Part shown: positions 1 to 64,000 of the stretch, piece by piece | Position numbering within the stretch: the stretch's first letter is position 1 | How the letters are laid out: each line of letters starts with the position of its first letter | DNA from: Setoptus koraiensis | Lineage: Eukaryota > Animalia > Arthropoda | NCBI GenBank assembly: GCA_048013815.1 | Contig: CM106585.1 | Location: 3,658,001-3,722,000, forward strand | Reading direction: 5' to 3' | Length of the DNA stretch: 64,000 bases | Program-made: the position numbers and the translations under genes | Notes under the pieces: generated by a model | What the model was told of the DNA's origin: nothing | Seen by the model: only the letters and a program-made list of their open reading frames with translations | Database searches by the model: none

Positions 1-1
1 T

Positions 2-2469
2 AATGTGAAGCGTGGAGTGAAAAAATTTGAATTCAATGGCCTAAATAACAAGGATGGCATGCAAATGGCGCCAGTTAATGGTCATTTGGACAGAGTGAAA
101 AAGAATTCAATTATCAATAATGATGAAGTTGTTGACGGAGCCAGCGACGGTGGCGAACTGTTGAAATTAGTGGATAAAAAGAGTTATTTAACTGAAATGA
201 AAATTGCTCAAGAGATAAGAGAATTCAATGAACGAGAACAAGAGTTACGTAAGCGTCATCACAATTATCTATTGGAGCTTAGAGCAAATGAGCCGTCATA
301 CAATGCTGATGATGCAAGCGCTAATAATAAAACAACAACGGCAATTAGGGACAATGAGCATTCTATTAGTCAGATTACATTATCGTCATCGGCGTCATCA
401 TCGTTGACACTGTCATCATCGTCGGCGTTGTCATCTTGCGTATTATCGCCACAACCGCCTGTGCCAAAACAGCGACAAACAACGCAAATAAAATCACAAT
501 TGAAACAAGTAATGGACAACAACAGTAGCAGCAGTAGTATCGATGATGATACTACTGCTGCTGTTAATGACCAGGCTATCAAGACTGACGATGCAACTAG
601 CACTGCCCAATTGGAATTGGCCACAAACGGGGGTATTAGTTTGGAGGAACGAAAGAAACCATTTAATCAGCAGGCATCATTGCTGTCAGCAGCATCATTA
701 GGCAATCAAAATGTATCATCGAGCCCCACTAAACAACAGCAATTGATCAATAATAAGAATTTAGTTAGTCACATAGTTAAGGGATTTGAGCAACAAGTGG
801 TGACAACCAACGACAACAGCCAACAGCTCGGCTTGAAACAATCAAAGCTGATGACATTTAGCAAATCAACGCCATCTTTATTGCACGGCAAGGACACACA
901 AACAGTCACAATGGGCTCGCCGGATAAAAGTGGCACCAGCAATGCCAGCCAAGATGACACCTATAAATTGGCGCCGGACAGTGACAGAAGCAGATCAAAT
1001 GATTGTGATCAAGACAAGGACAAGGCAACACCAACAACAACAACTATACCGCATAAGCTTGCCGATGTTGGCAACAACAGCAACACAAAACACCACAACA
1101 CCAGATATGCCATCAATGGTGGCAATCACAACAGCAGCAGCAACAACAACGGCAACAACAACGGCAACAACAACGAATCGTTATGTAAATTAGCGACACC
1201 ATTTAGAAATAATCTGAGATGTATAAGCACGCCCATATTTGTTGTACAAACAAACAATTTGTCGCCATCGTTGTCACCTAATCAACATAAAACTGTAATT
1301 AGTATGCACAAATTTATAAATAGTCGCGGTACAAAATTGTATCATCACACCCAGCACAACTATTCATCTTCTACATCATCATTGAATAGCATTGGCATGA
1401 CTGGAAAAAACAATGGTGATAAAACAACAATTGTAAAGAACACAAATAAGCCACAATCATTAACTCAAGTTATTAGTCAACAACCACAAGTTCCCGTTGC
1501 ACCCGGCACAACAAGGGCAGTAATAGAGTCATTTACTAAACAACAACAACAGCAGCAACAACAACAGCCAATTGTAATTAGGAAATTAAACCAAGATGAA
1601 CACATCACCAAATCATCGGATGGCCCAATCAACGCGTCCAGTGGTACTGTTTGTCTGTCGGCCGAATACAAAATACAAGCCGAACTCATAGAGATGAGAG
1701 CCAGAGAAGAGGAGCTCAGGTGAGTGATTCGCTACAAAATAACCTTGTGCATAAACGATTTCTATTGAATTTTCTATTAATTTTTTATTTTGTTTTATTT
1801 TGTTTTATTTTGTTTCTTGCACTGTCCAAAAAACCATGTCCACGAAAATCGTCTGTGATTAGGATACTGCGGGCAAAATTGAGCCCCAATGACAAACTGT
1901 CCAAGCAGATGGGTTCGTTGACCAATATTGAAAACAATCCAATGCAACTCGTCGAACCTAGATCCACCAGCAACGGAAATAGTGCGCAAAAATCAGGCAC
2001 TGAGGACAAATCAAATCAAATCTTTAACGAGGCCAACAGAGAATCTTTGTATCCTGTTAAGAGGACAATAAAGAATTTTATCAAAAAACAACAAGAGGCA
2101 ACAACTAATTTGGCCACGAGCAAATTAATCAAACAACAGATTAGGCAATACAACAACATTACTACAAATGTAAAACAGCCAACAGTTGCCAGTCATTGTA
2201 AAGAGAATGATAGATTAAGTTCGGTTGACATAAATTCTAACACAGTTGTTGTATCACAATCAACTGATGATGTCGTGTCAACAAAACAGGACGAACAAAC
2301 AACTAAACAACAACTTGTTAGCGTCGCCAACAATGAACAAAGCAAACAAGAGGATTGTGATTATGTAAGCAGTTTATCTCATCCTATCATCTATTCACAC
2401 AGTCAACCAGTCTTGTCAACCAGAAAGACAGTTGGGACAGCTCTTAGTTTTAGTCATAAGATTTCATAA
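2..2469 (+). CDS. 5'-partial uncharacterised S/T/N/Q-rich protein; exons <2-1719 and 1863-2469
   Basis: Frame is open from the window start. Donor AG|GTGAGT at 1720. The first AG after the T-rich tract (1861-1862) restores the frame (EEELR-ILRAKL) into ORF 1651..2469. Two KIxxE(I/L)xExxxREEEL(R)-like helical motifs. Confidence 0.6.
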
Positions 2470-2964
2470 GAACTATTTCCGATTAGCATACTAATTTTAT
2501 CAATCTGTCATTATTATTATCTTATCTCGTGTAACCAACTGCATACACACACACACCATTTGTTGCATCATGTTTGTGGGCATATATCGATTAGGATCTA
2601 AAGGTTGGAGGACCAAGAAGGAAGATTTCTATGATAAAAAAATGGGAACAATTGAATCAGGGACAGAATGTGACGGCTACGAAGAAATAGCAACAGCAAC
2701 GACAACACATCATTTGGTTGTATGGTCATGAAACAACACAATTGATATTAATACCAAAATGAGCTTATAGAGGATGTATTAATGTACGATTAATTAATTA
2801 TTATCCATAACGATGATTATGATGATTATATCCATGTTTTGTACAGTAACAAAAAACTAAATTTGCAGTCACACTCTACTATGTATCTGTGTCTGTATTG
2901 ACATTATTATCATGATGTTTAGTATCACAATGTTTTCTCTCTCGGCTTGCTCTCGCTGGATGGT

Positions 2965-4744
2965 CTACAAATCGTCAAATTCTGGCGCATCGTGTCCCCT
3001 TCCGACGCCCTCCATGGCCTTGACAAGATCCTCCGATTGTAGCATGCCCTATGATTGAAAGGATTGCGAAGATGATAGAATGACGCTGGTGTCAGTGGTC
3101 AAATGGAAACAATTCAGATGAAATATATTCGTTGCATATTGGTATGTTGTCACTTACCATGTTCCAATTGAGAGCCCAAACAAGTCCGTCGTGAACCGAA
3201 TGATCCCGACTGTAATTCAGGCACAACTTTGTACCCTGAACAGCCACCGGACTGTTGTTGGTGATGCTAGCAGCCATTTCTAGAGCCCCATTGAGAGCTT
3301 GCTGTTGATTTTCGTACACACGGCTCACCAGACCGTTCTCTTTTGCCTCGGCGGAAGTGGCACGTCTAGCCGTGAGGGCGAGCTCTCTGATCCACGAGTC
3401 GTTGGCCACCATTTTTGGCATGCGTTGAAGGACTCCCTGGTAAGTGGACGGTGCAAGACAGTGCAAAAAGAAGTGTATCAGTCGATCGTTCTTCGAATAC
3501 AATTCCAACTCGTAGATTGTGTAAACTATTCAGAATAAAATTATTAAACTAACCATGTCGGCCATCATGCCCGCCGATACGTCTTTCAGTTGGAAAAAAG
3601 AATCTTGGGCACAAAATCTGACATCGGCACAACAAATCAGATTGAGCGCGGCGCCCAGACAAGCACCATGAACCGATGCTATCACCGGTTTTGCGCATCT
3701 CTCCACCATATTGAAAGTCTCTTGGTACCTGTTGCGTTTTTCGGTGGCGATAGATGGCGATTAGAACAGTGATCCAAACAATCAATCAATAAAATGTCAC
3801 AAATCGACACAGAGACAGAGTAGAGATTGGTTGGGGGGCATGCAGCGCAGAGGCACTCACTTGGATAGTAAATTTCTAAGAAATTTCGCTCGTCGAGCCA
3901 CATCTCTGTTCACCGTCAGGCCTTGGCTACTGCTGATCTCATGCAAAATATTCTCGATATCCTGATGATCTAAACCGGAGGAAAAATCCTTTCCCTCGCC
4001 TGATATAACAACTGCCCTGCAGCCTGTGTCTTCGTGAATCGTACGAAATACCGATTGTAATTCTTGCAAAGCTTGTCGATTCAATGCGTTCCTCTTGCCG
4101 GGTCTATTTAATTGGATATGTAACACTCTAGAGATGGGCGACGACACTTGCAGTGTCTCATATTCCGAATAACAGACAGTGTTTGAGGTCGACTGACCGT
4201 TAGACGACCAAGTTCTTCCATTGTTGTTGTTATTTGGTTTTATTTGATCCTCTATCGGGAGACTACTGGTACTGCGAGCGCATTCTTGAGTAGCCTGTGA
4301 TGAGCTAGACGATGACAACAAATATCTCTTGCTAACAGTGTTAGTGATTGCTTTTTGTTGGCGCAAGCTGTGATCTATGAGATTTCCTTCCTCATTGCAA
4401 ACTCTAGTTAATATATTACTATTATTGGTGTTGTTATTGGGCGACGATGAACAGCCGGCTTGCCGACCGGTTAAGCCAGACAATTTAAGCGCCAAAATTT
4501 GTGTTGGAGCAGCGCCGGCGCTCAAAAGACACGAAGCGGCGCCTAGTGGTGTTGGAAAGACAAATAATTTCACAGTTAGTTAGTCAGTTAGTGCAAATGG
4601 TCTATATCTCTATGGAATAAAAACACAATCGTCGTGCCTAATGTCAAGTGTAGAGTAGTGATCTTTCATTAGGTTTCGACAGCTTTTTCTCATAGTCACA
4701 CGGTCTAGATAGTTACCTTGGCCGATTTTGTTAAGTGCGATCAT
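2965..4744 (-). CDS. ECH1: Delta(3,5)-Delta(2,4)-dienoyl-CoA isomerase (crotonase family); exons 4744-4717, 4542-3861, 3728-3554, 3436-3158, 3048-2965
   Basis: Spliced translation has LHIQLNRPGKRNALN, FSSGLD, YQETFNMVERCAKPVIASVHG, LQRMPK, SPVAVQGTKLCLNYSRDHSV and WNMGMLQSEDL, matching ECH1. All four introns are GT-AG and phase-consistent. The first ATG exon is inferred because the long ORF has no Met. Confidence 0.9.
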
Positions 4745-7700
4745 TGTTTTCGGTGTTACTAATTGATTTAGTTACAGGTTGTTTCAAGTTTCTGCTAGTC
4801 TCACTTGAGTTTAATCTAGCTGCTACTGTTAGAGGCCAGATAACTTGCTAGGTGCTAGGCTGCTTCGACAGCTCGGTTCGACAGGTTAGTTAGATGGGTG
4901 AACAGGCAAACAAGCGTTGCTATTGGTGCTGTTGTTGCTGTTGTTGTTGTTGTTGTTGTCGTAAAAGAATAGAATCGGATTGTTCAGATTGTTGACTTGG
5001 TTAGCTTGGTGCTCTTTATACTTTGTTGCACACTTATGCCACAATTTAATTCTTTAAGCGACCAACGTTGGCGTTACTAGTCAAAGATCTAGTGAAATTG
5101 AATAATTTCTGCTGCCTTTAGAGAAATTATTATCAATTATGATAATATTATATTATTACTATAATAATGATCGCAATGCCGTAATGAAGTTACTGCTGGC
5201 TAAAAATCGATCGCTCAAGTTACAAATCGCTACTAGTGGCGGTTGTGCAGTTGTCGAAATAATCTATTATCTATAGAATTACTAGATAATGATGATCGCG
5301 TACACTGATATTTCTGATCGTACTGTAATATTTCAAGGTTGATATATTTATTTTATCTAAACTGTCGTAATGGTTGTTGTCGTCGTACGATCGTGTCGAT
5401 TGTTCTTGAAATTTAATTAGAATCTATTCTCTGCCTTTATCTTAAATCTGCCTTTACTATATATAGCTCTCTCTTATATAGCTAGCTTATGCAATGTTAT
5501 CGCTATCAGCGTAAGTGAATTCAAAATATCACTGATACTTATAATGGTATCATAATAAATAAACCGATTGCAGGCTGATAATATGGTTGCATATTCCTAT
5601 CGTCGTTGTAAGGCTACATTCGGATGATAATTGATATTGGCGTTGTCCCATGTTATTATTGTTGCTGTTGTTGTTGTTGTTGTTGTTGTCGTCGTTTGGC
5701 AACCTGTAACCTCAAACTATCAGGCAAGCCGTGTTACGTCATCCCGTCATTGTAAAACACATGCCAGATACAAACAACAACATCCGATGTCGAAAACAAC
5801 CACATGCCTGATATTTAAAAGCCATGATAGCAGTAATAATCTAATATACGCCTAGGCATATTAGATATATTGATGCCGTGTTAGGTAAGAAATGTTTGCA
5901 AGAGATATGAGATGAAACGTAAAAAATACCTCAGAAGAGATTAGCTTTCGTTGTTGTTTCTATTGCCGGCTTGAAAGAACGTACCCCAAATCTCGTAACT
6001 AAAACCGCTGACAACAACCGCTTACAAGTTGTGCCGAGGATCAAGTTGTTGTTGTTGTTGTTTTTGTTTACATCTCGTTGTGAAATATTACGTCATAATG
6101 CAAGCTAGCTGAAAGGCTAAACGCTTATTGGGTGGCTGCACATTGAATGCATAAATGCATTTATTACTCCCTCTCTCTCTCTCTCAGCATTAGAGCTGCT
6201 ATTGCGAGAGTTGTTAATCAAATCCAATACAACGACTGCTGCTGCTGGTGCTGATAATTATTATTAGTCTAACCGAAGCTGCATCTATTATGTAGCGAAA
6301 AAGTTGGTCTGTTGAGAGACACTTGTCCACATGCTGGTGAGCTACAGTTCTCGACCAGTTCTCAATACATCTATATTATTATTGTAACTGAAAATTGTTC
6401 AACAAGTTGTCAAGTGAAAGACATTAGTGTGAATGTTAATGACACACATTTCAAGTGCCTGTGATCTCGATTCAAGTTCATTTCTTTATTCTATTTATTC
6501 ATCAACACAAACACACCAACAGTTCGAAACATAATCTTGTGTCGACACATAAGTCAGGTAGCCGACCCATTCGTAAGGTCCGGTGAACGTTCATTTGAGA
6601 ACTCTCTGTTTCTCGCAACGGAATCGTGTGCTTCGAATCATCGACTTCAAGTGCTATTCATTCTGATACACTCAGCGTACACCTGCTCACAAGTTGTCAG
6701 TTGCATTGAAACGAACGGGCCTAATGAAAAATTTGGGTACAGGTATTTTAGAAAGTTTCTTTCACTTATAGCGAGAGTGGTTTCAGCCGAGACGATTTCA
6801 CTAATTCCAGTCTGTCCAACACCGCTAATATAATCCATATATATAGTATATACATACTTATATACATATGCTGCCAATGATCACCACCACATGTTGGGCC
6901 GTATCCTTGATCAGCACTGAGTGGCGCGCATCTGAATATTGTGCAAATCTGCAAACAACAACAAGCTTATGATGCGATTGAACCACCATTACCAGCAGAA
7001 TATATATATATATATATCTGATAGCTGTAGCTTGATAATGATGTCCTCTGATCATAAATAAATCACACAGATAACATATAAACCTCATATAAATATACAA
7101 ACTTTACAAAATAGCTACGGCTTTGTCAACAATATTTCATCAACCACTTGGCGTTAGACGCAATCTTGCCGATGAGCCAATCAAACTGGTGCGCCTGAGC
7201 GAGTGCCTCTCCAAAGAAGATTGCTTGTTTTGATTTGGATTTGGATTTGTATCCAAATCAAGTTAGAAAAATAAAGCCGGGCGAGCTAAATGAATTGCGA
7301 ACAGTTTGTGCAAGCGTCACCATGACACTAACTCAACTTGATCCAGTGCCAATGCGGCCAGTTGGCGGTGTTAGGCAAGATCAAGTTTTTTCTCTTATTT
7401 ATTCATGGAAGATATCATTAACTTATTGACTTTAATAAGTCTATTTGCGACCGTTGTAGACAATTGCAACGAGATATATTCAGTGGCATCGAGCCATAGA
7501 GCAACTTATCTTGATGGCCTCTGTTTGTAAAACTGCTAGTGTGGAAAGCAATGTTTCTAAGATTGTAGATTGGCGTAAGATGAGACAATGTGAGCATTGA
7601 TTGTTTGTGTAGCGTTATAATTATTATCGTGCAAGATAAGAGACGATTGAAATAAAGCAAAAAAATGTGAGCAATGAATGAAGGAATAACAATGAGAACA

Positions 7701-9447
7701 AAAATGCAGCTTTTGAGAAATCTTTCTGGGATAGAGGGCGGCAACAGGTGGTGGGTATCTGGCAGAAATAGCAACAGCCAAGTTAACACCGCTCGGATGG
7801 GATTTTGTTGTTGTTTCCATTGTTTGCGTAGAATCTATGAATAATGAGGTGGTGGTGCAGCACGGACTACAATCTTTTGCCCGTTACCTGTGGCTGCATG
7901 TGGAAGACAATGAGCGCCACCAACAGCAAAAACAACCACAATTAAATGCTTTTTATCTTACTCTCCTCAAGCAAGCTTGCCATTGTGGCACAGTTGTGGC
8001 AAATATTGCACAATCATTAAGTGCACATAGCTTAAAACAATTGTATCTGTGCGTGTGGATAAGCGCCGCTGCGCAACATTGAATGACCTACTTCGAAACA
8101 AGATGACCAAGTTGACGTGGCTATTCTCATAATGAACTGTACCGCTATCCCGGCTGATCGATAAGAGGGCTCTCTCTCCCTGTATCTTGCCGAATGACTC
8201 TCATCGTATGGCAGCAGCAGCAGCTTTGAAGCAAATGAATAGTCACTTCTCAGCTGACTTGCTGCAGATACATAGATAGTGTGTCTGTCTATTTCTCCAC
8301 CTAATTGCTTGTGTTTGTTTGTATCCATGAGAAAGAGAGAGACAGAGAAAGAGACGGAGCGAGAGAGGGAGAGAGCGAGGGAGAGAGAGAGAGAGAAAAG
8401 AAAAAGCGAGAGAAAACAACGGCTCAAATGGCAAGTCAGTTAGCTTATCTATTGCGTACATAGTGAGATAGTCGGCTAGTCAGTCAGTCAGTCAGTCAGT
8501 CAGTTGGATAGACAGTTATTTAGTGATGTTGATGGTGGTGGTGGTGGTGGTGGTTTTTATCAAAGTAAATATACTCATACCAATGATCCAACTTATGTCC
8601 TTCTCTATCTCATAGGAGAAATCTTTCGAAAAGAGTTCGATCTTATCATTTCGTCGGTCATAATCGTCATTGCGCTGGAGAAGAAACTTAAAATTTAGAA
8701 ATTGCCTAGTCTTTGTGGTTTGATCAATCTATTTCAGTCATATTTTTTTCTTTCTGTCTCTGTGTCTCTCTCTTTCTCCAGCCTCTCTCTTGCTGCTGCT
8801 GCTATCTGGACTGTTGGTTGCCACTCGCCGCTTGCTACCATTGCTATTGGCATTACATACTTGATTGCCGTTCGTTTTCGTCCTCTGCCTCTGCCTTTTC
8901 GCTCTTTCTTCTTCTTCTTCCCAACCTTTTATATTCTTCTTCGTCGTCGTCGTCGTCGTCGTCGCCGCCGTCTTCTCCTCAATGTTTAGCGACACTTTTG
9001 AGACTCGCAATACCAACGACGATGCATCTAAACACCGCCAACAACAACAGCACTAGCCAAATCCAACGAAGTAACAACAACAGTAACAAAAGCTACAACA
9101 ACAAGAACAACGGCAACCACCAAACAACAGCCTCTGCAACAACAACGGCAACAACAGACATTGCTCTCTGTGAGTCATTCCTCATTCTAGCTAACGGTAC
9201 ATTGTATTAGGGTCAAACTACTTCAGTCAACATAAGTTTATAACTTTTTTGTCAACAAATTCATTATCAGCATCGTATATTCACAATCCAGCGTCTTATT
9301 AATTCATTATAGAACAATATATAATTATTGTCATATAGAGACAAATACTAAAATTGATACTTACATACATACATAAGTATATATATATATATACATCCGT
9401 TATATATATATATATCTATGTGTATACGTTATAAGATTTCCACCAAC

Positions 9448-12400
9448 ATGATGGATTTTTATACGTATACAATATTTTCATTATTCTTAGGTTCATTAAG
9501 TCTGAATATTCTATCATCATCAATTAATTTACTATATAATCTCAACCACCCGAACCACCAACACAATGACAACAACTACAACTACCTAACTAATGTTGCC
9601 TACAGTCAATCTATACCATCTTTAAATGCTGCCACCAACAAATTAATGACAAGTAAGTATTCATAAACAATTAATTACTACTGACAACGTGAATACACCA
9701 TAAAATATACCTTCTACTGTTAATAGGTAATATTAGTGAAACATAAAAACAAAATTCTAAGGAAGAAGAAGAAAAAAAGGTTGAATTAATATTGATATAC
9801 TAATGAAATCTCTAGTTGAAGCCACCATTAAAAAAATAAATCGCATCATCAAAACAAACGACAGTATTTACAGTTTTGCTTATAGAAGCTTAGTTTAATT
9901 TAGTCTTTGGCCTTTTCAGAAATGTTGGCTTGATAACGATAGATCATTATTATCAATTTATTTATGATTGCAATTATCATCGGTATTACTAGATGAGTTA
10001 CGTAATTATCGCCAGACGTGTTCGACATTTTTTTAGCGTTCAAATTTAGCGCCACCGTTTTGTTGTGAAAGTTCGATGAGATTCCATCGCATTGGCTCTT
10101 ATTCTCTCTATGTGACCGCTGATCAGTAAAAGTATAACTTCTGCTCTTCTGACTGCTTGTCGTCATGCAATCCTAATCAATTTCTTCAATTATCTATTTA
10201 TCTTTGAACAAAATTTTACTTAATCCATCACACGTGACTGTATCACAACCGCCGTCGTCCAACAATAACAATTCGATTTATCTCAATTGATTACATAACT
10301 ATGGCCTGATAACTATGGACTTCATTTCTTGCAATCAACAGGCAGAAAATCTTCAGCAAGCTCTCCATTACTATCTAGCCAAAATTTCAACGGTGCCAAT
10401 TTACTTAATACAAATACGCTACCTATAAATACTAAAAGCAACAATGGAAAATTGCTTGTTTGCTACTACACAAATTGGTCTCAGTACAGGCCTAAAGAAG
10501 GTAAATTTCTACCGGAAGATATTGATCCTCATTTATGCACACACATTATATTGGCATTTGGATGGATGAAAAAGAATAAACTTGCACCGTTTGATGCTTC
10601 AGATGAAACAAAAGATGGAAAGAAGGGTCTATTTGAGCGTGTCACTAGCCTTAAACTGGCCAATCCAAATCTCAAAGTCTTATTGGCTGTCGGAGGTTGG
10701 TCGTTTGGAACAGAACGCTTCAAGACAATGGCCGTCAACAGATATAATCGACAATTATTTATATTTAGTGCTATGGAGTTCTTGAGAGAGCGTCATTTTG
10801 ATGGATTGGACATAGATTGGGAATTCCCCAGAGGGGACGACAAGAAGAACTTTGTTGATCTACTCAAGGTGAGTTATTGTTTTCATTGTATTACTCGCGC
10901 TTCCATATTCAATGTTTCAATACGAACTACCCAAAACAACCAAGACTTATGAAACACATTGTACGGGTTTTATTGCAGGAATTGAGGGAAGCTTTTGATG
11001 CTGAATCCAAAGAAAAGAGATTGCCTAGGCTACTATTAACTTGTGCCGTCTCTGCAGGCGCTGAGACTGTACGAGGAGGTTATGAAGTAGCACCCATAGC
11101 AAGGTAAGCGTCAATATGTCAATATATTTACTCTGATATAATATCCAATATTTTATAGTTAATACTGATCTATTTTCATTGCAACACGCCCAAATCAATC
11201 TAGCTATGTCGATTTCCTGAATATTATGAGCTACGACTTTCACGGCAAATGGGAAAGTAAGACAGGACACAATGCGCCTTTATTTGCATCTGCCGGTGAA
11301 TCCGAATGGAGGAAGCAGTTATCAATGGATTATGGTGTAAAATTGTGGGAGAGAATGGGCACACCGAAAAGCAAAATAATTGTCGGCTTAGCCACTTATG
11401 GTCGTAGTTTTACGCTGGCTAACCCTTCTCAAAATGGTATGAATGCAGCAACATCCGGTGGTGGAAAAGCTGGTGAATATACTCGTGAGGCTGGATTCTT
11501 GGCTTATTATGAAGTTTGTGATATGCTTAAGCAAGGAGCTTCGTATTATTGGGACGACGAGCAGGCTGTACCCTATGCTGTTCATGGAGACCAATGGGTT
11601 GGATTTGATGATGAGCTGAGTATCAGGAACAAAGTGAAATGGTTGATAGATAACGAATATGGTGGTGCCATGGTATGGGCTTTAGACATGGACGACTTTA
11701 AAGGGATATGTACCCCCAAAAAATATCCATTGATCAAATCAATGGCCGAGGGGTTGTTTAATTTGCCACCGTCACCCTCAAGCGAATGGCTGGCGATAGT
11801 CAAAACAGCTCAAGCGAGGCCGGCGGCTATTGCGGCCGCATCTTCGAGCGTGGCAAACAATTTGTTAGCCCCAGTAGCAGTGGCGGCCTTACAAGCCGCC
11901 ATTGCTAATGGGTCTGGTCCATTGGCCATAGATCTGAATCAATTGAAAAATATTCCAGGATTGAACGTCACCGCACTTCCCGCTCTTGCTCAAAACCAGA
12001 CGACGTCAAATGCCAGGATCGTCTGTTATTACACTAACTGGTCTCACAAAAGACCAGGGCTCGGAAAGTTTGGCCCAGAAACTCTTGATCCTACTTTGTG
12101 CACTCATATTATTTATGCATTCTATGGTCTCAAAGATGGTAAACTGGTACCAACAGAAGAAGTAGATAACGACGGAGAAAACGCTCTCTATAAGCGAGTT
12201 GTAGCCATCAAACAGTTAAATCCAAATCTACGAGTTATGTTAGCCGTTGGTGGTTGGATGATGGGTTACGCACCATTCAGACAGCTAACAGAAAATGCCT
12301 ATCGGCAAACATTATTTACATTTGAAGTTATAGAATTCTTGCGAAAGCATAACTTTGATGGTCTCGATCTCTGTTGGGAATTCCCTCGTGGCCAAGACGA

Positions 12401-13497
12401 TAAAGAAAAATTCTCAAAATTAGTTCAGGTAATAGCCATTTCAATCCACCAAAATTTGAGTTATAATGATTACCTATCAATTAATATCTATTATAAAATC
12501 TATCTATTACCAAATAATTTGTATCTAGGAATTGCGAGAATCTTTTGAGGGTGAGGCTAAATCTTCAGGAAAACCTAGACTCATTCTAACAGCAGCTGTG
12601 CCAGCCAGTTTTGAAGCGATTGCTGCCGGATACGACGTTCCTGTGATTAACAAGTATTTAGATTTCATGAATGTTATGACCTATGACTTTCATGGTGATT
12701 GGGAACAAATAGTTGGCCACAACAGTCCATTATATCCTTTGAATTCCGCCTCTGCCTACCAAAAGAAGTTGACGTTAGATTTCAGTGTAGGAGAATGGGT
12801 ACGCCGAGGTGCATCAAAGGAGAATCTAGTCATTGGTTTGCCTACTTATGGCAGAACCTTCACTTTGGCCAACGCTAACATGACCGATATTGAGGCTCCT
12901 GCTTTAAGAGGTGGTTTACCTGGGCAATATACCAAGGAAAGTGGCTTTTTATCCTTTTTCGAAATTTGCGAAATGCTGAAGAACGCCGCAACATTGGTGT
13001 GGGACAATGAACAAATGGTACCCTATGCATATAAGGGTGATCAATGGGTCGGCTTTGATGATCCAAGAAGTTTTAAAATCAAAGTACAGTGGTTGAAAGA
13101 GAGAGGTTTCTCAGGAATTATGATCTGGTCGGTGGATATGGATGACTTTACGGGATCTTGTATGGGATTGAAGTATCCATTGATAAAATCTGCCAAGGAG
13201 GAACTCAAAGGTTATCATGTGGCCAATCTCATTGAAGCACAAGGTTCACAGTTACATGCGGCCATAAATGGGGTCACAAAAAACAAAGATGAGATCCAGT
13301 GTGAAGAGACAGATGGACATATTACTTATCATAAGGATAAAAAAGATTGTACCATGTACTATATGTGTGAGGGTAGCAGACGACACCACATGCCTTGTCC
13401 ACAAAATCTAGTATTTAATCAGAATGAGAATGTTTGTGATTGGCCCGAGAACGTAGAAGGGTGCGGCGTCAAACTGCCTGTAGCTGCGGCTACATGA
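9448..13497 (+). CDS. Cht7: Group III (Cht7-like) chitinase: N-terminal hydrophobic anchor, GH18, Ala-rich linker, GH18, CBM14; exons 9448-9652, 10342-10868, 10979-11103, 11204-12428, 12529-13497 (~1016 aa)
   Basis: Two CYYTNWS..R starts, FDGLDIDWEFP and FDGLDLCWEFP motifs, MSYDFHG/MTYDFHG, two WxxDMDD motifs, and a C-terminal 6-Cys chitin-binding module. All introns are GT-AG and frame-consistent. The start exon is less certain. Confidence 0.92.
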
Positions 13498-13749
13498 TTT
13501 TTTGTTGGTGAGGAAAAACAATTTACACAAAAACACACTAATACAAAAACAAATTACAATTCTTTGAAAGATTTCCGACTAGTATGCAACAATTGATCTT
13601 CAAGAAGTCAGCGATAACGCGAAAGATACAACAAACTCCTTTACTGCCAAACAAACGTACAAAAAGAACAAATCAATCAAATGTGTATCTAGTTGGTTTC
13701 GACATCCACTCTTTCCCCCTGTAATCTTTCGTAAAACGATACACGATAG

Positions 13750-13750
<1 letters not shown>

Positions 13751-13787
<37 letters not shown>
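13751..13787. repeat. (TA)n microsatellite
   Basis: Directly visible, between the chitinase and ferritin 3' ends. Confidence 0.95.
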
Positions 13788-13791
<4 letters not shown>

Positions 13792-14138
13792 GATAATGTA
13801 AATTGAAAGAAACTAAACACCACAAAATTTGGATCCAAAAATCCACAAGCGCTGACATCTTGGTTTATAGTGATACCGGGTGGTTTAATATGTCTATACT
13901 TTACATTTCGGAGGAAGTCACATGTGTCCATCATCAGTCATGACTATAGTATATAACAGATTTGAGTATAGCATGTTCGAGTCTACGCTGCTTTCCACTG
14001 ACTTTTTTATTTTTGACAAATAACAAAGCACTGTTTGTTCCAAGGTTGTAATAATTTTGTGGAAAGTGTGTTTCGTAGATATATTTTTTACTTGAGATAC
14101 CCCATACATGACCAAGGAGTAAACCAACGACGCTACGT

Positions 14139-14666
14139 TTATTCCGAATCTTGTAAGGTCAATTTGTCAAATTGGAACTCGCCTAGGCCTGGGCCAACTC
14201 GCTTAAGATTGGTGATGTAGTCACTGATCTGCTTCATTGACTCTACCTGCTCGTCCAAGAATTCTTCCTCTAAGAAATCGGTCAGATGCGGATCATCTTG
14301 TTGAGAGGCTAATGTATGCAACTTCAACAAACTTTCATTAACATCTCTTTCCAAAGCCAGAGCCGCCTCCATAGCTTCTAAACCGGTACTGAACGAACTT
14401 TTCGATGGTGTTTTAACATCCTTGTAGACAACCGTTCCGCCACGACTATGTTGATAGCGGATAAACTTTTGAGCATGTTCACGTTCTTCGTTGGAGGATT
14501 CTTTGAAGAACTTATGAAATCCTTTCAAAGCCATGTCATCGCGATCAAAATGATGCGCCATCACCAAATAGGCGTAGCTGGCATATAGCTCCAAATTGAT
14601 CTGATCGTTAATAGCATTTTCACATAGTTGAGTGAAATTTTGACGGATAGCAGATACCTTAGCCAT
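14139..14666 (-). CDS. FTH1: Cytosolic ferritin heavy-chain type, intronless, 175 aa
   Basis: INDQINLELYASYAY, EEREHA, LALERDVN, DPHLTDFLE, EQVESMK, GLGEFQFDK. Ferroxidase ligands equivalent to E27, Y34, E61, E62, H65, E107 and Q141 are present. No signal peptide. Confidence 0.97.
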   Translation of the reverse strand: MAKVSAIRQNFTQLCENAINDQINLELYASYAYLVMAHHFDRDDMALKGFHKFFKESSNEEREHAQKFIRYQHSRGGTVVYKDVKTPSKSSFSTGLEAMEAALALERDVNESLLKLHTLASQQDDPHLTDFLEEEFLDEQVESMKQISDYITNLKRVGPGLGEFQFDKLTLQDSE

Positions 14667-14838
14667 TTCTCTAAGTATGATTGGTTTTTAATATATCTTT
14701 CGGAAGACAATTATAATTGGTTTGGTTATTGTCAAATTTCTTCGCCTTCTGTTTCTTTGGTTGCTATTTCGTGAGATTTCGAGTGAGAATTTACTGGTTT
14801 ATTCGATAGATGTATTTTGCTGGTAGATAGTTTCCTCT

Positions 14839-14865
14839 AACGATTTGATCACTGTCAAAGTCGTT
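14839..14865 (-). promoter_or_regulatory. Iron-responsive element (IRE) in ferritin 5' UTR
   Basis: Minus strand reads AACGA-C-TTTGA-CAGTGA-TCAAA-TCGTT: 5-bp lower stem, unpaired C, 5-bp upper stem and CAGUGN loop, about 173 nt upstream of the ferritin ATG. Confidence 0.93.
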
Positions 14866-14869
14866 TTAG

Positions 14870-14908
14870 TCTGACAGCTCATATGCGTTGCCACGTCAAT
14901 ATATATAG
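14870..14908 (-). promoter_or_regulatory. Putative ferritin core promoter (TATA-like element plus Inr-like TCAGA)
   Basis: TATATATA at 14907-14900 (minus) lies ~30-35 nt upstream of TCAGA (~14874-14870), immediately 5' of the IRE. Confidence 0.45.
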
Positions 14909-17726
14909 TGGCAAGGAAACATATAGTGGTGCAGCTGTTAAGCTGGTCGCGACTCGCGAACGGCGATACAAACAAGATCACACCATCGTTATCAAGTTAC
15001 ATGAGTTGCTAGGGCTCGTGACTCGACCGTGCTTTCTACTAGTTTTATTTTTATTATATCTAATATTATTTCAATCTTTCCATCTCGTTGAGTGTAAGTC
15101 ATCGCTAATCAATACCAATAACTAGCGATGGGTCATGAGATGTAATCATGTCTATTGATTTCGGAACAGTTGACATAGTGCTAGAACCAATCATGGTACT
15201 AGATGATGTTATCATAGGAGATCACAATGAAAAACAAAACGATGTAGCAGAAGAGTCTAGATTGAGAGTAGCATTCATTATCCGACATTCGTAGTTTCCC
15301 AGAATATTTGTCACAACTGTCACTGACAGGAAAGTTCTATCTGTCACAATAGTGACTCTGAGAATGCACCCAGTCATCGTCATAAACAGAGGTTGGCTCT
15401 TCCATCAAAGACTCTGGACATGCTCATATTATCTTTATTTGGATAGTGGAACCTCGCAATTATTGTAATAAAAATAAACAAGTGCAACAACAATAACAAG
15501 AAAATCTCTGATAAAGTCCTCAGTCGAGTTCCTGTGGACTAACAAGTTGACTGTTTCGGGACTCTCTTGCGTACTGGGTGTAAATCTGCCAATGTCTTTG
15601 GTTGTAGTTCTAGAAAGAATCGTTCGAGGTCGCTTTTTGTACGCGCATTTTCGTGCGTTAGATCGAATGAGCACTTGAAAAACAAATCAACAAGAAAAAA
15701 AGAATAAAAAACGCAAGATTTATCAAGACACCTCAAGCTTTTTGAAGCATTTTTAGGCTGATGCCAGCGCCCCTCGCGTCTTTTTTAGAACTACGGCCAA
15801 AGATATTAGCAGATTTCCAGCCGGTATATGTTCTTGAAAGTCTATTGGACAGCAAGTTGCCATCAACAGCAAACATTGCATTTTATTTATTTCGTTTTTA
15901 TCTAGTAGAGGGCGCCCTGCATGGCACACGACTTGTGCCATGCAAGCATGACTGGTGTGTGTGTTGTTCAACAACAGTTGTTGTCGTCAACGTTCATGTG
16001 GCCAATTTCGTTCGCTGAAGCAATGGTGCACCGAAGAACAGCAACAACCAGGAGCGAGTGCAGTGCACCATTCTAACGCAGCACAACTCGAGCGCATAAA
16101 CGCACAATAATGTTTAGTGCTACATGTGTGTGTGTGTGTGTGTGTGTGTGAGCGAGTGAGTGTGTGTGTGTTTGTCGTTGTAAAATTGATTCTCTTATAG
16201 CGCTTTTACAGCGCATCAGTTCTCTATGCACACTATTCGATTCGAATGAACCCGATCTGATTTGCTATGCAGCAACAATACACACACACACACACACAAC
16301 TTTGTGCGCAGTGCGTTCTGCTTGGAACCACTGCACAGAGTGGCACAAAATGTGCGGAGCCGCCATGGGTATAAGGCTGGCGGGTTTGCGAGCGTGGAGC
16401 GCAGAACGATGGAACGTTCAACGTCGGCTATCCTGTGCGAGAGAAAAGCAAGTTTGCCATCGAACAGATAGTACAGGCCGCAGAACAAATGTATAGTTTG
16501 ACTTCCAGCAATGCACTGTTCGAGTTGCAGGCGCACACACTCACACACACACACACACACGCACACACACACAGGAATGGAACGGCAGCGTTGGTAACAG
16601 CAGAACAGAGGCAAGCGCTCACATACATCACACGCATACACACACACACACACACACATAGTCAGTGTGAAGAAGGAGATGAAGATCGAACTGAGTGAAC
16701 GCTGGAGCTTGTGCCGTGAGTGTGTGCACCATAGAACGACGACGAGCAATTGCAAACAACAGAAAGAAAAAAAGGCAACCATCATTGCTGGTGCTGATGG
16801 TGCTGGCTCAGATATAGTTGTATAGCAGTTTGCTACTCTAGTAGGTGCTGCTGCAGCATGAACCAAGTCGCTCAAAGGAAGCGCGAATTGTCATGTTATT
16901 CAAACTACTATTACTCTATTATTTATTTGTAACCTTATACCTACAAACACAGGCGCACACACACACTATTCATATATTCAAATATTATCCAGCGCCATCG
17001 AACCATCTGAAAGATTGAAATTTTATCATTTAAAACAATTTCTATTATTATTATTATCATCATAATTATTATTATAGCCGCCGCTGCTGTTGTTGCTCCC
17101 ACTAGCACCACCATCTCTATACTTTATTAACATCCGTATACTGCTATTATCACTAGTATCACCATTTTTAGCAAACCCCTATTTGCATTGAATTAGGTGA
17201 AGGCTTCATCAGGAAGGCTGCTACAAGTTTTGATGCATGACACTATTTTGTTCCCATCAACGATAACAACAACAACAACAGGATATGTATATCATAGCTA
17301 CTATTAATAGTATTTATCACCAATCTACTAATTCTTAATGAGACACACACACACACACACACACAAACCGCAGCGCATAATTAATATTATCACTATACGC
17401 ATAATTATTAAATAAGAATACATGTTTGCATCATCATATGAGGAAGCATCTGTACGCATTGTAGAGAGGACACATAACTCTATCATTATTACTATTAACA
17501 TTATTTTATTATTATCATTACTATTGCATCAAGCCGATTTCAAAACAAACAAATAACGACGGCCGCCAACAAAGACACATATATATCTATTTATATATAT
17601 ATTTATATATATATATAAATATATATATATAGATATATATATACATAGAGATAGATAGATAGATAGAGATAGATATAAATTATTTATTTAAAAAATTTCT
17701 ACACTATTATTATTGAACATATTATT

Positions 17727-19709
17727 ATGGAACAACAATATAACAACTATTATTATCAGCCCGGTCACTCTGGGCCTCCTCCTCAGCCCCTTCCTCCACA
17801 GCAGGCTCAAATGATACCCGTCATGCAGAATGCTGGCGCCCAACAAGGGCCCCCACCACCACCCCCGCAAACTCATCCCTCTCAGCAAGCTCAAATTATT
17901 TCCGTCATGCAGAATGCTGGCTCTCAACAGGGACCACCACCGCAACAACCAGGACAACAAGTTGTGCATGGCGGCCAGAGGCAACAAATGATGGGTGGCG
18001 CCGGTCCGCCACCGCAGCAACAATTGGGTCCACAACAGTCGCAACATGTGCCCACACCCCAATTACAGCACCCCAATCATCAGCCCGCTACACCACATCA
18101 TCACAGGCAACATATTCAGCAACAACAAGTGCAGCATCAACAACTTCCACAACATCAGCAACATCCACAACATCAGCAACATCCTCAGCATCAGCAACAT
18201 CCACAACACCCACAACATCCACAACATCCGCAACAGCAACACCCGCAGCAGCAACACCACCACCATCAACAACAGCAGCAACCACAACATCATCACCACC
18301 ATCAACAGCAACAACAGCAACATCCTCAGCATCAGCAACATCCACAACAGCACCATCCACAACAACAAACGCATATGCAACACCAAGGTCCGGTTCCCCA
18401 TCAGCAACCGCATCATCATCACCACCATCATCCGCAACACCATCCCCATCAACCACAACAGCCACAAGGACCCCATCCACATCAGATGGGAGGACCACCA
18501 ATGAATGTTGTCGGTGGACATCCGCCACCGCATCATCCTCAGCAAGGACCCCCGCCACCTCAACAGCCTCTACCACCGCACAATATGATTGGACCTACCC
18601 AACACTCGCCTACAGGAATATTAACAGGATCAGAGTTAAGGATTTTAGAAATGAATAGGCGCTTACAAAGCAGAGTTATTATAAATAGGCAATCGATCAC
18701 CCCTTTGCCCACACCATCGCAATATGAAGAAAGTCTTTGGTGGGAAAGATTTGCAAATGATTTCTTTGAAGACGATGCCACTATTACATTGTCTGTACCA
18801 TTAGACCAGCCATCAGACAGACTAACTAGATATACCATTGGTAGAACATTAATACCACGCTTCTTCCGGAGTTATTTCGAGGGAGGCGTCATTGATCTCC
18901 AAATAAATTTACGCCATCCTAAAGAGACTTTACTCACTACTAGCCACACATCTCTTGATTGTGATCAAACAACCATAGTTACCCACATACAAACGTCACA
19001 ACAAACGGTAGTTGTCTGCACCAGCGGTCATCTAATTTTAGATTTCATCAATGGTATGATAAGATCTTGGAACTTTTCCACTAGAGGTTACAGAGAATAT
19101 GTAGAGCGTCCCCCGATGGGTGCTCAAGATCAGCAAATGCCTAGACCTGTCACTAGGCAAGGACTTACTAGTTCTACCCTTATGTATTTAAAGATGTGTG
19201 TTATTTTGGAACCGATGCAAGAAGTAATGCTTGAGCATAAACAAAAAAACCTAGATCCCAGAGAATGCCTCAAACAAATCCTCGTATTTAAGTATAAAGT
19301 TAATGTCGATAATAGGTCTACGACAAGCAAGCGAAGAAAGCGCAAGCCTTCCAATCCGGCAGGAGGCGCAGTTGGTACTAATAAGAAAAAAAATGCCAAT
19401 AGTATTAATAGTAACAACATTAATACACCCTCGGAGCCACCTTTTTCACTAGCCTCTCAAGAAGTCATGGTAGTAGGAGAGCCCTCCATGATGGGGGGAG
19501 ATTTTGGCGATGATAATGAAAGATTGATCACAAGGATGGAGAATAATCAATACGACCCATCTGCGTCTACTCCAAATAATATGAACGATGGCTCATTATC
19601 ACCATCACTGAATACAACACCAGATAGGGGCAATGGCGGACCTAATTCACTCCAGTCGCCCCATCCACCCGCCCAACAACAAAAAATCGAATACAAAGAT
19701 AATGTATGA
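17727..19709 (+). CDS. Chi: LIM domain-binding protein (Chip/LDB), intronless, with ~290-aa Q/H/P-rich N-terminus
   Basis: ELRILEMNRRLQ, WWERFANDFFEDDA, RYTIGRTLIPRFFRSYFEGGV, RQGLTSSTLMYLKMCVILEPMQE, NLS KRRKRK, and LID motif VMVVGEPSMMGGDFGDDNERLITRMENNQYD. Confidence 0.95.
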   Translation: MEQQYNNYYYQPGHSGPPPQPLPPQQAQMIPVMQNAGAQQGPPPPPPQTHPSQQAQIISVMQNAGSQQGPPPQQPGQQVVHGGQRQQMMGGAGPPPQQQLGPQQSQHVPTPQLQHPNHQPATPHHHRQHIQQQQVQHQQLPQHQQHPQHQQHPQHQQHPQHPQHPQHPQQQHPQQQHHHHQQQQQPQHHHHHQQQQQQHPQHQQHPQQHHPQQQTHMQHQGPVPHQQPHHHHHHHPQHHPHQPQQPQGPHPHQMGGPPMNVVGGHPPPHHPQQGPPPPQQPLPPHNMIGPTQHSPTGILTGSELRILEMNRRLQSRVIINRQSITPLPTPSQYEESLWWERFANDFFEDDATITLSVPLDQPSDRLTRYTIGRTLIPRFFRSYFEGGVIDLQINLRHPKETLLTTSHTSLDCDQTTIVTHIQTSQQTVVVCTSGHLILDFINGMIRSWNFSTRGYREYVERPPMGAQDQQMPRPVTRQGLTSSTLMYLKMCVILEPMQEVMLEHKQKNLDPRECLKQILVFKYKVNVDNRSTTSKRRKRKPSNPAGGAVGTNKKKNANSINSNNINTPSEPPFSLASQEVMVVGEPSMMGGDFGDDNERLITRMENNQYDPSASTPNNMNDGSLSPSLNTTPDRGNGGPNSLQSPHPPAQQQKIEYKDNV

Positions 19710-19758
19710 ACATAAATAAAACCGGTTCATTACTTGGTTTCAGTAAACTAACAATTTA

Positions 19759-20349
19759 TTATGGTTTTTTGACAACTCCAACTAACGCAGGTCTAACTAT
19801 TCTGTCGTGCAACTGCCACCCAATTTTGACCACCTCTCCGACTACTCCAGGCTCTTTTGAAGCGTCTGGTATCTCGAACATAGCCTGATGCAGATTAGGG
19901 TCAAATTTCTCTCCTTTCGGATTGATAGAGACAAGTCCATGCCTCCTAAAGATATCGATGGCACGGTCATTTATCATAGATACTCCTTTGTAGTTATCTT
20001 GACCCACCTCCTCAGGCTTAATATTCTGGAGTGCGAGAGACATAGTGTCAGGTATTTCAATTAAGTCCTTGCAGAATTTGAGGATTGCATATTTTTTAGT
20101 TTCTTCCATTTCTCTGGCAGTTCTTTGACGTAAATTTTCCATATCGGCCAGGACCCTTTTATACTTGTCATCTATTAAGGTTATATGACTCTTGAGTTCG
20201 TCTAATTCCTTCTGTTCCGGAGATGCCGTTTGCGGCTTCTGTTCCGTGACTGGTTCTTCATTGGTGGTTGTTGACTGTAGTCTGGTAACGCCGATGTTTC
20301 TTATGTGAGACTTTAGGCATCGCCCTACAAATGGCCCAACTCTGATCAT
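19759..20349 (-). CDS. GRPEL1: Mitochondrial GrpE nucleotide-exchange factor, intronless
   Basis: Basic presequence, KYKRVLADMENLRQRT, KFCKDLIEIPD, GEKFDPNLHQAMF, KIGWQLHDRIVRPALVGV. Confidence 0.95.
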   Translation of the reverse strand: MIRVGPFVGRCLKSHIRNIGVTRLQSTTTNEEPVTEQKPQTASPEQKELDELKSHITLIDDKYKRVLADMENLRQRTAREMEETKKYAILKFCKDLIEIPDTMSLALQNIKPEEVGQDNYKGVSMINDRAIDIFRRHGLVSINPKGEKFDPNLHQAMFEIPDASKEPGVVGEVVKIGWQLHDRIVRPALVGVVKKP

Positions 20350-20563
20350 TGTTATGTATGACTTTTATATCAGTGTCAAATAGATTTTGATGATTGAGTT
20401 TTATACAGAATGAGCAAATCCAATAAAAATCAAGACAGTGATAATAACAGCTATCACAGATTCTAGCGCATGGTTTTTTGGAGGATCTTTGAAATGCAAA
20501 TATTAGGTTCGCGCGAGGTTTGAATTTTTATTATTTTTTTTTTTTTGCTACAAAATATATTTC

Positions 20564-21247
20564 TCAGATATCATCAACGGCTCTTTTCTGCTTGAATTTT
20601 ACTTTTGTCCGATTTTGAGTCGTAAATAGCAAACTAGATCCAAATATACGGTATAGAACTCCTTCGACATAGAATGTGAAGATGGATTCTTTTTTGGGCA
20701 CAGTGCATGTCTTATCATCCGATTTAATAATGATGAAGGTATTTTTAGTCTCTTGGACGACTATGCCTCTGTGGCCGATTAAGGTAGGATTTTTAGAGGC
20801 CTCAATTTCTAACTTGCACCCATGTAGGTCTATTCTAAACAACCTCAATGAATCGCCTCCTTCTTTGATGACTTGTAGAACATACTTTTCCCAAATTTGA
20901 TTGATTTTTTCGAAAGTTGAATATTTTAGGCGGTCATTTTGGGTTAGTTTATATAGTTGTTTTCTTTTCTGTGAATTCAATCTAAGTGGGTTCTTCGGTT
21001 TCTTCTCACGTTTCTTATGCTTCGAATTATGGTCCTCTGATTTTTTTACAGTTTTAGTCTCATCAAGAGCATAGTTGGTGTTCTTCAATTGGTCATGGCC
21101 TTTTTCACAATATGGTTCGATATTATGCCTTATGTAATCCTGTGCGGCTTTGAATCTGTCAATATTGTAGTCCAATCCGAGTCTATCTCCCACATTATTA
21201 ATGACTGCGGGTAGATAGTCGCTAGTCGAGGCTGGTTTATCCGACAT
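20564..21247 (-). CDS. POP4: RNase P/MRP subunit p29, intronless (ATG at 21247; the ORF-track start at 21277 is GTG)
   Basis: INQIWEKYV, RIDLHGCKLEIEASKNPTLIGHRGIVVQETKNTFIII, VPKKESIF: typical Rpp29/POP4 C-terminal domain. Confidence 0.9.
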   Translation of the reverse strand: MSDKPASTSDYLPAVINNVGDRLGLDYNIDRFKAAQDYIRHNIEPYCEKGHDQLKNTNYALDETKTVKKSEDHNSKHKKREKKPKNPLRLNSQKRKQLYKLTQNDRLKYSTFEKINQIWEKYVLQVIKEGGDSLRLFRIDLHGCKLEIEASKNPTLIGHRGIVVQETKNTFIIIKSDDKTCTVPKKESIFTFYVEGVLYRIFGSSLLFTTQNRTKVKFKQKRAVDDI

Positions 21248-22271
21248 GAGAATATTGAATTGAACGCATTTAGTCACTTTGACAAGGTGTAAGGTCCAAA
21301 TTTAATAATAGTACATGATATCCTAGTATAATGTAGCAGGCGGTGGAGTTTTAGGGGAATCATGCGCTTTTTCGCTTTCCGCAAAAACAACGTGCGCATT
21401 TCATTATCGATGCGACATATGATGCCATGGTTGTTGTAGCACTTGTGGTAATCGTTAACAACTATGACAATCAATACTGATTATATAAATAGACAGTCAA
21501 GTGATGATGAGAGAAATCAAGCTAACCAACAACTCCATCAACAAGAGTTACAACTCGCAACAATACACAATCAGTTACAAGTTTATCATTATCATTTATA
21601 TGTTATATCAATAATTTATGTTCCATTGTGAGACCACGGTAGCTATATACTCATTCGCTCCACATATACCATGGAAGGCTTTGTTTGCTGATCAATTAGT
21701 CGACTAGTCAACTGATAGACACCTTTATGTGAGACACTACCACCACCATGTTCGTGTAAACACCATCTCGTTTATTAGCATTATTGTGGACTAGGGAACG
21801 AACAATGTCCAAATGCTATTGTTAGATTACTACTAGTATTATTATTACTATTATTATTGGTTTATTGTGATTTAATTGCACTTTGGTTAGGACAAAAATC
21901 AAGCTAGCTCACACTCATTAATACATTCTTCTACGCACTATCTCGATGTCAATAAAACAGTTTGAAAAATATGTAGATAGTGTAAGCGAGATAGTGTGAT
22001 AAATTCATTAATTTGTGTTTACCCCCTACAATCATTGGTCGTTGATCATCACTATGATTAGGCACAGGTCACACTGGAGAAATCATCACTAGAAATCACC
22101 ACTAGAAATCATCCATCACCCCTGTTATTGACACAATCAGCAGGGAAAGGACATTGTTGATTCTTGACACTGTACTTGCCATTGTCTTAGTACCTCAATA
22201 ATTTACAGTGATCACTACCCTTACTCAAAATTTTACTTTCAAACCGACAGAACAAACGAGGAATAACCACA

Positions 22272-23582
22272 ATGAGCCAAAACAAATATTTCAATTATTT
22301 AATACTAGTGGCAATATTGAATGCGATCAATTGCATCAATGGGGTGATACAACCCCCAAGACTAACAATTGAACAATTTATTGGCCAAAATTCAACACCC
22401 ACAAGGCGAATGCCAATACTCTATGACAATGAACCAGCTGAATTACTCGTTGACGGCCCGGAGGAGTTGCTTCTGCATGAGAAATCTTTCCTCAAAGTCA
22501 GCCTCACCAAAGCACTCGAGTCACCCCTAGAAGTTATAGTGACAATACAATCAGATCCTGGAGTGCTTGAATTTGAGCCCTATAAAACTTTGAATCCTTC
22601 CAAAAATTCGCTCAATATTACTTTCGAACACGGAGAATTCGGCGATAAAGAGATCCACTATCACAGCAATGATATAGCTGGCCATGCGGAAATAATTTGC
22701 AAATTGGCAAAGCAGCCCGAAGGAAATCTCGTCGATACTCGCAAAGCCTTTGTGTCGATAGATATAGCCAGAAGTCAATTCATTTGGACTGTGATGCAAG
22801 TGATTGGCTGGCTTTATTTCGCTGCTTGGTCCATTAGTTTCTATCCACAGCTTATATTGAATTACCAAAGAAAATCCGTCATCGGCTTGAATTTCGACTT
22901 TATTGCGTTGAATCTAGTTGGTTTTGTCATGTATTCGATATACAACATTAGTTTATTGTTTTCAAGGGCAGTCCAAAAAAACTATTACGACAAATATTCT
23001 TATTCGCGGATACCAGTAGAATACAATGATTTATTTTTCTCCGTCCATGCGGCCATAGTGACGCTATTAACAATTTTCCAGTGTTTCATATACGAGAGAG
23101 GCGACCAAAAACTCTCTCTACCTTCAATAGTATTTATTGCACTCTCCGTTCTCACAGGATTCATCTTATATTTAATTAGTCAATTTAGTTATGTCTCAGT
23201 ATTGACCGTTATACTGTACTGTTCTTACTCGAAATTAGCTATAACACTTATAAAGTACATACCACAAGCCTACATGAATTACAAGAGACAATCAACAGTC
23301 GGATGGAGTATTCACAATATCATGCTTGACTCTACTGGTGGTATACTGAGTCTTGGCCAAATGCTATTGGCGGCATACAATTACAATGATTGGATATCAA
23401 TATTTGGCAATCCAACAAAGTTTGGTCTAGGCATATTTAGTATCTCATTCGACATACTATTCATCCTGCAACATTATGTGTTCTACAAGGATAGCAATGG
23501 TAGCCAAGAGAACATTGCTCCTAACGTTGACGCTGAAGGTAATACTAGACCTAGTGGGGGTCAAGACCAGAGTGATCTATAG
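22272..23582 (+). CDS. CTNS: Cystinosin (PQ-loop lysosomal cystine transporter), intronless
   Basis: Signal peptide, luminal domain, GWLYFAAWSISFYPQ..NYQRKSVIGLNFDF, KYIPQAYMNYKRQSTVGWSI, FGNPTKFGLG, FDILFILQHYVFY. Confidence 0.95.
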   Translation: MSQNKYFNYLILVAILNAINCINGVIQPPRLTIEQFIGQNSTPTRRMPILYDNEPAELLVDGPEELLLHEKSFLKVSLTKALESPLEVIVTIQSDPGVLEFEPYKTLNPSKNSLNITFEHGEFGDKEIHYHSNDIAGHAEIICKLAKQPEGNLVDTRKAFVSIDIARSQFIWTVMQVIGWLYFAAWSISFYPQLILNYQRKSVIGLNFDFIALNLVGFVMYSIYNISLLFSRAVQKNYYDKYSYSRIPVEYNDLFFSVHAAIVTLLTIFQCFIYERGDQKLSLPSIVFIALSVLTGFILYLISQFSYVSVLTVILYCSYSKLAITLIKYIPQAYMNYKRQSTVGWSIHNIMLDSTGGILSLGQMLLAAYNYNDWISIFGNPTKFGLGIFSISFDILFILQHYVFYKDSNGSQENIAPNVDAEGNTRPSGGQDQSDL

Positions 23583-24264
23583 TGATAATATTGTTGTTGC
23601 TAGAATCATCAAGTAACAATGTGTATTGGCTTGTTCGCAAAAAGAGTTGTGTATATGTGATGATAAACAAGTAACAAGTAAGATCAGATTAAAACGAGTG
23701 CCAATGGAATGAATGTCAACAAGTGTAATTCCAGTAAATACAAAAGCATGTTTCAATTTTTTTTCTCTTCAAAATTTATCTCTGGATTGCTCTAAATTGT
23801 TAATAGTTCAATTTTTGTTACGAAATTGAAATGGATAACGTGGGTTCAAATGATGAACCAACTTCGTTTGCGACCATCTCAGTTGACACCGGAAACACCG
23901 ACTCGTGTCTATTTTAGGGGGAAATTCGCTTTGCATTATTTCGCAACCCACATTCTCAGGCATTGTTTACTATTGGAAGTTGTATTAACGCATCGTACAT
24001 TATACTTTTCGAACACTCTTTCAACTTTTGTCAATTGCAGACTTCGGTTGGAAATTTTCAACGGCTGCAATATACTCATGTACGATATAAAACCTAAAGA
24101 ACTGCTAAACGGCACGGTGCCTTTTTGCCCATCTAAATATCTTCTTATAACTTGATAGTCGAAATTCCTTTTTTAACAGCCAATTTTGTCCGCCCTAATG
24201 ATGGCATATTACATAATGTAGCACGTGACACGACTAGCAACTATCTTGTGAGACTTTATGTAAA

Positions 24265-24277
24265 CCACTAGAGGGCG
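24265..24277 (+). promoter_or_regulatory. CTCF-like core motif CCACTAGAGGGCG
   Basis: Match to the CTCF core consensus, located between cystinosin and the Dscam regulatory region. Sequence match only. Confidence 0.35.
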
Positions 24278-24376
24278 ACACAGTAGATACATTAGTGAAC
24301 AACTACTGTATTCTGTCATCGTCGTTATTATGCCCCTATATCTATATGTCGTTGTGTCATCATTTTGTTTGCAAAT

Positions 24377-24380
<4 letters not shown>

Positions 24381-24448
<68 letters not shown>
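24381..24448. repeat. (TC)n microsatellite, ~34 units
   Basis: Directly visible. Confidence 0.95.
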
Positions 24449-24456
<8 letters not shown>

Positions 24457-27400
24457 GCGTGCTCTCTTAATAAAAATAATAACAATCTTAATAATCGCAG
24501 TTCAATCTTGGTGACGCGTCTTGATGGCTTGGATAAATACTGGCTAGAAAACTAGAGCAGCTCAACAGCAGCAACAGCAGTAGTAACAACAACAAAGAGA
24601 GGACAGTTAAGCGACGGCAGCTTGAGAGTTGATTTAAGTTGATGCCACATTGACAAGTTGATTCAATTATCTCTTTTGTAGTTGGGTCACACACTCACTT
24701 ACATTTAATCTAGACAACGGGATATACTGTCAATTCTGTTGGCTATCAATGATGCGAGATAAGAGTGTTTCCTTTGTTGTTGTTGTTGTTGTCGCTTTAA
24801 ACTAAACACTATCGTTGATGTGGTTGCCACAACAATCTCATTATTATCGGTTGCCTAGATATAATGGTGACCACCACATCTTGACATGTAAGGTCGTCGA
24901 CTTGTGTCGCCGAACTGACACAAAGATACACACGTATTTGTGGCAACATTACTGGTGAGGGCACGTCTGAAGTCTATCGCGAGCTTCTTATTTCTTTCTT
25001 ATGTAATGAGTGCCATTTAACTTTTAATGCATACAACCAAAACTAACTTAACCGCACAATGTATCATTCACGACACACAAGACACACAAACCGGCTACCC
25101 TCGCTACCCATGCTACCCGTGCATATTGATAGTGGTTATAGTCACACATTGTATTGAACCATGTCTACATCACACACACACACTTTTGAGGCCGTAATTG
25201 AGGCCATTTTTTGTCGGGGCACCAGGGGCCCCACAACTAGCATCTGTTATCTAGTTAGTAGTATAGCGCACTGGTTATCTTGGCGGCCATCTTGCGGCTT
25301 ATCTCTGTTCAACTATCTAGTTGTTGTTGTTGTTGTCGCTGTTGTTGTGGTTGCTGTTGTTGGGGCTCTCTGTAGTGTATACAACAAAACGTTCAGCTGT
25401 GAAGCATCGCCAGTTTACACCAAACAAACTGGTGGCCACTGGACAAAGAACGCGCCACTCATCAAGGTCCAACGCGCATGTTTGCGGGCCAGAATTTAGC
25501 CAAGTATGAATGAACAGATAAGGATAAGGATAAGTTTATATATATATGTATATATCTCGGTTCAATGTACAGTTATATACGCCAGGGTTTATATGAATGT
25601 GCTGCAACGAGTGAGCTTGCGAACCAAACCAAACCAAAATTGAGATGGCGCGTCTAGGCGTCAAACTACGAGCGTAATAGATTAGGCCAGCGAGGCCAGT
25701 TGAGCAAACAATGCAACTCTGTCAATGCATTTAAGTGTTGCCAGCCAGCACACAATGTGAGAGTGGCCACTTGTGAATGGACCACGATATTAGAATGATG
25801 ATCATCATCATTTGCATGACTAAACATTCAAAAGTTGCCACTGGTCGGGCGCGTTCGCTGGCTCGACAAGGAATGGAAGCGAGCCAAAAAGAAAGGCAAA
25901 GTATGTTGCTTCTTTATCTGTCTCGTTGCTTGCTTTTCTGGTGTGTGTGTGTGAGTGTGACCGCAAGCCAAGTTTGCCAATGAATAACAAAAGGCAATTT
26001 ATGAGGCGCATTTGCAAGCTCTCCAGCAAATGTGATAAAATGGCCAACCACCGGCCAGAAGCCGGCCACACAGTGAATGTGTTTGTCTTCAAGTGGCAAG
26101 CTCGTTACTGTCTCTATGTGACCGCTCAATTATTTCTCCACTCTGTCCAATGGCGCGCTCATTGTGACCAATCTCGCCCCCGTACCAATCCCAATGCTAA
26201 CAATCCGAATGCCAATGCCAATGCGGCTTGCACCAGCAGGCAGCTCATACTCGTGTTTGGTTATGCTGATATTCGTTGCGTGCAATATCCATATGCCCAC
26301 CGCGGTGCCCACAACAAAACCATTGTTGTGTGTATGTCAAGTTGGTGCGCCGGCAAACAATTGCAAATTGTCGTCCCATGCTAATCAAACGATCATGTTG
26401 CAACCATACAAAATTGTTTGCGCCGTCTTGCTGCCGGCTCGAGTCTCGCTGGCAAGTTTTGAAATGCCTCCAAGTTGCAGCAAACAATAAATGCCAAGCT
26501 GGCCTGGGTCGGCCTGAAATCGCCAGAATATCAATTGTATGTAGATTTGCGTTTGTTGTTGTTTCAAATGTCAGTCAATGTATGTCTATCAATAGATCTG
26601 CTCACTCGTCTCTGCAGATGATCGCTGAGCACCGCTTACCGATGCTCAGAGAATAGCCCAAGCGATCAGGCAGTTGCTGTGAAGAGTTTCTATATATTGG
26701 ATAAATATCTCGGATAACACAACAAGTATTATCCGAGAACGGACACTCTCCCTCTGTGAGAGTCTCACAGTTGCATCAAGCTGGAGATGGCGCGCACCAG
26801 AAAAAAAGATGCCATTTGTAGAACCACACAACAGCTCGTATGGTGTTACGTAATTTATTTGGATATTGGGCCACAACGTATCTTTTGTTGGCCAGTGTGT
26901 GTGTGTGGGTGTGTGCATATGCTGTCATGTAACGGGCCTCAGCCGCTCGCACGGAAATGTGAAATCGAAATAACAATCAACATCAACGTGGATGATTGTA
27001 AAAGCACATATTGGATGTTGAGCATTTGATGCTGGGCATTGGATATTGATATGCAGAAAAAAAAAGAATGCCCAATGGGATGTGAGATCGCAGATGAAAC
27101 ATGTTGCGGTTTGATAAAATTTTATCCATGTTGCAACGTGCATGAAATCAAAAAGTGAGCACCTTCTTTCGATACAAGCAATGTGATTTAGTTTGAGTTT
27201 GAGCTTGAGCTTCAGTGGTCGCAAATGGCGCATAAAAGAATGAGACTTGTGAAACTTATCTATTGAATCTCGTGCAAGGGCCCGCTGATGGATCGATTCA
27301 GAAGCAACGCGCACAGGCGAATAATATTGCTCAATGGCAAGCGCAAACAATGAGATCATCAATCAATCATCGTATTCATTTCTTGGTCTTCGTCTTATTG

Positions 27401-27473
27401 TGCAAAGACCAAAGAATTTATATTTACAGTAAAACCACATTGCACAACCGCTGCAACAACAACAATCTGACAG

Positions 27474-27505
<32 letters not shown>

Positions 27506-28332
27506 CAAGCGGGCCCCTCGCCACCGACAAGAGGCGCCAAAAGCCAGGTGAGCTTAGGGAAGCAGAGTTATCGTGTTATCGATTTTGGGTCACGGATTTT
27601 GGGTTTTGGTTGGCGGCTAATGTGGCTTGTCAGTCGGGCACTAACTTGGCCCCATCGGGTACCATGTGTGCCCGATGGGGCCAAGAGCACTGGTGCCAGC
27701 ATTGTATACATGATCTAACAGTATCTAACCGCCGCCAACCGTGTCTAACAGTGTCTCAAAGCAATGTAACAGTGCACGAGACGGGCCTCCACTGCCGGTT
27801 GGCCGGCAAACAAGCAGCAAAATTGCGCGAGATTGCGCATAGCAGCTCGCCGAGCAGCTTGTCGCAGCGAAATCGCTGGCTCAATGTGACCAACCAACGT
27901 CAGCCCGTTAGTCTATATGTTGTGCCGGTGGACGAAGTGTCGCACAAATATGCACAATCAATGTTGTTTGTTTGCTTGTTCGCTCACCGTGGCCTCGCCA
28001 TCATGACGCAATCAACAAATCAGTTAGACAAATCACGCCAGCAGCAGCAGCAACAACAACAACAACAACAAGTTACGTGTAAAGTGAACGAGGGCGATCT
28101 GAGATTAGTAATCAAGTTGAATCGCAACAGCAAAATGAATATCGCAATTTCATCACTTGGCTATATCGTAATTACGCAATATTGCAATTAGTAAATTAGC
28201 AATTAGTGATCACTGAACAAAACATCCGGCAACCATTTCGACACACGACTAATCACTAATAAATTATCACTTTTGTACCACTAAGTTACTATTTTTGTTA
28301 CCATCAGTAGTGTTAGTCATCTCGAGCGCATT

Positions 28333-31300
28333 ATGGCCGCGGTGTGGCCGCCGGGGGCCCACGGCACGGCTGGCCAAGTTTCATTGTTGATATTGATCAT
28401 GTTATTGTTAGCCAGCACTCATATTACTAATGGCATCGCAGATAATACTGGCGCCGTTGATGACTTTTCATCGATGTCACCAGCATCTAGTGTCACACAA
28501 CCAGCGCAGTGTGGACAGCACCGGTGCACCAACAGCACCAGCAGCACCAACAGCACCAACAGCGACAACAGCGACACCGCAAGATACTCAAACCAGCCTC
28601 ATTTCAATAGCAACAAATCAACAACAACAACAACTGCTGGCCGTTTTAGGCGAGCCGTCACCAGAGAAAGTGAGTATCGTCTAATTGAAATGGCAACACT
28701 CTAGATCCAAATGTTAAAATAAAATTCTCGCTCGTTTGTTGTCCCGAATGTCGTGGGCAAACGGCCCAATTGTGGTGCAATAAGCAATGGAGTGAGTGCG
28801 AGTGGGGGCTACCTAAGCTCACAACTGCCAGATAATGCGTCAGGTCGATGGAGCGAGCTCGACTCAACTTATCTCGCAATTGTGGGCACAAACTAATTGT
28901 CAGTGTGTGTGCAAACCGTGATATTGAAACTTGTTTTGTTTGTCACCATATTGCCAAATGTCGCCAGCCAGTCAGCCAGCCATTTTTGCTTGTGCCATTT
29001 TATTATTACTTCACTTTATTTTTGTTTTGTCGTCTCTGTAGCATCTCTGGCATCTCCAGCGTCAAGTAGCAGTTGCAAGCATATGAGCAGTGCAAGTTGC
29101 AGTAGAAGCAGATGAAATAACTCATATTATACAACTCACATTATATAACTGTTGTTATATAATGTACTGCTACTTATATTATAATTTTAAGATGGAGACA
29201 TCGCGAATTCATTGGCAGACATTGGCTCGCATGATGATGACAGATGGCTGTTGTAGCTTACTTGTAGCTGGCCCCTTGTAGCCGAATGCCAAATGCCAGT
29301 TGGCTAGACTGCAAGGCAAAGCAGTGTCAGCAAGTAAACAGTTTGCTACCAAACTGGCGCGCCAACAGCAGCGCCAGAGTGATATTCCTGAAGGAATTGG
29401 CATTGTCTTTCTAGTGTTTTATCTCGAAATATCCCCGCCAGTTGCATCAATGCCACTGTTGGCCATTACTCTCAGGAATTGTAGCGCCAGCTAATGTTGC
29501 CAGTTGGCAAACAACGAGCAGTTTTACTTTTACTTTTATTTATATCAGTGGCACGCTGGTGAAAATTTTGCGCCACTGCTGAATACTGGGTGCAACTGGG
29601 TGCCTTTACAACAGAAATCTGATGCCTCTCGAAGCGACTTGATCCGATCTGATTTCGCTTTTATGTCGTTTTTCCTTTTCACTGTGAAACACCCATGAAA
29701 TTGCTTGCCCAAGGAAAAGAAAAACTTTTCAAAACTATCGACTGCTCTCCGTCTCTCGATTATATCTCGCTCTTTAAGTAGTTGTAATAGCGGCACACAA
29801 CTTGCTACCAACAAGTAACCTAGCCAGTTACGTAATACCTCAGTGAGGCTGCGCCGCAACCTCAGTGAGTAACGGCACGAGAGAGAGCGAGAACATTATG
29901 GCCAAATTATTACATAGTGCACATTGTGTACAATTGTACGATTGTTGCAATTGATTATACTGGCACTGCAAACACAAGTAACAAAATAACTGAGCCAGCG
30001 CTCTTTTTTGGGTGAAATATGAGAGTGTTGGCTCATATAAAGGCATGTATAACGTATATATAAGTGAATTCATTTGGCCCATTGATTCAAACAATGATGA
30101 TTGCGCGCCCGTGAATTAGTTATCGCGCGAGTTACACCGAGCGCCAGTCACCGCCTGGCACCAACGCAACGAAACAAAACAAAATAAGTTGCCGTTTCGC
30201 AGCTCAAGGCTCTCACTTTATCACATTATTACGCAATCGGGTGCATTATCACTTGTTCATTGTTCACTTGGTGTCTTCATTTTTGTTGCCGGTGGCCGGT
30301 TGCGCGGTGGCCAGCGCGCGCGGGCCAATGTCCGGCTCGCCACACTCGCCAGAGTGACCAGAGTCACTACAGTTACTGCAGTCAGTGCAGTCGACGACGA
30401 GGTCAACTGCAGCAACTCAAGTAATTAAGCTAATCAATCAGAGCCTTTGTTAGATTGCGCGTTACTTTGGTGTGACACTTGGCAACACTTGACAAGACTT
30501 TATTTTGTTTGGTTGCTTTTGACAATTGCTTGCTACGCACTGCGTACACTGTCAGCTGTACGGCTACAGCTGACACAATGCGCCATAAATACCGTTACAT
30601 AACCGTAGTATATATAAAAAGTATACAACGGCTAACGGTAAACAGTGTTGCTGTAACAGTAGTTAGTAGTGCAAGGTGCCCCCATTACAACGCTGTGCCC
30701 AATGAATGCTGGATGTTGCTGCATGCTTGCGAGGGGCCCCCAATTGTTTGAATGGATGAGATGGTGTAAAGAGTGTAAAGAGAAGATTACATAATACGGT
30801 TACAAACAATGATGATAATCGCAAAATTGTTGTTCTCGCTACAATGAGCATGAATTGGCGCGTAGATTGGCAGCAACAAACTCTTGCACCATCTGCAATC
30901 TACAATTGTCCAGTGTATCCCTGCTTGTGTGTCCATGTCCGTCCGTGTCCGCCCACGTATTCCCCCACGTGCACTTGTCTTGACACAATTGACCATTGCA
31001 ATGCCGTCGAGCATCTTGAGCGTGAGCACAAACATGGCCAAGTTGATTAAGCTTCAATGGCCACTGTTTGATGCTGGCCCCTCGCAGATAAATGTTGAAC
31101 TAAAAGTGAAATTAATATCTCGCTTCAAGCTCCATAAAGCGTTTCTATTATCAGTTTAGCTGCACACACCATATAGAGGCACGAAATAAATTAACAGCGC
31201 CACACTGCACAAGCAAACAAACAAACAAACAGATTGTTTTGCTGATTGGCTTTGAAGCAAAAAGTGTAATCTTGATTCGCACCCTCAGAGGGCAAATCAA

Positions 31301-33168
31301 TTGTTTCAAATTATCACCATTACACTGGCATTAGGTCATTAGGCCGCAAATGGTGCAACCTAGCGCCATTTCTCCAACACGAGCCACTGCTCCAACTGTC
31401 CAGTGCTCGTGCATTATCGCGCTGATGCGGCCCGCACTCACTCAAACCTCTTTTGACGTTTGCAAGCACCCAAACACCAACAACAACACAAACAACAACA
31501 CCAACAACAACAGCAACACCAACAACAACACCAACAACAGCAACGACAACAATAATCGAGTGAAAAGAGAACAAAAATTATTATTGTTACACACAATCGC
31601 CATCTTGGCGCTCGCTGCTTGTTTGTCCGTCTGTTTGTTTGTTGATAATCGACGAAAAAAATAATCTTGGCCTATTAAAACACGCTCAAATGAACACTGT
31701 TGTATCATTGCTTAATCTATACAATCTATAAAAACTTATCTCGTTTGTCTTGCAACCAACTGCAACCGTTTGTGTTGTAATTTCGTTTGTTTGAAATTGG
31801 CGCCACACGTAGACCATTCCAACACTGGGGCCCATAAACCAAAACCGAACGGGCCTCGCTTGCCAGAGTTCCAGCGGGCCCAGTTCTAATACACTGGCAA
31901 TATTGTTGGCAGTGTGTTGGTTAGATGTGAGCCGGCCAACCATCGCCGCTGAAATGTGCTGATCGACAGGTGGAACTAGCTGCCTCCTCAGCTGAATGGA
32001 GTGTCAGTTTGGCCGAGTTGTTGCCAATGTTTTGTGTGTCCGGCGTCGCTGTCTTTGCGTATCGTTGCCATACAATGGGCCAGCGACAGAAATGCATTAA
32101 ATATTTTCTCACAACAGCAACAGACTCACATCGGACAGATATAGATTTGCGCAATGCGATTAGTGGCATTCATTTATCCGCTCTGGCTTGCGTTAGTTGC
32201 AAGCAAAACGATAAACGATTGCAAATAACCCAATTGGCGCCAGACAATGGGCCAAACATTTGGGTTACTGGCACTGCTATACTGACCATTCGCTGCTGGC
32301 CATTCGCCACTGACCATTCGCTACTGACCATTCGCTACTGACCATTCGCTACTGACCACTCACTACTGACCATTCAATGCTGGCCACTCACTGCCGGTCA
32401 GCATTGAATGGTTGGCGGGGATGGGACTCATTCTATCTCATCTTTTACTTCATCTTTCGTCCGCACACACAATTGTGCGTCGTATGTGTCGCTTGCCAAT
32501 CGACATGGAGCTCACTCATCGTCGTCGACGACTCGATTTATCGTGCTGTCACACTTGTTTGTATCCTATTTGTCCTATTTGTCCCATTTGTTGTTGTTGC
32601 TGACGTCGTCTACATTGTCCCTCTCTATCCAGCACCATCCACGGCCAGCTAGAGCTAGAGCCAGTGCTATCTAGCGGTCGCTTATAGAAAGATAATTCCA
32701 ACTGTTTGTTGCACACAAGTGACCGTCTTAAGACCGCCACTAAGCTGTCAGTGCCGAAACTGATTGTTTATTTATGTAGACACACACACACACACACGCA
32801 CACACAATGGCAAGATGTGTGGCTATAGAGCAACAAACTATAGCGACATTCGCGACTCAATACAAACAGTGTTTGTGTGTGTGTGTGTGTCATCATCATC
32901 GTTTATGAGTTTGTCGGATTATCCCGTCGGAAAACGGTGTGCGTGTGTATGGCAAACTAAAGCCGGATCAGCATACTGCGCTGATTGATATTCTGGCTCT
33001 CTAATAGAGAGTCTCTATGTGGTTGTTGTTGTTGTTGTTGCCGAGGCAACACAATATGCTTTTATCACCAACGTTAAATCCTCAACGTCTCACTCTTAGA
33101 CACAACTGACCAGTCAACGGCTTCTTCATTAACTAGGCACCTAAACACAGATTGCGTCGTATAATATT

Positions 33169-33236
<68 letters not shown>

Positions 33237-34690
33237 CGGCTGAAAATGTTTGCAAAACGGCAACCATCCTATCGTGATTTGATGATTACTGACTAATCAT
33301 TGATTAGTCAACTGTGAGGACACAACTGACAGTTGCAGTTACTGTACTCTATCTCGTTGCAATAGGCGACGAGACGGAGTTGACAAGAGATGATAAAGTC
33401 GACTGCTGTCACTGTCCGATTGACTGTCGTTCAGAATAACGACAGTCAATTGAAAGCGAGCCTAATGATTCATCAGTAATGAACCTAGCGACTGGCGGCA
33501 CCTTGCATCTATAGTAAATCTCGAGTCGATCAAGCAGAATAAATAATTTCGCAAAGCAAACAAATCCGAGCAAAGAAATCCGAGCAAAGAAATCCGAGAA
33601 AATGTCAGCCACTTTGTCAGCCACTATAGCGACTGTAGCGTCCAATCTCGTATATTCTCGCCATATATACCTGGTATTACTAGCTACAGTACGGAAACGT
33701 TTATAAGCACGTCAACTGGTGCGAGTTGAGCATTTTAAATAAATATCTAATTACTCTCTACTCTTACCTTCTGTCAATTCGCTGAATCTATCCGCTACAC
33801 GCTGCGTTGATCAACAACGACGACAACCGTACGGATCAACAAACGGGGCTGCAAACAAACAGAGAAGCCAATACTAAACGAATTCTCTTTTCCGTCGAGT
33901 CTCGTTCAAGGTAAGCAACTATATATTGATATTATTATATTATCCAGTGTATATTATTTACAGCCAACTGAACAGTAGCGCTTGTGAGAGACAAACAAGC
34001 GAACGTTGTCGCAAGTGTGTCAGTGTTTCATCAATTGTGTCACTCAATCGTGTCACCCGAGCAGCTAGACGGCGCTGCGCAATCAATACAAAATGTATAT
34101 GCACACTATGTATAACACATCAGTACACATTGGGTATCTGAGGCGCCCTCATTGATACTAACTAGTGACTAGATAGTTAGTATGGTTACAATGGCACTAG
34201 GTGCGCCTATTCAATGTATTCAGTATCAGTCAATGTGCAAGTTGCGTCATTAGTCGGACTAGTCGGACAAGTGCAATTGGTGGGGCCGGCGACAAACGAC
34301 TATTCGCATCTATTGCCTTCCGTTGTCGTTTGTCGTTGTCCGTCGTCGTCGTCGTCGTCGTTTGTCGTTGTCAGTTGGCGTGCAATGGCTTCGATTTGAG
34401 AATGCTGAATTTGGCCAGTTGCACACCATGAGACGACCAATTGCCAATGAGCGACAATTGTGAGTTCCGTTGTGAGTGCTGGCAAGTGTATTTGTTGTGC
34501 TCAAGTGTGACTTGAGTCGCCAGTCACCGCTAGCGGCTAGTTTACGAAACAAATATGTGTGGCCATAGAAAGAGCGGCTGCCACTCATTATATTTGACAC
34601 TATTTTTTGAGGGCCCCTCATTGGCGTCACTGCAACTAACAATATATGCTTTTGTGCATGCTGGTAGTCAGTATTATGTTGTGTATGCGC

Positions 34691-34721
<31 letters not shown>

Positions 34722-37700
34722 GCTAACCAATGACAACAAATTGTGACATAATAATGAGCTGTCGTTTGTCGTTGGCCAACAACATTGTGCCGTCCAATGG
34801 AAGCCATACAATTTGTATGATGCAAGCAATGACTGACACAATTGAATACACATAGCAAACAGGCCGCTGCCTTCGAGGGCCTCGGCTCGCTGTTGGCAAT
34901 GACGCAATTGCCAACAGCGAGCCGACTCACGCCATAAAGACTCACGAATAGTGAGTCAGAGACTCTGAGGCGGACACTCTGAGAAAAGCTGCCCATTGAG
35001 CTAGTCGACAACGACAATTAAATTCATTGCTGATTGAAACGACTCAACTGGTGTAGCACTGCTGACACTTGCACCTGTGTGTTTGTGAGTTACATAACAC
35101 TACATTTGCATTACGTAACAACACGAGCACGTTGATGGCAACGTGGCAACTTCTTGTTTAGTGTCGCACACACACACACAAGAATTGCCGTACAAGAGCC
35201 ACTGACAATGTGAGGTCAGCGGCAATCTCTAGAGGTCAAACAAGTAGTGCCTTAATACCTTGGTGCAACCTTAATAGTGTGCTGACCACGGCCAACGCGC
35301 GCCCAATGGTCAGCAATGGCCAGTCCAATGGTCAGCAATGGCCAGTCCAATGGTCAGCAATGGCCAGTGTGCAGTTGCGGGCACAGAGCGGGCTCATTAA
35401 GCGGCCTAATTTGCATTAAATTAGTTTTTGATGAACTACACTAGGCAACATGATACTACTGTGCACAGTTGGCTGTGAAACTGTAAACTTATGCAATTCT
35501 AAAACTCACCACCCACTACTACTATTTTTATCGCATTTGCCATTAACGCGCTCGTCCCAAAATAAAATATCGTTCGTTCTCTTTGGCCATTATCTCTGGC
35601 TTCTTTTGCTTGTTGCGCAACCTCATAATTGTGCCGCTTAAAACAACCCGCCAACCGGCCAACAAACAAACGCTCTCGTCAAAAGGAATGAGGTAAGTCC
35701 AATAATTGTTACTCTGTGCCCCACTTAAGCGTAATCATAATCGCTCATCGCAACACACACACACACACACACACGCCAGTGGCAATCAGCTGAATGAAGG
35801 AAACAACCGGCAACAACTTCATATATCACCAGTTCAAGATCACCCATTTACAGCCAGCACAGTACACACTCTCAAGCAAGCGCTCAGCGCCCAAAAATAG
35901 CGAGACGCCAATTTCAAAACAACTACCCACTGTTGTCATGACTTACGCAATACCTGACAGTTACCTGGTGACATATGGTTGTCGCCAGTGGCCAGGCACT
36001 GACATTGTGATGAATCACCCTCATGATGACTCACCTTGGGTTTAGTTCATTTGGACACTTTCAACTTAAATTTAACGCTTGCCTAACCACTGAGCCATGC
36101 ATTTTTTGCTTTGGTTTGGCCTCTTTTGATTGCTCGTACCTATCGCTCGTGAAAACAAATGAAAAAGCCAGTTGCCATCATACAACTTGTATGTGAGCGA
36201 AAATTGTTTCAAATCCGAGCTCATGCAATGCGACAGCTAAATGCAGCACTTGTTCATCAAACTTCATGGCAATATAAAAGCCAACTTATACTAACAGTGT
36301 AACAAAATGATCGGCTTCTCATGGACAGCATGTAATTAAATTAAATGTTTATTAAATATATTGCTGCATGGAAAATACTGCTGCTATGAAATGGCCACGA
36401 TGAGGCCAGTAACTGGAAAGAAAAGGCGAACAAGCATTTATCCTACATCTGATAAAATCAATGTAAGGCGGACCCAACGCAACGCAACGCAACCAGCCAA
36501 CCAGGCAGATCTGCACCGGAAGTCGCTTATCTGATCTACGTTCTCGCTGTTCTGCGCCGATCTACCAAACTAAATATGATTTATGCCGGGCCCGGCCCCA
36601 TTGAGGCCTCGGCCTACAAACAAACTCTGGCCCGACAAACAAACCCACTGATCGAGCACCGAAACTGGCTGCACACTCCTGGGCAGTCAGTTAGAGAAAA
36701 CAGTGGGCATTTATTGGCACATATATAACCATTCGTGATTCATCTATTTATCGCTTCTCGCCACTCAATCACATATAATGTGTGTGTGTGTCGATGAAAA
36801 CTCACATAGTTATCAGAGAGAAGATGTAGCTAAAGCTGTTGACTTTTCTTTTTCTGCCCACTGTCTTTTGTCAACCATGGTCCCTTATGTCATGTCATGT
36901 AGATTTGTGCTCATGTGCACCATATTAGACGGGGACGCACCAATAAATATTAAATGGTTCAAGGATGGTGCGGAATTGTCCAATAAGAACTCTATAGATA
37001 TTGAATTGAGTTCAGCCGGAGAATTAGGCTCAACATTGGTCTTCCGGCGCGTCCATCAAAGTCAAACTGGAAACTATACGTGCCTTGCCTCTAATCAGGC
37101 CGGTCAAGCCTCATTCACTTCGTTCATGTCCGTTAAAGGTGAGTGCTCACTAGCTGCTGTGTTGTCGTTGTTGTTGTTGTTGTCGTGTCTCCAATTTGTT
37201 TCGTTTCGTTCCGTCCGATTTCGTCCAATTGCATCCAATTTTATCCAACTCTATTCAATTGATTGTCACACACAAACAGAGAGACAGTTTGCGCTGCAAG
37301 TTGGCACGACGACACATCGCTTTGGCGAGATTATTTGCTTTTGTTACATACGCTACAAATAGGCGAGCGTCTCTTGAATCGATCATTTTTATTCTCGTTG
37401 GTTGACTGTGTGTCTGAATTGAGCACTAACAGCCAGCATTTCACACTCGACACAAGAACAAACGACACAGGCACAAGATGGGGCCAGAGGGCTCGTCTGT
37501 CTGTTTGTGTGTCAGTGTGGGCCCCGCTTAATCCTTTTGAATGGGGCTCGGCGCGAAATCTGGTGTCAGTCGGACGTTGTCCAACATGCTGGCGCTAGTT
37601 AGTTATTTTATTAAGCCATATGTTTTCATCTTTGACAATATTTACTGCTGTCTGTTGCAGCGACAGCAACAACGCCAACGACAGCAACAACAGCAACGAC

Positions 37701-40700
37701 AGCAACAACAACAGCGACATCGGCACACAGCGACAAGCGAGGGGCGCCAGAGAAATGAAAAATGGTCAAACTTATCGTCAGCATCGGTGGTCGTGTGTCA
37801 GCTGATTTCAGATGTCACTATCATCAATATTGTATGGCTGGCCCAAAAGAGAGCGAGAGACAACTAACGACATTTCAGCGACTCAATTGCTTTGCTGGCT
37901 CAATTGGCGTTTGCAACACGATGTGAAAATGTCACGCTTCATTTCAGTTTGGGGCCGCTCTCTCTCTCGAATTATCCCATCAGGTGGGCGTGTGGGCATC
38001 AGCTGATGTGCACCTAGCAGCGGGTTGTTGCTGTTGCTGTTTGGTTGGGGTCGCCCTCTCAATTGGCCTCCATGTCTGGCAGTCTATCAATTCAAATTAG
38101 ATTTTGTGTGTACCGTTTGGCGGCGGTTGCTCGCTCGACGCGCCACCTCAAGCACCTCCGAAGGCCCCATCCAGCTACTGGCCCCATTGAGCTGGCCCCA
38201 TTGAGCTGGCCCCATCGAGCCCGACCAAACCAACCAACTAACCCACGCAACTAACTAGAGCCAACTGAGCGAGCTATAGCGAGCTGCTTCGAGAGCGTGC
38301 TGTAGCGGTCGTAATAGTTACCTTGTAAATCCGGCTAGCGACACACAGCAGCGAGCCGTAATATCTGAGCCGTTCAAAGTGTCACCAACGCCAGGCTGCT
38401 GCTATTTTGGTATCAGGCAATGTCACTGGGATGTTATATACATTGAGTAGTGCTGGTAGTAGTGGATTTTGAGCAGTTATAATATTATAAATGTAGAGCT
38501 GTCTACTTGATGGTGGCCTCAACTTCTTTGCAATATTCCCCTGATATATAGCAATATTATCATGCCATTGTGAATGATTGCCGTGTGAGATGTGAAGAGG
38601 CCGTAAGAATAAGTTTGATAAACATATACGCAGACCGAGAGAGAGCATACATAATAGAGTTGTCAAATGTTGCACATAGCTACTTATATCTGACATAAAA
38701 TGCTGACTGGCCGCCCTGCTCGTCGCGCCAACCATACACTACCTATAGACTCTACACTACGGTATGTATACCAAGAGTATAGACCCAAAGAGATGTAAAT
38801 GGATAGTTGGCGCGCAGAGATGGGGCCCGGCTGCCAAGACGACACTGCCAGCCAGCCAGCCAGTCGGCCAGCCAGCCCGGCTGCTCAATATCGCATGAAT
38901 AATGACTCTACTTTTTACCATTATTGTTACGTGCTTGAGGCCCGGCGCGCAAACCGGCCAAGTGGGCCGCCACTCGCAGAACGCATGCATTGCGACAGTG
39001 CAAAATTATACATCTCGAAACTATAATTTGCCCGGCCCGCCACGCAAGGCGTTCTGGCGCTGCTGTGATTTGGAACGGTGCCGATGCTGCCGGGCCCATT
39101 TTGGCAAATTTCATCTAAATCTGGCGAATCGCGATTTAGATGAAATGCCACAAGCAAATGGCCAAACAATCCAGTCAATAGTCATCGTTTATTTATATAG
39201 TCAGCCAGTTGCAAATTTGTCCACTAGAGTCTAGTGACTAGACTCTAGTGACTAGAGTAGCAGAGATAGCAAATTGGCACACCAGTAGCGGGTTTAATTT
39301 GAGCCTGGCTGCCGGTTACGACGTGGGCAAAGTTACTAATTATCAGTGACAATTGAAAGCTATTATCCGGCTATCATCGCAGCCATCAATTGATAATTTG
39401 CTGTAGGTGAGTGGTTGTTTTTGGCTGGCACTCAGGCCCGCCAACAGTGACCAAAACACTAGCTACATGCCGGTAGATGGCCAGTGTTTTGGCCGTAGCG
39501 AGTGGGTGGCGCTTGGGTGGCAAATTGGTAAATTGGTTTAGAGATTGCCAGTAACTATTATCCGGTAACCTCCGACTAAGTGAGCCGCCCACTCGGGCCC
39601 CTGTACCAGCAGCCTGTATCATACAGGCTGCATTATACAGGCTGTATTATACAGGCTGTATGTGGTGAGCGCGTAAGTGTGCCCCCCGTTTCCACTTTGC
39701 GGCTTGCCTGATACCAGCAGACAAAATTGAATTAGACAATACAAACTTGCTGGTTGGTGGCGCAAATTTTCAAATTCAATTTATTTGCACCAGGCGCGCA
39801 CGTAATAATTTAATCCGTGCCCAGTGCCGCTAATTCTCATCGTTTGCCACCGTTGGTCTATGGCCGGTCTTTTACATACTCTCTATAATCATATAATATG
39901 CCAGCCTCTCGCTCTCGCTATTACATAGCCATGCTATTACATAACTCTTGAGCTATTATATAAGGGCACATTGTACATATTGTGCCGTATTATACGTGTG
40001 CCGGTTGTTGTGCGAGGCCCTAGGGTCATTGTGGTTCGCGACTTGGCGCCAGTTGCAACTCAATAGTCAACTCACTAGTCACGAGCCACGTTGGCCTGGC
40101 CGAGCCGAGCCGAGCATATTGCAGCCACTGTTATGGGTTCACGTTTGCAGTGTTGCGTAATGTTACGCAACTGGCAATTGGCAGTGCTCGCAGGTTGCCG
40201 GCTGCCAGTTGCAACCTCTCATTAGTGGACACTGTCATGAGTGGGCACAATGTGCACCCATTAACCTGCAGTATCTTTTGTAGAGTATATTATCTTGGCA
40301 AAATGCTGAGCTCAATCTCTCACTCACACTATCGACTATTGCCGAACACTCATTAACATTGAATTTATTTGCCCCGAACCATTTCTACTAAACGACGACG
40401 ACAACAACAACTGCCGCCGCCGCCGCCCCAAAACAACAACTTGCCCAAAACAACAACTTGCGCCGGCTAAAACCCAAAAATGGACCCCATTTGCGACCAT
40501 TTGTGCCACTGTGTTACTGCGTGCCGTTTGCACCGGCAACACACACACAAACTAACACACAAACTAACTAACTAACAAACTAACCCGCACCCTGGCACCG
40601 CGGCACCGTGCCCAATTGCATCATTATTACTCTGGATGGTGTTTGGATAATAATCATGATAAATACAGTGCCTCCACGATGGAAATTGGAGCCCACGGAT

Positions 40701-41119
40701 CAATTTGCCATAATAGGCGACACAGTTGTAATAGATTGCCAAGCCGAGGGGTAAGTCTAGTCAGTCGATGTCGGCTGTTTGCGATAATATGACACACACA
40801 CACTCTTGCCTCGTCTCGCCTCGCCGGTAAAGTGTCTTTTCGACATTTTCGACACAACTCTAATCTAGTGGCGAGTGCCGGCCGACGACTACGTGTCAGC
40901 GCGCTGATATCATTAAAGTTTATATATTTCTCAATGTGACAATATGTCTGTCTCATTGAGTACACATATGTCATGTGTCACTGATGATGATGGTCAGTTT
41001 TGCAGTTTTTAAACTGCCCCAACTGCTGGCACCCACTTGCCGGCGTCACTTGCCAGCGTACCCATGCCCTATCTGTGTCGTCCGTCTGGGCGCCTCGCTG
41101 CGGACTCGGCTGGTCAGCG

Positions 41120-41158
<39 letters not shown>

Positions 41159-44100
41159 TGGACAGAGTAAACAGTAACGGATCAACTGTCATGTTGACCT
41201 GTCGCCGTCGCTACAGCCAGTAACAGTGCAGCCGGCAATTGGCGCAAACACGCGCACTTGTTAACACGGCAACACGGGCCACTTCCGCTTGGCCTGGTGC
41301 GTTTGTTGTGACACTTGGCGCGTGGTGCGCGCGCTGTCACAAGCGACGCACGACTAACAACTTCCGATTGCTGGCTCTGATGAAGCCTGGATTTTCATCT
41401 TGGCTCATGTTGATAATGTTTGCCAAGTTTGTTATTTTGTCATTGTTTGTCTCCACTCGAATCACTGACTTGCTCATGCTCGCAATTTTGCTCACTGTTC
41501 GCTCGCAAGACGCTCGTTTGTTGTTGTACGAGCCACCAAAAACGAGCCACCAAAAAGTTGTGACAAAAAGTTGCTCGCTCTTGTCAGTGCTGTTGCCACT
41601 AGCTGTGCGACAATAGACAATCAATTGCGTCATTCTATCAAGAGTCATTGTGCGTGTGCGTGTGCGTGTGTGTCGTGCTCGTCGAGTGAATTGTCTGTGT
41701 GAGTATGTGACACAATTGTATGACTGTGCCAGTGCACAGCCGTTTTACACTTGATTGGGTGCGCCACTGGCGATTGTCGTTGCAAGCTGCACACTCTTTC
41801 TTGGGCCCCCGTTGGCCCCAAGAGAAATGGCAATCGCGCCAGTCGAGCTGTTTGGCCGAAATTATGTGTGCGTGTGTGTATAATTATTGAGCGCAACACA
41901 AAGAGACGACAAATTTACATGAGACGACATTTCTGCGCTGCCGGCGACCGATGGGCGAGTCGAGCACGATCGTCGCGATCGTCGCGATCGTTGCGATCGT
42001 TGCGAATTGCGAAAGTCGCGATAAAGGGAGAGTCGCAAGAGTCGCGAGAGAGGGAGAGCTGCGAGGAAGGGAGAGAGCGGGAGAGGCCAGGAAGACAGCT
42101 TAGCGAGACACTTCCTGCGGCGCGTTAGGTCGCCCCCTCGCGGAGCCATCGAGTGTGTTTAGCAGCAGCGGCCGAGCTGACATTGGCCAGGCGCCCGAAT
42201 TCATGGAAAAAGACGACAGAGGCAGCGCGATATTAGCGAGCCAGTCAAAGTATGCGCAGACTGTGCACAGTCGAGCCTTCTTTTTATACAATTCTCGCCA
42301 ACCAATGGACTGGTGGCCACTGATGGCCATCATATAGCACCATGCAGCACCACGTAGCACCACGCAGCACCACGCAGCACCACGCAGCACCACGCAGCAC
42401 CACGCAGCACCACGCAGCACCACGCAGCACCACGCAGCACCATCGTGTTGCATCGTGGAGAAGCGTCGTGTAGAATGGGGAGCGGGCACAGTTGCCGCTG
42501 GTAGAGAAAGCGCTTGCGTCGTTACGCAACTCATATCTATCAGCATTCTATCAGTATGGTTATTGTGCGTGTATATTCCATCATTGGCCATCATTGCCAT
42601 CGATAGCAACAACAGCAACAGCAGCAACAACAGCGACAGCAACAACGACAACAGCAACGACAACAGCAACGACAACAGCAACGACGGCAGCAACAACGAC
42701 AACAACAATGGGCACACTCGGCCATTGTTGTGTGGCTGTCAGATGGTTGTTGTTGTTGTTGCCAGCTAGCCCAGAGAATGGCCTAGAGAAATGTCGCGGC
42801 CAATATCGGTATCGAGAGAGCGAGCGTCGATAAAAAGAATCCACTCAAGACCCAAACAAGATGCCATCTGGCGGTTTTAATGGTGGCCCGTGGTGGTTGT
42901 GCGAGCGGGTAGTGCCCACAGCGCCAACAATAGCTTTACAATTGTTAATTGTAAAGCGATAAATTGTCACTGCTCACTTTCGGCCGTGTTTGCTAGCTGC
43001 CACCGGCCCCACTATCTGGCAGTACTAGTGAGTGTGCAACAGAACGGGGCTGATGTTGCCGATATCCGTTGGTCGGGCATGTGCCAACCGGGCTAAATGA
43101 AGAGATTTTTGGGGCTGGGGGGGCTCCAAAAAGGCGCAAACGCTGGCTGCAAACGCTGGCTGCAAACGCTGGCTGCAAACACGGCGGCAGCGTGTTAGTT
43201 GCGCGACAGAGACAGCCAGAGAAAAGGTGCCAACACGGCTAATTGCGTTACGGAGTCTCCTTTGGGCCGAAGCTTTTCGTAACAGTATCATATGGCACCA
43301 GGTAACGGCAGTGACCAGCTCGATGCTAGATAAATGTTGCCCAACACACTCTATACACACCGGCGCTGCTAAGTTGCGTGAGCTCGTTCAAGAATTATAT
43401 CATATAACGCCCAAAAGGGGGCCACAGAAATAGCGACACTGAGAGAGAGCGCGAACAGGTAACTGCGCCAGGCAATTAAAGCCACTAATAGTGTAGCAGT
43501 GATTTAAAGATGAGCGTGGCAGTCGTAATGTCGTCGTTGTTTTCATGACTATTTCGCCGCTGCCACTGCCGCTGCCGCTGCCGCTGCCCCTGCCAACGCC
43601 AACTTACCGAATGGATGCGTTACAAAGCCAGCTTACTATTACATCGGCTCTACACTGTTGATGACAAAATTGTCATCAAATGTGCGCCCTCTGTATCACG
43701 CGAGCTGCACGTTAGCAAAACGCTAGCCAGCGGCCAGCTAATTTGGCCGGCTCAGTGTGGCCAGCGGCTCCATCGGGCCATAATTCAGATGTAACTGTAG
43801 CTGTATTTTGGTGTCGTTTGCTCTGCTTGTTCCGTTGCACTGTGTTCCGCTGCGCTCCGTTCAATGGCTGTCCGTTCAATGGCAGTCCGTTCAATGGCAG
43901 TCTGGCCACTTGCAGTGGTCAATGGTTTGGGCCAACATGAGGGCAATTTGTTGTTGTTATAAATGCGAGCGTTGGCCACAACGCAACAACGGCGACATCT
44001 TTTAAAGTGTCACCACAGACCCAAACTTTTGCACTTGTCCACGCTGAGCATATGGACAAGTGCAAAAGTTGCATCAACATTTCAACAATTTCAACGCTAA

Positions 44101-47100
44101 CTCTAATAGATAGATACACCTCTCAATTGTGCTTTCAAGTGGCCTCATCGTCACATAAGTGCCAACGCCAACGCTCCCGACGAGACAAAGCTGCTAGCGG
44201 GGCCCACAGGTGAGCCGCACAACAACCAACAGCACAATTGTAAACAAATCAGTTGTTGGAATTTTTGGCTTGTCGCTGCGCTCGATTTGTCCGCTTGCGC
44301 TAGCTTTATCTGATTGCTTGAAAAGCAATTGTCACCATTAGAGACTTGATTGCCTTCATAAATATATATTTCACGCCACTGACACAATTGCAATGGTTTG
44401 CAACCTTTTGCCCGCACAACAGTTTCGTTTTTTGTGCCAGGCCTCACATTTATCATACGATATCGTGCTAATAATAATCAAATCACTAATATCTCATGTC
44501 GTCGTTTCTCTTAATTGTTGCCCTCAATTGTCGGATTGAATAAAACGATGCACGATCATGGATAATCGCAAACAATCGCTGTCGCACAATCAGAAACCCG
44601 GCCCCATTCATAAGATGGAAACAATCAGTAATGCCGTTATCAAGTGGTGAGTATCTCAATCAGCGCCCTCGGCTTACCGGGCAACCAGCGCGGGTTCATT
44701 CGTAGCTGAGCGGATAATCGCATTCATATATAATTCGGCCAACACGTACAATGTGTTGTTATGTGTATACGGTAATATAAGATGAGAGAGCAGTGAAGCG
44801 AGAGTTGCGGATAGAGGGCAAAAAAGTGATGGTCAGTTTGCATTAGACGCATGCCGATTCACGCATGAATATAACTGGCTATTTATATAAGTTAGATAAG
44901 GCTGGCCAAAGAGAAAGGGGGCGCCCGCAGGCTTTTGGCTGTGTCACTTCTGTGTGATTTATTTAAATGAGTCACTAATGATTATCACTTGTGTAAGTTG
45001 TGCAAAAGCAACCACAACAACAACGGTTGTTGCTGCTGCTGGCCGGAATAGTGGGCGACGACGCAACAACAGTCAAGACTTTTGAGCCATTTTGAGACTG
45101 ATGGCGGCCATGCAAATGGCCACTGAACCATTATCATGATTGCTATTGTCGCCACACGATACGCTGCCAACACTGCAGTATCAAATACATTTGTGTATAT
45201 CCGACACACTGTTTATCTATATGCATATGGAATTCGCATTCGCGCATAGTGTATTCGGCTAAAGTATAACATTTATTTGTTTGCGTATAAATAGATGGCG
45301 AGAGAGCGGGACAGCTCACTATTGGTCACTCGCTAGTAGTGAGTCGCTAGTAGTGAGTGAGTTTGGCCACCAGTGGGCGTTTGTCAGTGGCTGTTGCATC
45401 ATTGTTGGCCAGCTAAATAGTGTCACCAGTGCAAATGGTGTGCTTAAATAGAATAGCCATTGGTGTGTTTGGCCCCATTGAGACAATGGGGCGAGAGTTG
45501 TGCCAATTATATTTGCCTGCCGAGCTGCTGCCGAGCTGCCTGCAATCGAGTGGATGGGCGACTTAAAAAGCCAGCACTAGAGCCGTTCGTGTATTATATA
45601 TCTTGTCAGTTGGCTGCGGCGCCAATGGAAACACAGCGCGAGCAGGGAGAGCAATCAAGCTGAAGCTCATGCCTAATTCATCAGTTGAAGCTGACGGTGA
45701 TGTTGGCCACGTTTATCCCGTGAATGAACAAGCCAGCCGGCCAGCCAACGGATAGAAAAAGAATAGGCAACGGATAACCGATACCAGCGAGCCAGCGGAA
45801 CGTGCTCTGGGCGCGCCGTTTTGTCTCTGTGCGATCATCATGGTCAATAATAAGTTTATTCCTCGTCAGACGCAACCAACAAAACAACCACGACCAAAGG
45901 AGCCAGCCAAAGGAGTTACATAACGTTCGTGATGATGATGATCGGCAAAGCTGCGCGCTGGCTTTTAACCAGCAACTCAAGTGCCTCGCTTGTCTCTATC
46001 TAATCGATTCTTTGTTGAGACGACCCAATTGAGGCCCGGCATTGCCGAGCCATTGCAAGCCGCAACGCGATCAGTGGCGCCCACTATGTCAAAATTGCAC
46101 ACACTACAGAAAGAGACTAGTTGCAGTGGCAGAGAACGAGATAGAGAACAAAGAATATACAGCATTTAACATATATAATGTTGTCTGGTAAATGTTTGCC
46201 GTTTGCTCTCTCTCTCTCTCTGGCGGCCAGAGTCTGGCCAGCCGACTCGCCGGCACAATTGGGCCCCGCCGACACACACACACACTCGGTGGCACTTGTA
46301 CGCGTGGTAAGTGATGCGGATCATCAATTTGACTACCATTTAAACATATCCGCTCCACGAGGCCGGCAACACGGCCAAGACGGCCCACCAATTGATGGTT
46401 GCCTATGGCTGGTGCTTATTGTGGCGATTATTATTGTCGCGCAGCAGGCCCACAATTTTCCAGCAACCAATGGTTAAATTTTTGCCATTCATCCACTATC
46501 TCCATTTATCCGGTTGTTTATATTTAAATTCTAGCCCCCAAATTTGAGCTAGAGACATTGCGAGCGACCAGAGCTTGCGCTGACAGCCCGCTGTGAGTGG
46601 GCGACCGACAGAGAGAGACAGCCAACAACAAATTGCTAACAAACAACAAATGTTGTTGCAATATTGCAAATACAGGCAGCGATTTGCGTGACTCATCTCG
46701 GATGTCGCGTCTCAGATTTCATTCAGATTTCATTCAGATTTCATTCAGATGAGGCTCTCTCTCATGAGAGAGAGATCAATTTAAATTTGGCGATCATGAC
46801 GAGCACGATGATGATGACGATCTGACATTGGCAACAAACGACACATGTCGACCAATGTTGAACCGTTGGTGTCACTTGAAAGCTTATGTTTGTTTCAGTC
46901 TGATTGCTATGGCGCGCTGATGATGCGACCCCAATGCGTGATGTTAATGTTATTTAACATTATGCTCGATAGATAGAGAGTTTGCCCTCTCAACAACCAG
47001 TTGTTTGGTGGTGCTGCTGCTGCTGCAATCAATTATCCGCATCGATAGATGCTTTTCCACTCAACTACACAATGTACTGCTCACGTCGTCACCTCGATGC

Positions 47101-50100
47101 CGAGATATGTCTGGCACGGCTCCGATGGCTATCAAATTGATATAAATAGCACTAACGCAATCAGTCAGCGATTTGCATGCTGCCTGAAACACTCAATGGG
47201 CTCTCTGGCTGGCTCTTCAAAATCTCTGCTCAATCGAAACAGATCGCGTGAGTCAGATTTTGTCAGTATTTGAATTTGCGTCTACCACCAACGGTGACAC
47301 GCTCACTGGCAGCCGTCGCCGGACCAGCCCGTGCCCTCGTCGGGCCCACATTGGGCCCACCCTGGAGCCACACTGGAGCCACATTGGGCCCACATTGGGG
47401 CTCTTGTCTAATGAACGAGCTTCGAAACTGCACTCATCTCAGAGAAGTGGCGATCAAGTAGTTGCAATGGCATGCGCTCGATGATTCATGTTCATCTTGG
47501 CCGCGCCATGCCATTGAATTGCCATCGGAGTCAATGGAAATAATCCACTAGATCTCATGTCTGCACTATTGCTCGCCATCAATGATTCCAATGAGCATTT
47601 GATCGTGATTGCATGACAAGTTGCTGGCAACTTGGTGCCCAGCACAAGCGAGAATATTGATTAATAATAATCGACTTGCCATTGGGCGAGTCACCCGCAG
47701 TTCCATTAGACGTCGTGTGTAAAGCGGATATATGTGGATACATATAGATGGTATGCAAATGGTGTTTGCTCGCTCCAATCGCTCACTACCACATACATAC
47801 ATGTACCCACACAGATATATATTTATATATATCAGATATATATTTATATACATCAGATATATATTTATATCTGTGTGGGTATATGTATGCATGTGGTGGA
47901 CAACTTGGTAAACGACGACAACGGCCAGCAACACAACACTAATCACCTTGCCAATCTTGACCCAATTTCGCGCCTCTTTTATGCCCTGCTAACATGCCCG
48001 CCGACGTGTCCGCCTGGTATTTCAAACACACAGACTTGCACGCCCATTTTTCTTCAAAATTATCCAGATCATCATTGCAATCGGCCGACAATTCGTCGTC
48101 GTCGTCGATGCATAAGTCGTTATCGTCAGCGTCAGATGAGCGACATCATCAGTTGGGCTCCTCTATCAATATGATGATTGATAACAATAACATTCTCGCT
48201 AACAATAATAATCATTTAGAATCTTCTGGGCCGGATAATCAGTTGGTCAGTTTAGAGCTGGCCTTCGAGCGGGCACAAGAGGACCAACAGCAACAACAAC
48301 AGCACCAATTGCACCAACAAATGCAGTCAAATTTCAAATTAATTAACAGCAATCATTACATGCAATCGCTAGAAAACGGTTCATTGTCTATACGGATGAT
48401 CAACAAAGAAAATGAGGGCTACTACATGTGCGAGGCAGACAATGGAGTCGAGCCAAATCTAAGCAAAATAGTCAAACTGATCGCTCATCATCAGGCCTCA
48501 TTCAAGAATGGTCATTTGTTTAAATTGATCAAATTGTTACATAACGAACAAATTAAGCTCGACTGTCAGCCTATTGGCGACAAACCGCTGACGGTTCAAT
48601 GGTTCAAAGACGGCCAGCCGATATCGTTGCCCCTGGACGGAAGTAAGCGCCACTCGGTGTCCGATATGGACTCGTACGCCTCCAATCAGAGGTGAGTTTT
48701 CTTTCAGTCCAGTCTAGTCTGTCTCTCTTGAAACTTCTTTTTGCTGCTCCGATATACAATTATGTAAATTTTGTTGTTGTTGTTGTTGTCGTTGTTGTTG
48801 TTGTGGTTGTTGTTGTGCTCACCATGACAGATTTCACTTTGATACGCGCGACTCAGAGGACGGACTCAGCAGTGACGCCATCGGACCGTCGGCGCAACGT
48901 TCTGACTCGGCGCTATACTCTTGCTTGGCCAAAAACAATTTTGGCTCTAGCGAACGCAAGCTGCGCGTCGTTGTCATGGAACGACCCGACAAACCGGAAC
49001 AAGTGGATATTGTGCAAGTGTCCAGCAGATCTATCAGTTTGCGCTGGCTGGCCCCATTCGACGGCAACAGTCCCATAACTCGATATCAGTTTGAATACAA
49101 ACGGCACAAAGGTGAGTCATTAGCCAGCGGTCGCACCTGATAAAGCGTCACTTTTCATAAAATCCCACCACCGATTCTGATCAAACCGTGATTTAACCGT
49201 TCCAATTGCCCGTTCTGAATTTCGATCGCGTCATCTACTCGCGCAAATCCACCACGAATTATTACGATTGATCAAATTAATTAATTAATTGATCAATTTG
49301 AAATTGATTGCAACAGAGCCCTGGTCGGCGGCCACCACCATTGAATTTGCGGCCGCACCTGTCGGGCCCATGCTAACCAATCTTGGTGGCAAAATATATT
49401 CCGTCACAAATGATCGTCAGCAAACTGACGGGCTCGCTGCAACGGGCTCCTCAATGGACCAAGGCACCACAAGCAACAACAACAACAACAACAATCAGAT
49501 TTTAATCGACGCTAATCAGTCGCCTTACACTCACTTAATGAGCCAAACAGGAAGTGACAGCCAAGTATCGCAACATCAGACTATTGTCATGGATGTGCCC
49601 AGTGGTCAATTACAAGGGGGTGCCACGCTAACCGGAAATTCGCTTACAACGGTAACGGCAAGCGCCAATCAGCAGCAGCAATCTCAAGCTGCCGCAAACA
49701 ACAACAAACAAACTATTCAGCATAGTATACAATCGTTACAACCATTGACTAGATATTCAATTAGAGTTAGTGCGATCAATGCCATCGGCAAAAGTGGCCC
49801 CAGTGTCGCATTGGATATTCGCACGGAAGAAGAAGGTAAGTTCACCTGGCGATCACCTAGCTTCTTTGTTTGTTGTGCTCACTTGTCTTTGCATGCTCCC
49901 ATTTGCCAACTTATTTTCGCTCTTCCTATCTCCGGCCTGAAATATATTTATATGTATATATATATTTCTTATCTCGGCTACAACTATTATCATTATTGTT
50001 GTTGTTAGTATCGTCTTATTTTAGCTATAATAATATAAGCTGATGCTCATCTGGCAATGGGTGCAATAGCAGCCAGCATCTACTAAATGATATAAATATT

Positions 50101-53100
50101 TACGTGGCCAATTTCTGGGTCTTATCGCCTCTCGCCTCTAACATTATTTGCAAGGCATGCACAGCGTTGGTCTGGCTGGCCGTTAAAGACGCAAACAGTT
50201 GTGGGTAGTTGTGCGATTTCGCGCATGAGATCTCTCCAATGGATCCCCAATCCTTTATTGATTGAAATCATTGGAGCTTGAAAATGGTTGCTGTTTATTA
50301 TCTCGTCGTGTTTTACTATCGCCATGCCAGATATTGGCCCTTGCATGCACCTCGTGTGTCCCTCTATTTCAATCTAGATATACTACCGATTTGTAGCACG
50401 ATACAAACAACAACAACAACAACAACTGACTCTGATCCGGTGGAAATTACTCTGCGCTGCTGCTATTACTGCTCGCATATTAAGATTATTATTATTATAA
50501 CCGGCATGCGCCTGCTCAACATTTATCTAGTGCTTCTTGTTGCTAGTAGATATTCTAGAAATTAGTTAGCAATATATGCTGGCACAGATTTGCGGGGGCC
50601 CGAGCTCGCCGGCTAACAGGCGCCAATAGCAAGCATTCTAGCATATTCTGTAGCCCGACAATGGGGCCTCCATTTCGACCATAGTATGCAGGAAATATTC
50701 ATTTCAATCAATTTTTATTTATCTAAATAGAACACGCATCTGAAGACGTGTTTGCCGAGAGGCAGTCGTTTGTGCTGTTTGAGTCTAGACGTTGCTTGAG
50801 TCTAGACTAGAAGTTGAGCCGACTGTATATGAATGACGTAACAGCAATATCATTTTATAGCTGGCATAACAGCAACAACAGCAACAACAACAACCACAAA
50901 AACAGCAGCAACAACACAACAAGTTGAAATGAAAAATTGCTGCCACGAGAAAAGATTGATTTTTCTATTATAATCATAATTTCTAGGCCACCATAAGCCG
51001 GCAGCATTTGTTTTTCTCAACAAATAAAGCGTTTGCCGCATGCAAACGCGAGCTGCCATTTCGAGCCGCTGCCAGATAATTGTCACAATGGGGGGGCCCC
51101 CAAACAGCTCAACATTCTCGCCAACTGGCTCGATGCGCCACTCCAACTGGCCTATATGCCTAAAAGGTTGTGAGCAACGTTTTGATTAGAATTAGTGATT
51201 GTGAGCCATCATTAATGAGGCTCGGCTGAGCGCAGCGCCACGCAGGTAAAAATGTTCACCAATTTAAGCGTGGCCAATATTTGCTGACTTGCTGCTGGCC
51301 AAGGGATAATGATCCCGATAGTTGTTGCAGTTGCTGTTGTTGTTGTTGCTGCTGGCTGCCCGATGTGTTGTAGGCAGACAAGTGGGCACCAGTGGACATA
51401 GAGAAAGGGACCCAAATTGACGACAAGTAGCACTAGAAACGGCAACAGTAGTGGCAAATTGATTAGGCTAAGGGGCCAAGATTTAATGATGAAATCAGGT
51501 CAGTCAGTCAGTCAGTTGTTTACTTGTTTCGTGGGCTAGATGGATGGACCATTGGCCAGTTGAGCCAAAAACATGTGTCGTGCCCTATGTCGTGCAATGG
51601 GCCAAATGGGGATATGGGGAATTGGTGCGCCAGTGCGCCAGTAACAACAGCAACAGCAGCAGTATACAACAAACAAACGAAAAATACACTCACTATTTAT
51701 TAGCTAGTTTCATTGAATTTATTACATAATAGGAATTGTCGACACTGTGTGTAAATGAACAGTGAGAGTGTCCGACAGTGTCCATCTGGTTAGCTGGGGC
51801 CATTGGTCAGGTAAGGGCAGGGCTGGTGCGGGCACTGCAATACGTATCTGTCTTCTTCTCTGTCGCCACCAATGAGCCACCATTTACGCGTGCCCAACTC
51901 GCCGAGTGGGTCTTTTGGGTATTATAACCAACTATAAATGAGAGAAAGAGAGAGGGGCCCGTGTATTGGCTGCACTATATTTGTTGCTACATCGCATACA
52001 AATAACGGCCCACAACAGTGCCAGCAACTATCGAGTTTAATCCAATGATGAAATGTTCAGCTCGGCGGTCAATTCGGTCGGTGCCAGCACGACACACCGA
52101 CACACCGACCGCCAATCGCCAATGGAATATCAATGATCAGCTGATGATGTAACTATTGCACCGCGTAGTGATAGTGCATTCATTCAATTCAGAGAAACAG
52201 AGGAAAAGAGCGGATTATCCGCACGCTGATTATTGGGGGTGACAATTTTGCGCGCAAATGATATAATCGAAACGTGGCCAATTGAAACGGATCAAATTTA
52301 GTTTCCATTCTGCTTTTTGGTCTGCCCATTTTTCCAGTGTCTCTGCTGTCGTTCCTATGTGAGCGCCCTTCACAGCGGCTCAATCGGCCTCCGATCGCCC
52401 CAATGAAATTTGCAAACATTTACGCTCAGCTGGCCAGTGTATCACACCCAAACTGAGTCACAAATATCGCACCAGGCAAACAGCTAGACAGCCAGACAGT
52501 CAGACAGCCAGTCAGCCAGCGGCAACAATGTTAATGGGCAAAACTGACCACAAATGTGAGTGAACGCATGATTGTTGTGCGACACCCAGAAAAAGTGTCA
52601 TTCTAATAAATGCTTCAGTTGAATCGCAAAGGACCCCTCTGAGCCTCAGAGTGTGAGCCTCAGAGTCCGAGCCTCAGAGTGTGAGGCCACACCGAGCGAG
52701 CGCCACAAAAAACAACTTGGCTCAGCTTGCGCGACCATCGATATATCGATGCTGCTAGATCGACTATTTTGCTGCATCATCGACATCATCATCAGCACCA
52801 TTTTCGCTGCAAGTTGCAAGTTTGTCGCGCTCTACCATTCATCTGGAGCAGGGAATTATTTATTCGGCCGGGTGTTTGGCCTTTTGGAAGAAACCAGATT
52901 ATTTACTTAATGATCTTATTTATACCAGTAGCAGCCGCCAGAGTGAGTGTGTGTGTTCTGGTTCTTTTTGGCTCCTCTGGCCGGTCTGTCAGCCTCACAT
53001 AACGAGTTCGATGCGCCGCGGGGCCCCACTTCTCTTCCATTTGACTAGTGGGCTGCAGTGTGCGGCAGTCCGAGCAATTTGGGCCGCACGAGCCAGTTGG

Positions 53101-56100
53101 ACCGGCTCGGCCAGCTCACCTGTGCCGGATTTGTTGCATCTGGAGGCGACGTCTATCGACGGTCGATCTAGATATATGTTTGCAGCATAATGTATACACA
53201 ACCAGTATGCCATCTACAGCATGTAGGTCAGTGGGCAAAGTCTGATAGATTGAACTCGACTTAAATGGTCAAATGCTGATTGGACGGGTGGCATCGATGG
53301 GCATGGTCAGTTAGCCGAGAGCTGGCGAGTTAAGTGTCCGAAAGAAGCTGCCGAAATGGTGGCCGAAATGTTTCAGCTTGGGACAGTATCAATTTACCTT
53401 GATCTTGGTGCTGGCTGTCCATTAGTTTTAACACTTACTTTATACGTTGTGTGTGTGCTTATGGTCATCAGCTGGAGCTGCTGGCGCAGTATAAAGCTTA
53501 AATAGCATCACTCTGACTGCCGGCTAGACACTGTCCACAAATAGTCGTCGAGAGAGTGTAAGTGTTGACACTTACTTATCTAACTCGAAGTACACGTACT
53601 GAGCGCGTGCTGTCTGTCTTTCTCTGTCTGGCTGCTCTGTTGTCTAACCATGTGCAGCCTCTAGCGACAAAAATCTATGCCAACCAGCCAACTGTAATAG
53701 TTAGTTTGGGGCCCCGCAAAGCAAACAAGCGCAAATGGAAACAGAGATAAAAATAGAGCAAAGAATGAATAGAATTCAAGCCAGTGAGCAAACAGCTATG
53801 CAGTGCGAGATTATTTGCACTCGATGCCTCGCTACTCCCCCTATGTCACTACTATTTTGCCATAGGCGCAACACTAGTTAAATCATCACAATCGCTATCG
53901 TCACAGTGGCTGTTTGTGTCTTGTTGCCATTTGTTTACTAACCAGACCAGGCAATTGCGTCATTTTCCTTCTTGCAACTTCCAACAACTTGTGCCAGTTG
54001 CCTTGTTTACCCCTTAGCAAGTGGCTACTTTGATTACAACAACTACATGGCAAACATACACGATACATATGTATTGGCTGGTGCAATTTGACGCGCTATT
54101 AATTTGACAATTTGGCAGAGTTCAGTGCAAACTAAAGTGTGAGTTTTTTGTTTTTGTGCAGCCAGTCAGAGCAATCCGCAGCGTTAGAATCCAATATAAT
54201 CGTGCTCCATCAAAATAAAGAATAGAATAGATCGCTCGCAATAAATGGGCAACTTTGTTACGTTGGCCAATAACAACTGGCCAAGCAAGCAGAGAAAAAA
54301 TGATGCTGAAAACAAGATATAATTCTATTGCAAGCCTCAATGGAGCCGATCCAATTATCTTGTGATTATGCCATAATTAGAGTTGAGCCGAAAAACAGTT
54401 TAGCGCAATGTAACAGATAAAAGATGATGATATTTGTTGCTGTTGTTGTTGTTGTCCACAACAAATTGTCTCACATACATTGTTGTTTGTCGTTGGCTCG
54501 TACCATTGCGCAATCAACTGCTAACTCCAATCAATTATCTTATTCTTATCTGATTTATAACACGTTCGCTGAGGCTCATTCAATCGGGGACACACAATAC
54601 TATATATTCAGTTATCTTTCAATTAAATCTCAGCCTGGCAATCACATCCTTGATCACACATACACACATGATCGTCAGTCAGTTTCATGAGTCTGACACA
54701 TTCTAGTCTTTTGAGCCCTAAATCACAAAATTGTGTGCCATACAATAGACAATTTGCCACAATATGTGCACAACAATGAGCCCGTTATTGTCACTAATGC
54801 CGTTAATTAGACAGTACAGTAATTTGCAATATGATGATATTAATTGCTAACAATCATCTCTCGTTATATCTCAATTGTCATCTCATCACAATGTTTCCCA
54901 GTGCCCTCCATTCAACCGCGTCATGTTAAAGCTCAAGTGCTGAGCTCTCGCTCGGTAAAACTATCTTGGACAATTACGTTTGCACCCGCACACGATCTCA
55001 TAGAGGGTTTCTTTCTCGGGTACCGCTCCAGGGCCACCAGCCAATCGGGCAACGGAATACAAGAGACGCCCTCTTACACTTACAAAACAATTAAGCTCAT
55101 GAATAGCGGCAGCAACTTTAGGCTCACAAGAATGCACAACAACGATTTAGGTGCCAACAACAACGATTATGGCTCAATTCAAAATCACAATCAATTAATA
55201 ATTAATGGTAGTAGCAATAACAATAATCTATTTTCATCCGACAACAACAACAACAACAGCAACAACAACAACAATTTGGCACAACAAAAACAACAGCAAA
55301 CATTAAACGATAAGACGAGCTCCTCAATTTATTTGTCGCCCATTTCGTCCAGTTTAGCGACGACCGGCACTAATAGTATGGTGTCGCCATCTGGTAGTGG
55401 CCTCCAGGCATCACAGAAAGAGGGCGATCAGCTTGCTGAAATGCAGGCAGGCCTCGTTTCGGGTGTAGCAATTGGGACGCCATCTGCTAGAAACAACATG
55501 CAACAGCAACAACAGTTTGCAACAAACTTACAGTACAGTGATAACGGTCGACTGGTGATTATGGATAGTAATAACATTGACCAAAACTATAACTCTTTAC
55601 AGCAGCTAGAATCGTTGGCTCCCTATTATGCGGGCAACGTTAGCAACCTTTTGGTCATTAGCACATTTGAGTATGTAATAACAAATTTAGAACGCAACAC
55701 GGACTATTCCATCCTATTGCAATGCTACAACCGGAAGGGAGCGGGCCCGGCAAGCGAGCCGCTTTTGTTGCGCACATTTGTTAACGGTAACTATGACAAT
55801 GAGCATGACCACTCTGTTCGTTCTGTTTTGATTGCCAATACTAACTAATTTGCATATTTCTCTAAAATCGTATTTGGCTTATCGGCACAGATCCCCCCGA
55901 GAAGCTTGCACTTACCATTGACGAGGTGACAGAATCTAGCGCTAAACTAAGCTGGCGCTTCATTGCTAACTCACAGGACATTGATCATCAGCTGACTCGT
56001 GTAGTGTCGTCCAGTTTGGCCGGGTCGACCTCCATCACGGGCCACTACAAAACAACAAATTCAATGGAGCTCCCTCTCACCACCACCATGGGTATTTACA

Positions 56101-59100
56101 ATGGTCAGCAGCCGTCAAGTCCGGGCGGTTTGTCGCTGTTGTCAAATTCTTCGAGAAATTCCGTTGCTCCATTGGACGGTTTTATACTCAGTTTTGCTCT
56201 CATGACGCCCACCGCGTCAACGACCGATATGAGCAACATGGCCGACACGACAGCAAGAGGCAAAATTGTTGTCAGTCCATTATTGTCCACCAACGGTGCA
56301 CAACTGGACAACGATCAGCGGCCATCTAGCGGCGATTACCAGAGCAAGTCATCAACAGCCACTAACAAGAGCGACATCAACGGCGTTAGTGCCCCACCAT
56401 CTGCCACTAACAAGCTGACGGCTCCCGCGTCGGGTGTTGCTATCACGCCCAATCAGTGGCAATCCATCCAGTTGCCGGCTCAGCAGCGCAGCTATCACCT
56501 GAAGAGCTTAGATTGTGGCACCTCGTACGCCCTCTGGATAATGGCTTTCAACAAGGTGGGCAAAGGTGAACCGAGCGATATGCTTACGCTGACAACTCGC
56601 GGCAAGGGTATGTTACACCTGATCGTAATTATTCAGTAATGACTTTCAGTCATTTATATTACATAAGAATTATCACTGTCACGTCATCTGTTATTGACAA
56701 TTGTTTCTCCTCAATTTGAATTGCTGCCCATCCATTCGAAACAGCTCCCGTGGCCCCCGATAAGCGATCGTTTCTCACCATCAACGTAACCCAGGTTCGT
56801 CTTCATTTGAGCGCCTGGTACGACGGTGGCTGCGAAATTGACCACTTCATGATACAATACAAGCCTCGCCTGCAGGAGGAATGGGTCACCCTGTCCGATA
56901 ATATATTACGTGAACAGGTGAGCGTTGTCATACGTGACCTGTTACCTGGAACTTGGCATGATTTATTGGTGACAGCAAAGAATCAAGTTGGACTTACCGA
57001 TATCAAATATAGATTTGCCACTTTAAATGTAGACGGCAGCACAGTGCAACCACTGCCTCAGGATCTATTAAGTGCCCAGCAAAGTAACGGTGCCGACTCT
57101 AACGGCGACGACAAAAGTGCCGACGACAGAGGGCGCAACCCAAATAACTCTCTAGATCTATTGTGGAGGGGCTGGCATTGGAGCTGGCGACAATTATTCA
57201 ATGATCCACTGATATTTATACCCGTCTTGTGCACCCTATTTGTGCTGGCCTCAATACTGTCCTTTGCATTGTTTATATTTGTTGTTAGATGGCGCCAAAA
57301 GCGTTTACTTACTCATCTAGTGGTGTCGTCGGCAACAGCGACAAACAATTGTCACAACAACCCACAAACATCATTGCATCATCATCAACAGCACCAACAA
57401 CATCAGCAGCAGCAGCAACAGTTATCACCACATCATATGAATATTCATGGATCGCCATTGACAAGCAGCAATAGTCAACATAATAGTAACGCAAGCTCGC
57501 CAAAGAATGGACTTAATACGCGAAATCACATCAGCAACTATCAACAACAACATCAGCATCACATGCATATTAATGCCAGCAATCAAGCCGGTCATCTATA
57601 TGACACTATGCATACAATTAATCAGCAACATTATCACAATCAGCAATTGACACTGAGGCAGCAGCAGCAATCAAACAGCGGCCAACAATTATTAGCTTGT
57701 CCAGACAGCCAACAACAAATAGCCATGGGTGATACACAGCTCATAAATGGCACTTCCTGTCAAATTGGGCAACAGCAATACAATCAACAGCAGCAAACAA
57801 TTAGCTTAAATAATAACACTGATTTATATGGTACATTGCGCCCACATGAACATGTACATTCTCATTTGATTCAATCAAATCACCATCAGTCGTCACCACA
57901 TCACAATAATAGCAACACTGTTGCTTATTACGCAACAGGTAACCAACACCAAGGCGGCACATGTATGTTCCCACCGGCCGGACAATACAATAGTAATAAT
58001 AATAATAACAGCAATGTCGATCCAACAAACAATGGCGATGCTCTGGCAAAGCAAGTGACCATGCCAAATCAGACGGCATTTGATGAGCTAACAAGCAGTT
58101 TGAATACATCGTACGATCGTATGGCTCAACGTCTTCTTTTGAATGGTTACGCAACATTGAATGGTAACAGTAACGGCGGTATTAATGGCAAACGATCAAA
58201 CATCGAGGCGGCCTTACATAAGTCACATCAATTGAATTTGAGTAACTTGATGAATCAACAACAAACTGACGATATATCACTAAATGCCTATTCTGTTAAC
58301 AACAATTCGGCATCTAAATATGCCTCGTCGTCCACATCGGCCTTCACCAGTGCGACTGCCTCAACAACAACCACCACAAGTGTTGATGCCTCCATTATTA
58401 CAAATAATTCTCAGCAAAACGTTGATCAAAATGATAATGTAATCACAAGTACAGCCACTGATTCCTCTAGTGGCTACAATTCGTTCGCAAATTCAACAAA
58501 TCATCGATCATTCAATGGGATGGCGATCAGCACTGACCAACAGCATCAATTGGCAAACGGTGATGCTACTATGAATGATTTATTGCATTACAACTACAAT
58601 AAACATGGTAACACTGCAACAACAGGATCAACAAATAATAATAACCAGTTAGATGGTGATCAAAATCATTTTTTATCCGAGGCGGCGTTTGATTCAATGG
58701 CTGAACAATTGCTAGCAAGTGACGATTGTCAATTATCGTCTATAAGCATGTCACCAGAAATCAAGAAGCAGCCAAAAGAATCTACCAATAGGTTAGATTA
58801 TAGCAACAACAATAAACAATTTGGATCAAACGCCGATGAGACAGCTGTTGATAGTGACAAAGTTCGTCAAATATCAACCTCAACAACAACAACAACAACA
58901 AAAGATAATATACAAGCACCAGCCACAAAAGATGATGATGGTGGTGTCCAGCGAAATATTCATAATTGGTTTAACGCAGCGGCCACAGACGGGGCCATCA
59001 AAGGATCTGTATTGCTGCGATTGAGCCCAGCAAAGCAAATTATCCCCAACAATTTGGTTGACTTAAACACCAAAGTGGGAGTAATTGATCGAGACCATAT

Positions 59101-59206
59101 ATACGATGTGCCTTACAAGTACAAACACGATCAACTCAAGCAACAACAACATATGACAATCAACTTTGACAGAAGCAAGCTCCAGTCTGTATGTCGCTAT
59201 AATTAA
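28333..59206 (+). CDS. Dscam: Shortened Dscam (sDscam-like): SP, pro-segment, Ig7, Ig8, Ig9, FN1, FN2, FN5, FN6, TM, cytoplasmic tail. Exons 28333-28669, 33863-33910, 35686-35692, 36903-37138, 40669-40750, 44594-44646, 48034-48691, 48831-49111, 49317-49835, 54902-55786, 55891-56607, 56745-59206 (6285 nt, ~2094 aa)
   Basis: Every junction is GT-AG and phase-matched, and the total length is divisible by 3. Reconstructed motifs: KPILNEFSFPSSLVQGMRFVLMCTILDGDAPINIKWFKDG (Ig7-like); VPPRWKLEPTD..DCQAEGNPAPFIRWK..ENGSL..EGYYMCEADNG (Ig8); DSALYSCLAKNNFG (Ig9); PFDGNSPIT (FN1); LDCGTSY (FN5); AWYDGGC..DLLPGTWHDL (FN6); TM PLIFIPVLCTLFVLASILSFALFIFVV. Confidence 0.88.
32281..32375. repeat. 14-bp tandem repeat ACTGACCATTCGCT, ~7 copies
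   Basis: Directly visible in Dscam intron 1. Confidence 0.9.
33171..33235. repeat. (GT)n microsatellite, ~32 units
   Basis: Directly visible. Confidence 0.95.
33863..33910 (+). CDS. sDscam 48-nt exon (Ig strand A: KPILNEFSFPSSLVQ)
   Basis: AAACAG| acceptor after ~130 nt with no AG; |GTAAGC donor; phase 1 to phase 1; encodes the conserved P-I-x-x-F-x-F-P motif. Confidence 0.85.
35303..35368. repeat. 22-bp tandem repeat CCAATGGTCAGCAATGGCCAGT x3
   Basis: Directly visible, ~320 nt upstream of the 7-nt microexon. Confidence 0.9.
35686..35692 (+). CDS. sDscam 7-nt microexon GAATGAG (completes G-M-R)
   Basis: AAAG| acceptor after 215 nt with no AG; perfect AG|GTAAGT donor. It is the element that bridges phase 1 (33910) to phase 2 (36903) and gives the conserved G-x-R before the first Cys. 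Confidence 0.8.
40669..40750 (+). CDS. sDscam 82-nt exon (VPPRWKLEPTDQFAIIGDTVVIDCQAEG)
   Basis: ATACAG| acceptor, |GTAAGT donor; Dscam Ig8 N-terminal signature. Confidence 0.9.
42331..42443. repeat. 10-bp tandem repeat CACGCAGCAC, ~11 copies (8 perfect)
   Basis: Directly visible in the Dscam intron between the 82-nt and 53-nt exons. Confidence 0.95.
44594..44646 (+). CDS. sDscam 53-nt exon (GNPAPFIRWKQSVMPLSS)
   Basis: AATCAG| acceptor, |GTGAGT donor; G-x-P-x-P-x-I-x-W Ig signature; phase 2 to phase 1. Confidence 0.85.
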
Positions 59207-60674
59207 ACACGGTTATGGCTACACTTTTTGTCACGGTTCATGACAAAAATGCTGTTGCTACAATCGCTCATAGAGCACCAAGAGTCGCCACATTCGGGAT
59301 ACCTTGATAAATTTTTAGTTTGGAAAAAACTCATTTTGTCTGAAACAATCATTGAAAGTTTCTCTTGTTCGGCAGTTTTTCCATCAGTTCTACATGAAAA
59401 GATGGAAAATTGCCACATGAAACATTTCCGAGCTGTTTGTCAGAATCGAGATGTTTTCGCCCCCAGTCTGTACATTCAGAGTTGGCAGTTCCGTCGAGAG
59501 ATGCCCTTGACACGGCGACCCATCAATTTGCTGCTGCCTAACAAGTTCGCCCCGCTTTCGTCTGACAAGCGTCTTCTGAGACAAGGGCAATAGATAGATC
59601 GCAAATTACGCCATTACATTGATGGCCGGTCAGCAAGCCAGCAGACGAGTTAGTTGCTTCATTATTTGCATATTGGTAATCACAGATGTTTGTATGTTTG
59701 TTGGCAAGCCAGCGACACGAAGAAGATTTTTGCAGCTCAAGCTGGCATTGTTTACTGCTTGTTGTCAAGTTGTTTTCGTTATCGATGTTTTGATGTTGGG
59801 GTATGCTTGGCCAGTGATGCTTGCAGCTGTTGCTCGAAATTGACCAAAAAGTATTGGGAATGTCAACAAACATTCCGAGCACAGGTAAATGTCAAACAGA
59901 AGCGAAAAAACTTAATTTTTGATCAAAAGAATTTTTGTTCCAGGTAGAATAAATATTTTTAGAGTGGAAATTTCCAGCTCTGGAAACTCGTATTCATTAA
60001 ATGATAATATTGCGATGCAAAACTAGATGTAATGATCTTGACCTAGTATAAATAGAGATGGTGCTTGAACAACGATTACCAATCGTAATATTTCTAGTGT
60101 TTGGTCAATGTAACGAAAACAAATTCATTAGAACTCAGGAGCCCGCCTCTCAATGTATCTCTTTACGTGGCTCTGTGACATTCAACAGGTTGACGACTAA
60201 TATGACACACATTGTATCAATCACGGAGACCTCATTGCATGGAGCATCGATGCCACCAACATCACCGTCAGTTCAAAATGCTCGTATGGTGTTCAAATGA
60301 TTAGCACCGTATGGATTCGTTCGGGAGTTCTCGTCAACACGCTTTGATCAAGGGTCTGTCCAAAAATCGATGCTATTTCGGGAGCGAATTCTCTCAGTAC
60401 TGTATGCATGCGGTTAGGTTATATTTATATGTTGAACAAAAAAAGATGTGGTGCTCGGTTCGCAAATCATGAATCTGGAGCATGTGAGTGCATGGAAATA
60501 GATGAAAAGCGAATTGATGAAAAAGTACCGAACATGCCTGATGATGGAGCTTACTTCTGATGTGAGTGCCACCAGTAAAAACGGATCAGCTCTCCAAAAA
60601 CTTTCGCTGCATATTTAGAATACAATCATAGGGCGGAATTACAATAATCTTTACAGGGAAAGCATAGAATTACG

Positions 60675-62611
60675 ATGAGCTCAGTTTGTCGCGCCGCACT
60701 ACTACTGTCCGTGCTTGTCCTGGTGCTGTCACTATTGTCTTGGCAGTCGACAGGTGCCGAAGAAGCCAGCGTCAAGCCCAAGAATCTGAGCATTCAACTG
60801 CCTAAGATCTTCGATTGGGATCGTTATAAAGTAAGTGATGCTGGTCATTGTATATTTTACAATTGTTGACATCGAATGACCATACTCAACATAGCTCTTT
60901 GTTTTCTCTTGTTGGCCTTGTACAGGCGTCCTTCCAAAAGATATATCCTACAATCAGAGATGAGTTGGCCAGAAAGAAGCTGTTCATTGCCAGCGCTCTC
61001 AAGACATTTGTGCACAATCTGGCATTCAGGTTGGGCAAAATGAGATATTTTTTGAGCGTCAATCAATTCAGCGACAACACACCGGAGGAGCTGAAGAAGA
61101 TGTTCTCCAGTTTTAAGCCCAGAAAACAGGCGGAAGGCGAATCAAGCATAAATGGCCAAAGTGATGAGATGCAACCATTGACTGGGGTCGATATTGAACG
61201 ATTGGAACAAATGCTGGCGCGTATTGTCGCAGAAAAGCAGCCCGGCTATCGTCTGCTAGCTCAGCAACTGCAAGTAACGATAGAAAATCACAGATCTAAG
61301 CGTGACGTGGAATTATCCGAGCGAATTGATGATGATGGCATGCAATTGAGGAGTGGAAAAACGAAGAAAAGAAGCTGGCAACAAGTGTCAAAATCTGACA
61401 GCCGATATGATAGAAGACAGCGTAATAGCGACATGGAAATCAACGAGTTTCGATCTATGACGGATGGCGAACAACCGAAAGAAAGTGAAAAGTTTGTGAA
61501 GCGGGTGCCGTCGACAAATCCCGAGCACACTCCCCTCGAGTTGGTTAGTCAAGCTGCGAGCACCGACGGAAAAGAGGAAGGCTTGCCGGAGCAACAATTA
61601 AACTTGTTGGAGATGATTCCGAACTCTGTTGGCTATGTTAAGCGACAGTTTAACTGGTTGACTGATACTTTCAAGAATATGGTTGGTGAAGACGAGGAAA
61701 ACGACGAAGACGATCCATCAAACTCAAGCCCACTTTCGGCCACGGATTCCCTCAAGGATTTGGAAGCCTTTGTCCACAGTTACGAGTCGTCAAAGAGGAC
61801 CCGTTTGGGTTATTTGGGTGACGTCAGCAATGGTTCGAGACAGGAGGACAAAGTTTATTTGGATTATCGCCAAGAGGGTTGTCTAACTATTCCTAGGGAC
61901 CAGTTTCGCTGTGGAAGTTGTTATGCGTTCGCGATTGTTGCCTTGATGGAATGGTGGCATTGTAAGCAAACAGGCTTCTTGGTACCATTCAGCGAGCAGT
62001 ATGTAGTCGATTGTGGCAGGCATGTCGGTCTGTTCGGTTGTAACGGAGGAGATCACGAACCCATAGAGAGATTTATCAGAGATTGGGGCGTCGAGTTACG
62101 ATCTGATTATCCATATTTAGCTCGAGATTCCATTTGTCCCTACGAGAAAGACGATTGGCATAGGGCTGGCTACAAGCGGCCAGTAGTACTGAGTTACAAC
62201 CAGGTACACCTCAGGGCTCTGTGGCCCACCGCCTTGTTACTTTCTGGTCCCCTCCTGGCAGTCCTGAAGGTTCCCGAAGATTTTTCTGCTTACGGTGGTC
62301 TGGTGCATCACGGACTCAATTGCAATCATGATGGATATCACGCTATGTTACTTGTGGGCCATGGTGTTGAGGATGGCGACGAATATTGGCTATTCAGAAA
62401 CTCGCATGGATACTATTGGGGCGAGACAGGATATTTCAAGCTGTCTAAGGCAGCCAGTGATGAGTGTTACGACGGATTCTACGAAACAACATTAGATTAT
62501 CTCAGGCCCCCTGTGGGCCCGATTGAGGTAACTGAGGGTCACGGCAGGAATAAGCTCATTAGAAAATTAACACCCTACGAGGCTCATCACGAGGGCCTAT
62601 TGAAATTCTAA
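60675..62611 (+). CDS. Secreted papain-family (C1A, cathepsin L-like) cysteine protease; exons 60675-60830 and 60926-62611 (~613 aa)
   Basis: Signal peptide; I29-like inhibitor domain (FDWDRYKASFQKIY..VNQFSDNTPEE); QFRCGSCYAF (Q19/C25), FSEQYVVDC, GCNGG, YHAMLLVGHG (H159), WLFRNSHG..WGETGYF (N175). Confidence 0.88.
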
Positions 62612-62759
62612 TAGATTTTATTCATCGTCAGTATCTGCACGGAGCGATTGTGGAATAAACTGTCCATATAGTACCGAATCTCGGCAGTGACGATAAAAGT
62701 TGATTCAGATAAACAAAAAAAAATCATGTGGCATGTATATTCAATGTCTAGTGTTACGC

Positions 62760-62845
62760 GCTCGTACCTATCTCCGGCCTCTTATTCATGGTGAGCTAAT
62801 CCCATAACGGGATCGATTGAGTTTGCCGCGTAACTATCAATTGGC
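62760..62845 (-). pseudogene. Degenerate partial duplicate of the 63348-64000 ORF
   Basis: 62790-62841 matches 63563-63614 at 49/52 nt. It translates IDSYAANSIDPVMGLAHHE* versus IDSYAANSIYPVMKLAHRGY, with an in-frame stop. Confidence 0.6.
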
Positions 62846-63347
62846 AAGATCAAAATTGTCTACCCCAAGTAGCGATATCGAAAGAGCTCTGATTTTAAAA
62901 TTCGACATTATCATTCACTGAATCATTAGAACCATAGCTATAGCGAATGATGTACAGAATAATCAAGTTCTTCTAAGAGGCACAAAATTCAATGATGGAT
63001 CTTTTTATTTGTTGAATCCCGGCTCGAAATTTTCGCCGCAAGTTTTGGGGTTTAGCATGCCAAGCACTTAGACGGGTTTTGGCGGATGGGTGGAAGTTGC
63101 TAAAACAGGCGAGATTCGTGGAAAAGTAGCTTGCTTTTTCAACTTGGATAATTCCGGACGTTACCGCATCTAGTATGCCGATTATTTCGTTATGCGACCA
63201 GGCAAACCCCATCTTTCATTTATTTCGTATAGAGGAAAGCTTTCTATTATGCTTTTTATCGCTCGTCGGAATCTCGGATTTAGCTCGTCTACAAGTTTCT
63301 TTAATCTGCCTCTTATACCACGTATTTGCGATTAAGGGACATATTAA

Positions 63348-64000
63348 TTAATCTGTGCCAAGTTCAATTTCATTGAATCGCTCAGTCACATCAAAACTCT
63401 TCGGCTCTAATGGCCGAAACCCGGGTAGTGCACCTTTCGGCCAAGGTACTGCTAATCTTGCACCCCGGCAATATTGGATTGTTGTGAGCCAGTGTTTGAC
63501 TCTTGCGCTTCCCCTCAATTTGTTGTCTGTAACATCGTCTCTGACTCCTGCCTTGTAACCACGGTGAGCTAATTTCATAACGGGATAGATTGAGTTTGCC
63601 GCGTAACTATCAATCAATAGGCAAGCTTGCTTAAGATTCACAAACTGTTCAGCCACTTTTGGTTTATCAACATAAATGCGATTTCCTCTCTCTTGGCGAT
63701 AATATTTAGACATCAAATCATCCCCTGAAATAAGTTGCTCCGGTAGATCAACTTGTATAGGGAACACATACTTTTTGGCCACTTTTCGAGCACATTGATC
63801 ATTTTCAACGACATCGAAGCTTTGTTTAAGTGCCTCGTCTGATTGCTCTGCTTGCTCTAGTTTTGTTTCGAGATTTCTATTGCAGGTTCGAACAACCTGA
63901 CCAAATAGCAATGATACGAATTTGGACAATCCATGAGTTGTTCCTTCCTTCTTGGTTCGAGACCAAGAGTCATTAATGAGTATGTCGAAATCCAATAATT
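63348..64000 (-). CDS. 5'-partial uncharacterised protein (frame open to window edge)
   Basis: More than 215 codons without a stop, complex globular-like composition, no family recognised. A decayed partial paralogous block lies ~0.7 kb downstream. Confidence 0.55.
   Translation of the reverse strand, partial: LLDFDILINDSWSRTKKEGTTHGLSKFVSLLFGQVVRTCNRNLETKLEQAEQSDEALKQSFDVVENDQCARKVAKKYVFPIQVDLPEQLISGDDLMSKYYRQERGNRIYVDKPKVAEQFVNLKQACLLIDSYAANSIYPVMKLAHRGYKAGVRDDVTDNKLRGSARVKHWLTTIQYCRGARLAVPWPKGALPGFRPLEPKSFDVTERFNEIELGTD

What the first reader, a model, noticed from the sequence alone, without database searches (positions are those of the whole stretch)
33731..36928. Frame-shifting 7-nt microexon that builds the first Ig domain of Dscam and could act as an on/off splicing switch
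Seen: the first Ig domain is assembled from a 48-nt exon, a 7-nt microexon (35686-35692, GAATGAG) and a 236-nt exon, separated by 1.8-kb and 1.2-kb introns. The microexon has a perfect GTAAGT donor, a weak AAG acceptor and a 215-nt AG-exclusion zone (35469-35683) containing U-rich/UGC tracts. Skipping it gives ...LVQ-DLCSCAPY-TAG (stop at 36926-36928). Established: bilaterian neural microexons are typically controlled by SRRM4/Srrm234-type factors through upstream UGC elements and usually preserve frame. Inference: this one is not a multiple of 3, so productive receptor would depend on its inclusion. That could give a cell-type-specific expression gate via NMD or a short secreted peptide.
Basis: partly seen in the sequence, partly recalled or inferred. 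Interest (0 to 1): 0.8.

Follow-up and report, generated by a model that had tools for sequence, protein, structure and literature searches.

The report
Seven-base Dscam microexon, born by intron insertion
A mite Dscam-family receptor gene almost certainly needs a real 7-base exon to keep its first immunoglobulin domain in frame, because an extra intron sits seven bases inside what relatives have as one exon; nothing suggests it acts as a switch.

Summary
Exon 33863-33910, the 7-nt GAATGAG (35686-35692) and exon 36903-37138 have canonical splice sites. Joined, they encode one I-set Ig domain reading ...LVQ-GMR-FVLMC....

No RNA run exists for this organism, so the evidence is comparative:
- A spider Dscam aligns without gaps and has the same G-M-R.
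- In five related genomes with DNA in hand, these seven bases are continuous with the large exon. One relative (L005) starts that exon with the window's microexon and exon start joined.
- Two other diverged genomes share the split. In L001, AG + 7 nt + 21 intron bases form a 30-nt perfect block inside an otherwise diverged intron. A third genome (run X4) shows no change listed across the microexon and donor.
- All 12 window/L001 differences in the joined coding sequence are third-codon-position changes.

So the microexon is very probably real. It most likely arose when a 1.2-1.5 kb intron was gained 7 nt into an ancestral 243-nt exon.

The on/off switch idea has no support. No UGC lies near the acceptor. 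The weak AAG acceptor also occurs in three of the five relatives whose exon is undivided. Long AG-free zones also precede the next exon.

This is a tidy example of microexon birth and a new member of a known kind. This scan also noted another candidate intron gain elsewhere in this genome.

The parts
28333..28669 (+). Candidate exon 1. It has an ATG, a hydrophobic leader (…VSLLILIMLLLAST…) and a low-complexity N-terminal stretch. It ends one base into a codon before gtgagt.
   Evidence: Sequence read. Its phase 1 matches the two bases that open exon 33863. No RNA evidence; inferred.
33863..33910 (+). 48-nt exon encoding the A strand of the Ig7-like domain (KPILNEFSFPSSLVQ plus the first base of Gly).
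   Evidence: It is 47/48 identical in L001, and the one change is at a third codon position. The same peptide is followed by gtaagt in relatives L005 and L006.
35469..35683 (+). 215-nt AG-free, pyrimidine-rich zone upstream of the microexon acceptor.
   Evidence: rank 3 of 3566 intervals. The sister genome has 199 nt AG-free at the same place although the sequence differs. Relatives with the undivided exon have 54-120 nt.
35686..35692 (+). 7-nt microexon GAATGAG. It supplies the last two bases of Gly, all of Met, and the first two bases of Arg.
   Evidence: It is identical in L001, and no change is listed there in the third genome X4. L005 has the same 7 nt continuous with the large exon.
35693..35752 (+). 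Conserved start of the downstream intron. The donor GTAAGT plus 15 more bases are invariant (35693-35713). A second invariant 22-nt block lies at 35731-35752. These are candidate splicing enhancers.
   Evidence: Alignment A2. The region is predicted to be unstructured.
35693..36902 (+). 1210-nt intron that is absent at this position in relatives and outgroups. It is the probable lineage-specific gain.
   Evidence: It is 1498 nt in L001 and alignable only at its first ~60 and last ~13 bases. No other copy was found in the 64-kb window.
36903..37138 (+). 236-nt exon encoding the rest of the Ig7-like domain (FVLMC…SVK).
   Evidence: Pfam I-set, 2.1e-12. Its best single-domain match in the PDB search is Dscam1 Ig7, 3dmk residues 638-710. 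It differs from L001 at 11 positions, all third codon positions.
36926..36928 (+). TAG reached if the microexon is skipped.
40669..40751 (+). Start of the next exon (VPPRWKLEPTD…, Ig8-like), preceded by a 356-nt AG-free zone.

Best explanation
GAATGAG at 35686-35692 is a genuine coding exon, most probably included constitutively, of an N-terminally shortened Dscam-family receptor gene of an eriophyoid-type mite.

Origin. It exists because an intron (1.2 kb here, 1.5 kb in a sister genome) lies seven bases inside what related mites have as a single 243-nt exon. The ancestral acceptor and the first seven exon bases were left behind as a microexon. The new intron supplies a consensus GTAAGT donor and ends in TAG just before the rest of the exon. 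Gain in this lineage is the most parsimonious history.

How it is probably spliced (inferred, not shown). An exon of 7 nt cannot be defined across its own length. The two introns are therefore probably removed one after the other by intron definition. Removing the downstream intron first would rebuild the ancestral 243-nt exon behind its ancestral acceptor. The invariant donor and the conserved ~60 nt after it would help.

Consequence of skipping. Skipping would give a premature stop, but that is a by-product of the exon's length and not evidence of a designed switch.
For: Reading frames are under selection.
- All 12 differences between the window and L001 in the joined 291-nt coding sequence fall at third codon positions, and no residue changes.
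- Both exon frames are therefore real, and they are offset by 3n+1.

Homology.
- The spider protein P0003 aligns without gaps across the junction and has E-G-M-R where the window has Q-G-M-R.
- Leptotrombidium P0023 has G-K-R at the same place.

The undivided state in relatives.
- Twelve related ORFs carry M-(R/K)-F-V-L-M-C in one continuous reading frame; ten of them start at that Met.
- The DNA of L002-L006 shows the acceptor ag| directly before G-N-ATG-(CGC, CGT or AGA)-TT.
- L005 starts its exon with the same 23 bases as the window's microexon joined to exon 36903.
- L005 and L006 carry the A-strand exon 289 and 672 nt upstream, so they are orthologous.

Conservation of the split.
- L001 has TTAG|GAATGAG|GTAAGT.
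- The surrounding 30 bases are a perfect block in an intron that is otherwise 75% identical or unalignable.
- The same run's C-terminal exon is only 67% identical in protein.
- A third, different genome (run X4) shows no change listed across the microexon and donor.

Uniqueness. It is the only one of 73 frame-restoring candidates that gives G-M-R.

Outgroups. The Ig7-like domain is a single exon in Leptotrombidium and in a pancrustacean-type exon array.

Mechanistic argument (inference). cDNA-mediated loss of this intron alone, while keeping an intron only 7 nt away, would need a crossover inside those 7 nt.
Against: - There is no transcript evidence of any kind. No RNA run holds the exon, and the four runs laid are DNA.
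- The tree of the exon is an unresolved polytomy, so polarity rests on parsimony and outgroups.
- Eriophyoid mites are known for massive intron loss and minimal gain (PMC7738191).
- No donor sequence for the intron was found. It has no second copy in the window and no terminal repeats.
- The resemblance between the exon end ATGAG and the intron end ATGTAG is too short to count.
- The splicing order is pure inference.
Confidence: 0.72

Rival explanations
1. Inclusion of the microexon is regulated, for example by an Srrm234/SRRM4-type factor. Skipping then shuts off receptor production in some cells through a premature stop and NMD, or makes a short secreted peptide.
For: - Skipping gives a stop at 36926-36928, 210 nt before the next junction.
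- The acceptor is a weak AAG behind a long AG-free zone, and that zone is kept at 199-215 nt in two genomes.
- In Drosophila, Srrm234 drives inclusion of the Dscam exon 9 (Ig7) variants (PMC6800468, title and abstract only).
- Most Drosophila microexons flanked by exons are alternative: 68.9% in PMC8042270.
Against: - No RNA data exist.
- The nearest TGC is 54 nt from the acceptor in the window and 122 nt away in L001, so the UGC element is neither close nor conserved.
- The sequence upstream of the microexon is not conserved.
- The acceptor is TAG in L001, and it is AAG in 3 of 5 relatives where the exon is a normal 243+ nt exon.
- A 356-nt AG-free zone precedes the next ordinary exon.
- The skipped product would lose the whole receptor.
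- The consensus donor points to efficient inclusion.
Confidence: 0.08
2. The microexon is real but old. The split was ancestral to these mites, and the intron after the seven bases was lost in the other lineages, so nothing was gained here.
For: - Eriophyoids lose introns at very high rates, mostly precisely, and gain few (PMC7738191).
- The tree does not place the window lineage inside the undivided forms.
Against: - Both outgroups examined lack the intron.
- At least 12 relatives lack it, against one small clade that has it.
- The relatives whose upstream flank reaches far enough (L005, L006) keep the intron that lies only 7 nt upstream, which cDNA-mediated loss would be expected to remove as well (inference).
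- On any topology this history needs at least two events, against one for a gain.
Confidence: 0.17
3. The junction is not used. The first Ig domain is decaying, or transcripts start inside the intron, or they use another acceptor such as the in-frame AG at 36927-36928.
For: - An in-frame ATG lies just upstream of exon 36903.
- An acceptor at 36929 would restore the frame without the microexon (sequence).
Against: - All 12 substitutions are synonymous in both exons.
- The alternative acceptor would delete the B-strand cysteine and FVLMC, which is conserved in every relative.
- A start inside the intron would leave no signal peptide.
- The microexon and its donor are perfectly conserved.
Confidence: 0.03

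Closest known systems
Constitutive ultra-short coding microexons (3-15 nt) of animals and plants
   Same: It has canonical splice sites and a consensus-strength donor. Its length is not a multiple of three, so omission breaks the gene model. It lies in a conserved domain. [quoted passage not shown] Microexons of 3-7 nt are documented in Drosophila (PMC8042270).
   Different: Inclusion has not been shown by RNA here. The ancestral undivided exon is still visible in relatives, so the birth of this microexon can be reconstructed.
Neural microexons controlled by SRRM4 / Srrm234 (eMIC domain)
   Same: It is very short and lies in a neuronal cell-adhesion receptor gene, with a pyrimidine-rich upstream region.
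   Different: It does not preserve the frame. It has no UGC close to the acceptor, and none is conserved in the sister genome. Tissue-specific inclusion is untested.
Chelicerate shortened Dscam (sDscam; PMC4835542)
   Same: The N-terminus is a leader followed directly by an Ig domain equivalent to Dscam1 Ig7. That domain is encoded by more than one exon, and Ig1-6 are missing.
   Different: The window holds a single 5' cassette and no tandem array. The membrane-proximal DSCAM-type FN3 domain (PF25059) is present, whereas sDscam lacks FNIII6. The Ig domain is in three pieces where an sDscam cassette has two.
Lineage-specific intron gains
   Same: An intron is present in one small clade at a site where the coding sequence of relatives is continuous and identical across the insertion point. 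It sits at an AG|A site.
   Different: No source sequence, target-site duplication or repeat family could be shown from 64 kb. The host lineage is otherwise known for intron loss.

Membership tests
Dscam family | DSCAM/DSCAML membrane-proximal FN3 domain (PF25059) | tested here: met
   107.2 bits against a cut-off of 39, E 5.6e-31, on window:56720-59203.
Dscam family | Ig domain that resembles Dscam Ig7 more than other Ig domains | tested here: met
   Its best single-domain match in the PDB search is Dscam1 Ig7, 3dmk residues 638-710, 41.5 bits (titin ranks higher overall only by summing several weaker domains); several chelicerate sDscam structures also match. It aligns without gaps to the spider Dscam homolog.
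Dscam family | Canonical architecture of ten Ig and six FN3 domains | tested here: not met
   tblastn of spider P0003 finds nothing for its residues 1-233 in the window. Only three Ig-like domains precede the FN3 domains.
Chelicerate sDscam | Lacks Ig1-6; the leader is followed by an Ig7-like domain | tested here: met
   Signal-peptide exon 28333-28669 is in phase with exon 33863. No upstream Ig exons were found. The exon join is inferred.
Chelicerate sDscam | Tandemly arrayed alternative 5' cassettes | tested here: not met
   Only one Ig7-like exon set in 64 kb.
Chelicerate sDscam | Lacks FNIII3-4, FNIII6 and Ig10 | tested here: inconclusive
   A membrane-proximal PF25059 domain is present, which speaks against this feature. 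The FN3 domains were not counted rigorously.
SRRM4/Srrm234-dependent neural microexon | Length 3-27 nt | tested here: met
   7 nt.
SRRM4/Srrm234-dependent neural microexon | UGC-containing element close upstream of the acceptor | tested here: not met
   The nearest TGC is 54 nt away in the window and 122 nt away in L001. The upstream sequence is not conserved.
SRRM4/Srrm234-dependent neural microexon | Neuron-specific alternative inclusion | not testable with these tools
   No RNA run holds the exon, and the runs laid are DNA.
Constitutive coding microexon | Canonical AG/GT borders, required for the frame, encodes conserved residues | tested here: met
Constitutive coding microexon | Junction reads showing inclusion | not testable with these tools
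Lineage-specific intron gain | Intron absent at the orthologous site in relatives and outgroups, with continuous coding sequence there | tested here: met
   L002-L006; Leptotrombidium L010:3945-4244; L008.
Lineage-specific intron gain | Phylogeny that polarises the change | tested here: inconclusive
   The exon tree is a polytomy with a long window branch.
Lineage-specific intron gain | Identifiable source of the inserted DNA | tested here: inconclusive
   There is no second copy in the window. The whole genome could not be searched.

The most novel reading that the evidence does not exclude
The intron at 35693-36902 is one of several recent intron gains in this eriophyoid lineage, a group otherwise famous for purging introns. 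On this reading an active intron-creating process, landing near exon edges, explains why first readers keep reporting candidate microexons in this genome. This locus would then be a datable, three-genome example of how a microexon is born.
Probability: 0.15. Interest if true: 0.65.

Novelty: new member of a known kind. Interest (0 to 1): 0.38.

Why it matters
Practical value:
- Any gene model that misses these seven bases will truncate or frameshift the only Dscam-type receptor at this locus. The same risk applies to other genes of this genome.

Evolutionary value:
- The locus shows both states side by side. Relatives carry the undivided exon and a small clade carries the split one, with identical coding letters across the break.
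- Clean cases of microexon birth by an intron arriving next to an exon edge are uncommon, and this one is in a lineage known for intron loss.

It does not currently say anything new about the regulation of Dscam.

Tried and rejected
- RNA evidence. The run search found no RNA holder. The contigs of X1-X4 are colinear with the introns, so they are DNA.
- Other frame-restoring microexons. There are 72 other AG/GT-bounded candidates. None matches the homologs, whose alignment has no gap.
- In-frame acceptor at 36929. It would delete the conserved FVLMC and its cysteine, so it was rejected.
- RNA family inside the intron. Rfam gave only two sub-threshold chance hits, the best E 0.14.
- Local RNA structure around the microexon. 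The region is less structured than shuffled sequence, with z-scores +1.6 and +1.1.
- Pairing between the two ends of the new intron (35745-35763 with 36779-36797). It is mostly CA/TG repeat, no better than shuffles, and absent in L001. Rejected.
- Copies of the intron elsewhere in the window. None found.
- Outgroup structures. The Fragariocoptes contig stops 62 nt before the partial gene, so it shows no Ig1. The spider Oedothorax gene was not on record.
- Tree to polarise gain versus loss. Unresolved.
- Short direct repeat at the intron borders (ATGAG and ATGTAG). Too short to weigh.
Full report
**What is in the sequence**

- Exon 33863-33910 is 48 nt, bounded by cag| and |gtaagc.
- GAATGAG lies at 35686-35692, bounded by aaag| and |gtaagt.
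- Exon 36903-37138 is 236 nt, bounded by tag| and |gtgagt.

Joined, they read KPILNEFSFPSSLVQ-GMR-FVLMC...SVK. Without the seven bases the frame runs into TAG at 36926-36928.

The 215-nt AG-free zone 35469-35683 is real. It is the third-longest of 3566 such intervals on this strand.

**The gene**

- The large downstream exon carries the DSCAM/DSCAML membrane-proximal FN3 domain, at 107 bits against a cut-off of 39.
- The 236-nt exon is an I-set Ig domain. Its best single-domain match among solved structures is Ig7 of Drosophila Dscam1, and several chelicerate sDscam structures also match.
- The nearest named relative is a Dscam-like protein of the eriophyoid mite Fragariocoptes setiger.
- A spider Dscam matches Ig7-, Ig8- and Ig9-like exons and then FN3 exons in the window. 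Nothing in the window matches its first 233 residues.
- An exon at 28333-28669 starts with ATG and a hydrophobic leader. It ends one base into a codon before gtgagt, which fits the two bases that open exon 33863.

So "first Ig domain of a shortened Dscam-family receptor" is a fair description. It is not a canonical sDscam. There is one 5' cassette and no tandem array, and the membrane-proximal FN3 domain is present (PMC4835542 for the definition).

**Is the microexon real?**

No RNA run holds the exon. The four runs that do hold it are DNA, because their contigs run straight through the introns. That also shows the 1210-nt intron is not an assembly artefact. The case therefore rests on comparison, and it is strong.

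1. Homology across the junction. The spider protein aligns without a gap and reads ...SLEEGMRSSIIC where the window reads ...SLVQGMRFVLMC. A Leptotrombidium Dscam-like protein has G-K-R at the same place.

2. Uniqueness. Of 73 stop-free, AG/GT-bounded candidates of length 3n+1 between the two exons, only this one gives G-M-R, and it alone has a GTAAGT donor.

3. A sister genome. Contig L001 comes from another public run, whose C-terminal Dscam exon is only 67% identical in protein.
   - It carries the same three pieces.
   - Its introns are 1707 and 1498 nt long. They are about 75% identical or unalignable to the window's.
   - AG + GAATGAG + 21 intron bases form a 30-nt perfect block, followed by a second invariant 22-nt block.
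   - A third, different genome (run X4) also covers 35659-35745, with no change listed before 35710.

4. Selection on the frames. All 12 base differences between the window and L001 in the joined coding sequence are at third codon positions, and no residue changes. Both exon frames are therefore under selection and are offset by 3n+1. Something of that length must be spliced in between, and the only conserved island that fits is the microexon.

**Where it came from**

A search with the large exon found twelve related ORFs that carry M-(R/K)-F-V-L-M-C in one continuous frame; ten of them begin at that Met. DNA was in hand for five of them.
- In all five the acceptor lies directly before G-N-ATG-(CGC, CGT or AGA)-TT. 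The seven bases are therefore the first seven bases of one continuous exon.
- L005 begins that exon with exactly the 23 bases obtained by joining the window's microexon to exon 36903.
- L005 and L006 also carry the A-strand exon (KPILNEFSFPANLVQ, then gtaagt) 289 and 672 nt upstream, so these are orthologous structures.
- Each public run yielded only one form of the exon, which argues for orthologs over paralogs.

The window lineage therefore differs by one extra intron, placed between AG and A of the arginine codon.

Outgroups lack it. The Ig7-like domain is one exon in Leptotrombidium and in a pancrustacean-type exon array.

The exon tree is an unresolved polytomy, and eriophyoids are known for massive intron loss with few gains (PMC7738191). 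Loss in the relatives therefore cannot be excluded. Two things favour gain.
- Gain needs one event on any topology, while loss needs at least two.
- cDNA-mediated loss would have to remove this intron while keeping another only seven bases away. That is my inference, not a test.

I put gain at roughly three to one over loss. No source for the inserted DNA was found in the window.

**How it probably works**

Seven bases are too few for both splice sites to be recognised across the exon. That is established knowledge for mini-exons and I cite it from memory.

The simplest route is stepwise removal of the two introns. If the new intron goes first, the ancestral 243-nt exon is rebuilt behind its ancestral acceptor. 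Three observations fit efficient, obligatory inclusion.
- The consensus donor is invariant.
- The two blocks after it are invariant.
- This stretch has no predicted secondary structure.

The splicing order is inferred and untested.

**The switch idea**

Nothing supports it.
- The nearest UGC is 54 nt from the acceptor here and 122 nt away in L001. The upstream sequence is not conserved.
- The weak AAG acceptor is TAG in L001. It is AAG in three of five relatives whose exon is undivided, so it is probably inherited and not a regulatory adaptation.
- A 356-nt AG-free zone, the longest in the window, precedes the next ordinary exon.
- The AG-free zone before the microexon is longer in the two split genomes with sequence in hand (199-215 nt) than in the relatives (54-120 nt). 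This is worth noting, but it rests on few genomes.
- That skipping causes a premature stop is true of every exon whose length is not a multiple of three.

**Verdict**

It is best explained as the remnant of an exon start cut off by an intron, most likely a lineage-specific gain. The regulatory reading is unsupported.

Microexons of this size, including frame-dependent ones, are known in flies and plants (PMC8042270, PMC8831610). This is therefore a new member of a known kind. Its modest extra value is as a clean, comparative example of microexon birth in an intron-poor lineage.

An earlier follow-up in this scan reported another candidate recent intron gain elsewhere in the same genome (s1-321306). 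I did not test that report.

Noticed in passing
window 40311-40666: This is the longest AG-free stretch of the window (356 nt). It lies directly upstream of the acceptor of the next Dscam exon (40669, VPPRWKLEPTD, Ig8-like). Very long AG-free zones may be a habit of this gene or genome.
   Followed up: partly
window 35303-35368: Three perfect tandem copies of a 22-nt unit sit in the intron upstream of the microexon. Contigs of runs X1-X3 lack one copy, so the copy number varies between data sets.
   Followed up: partly
window 34882-34925: A perfect 19-bp inverted repeat with a 6-nt loop lies in the intron between exon 33863-33910 and the microexon. BLAST did not align this stretch to L001, so it is apparently not conserved there.
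   Followed up: no
window 34576-34605 and 34726-34760: Two short blocks are 91-93% identical to L001 inside an otherwise diverged intron. They may be regulatory elements.
   Followed up: no
window about 49130-49290; L007:62-799: The first FN3 domain is interrupted in the window (a gap between ORF pieces). The Fragariocoptes setiger gene is continuous there (P0002 residues 1-246 in one block). This is another intron-position difference within the same gene.
   Followed up: partly
P0008, P0009, P0011, P0013, P0015-P0018 (alignment A1): Relatives carry N/Q/G-rich insertions of up to about 45 residues in one loop of this Ig domain. The window's copy has none.
   Followed up: no
L011:4463-6979 versus window 56720-59203: In the sister genome the C-terminal exon (last FN3 domain, membrane span and tail) is only 67% identical in protein, while the first Ig domain is 100% identical. 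Constraint is very uneven along one receptor.
   Followed up: partly
L008:1273-8934: This contig from run DRR353006 holds a tandem array of at least eight Ig7-like single exons. It looks like the alternative exon 9 cluster of a pancrustacean Dscam1.
   Followed up: no
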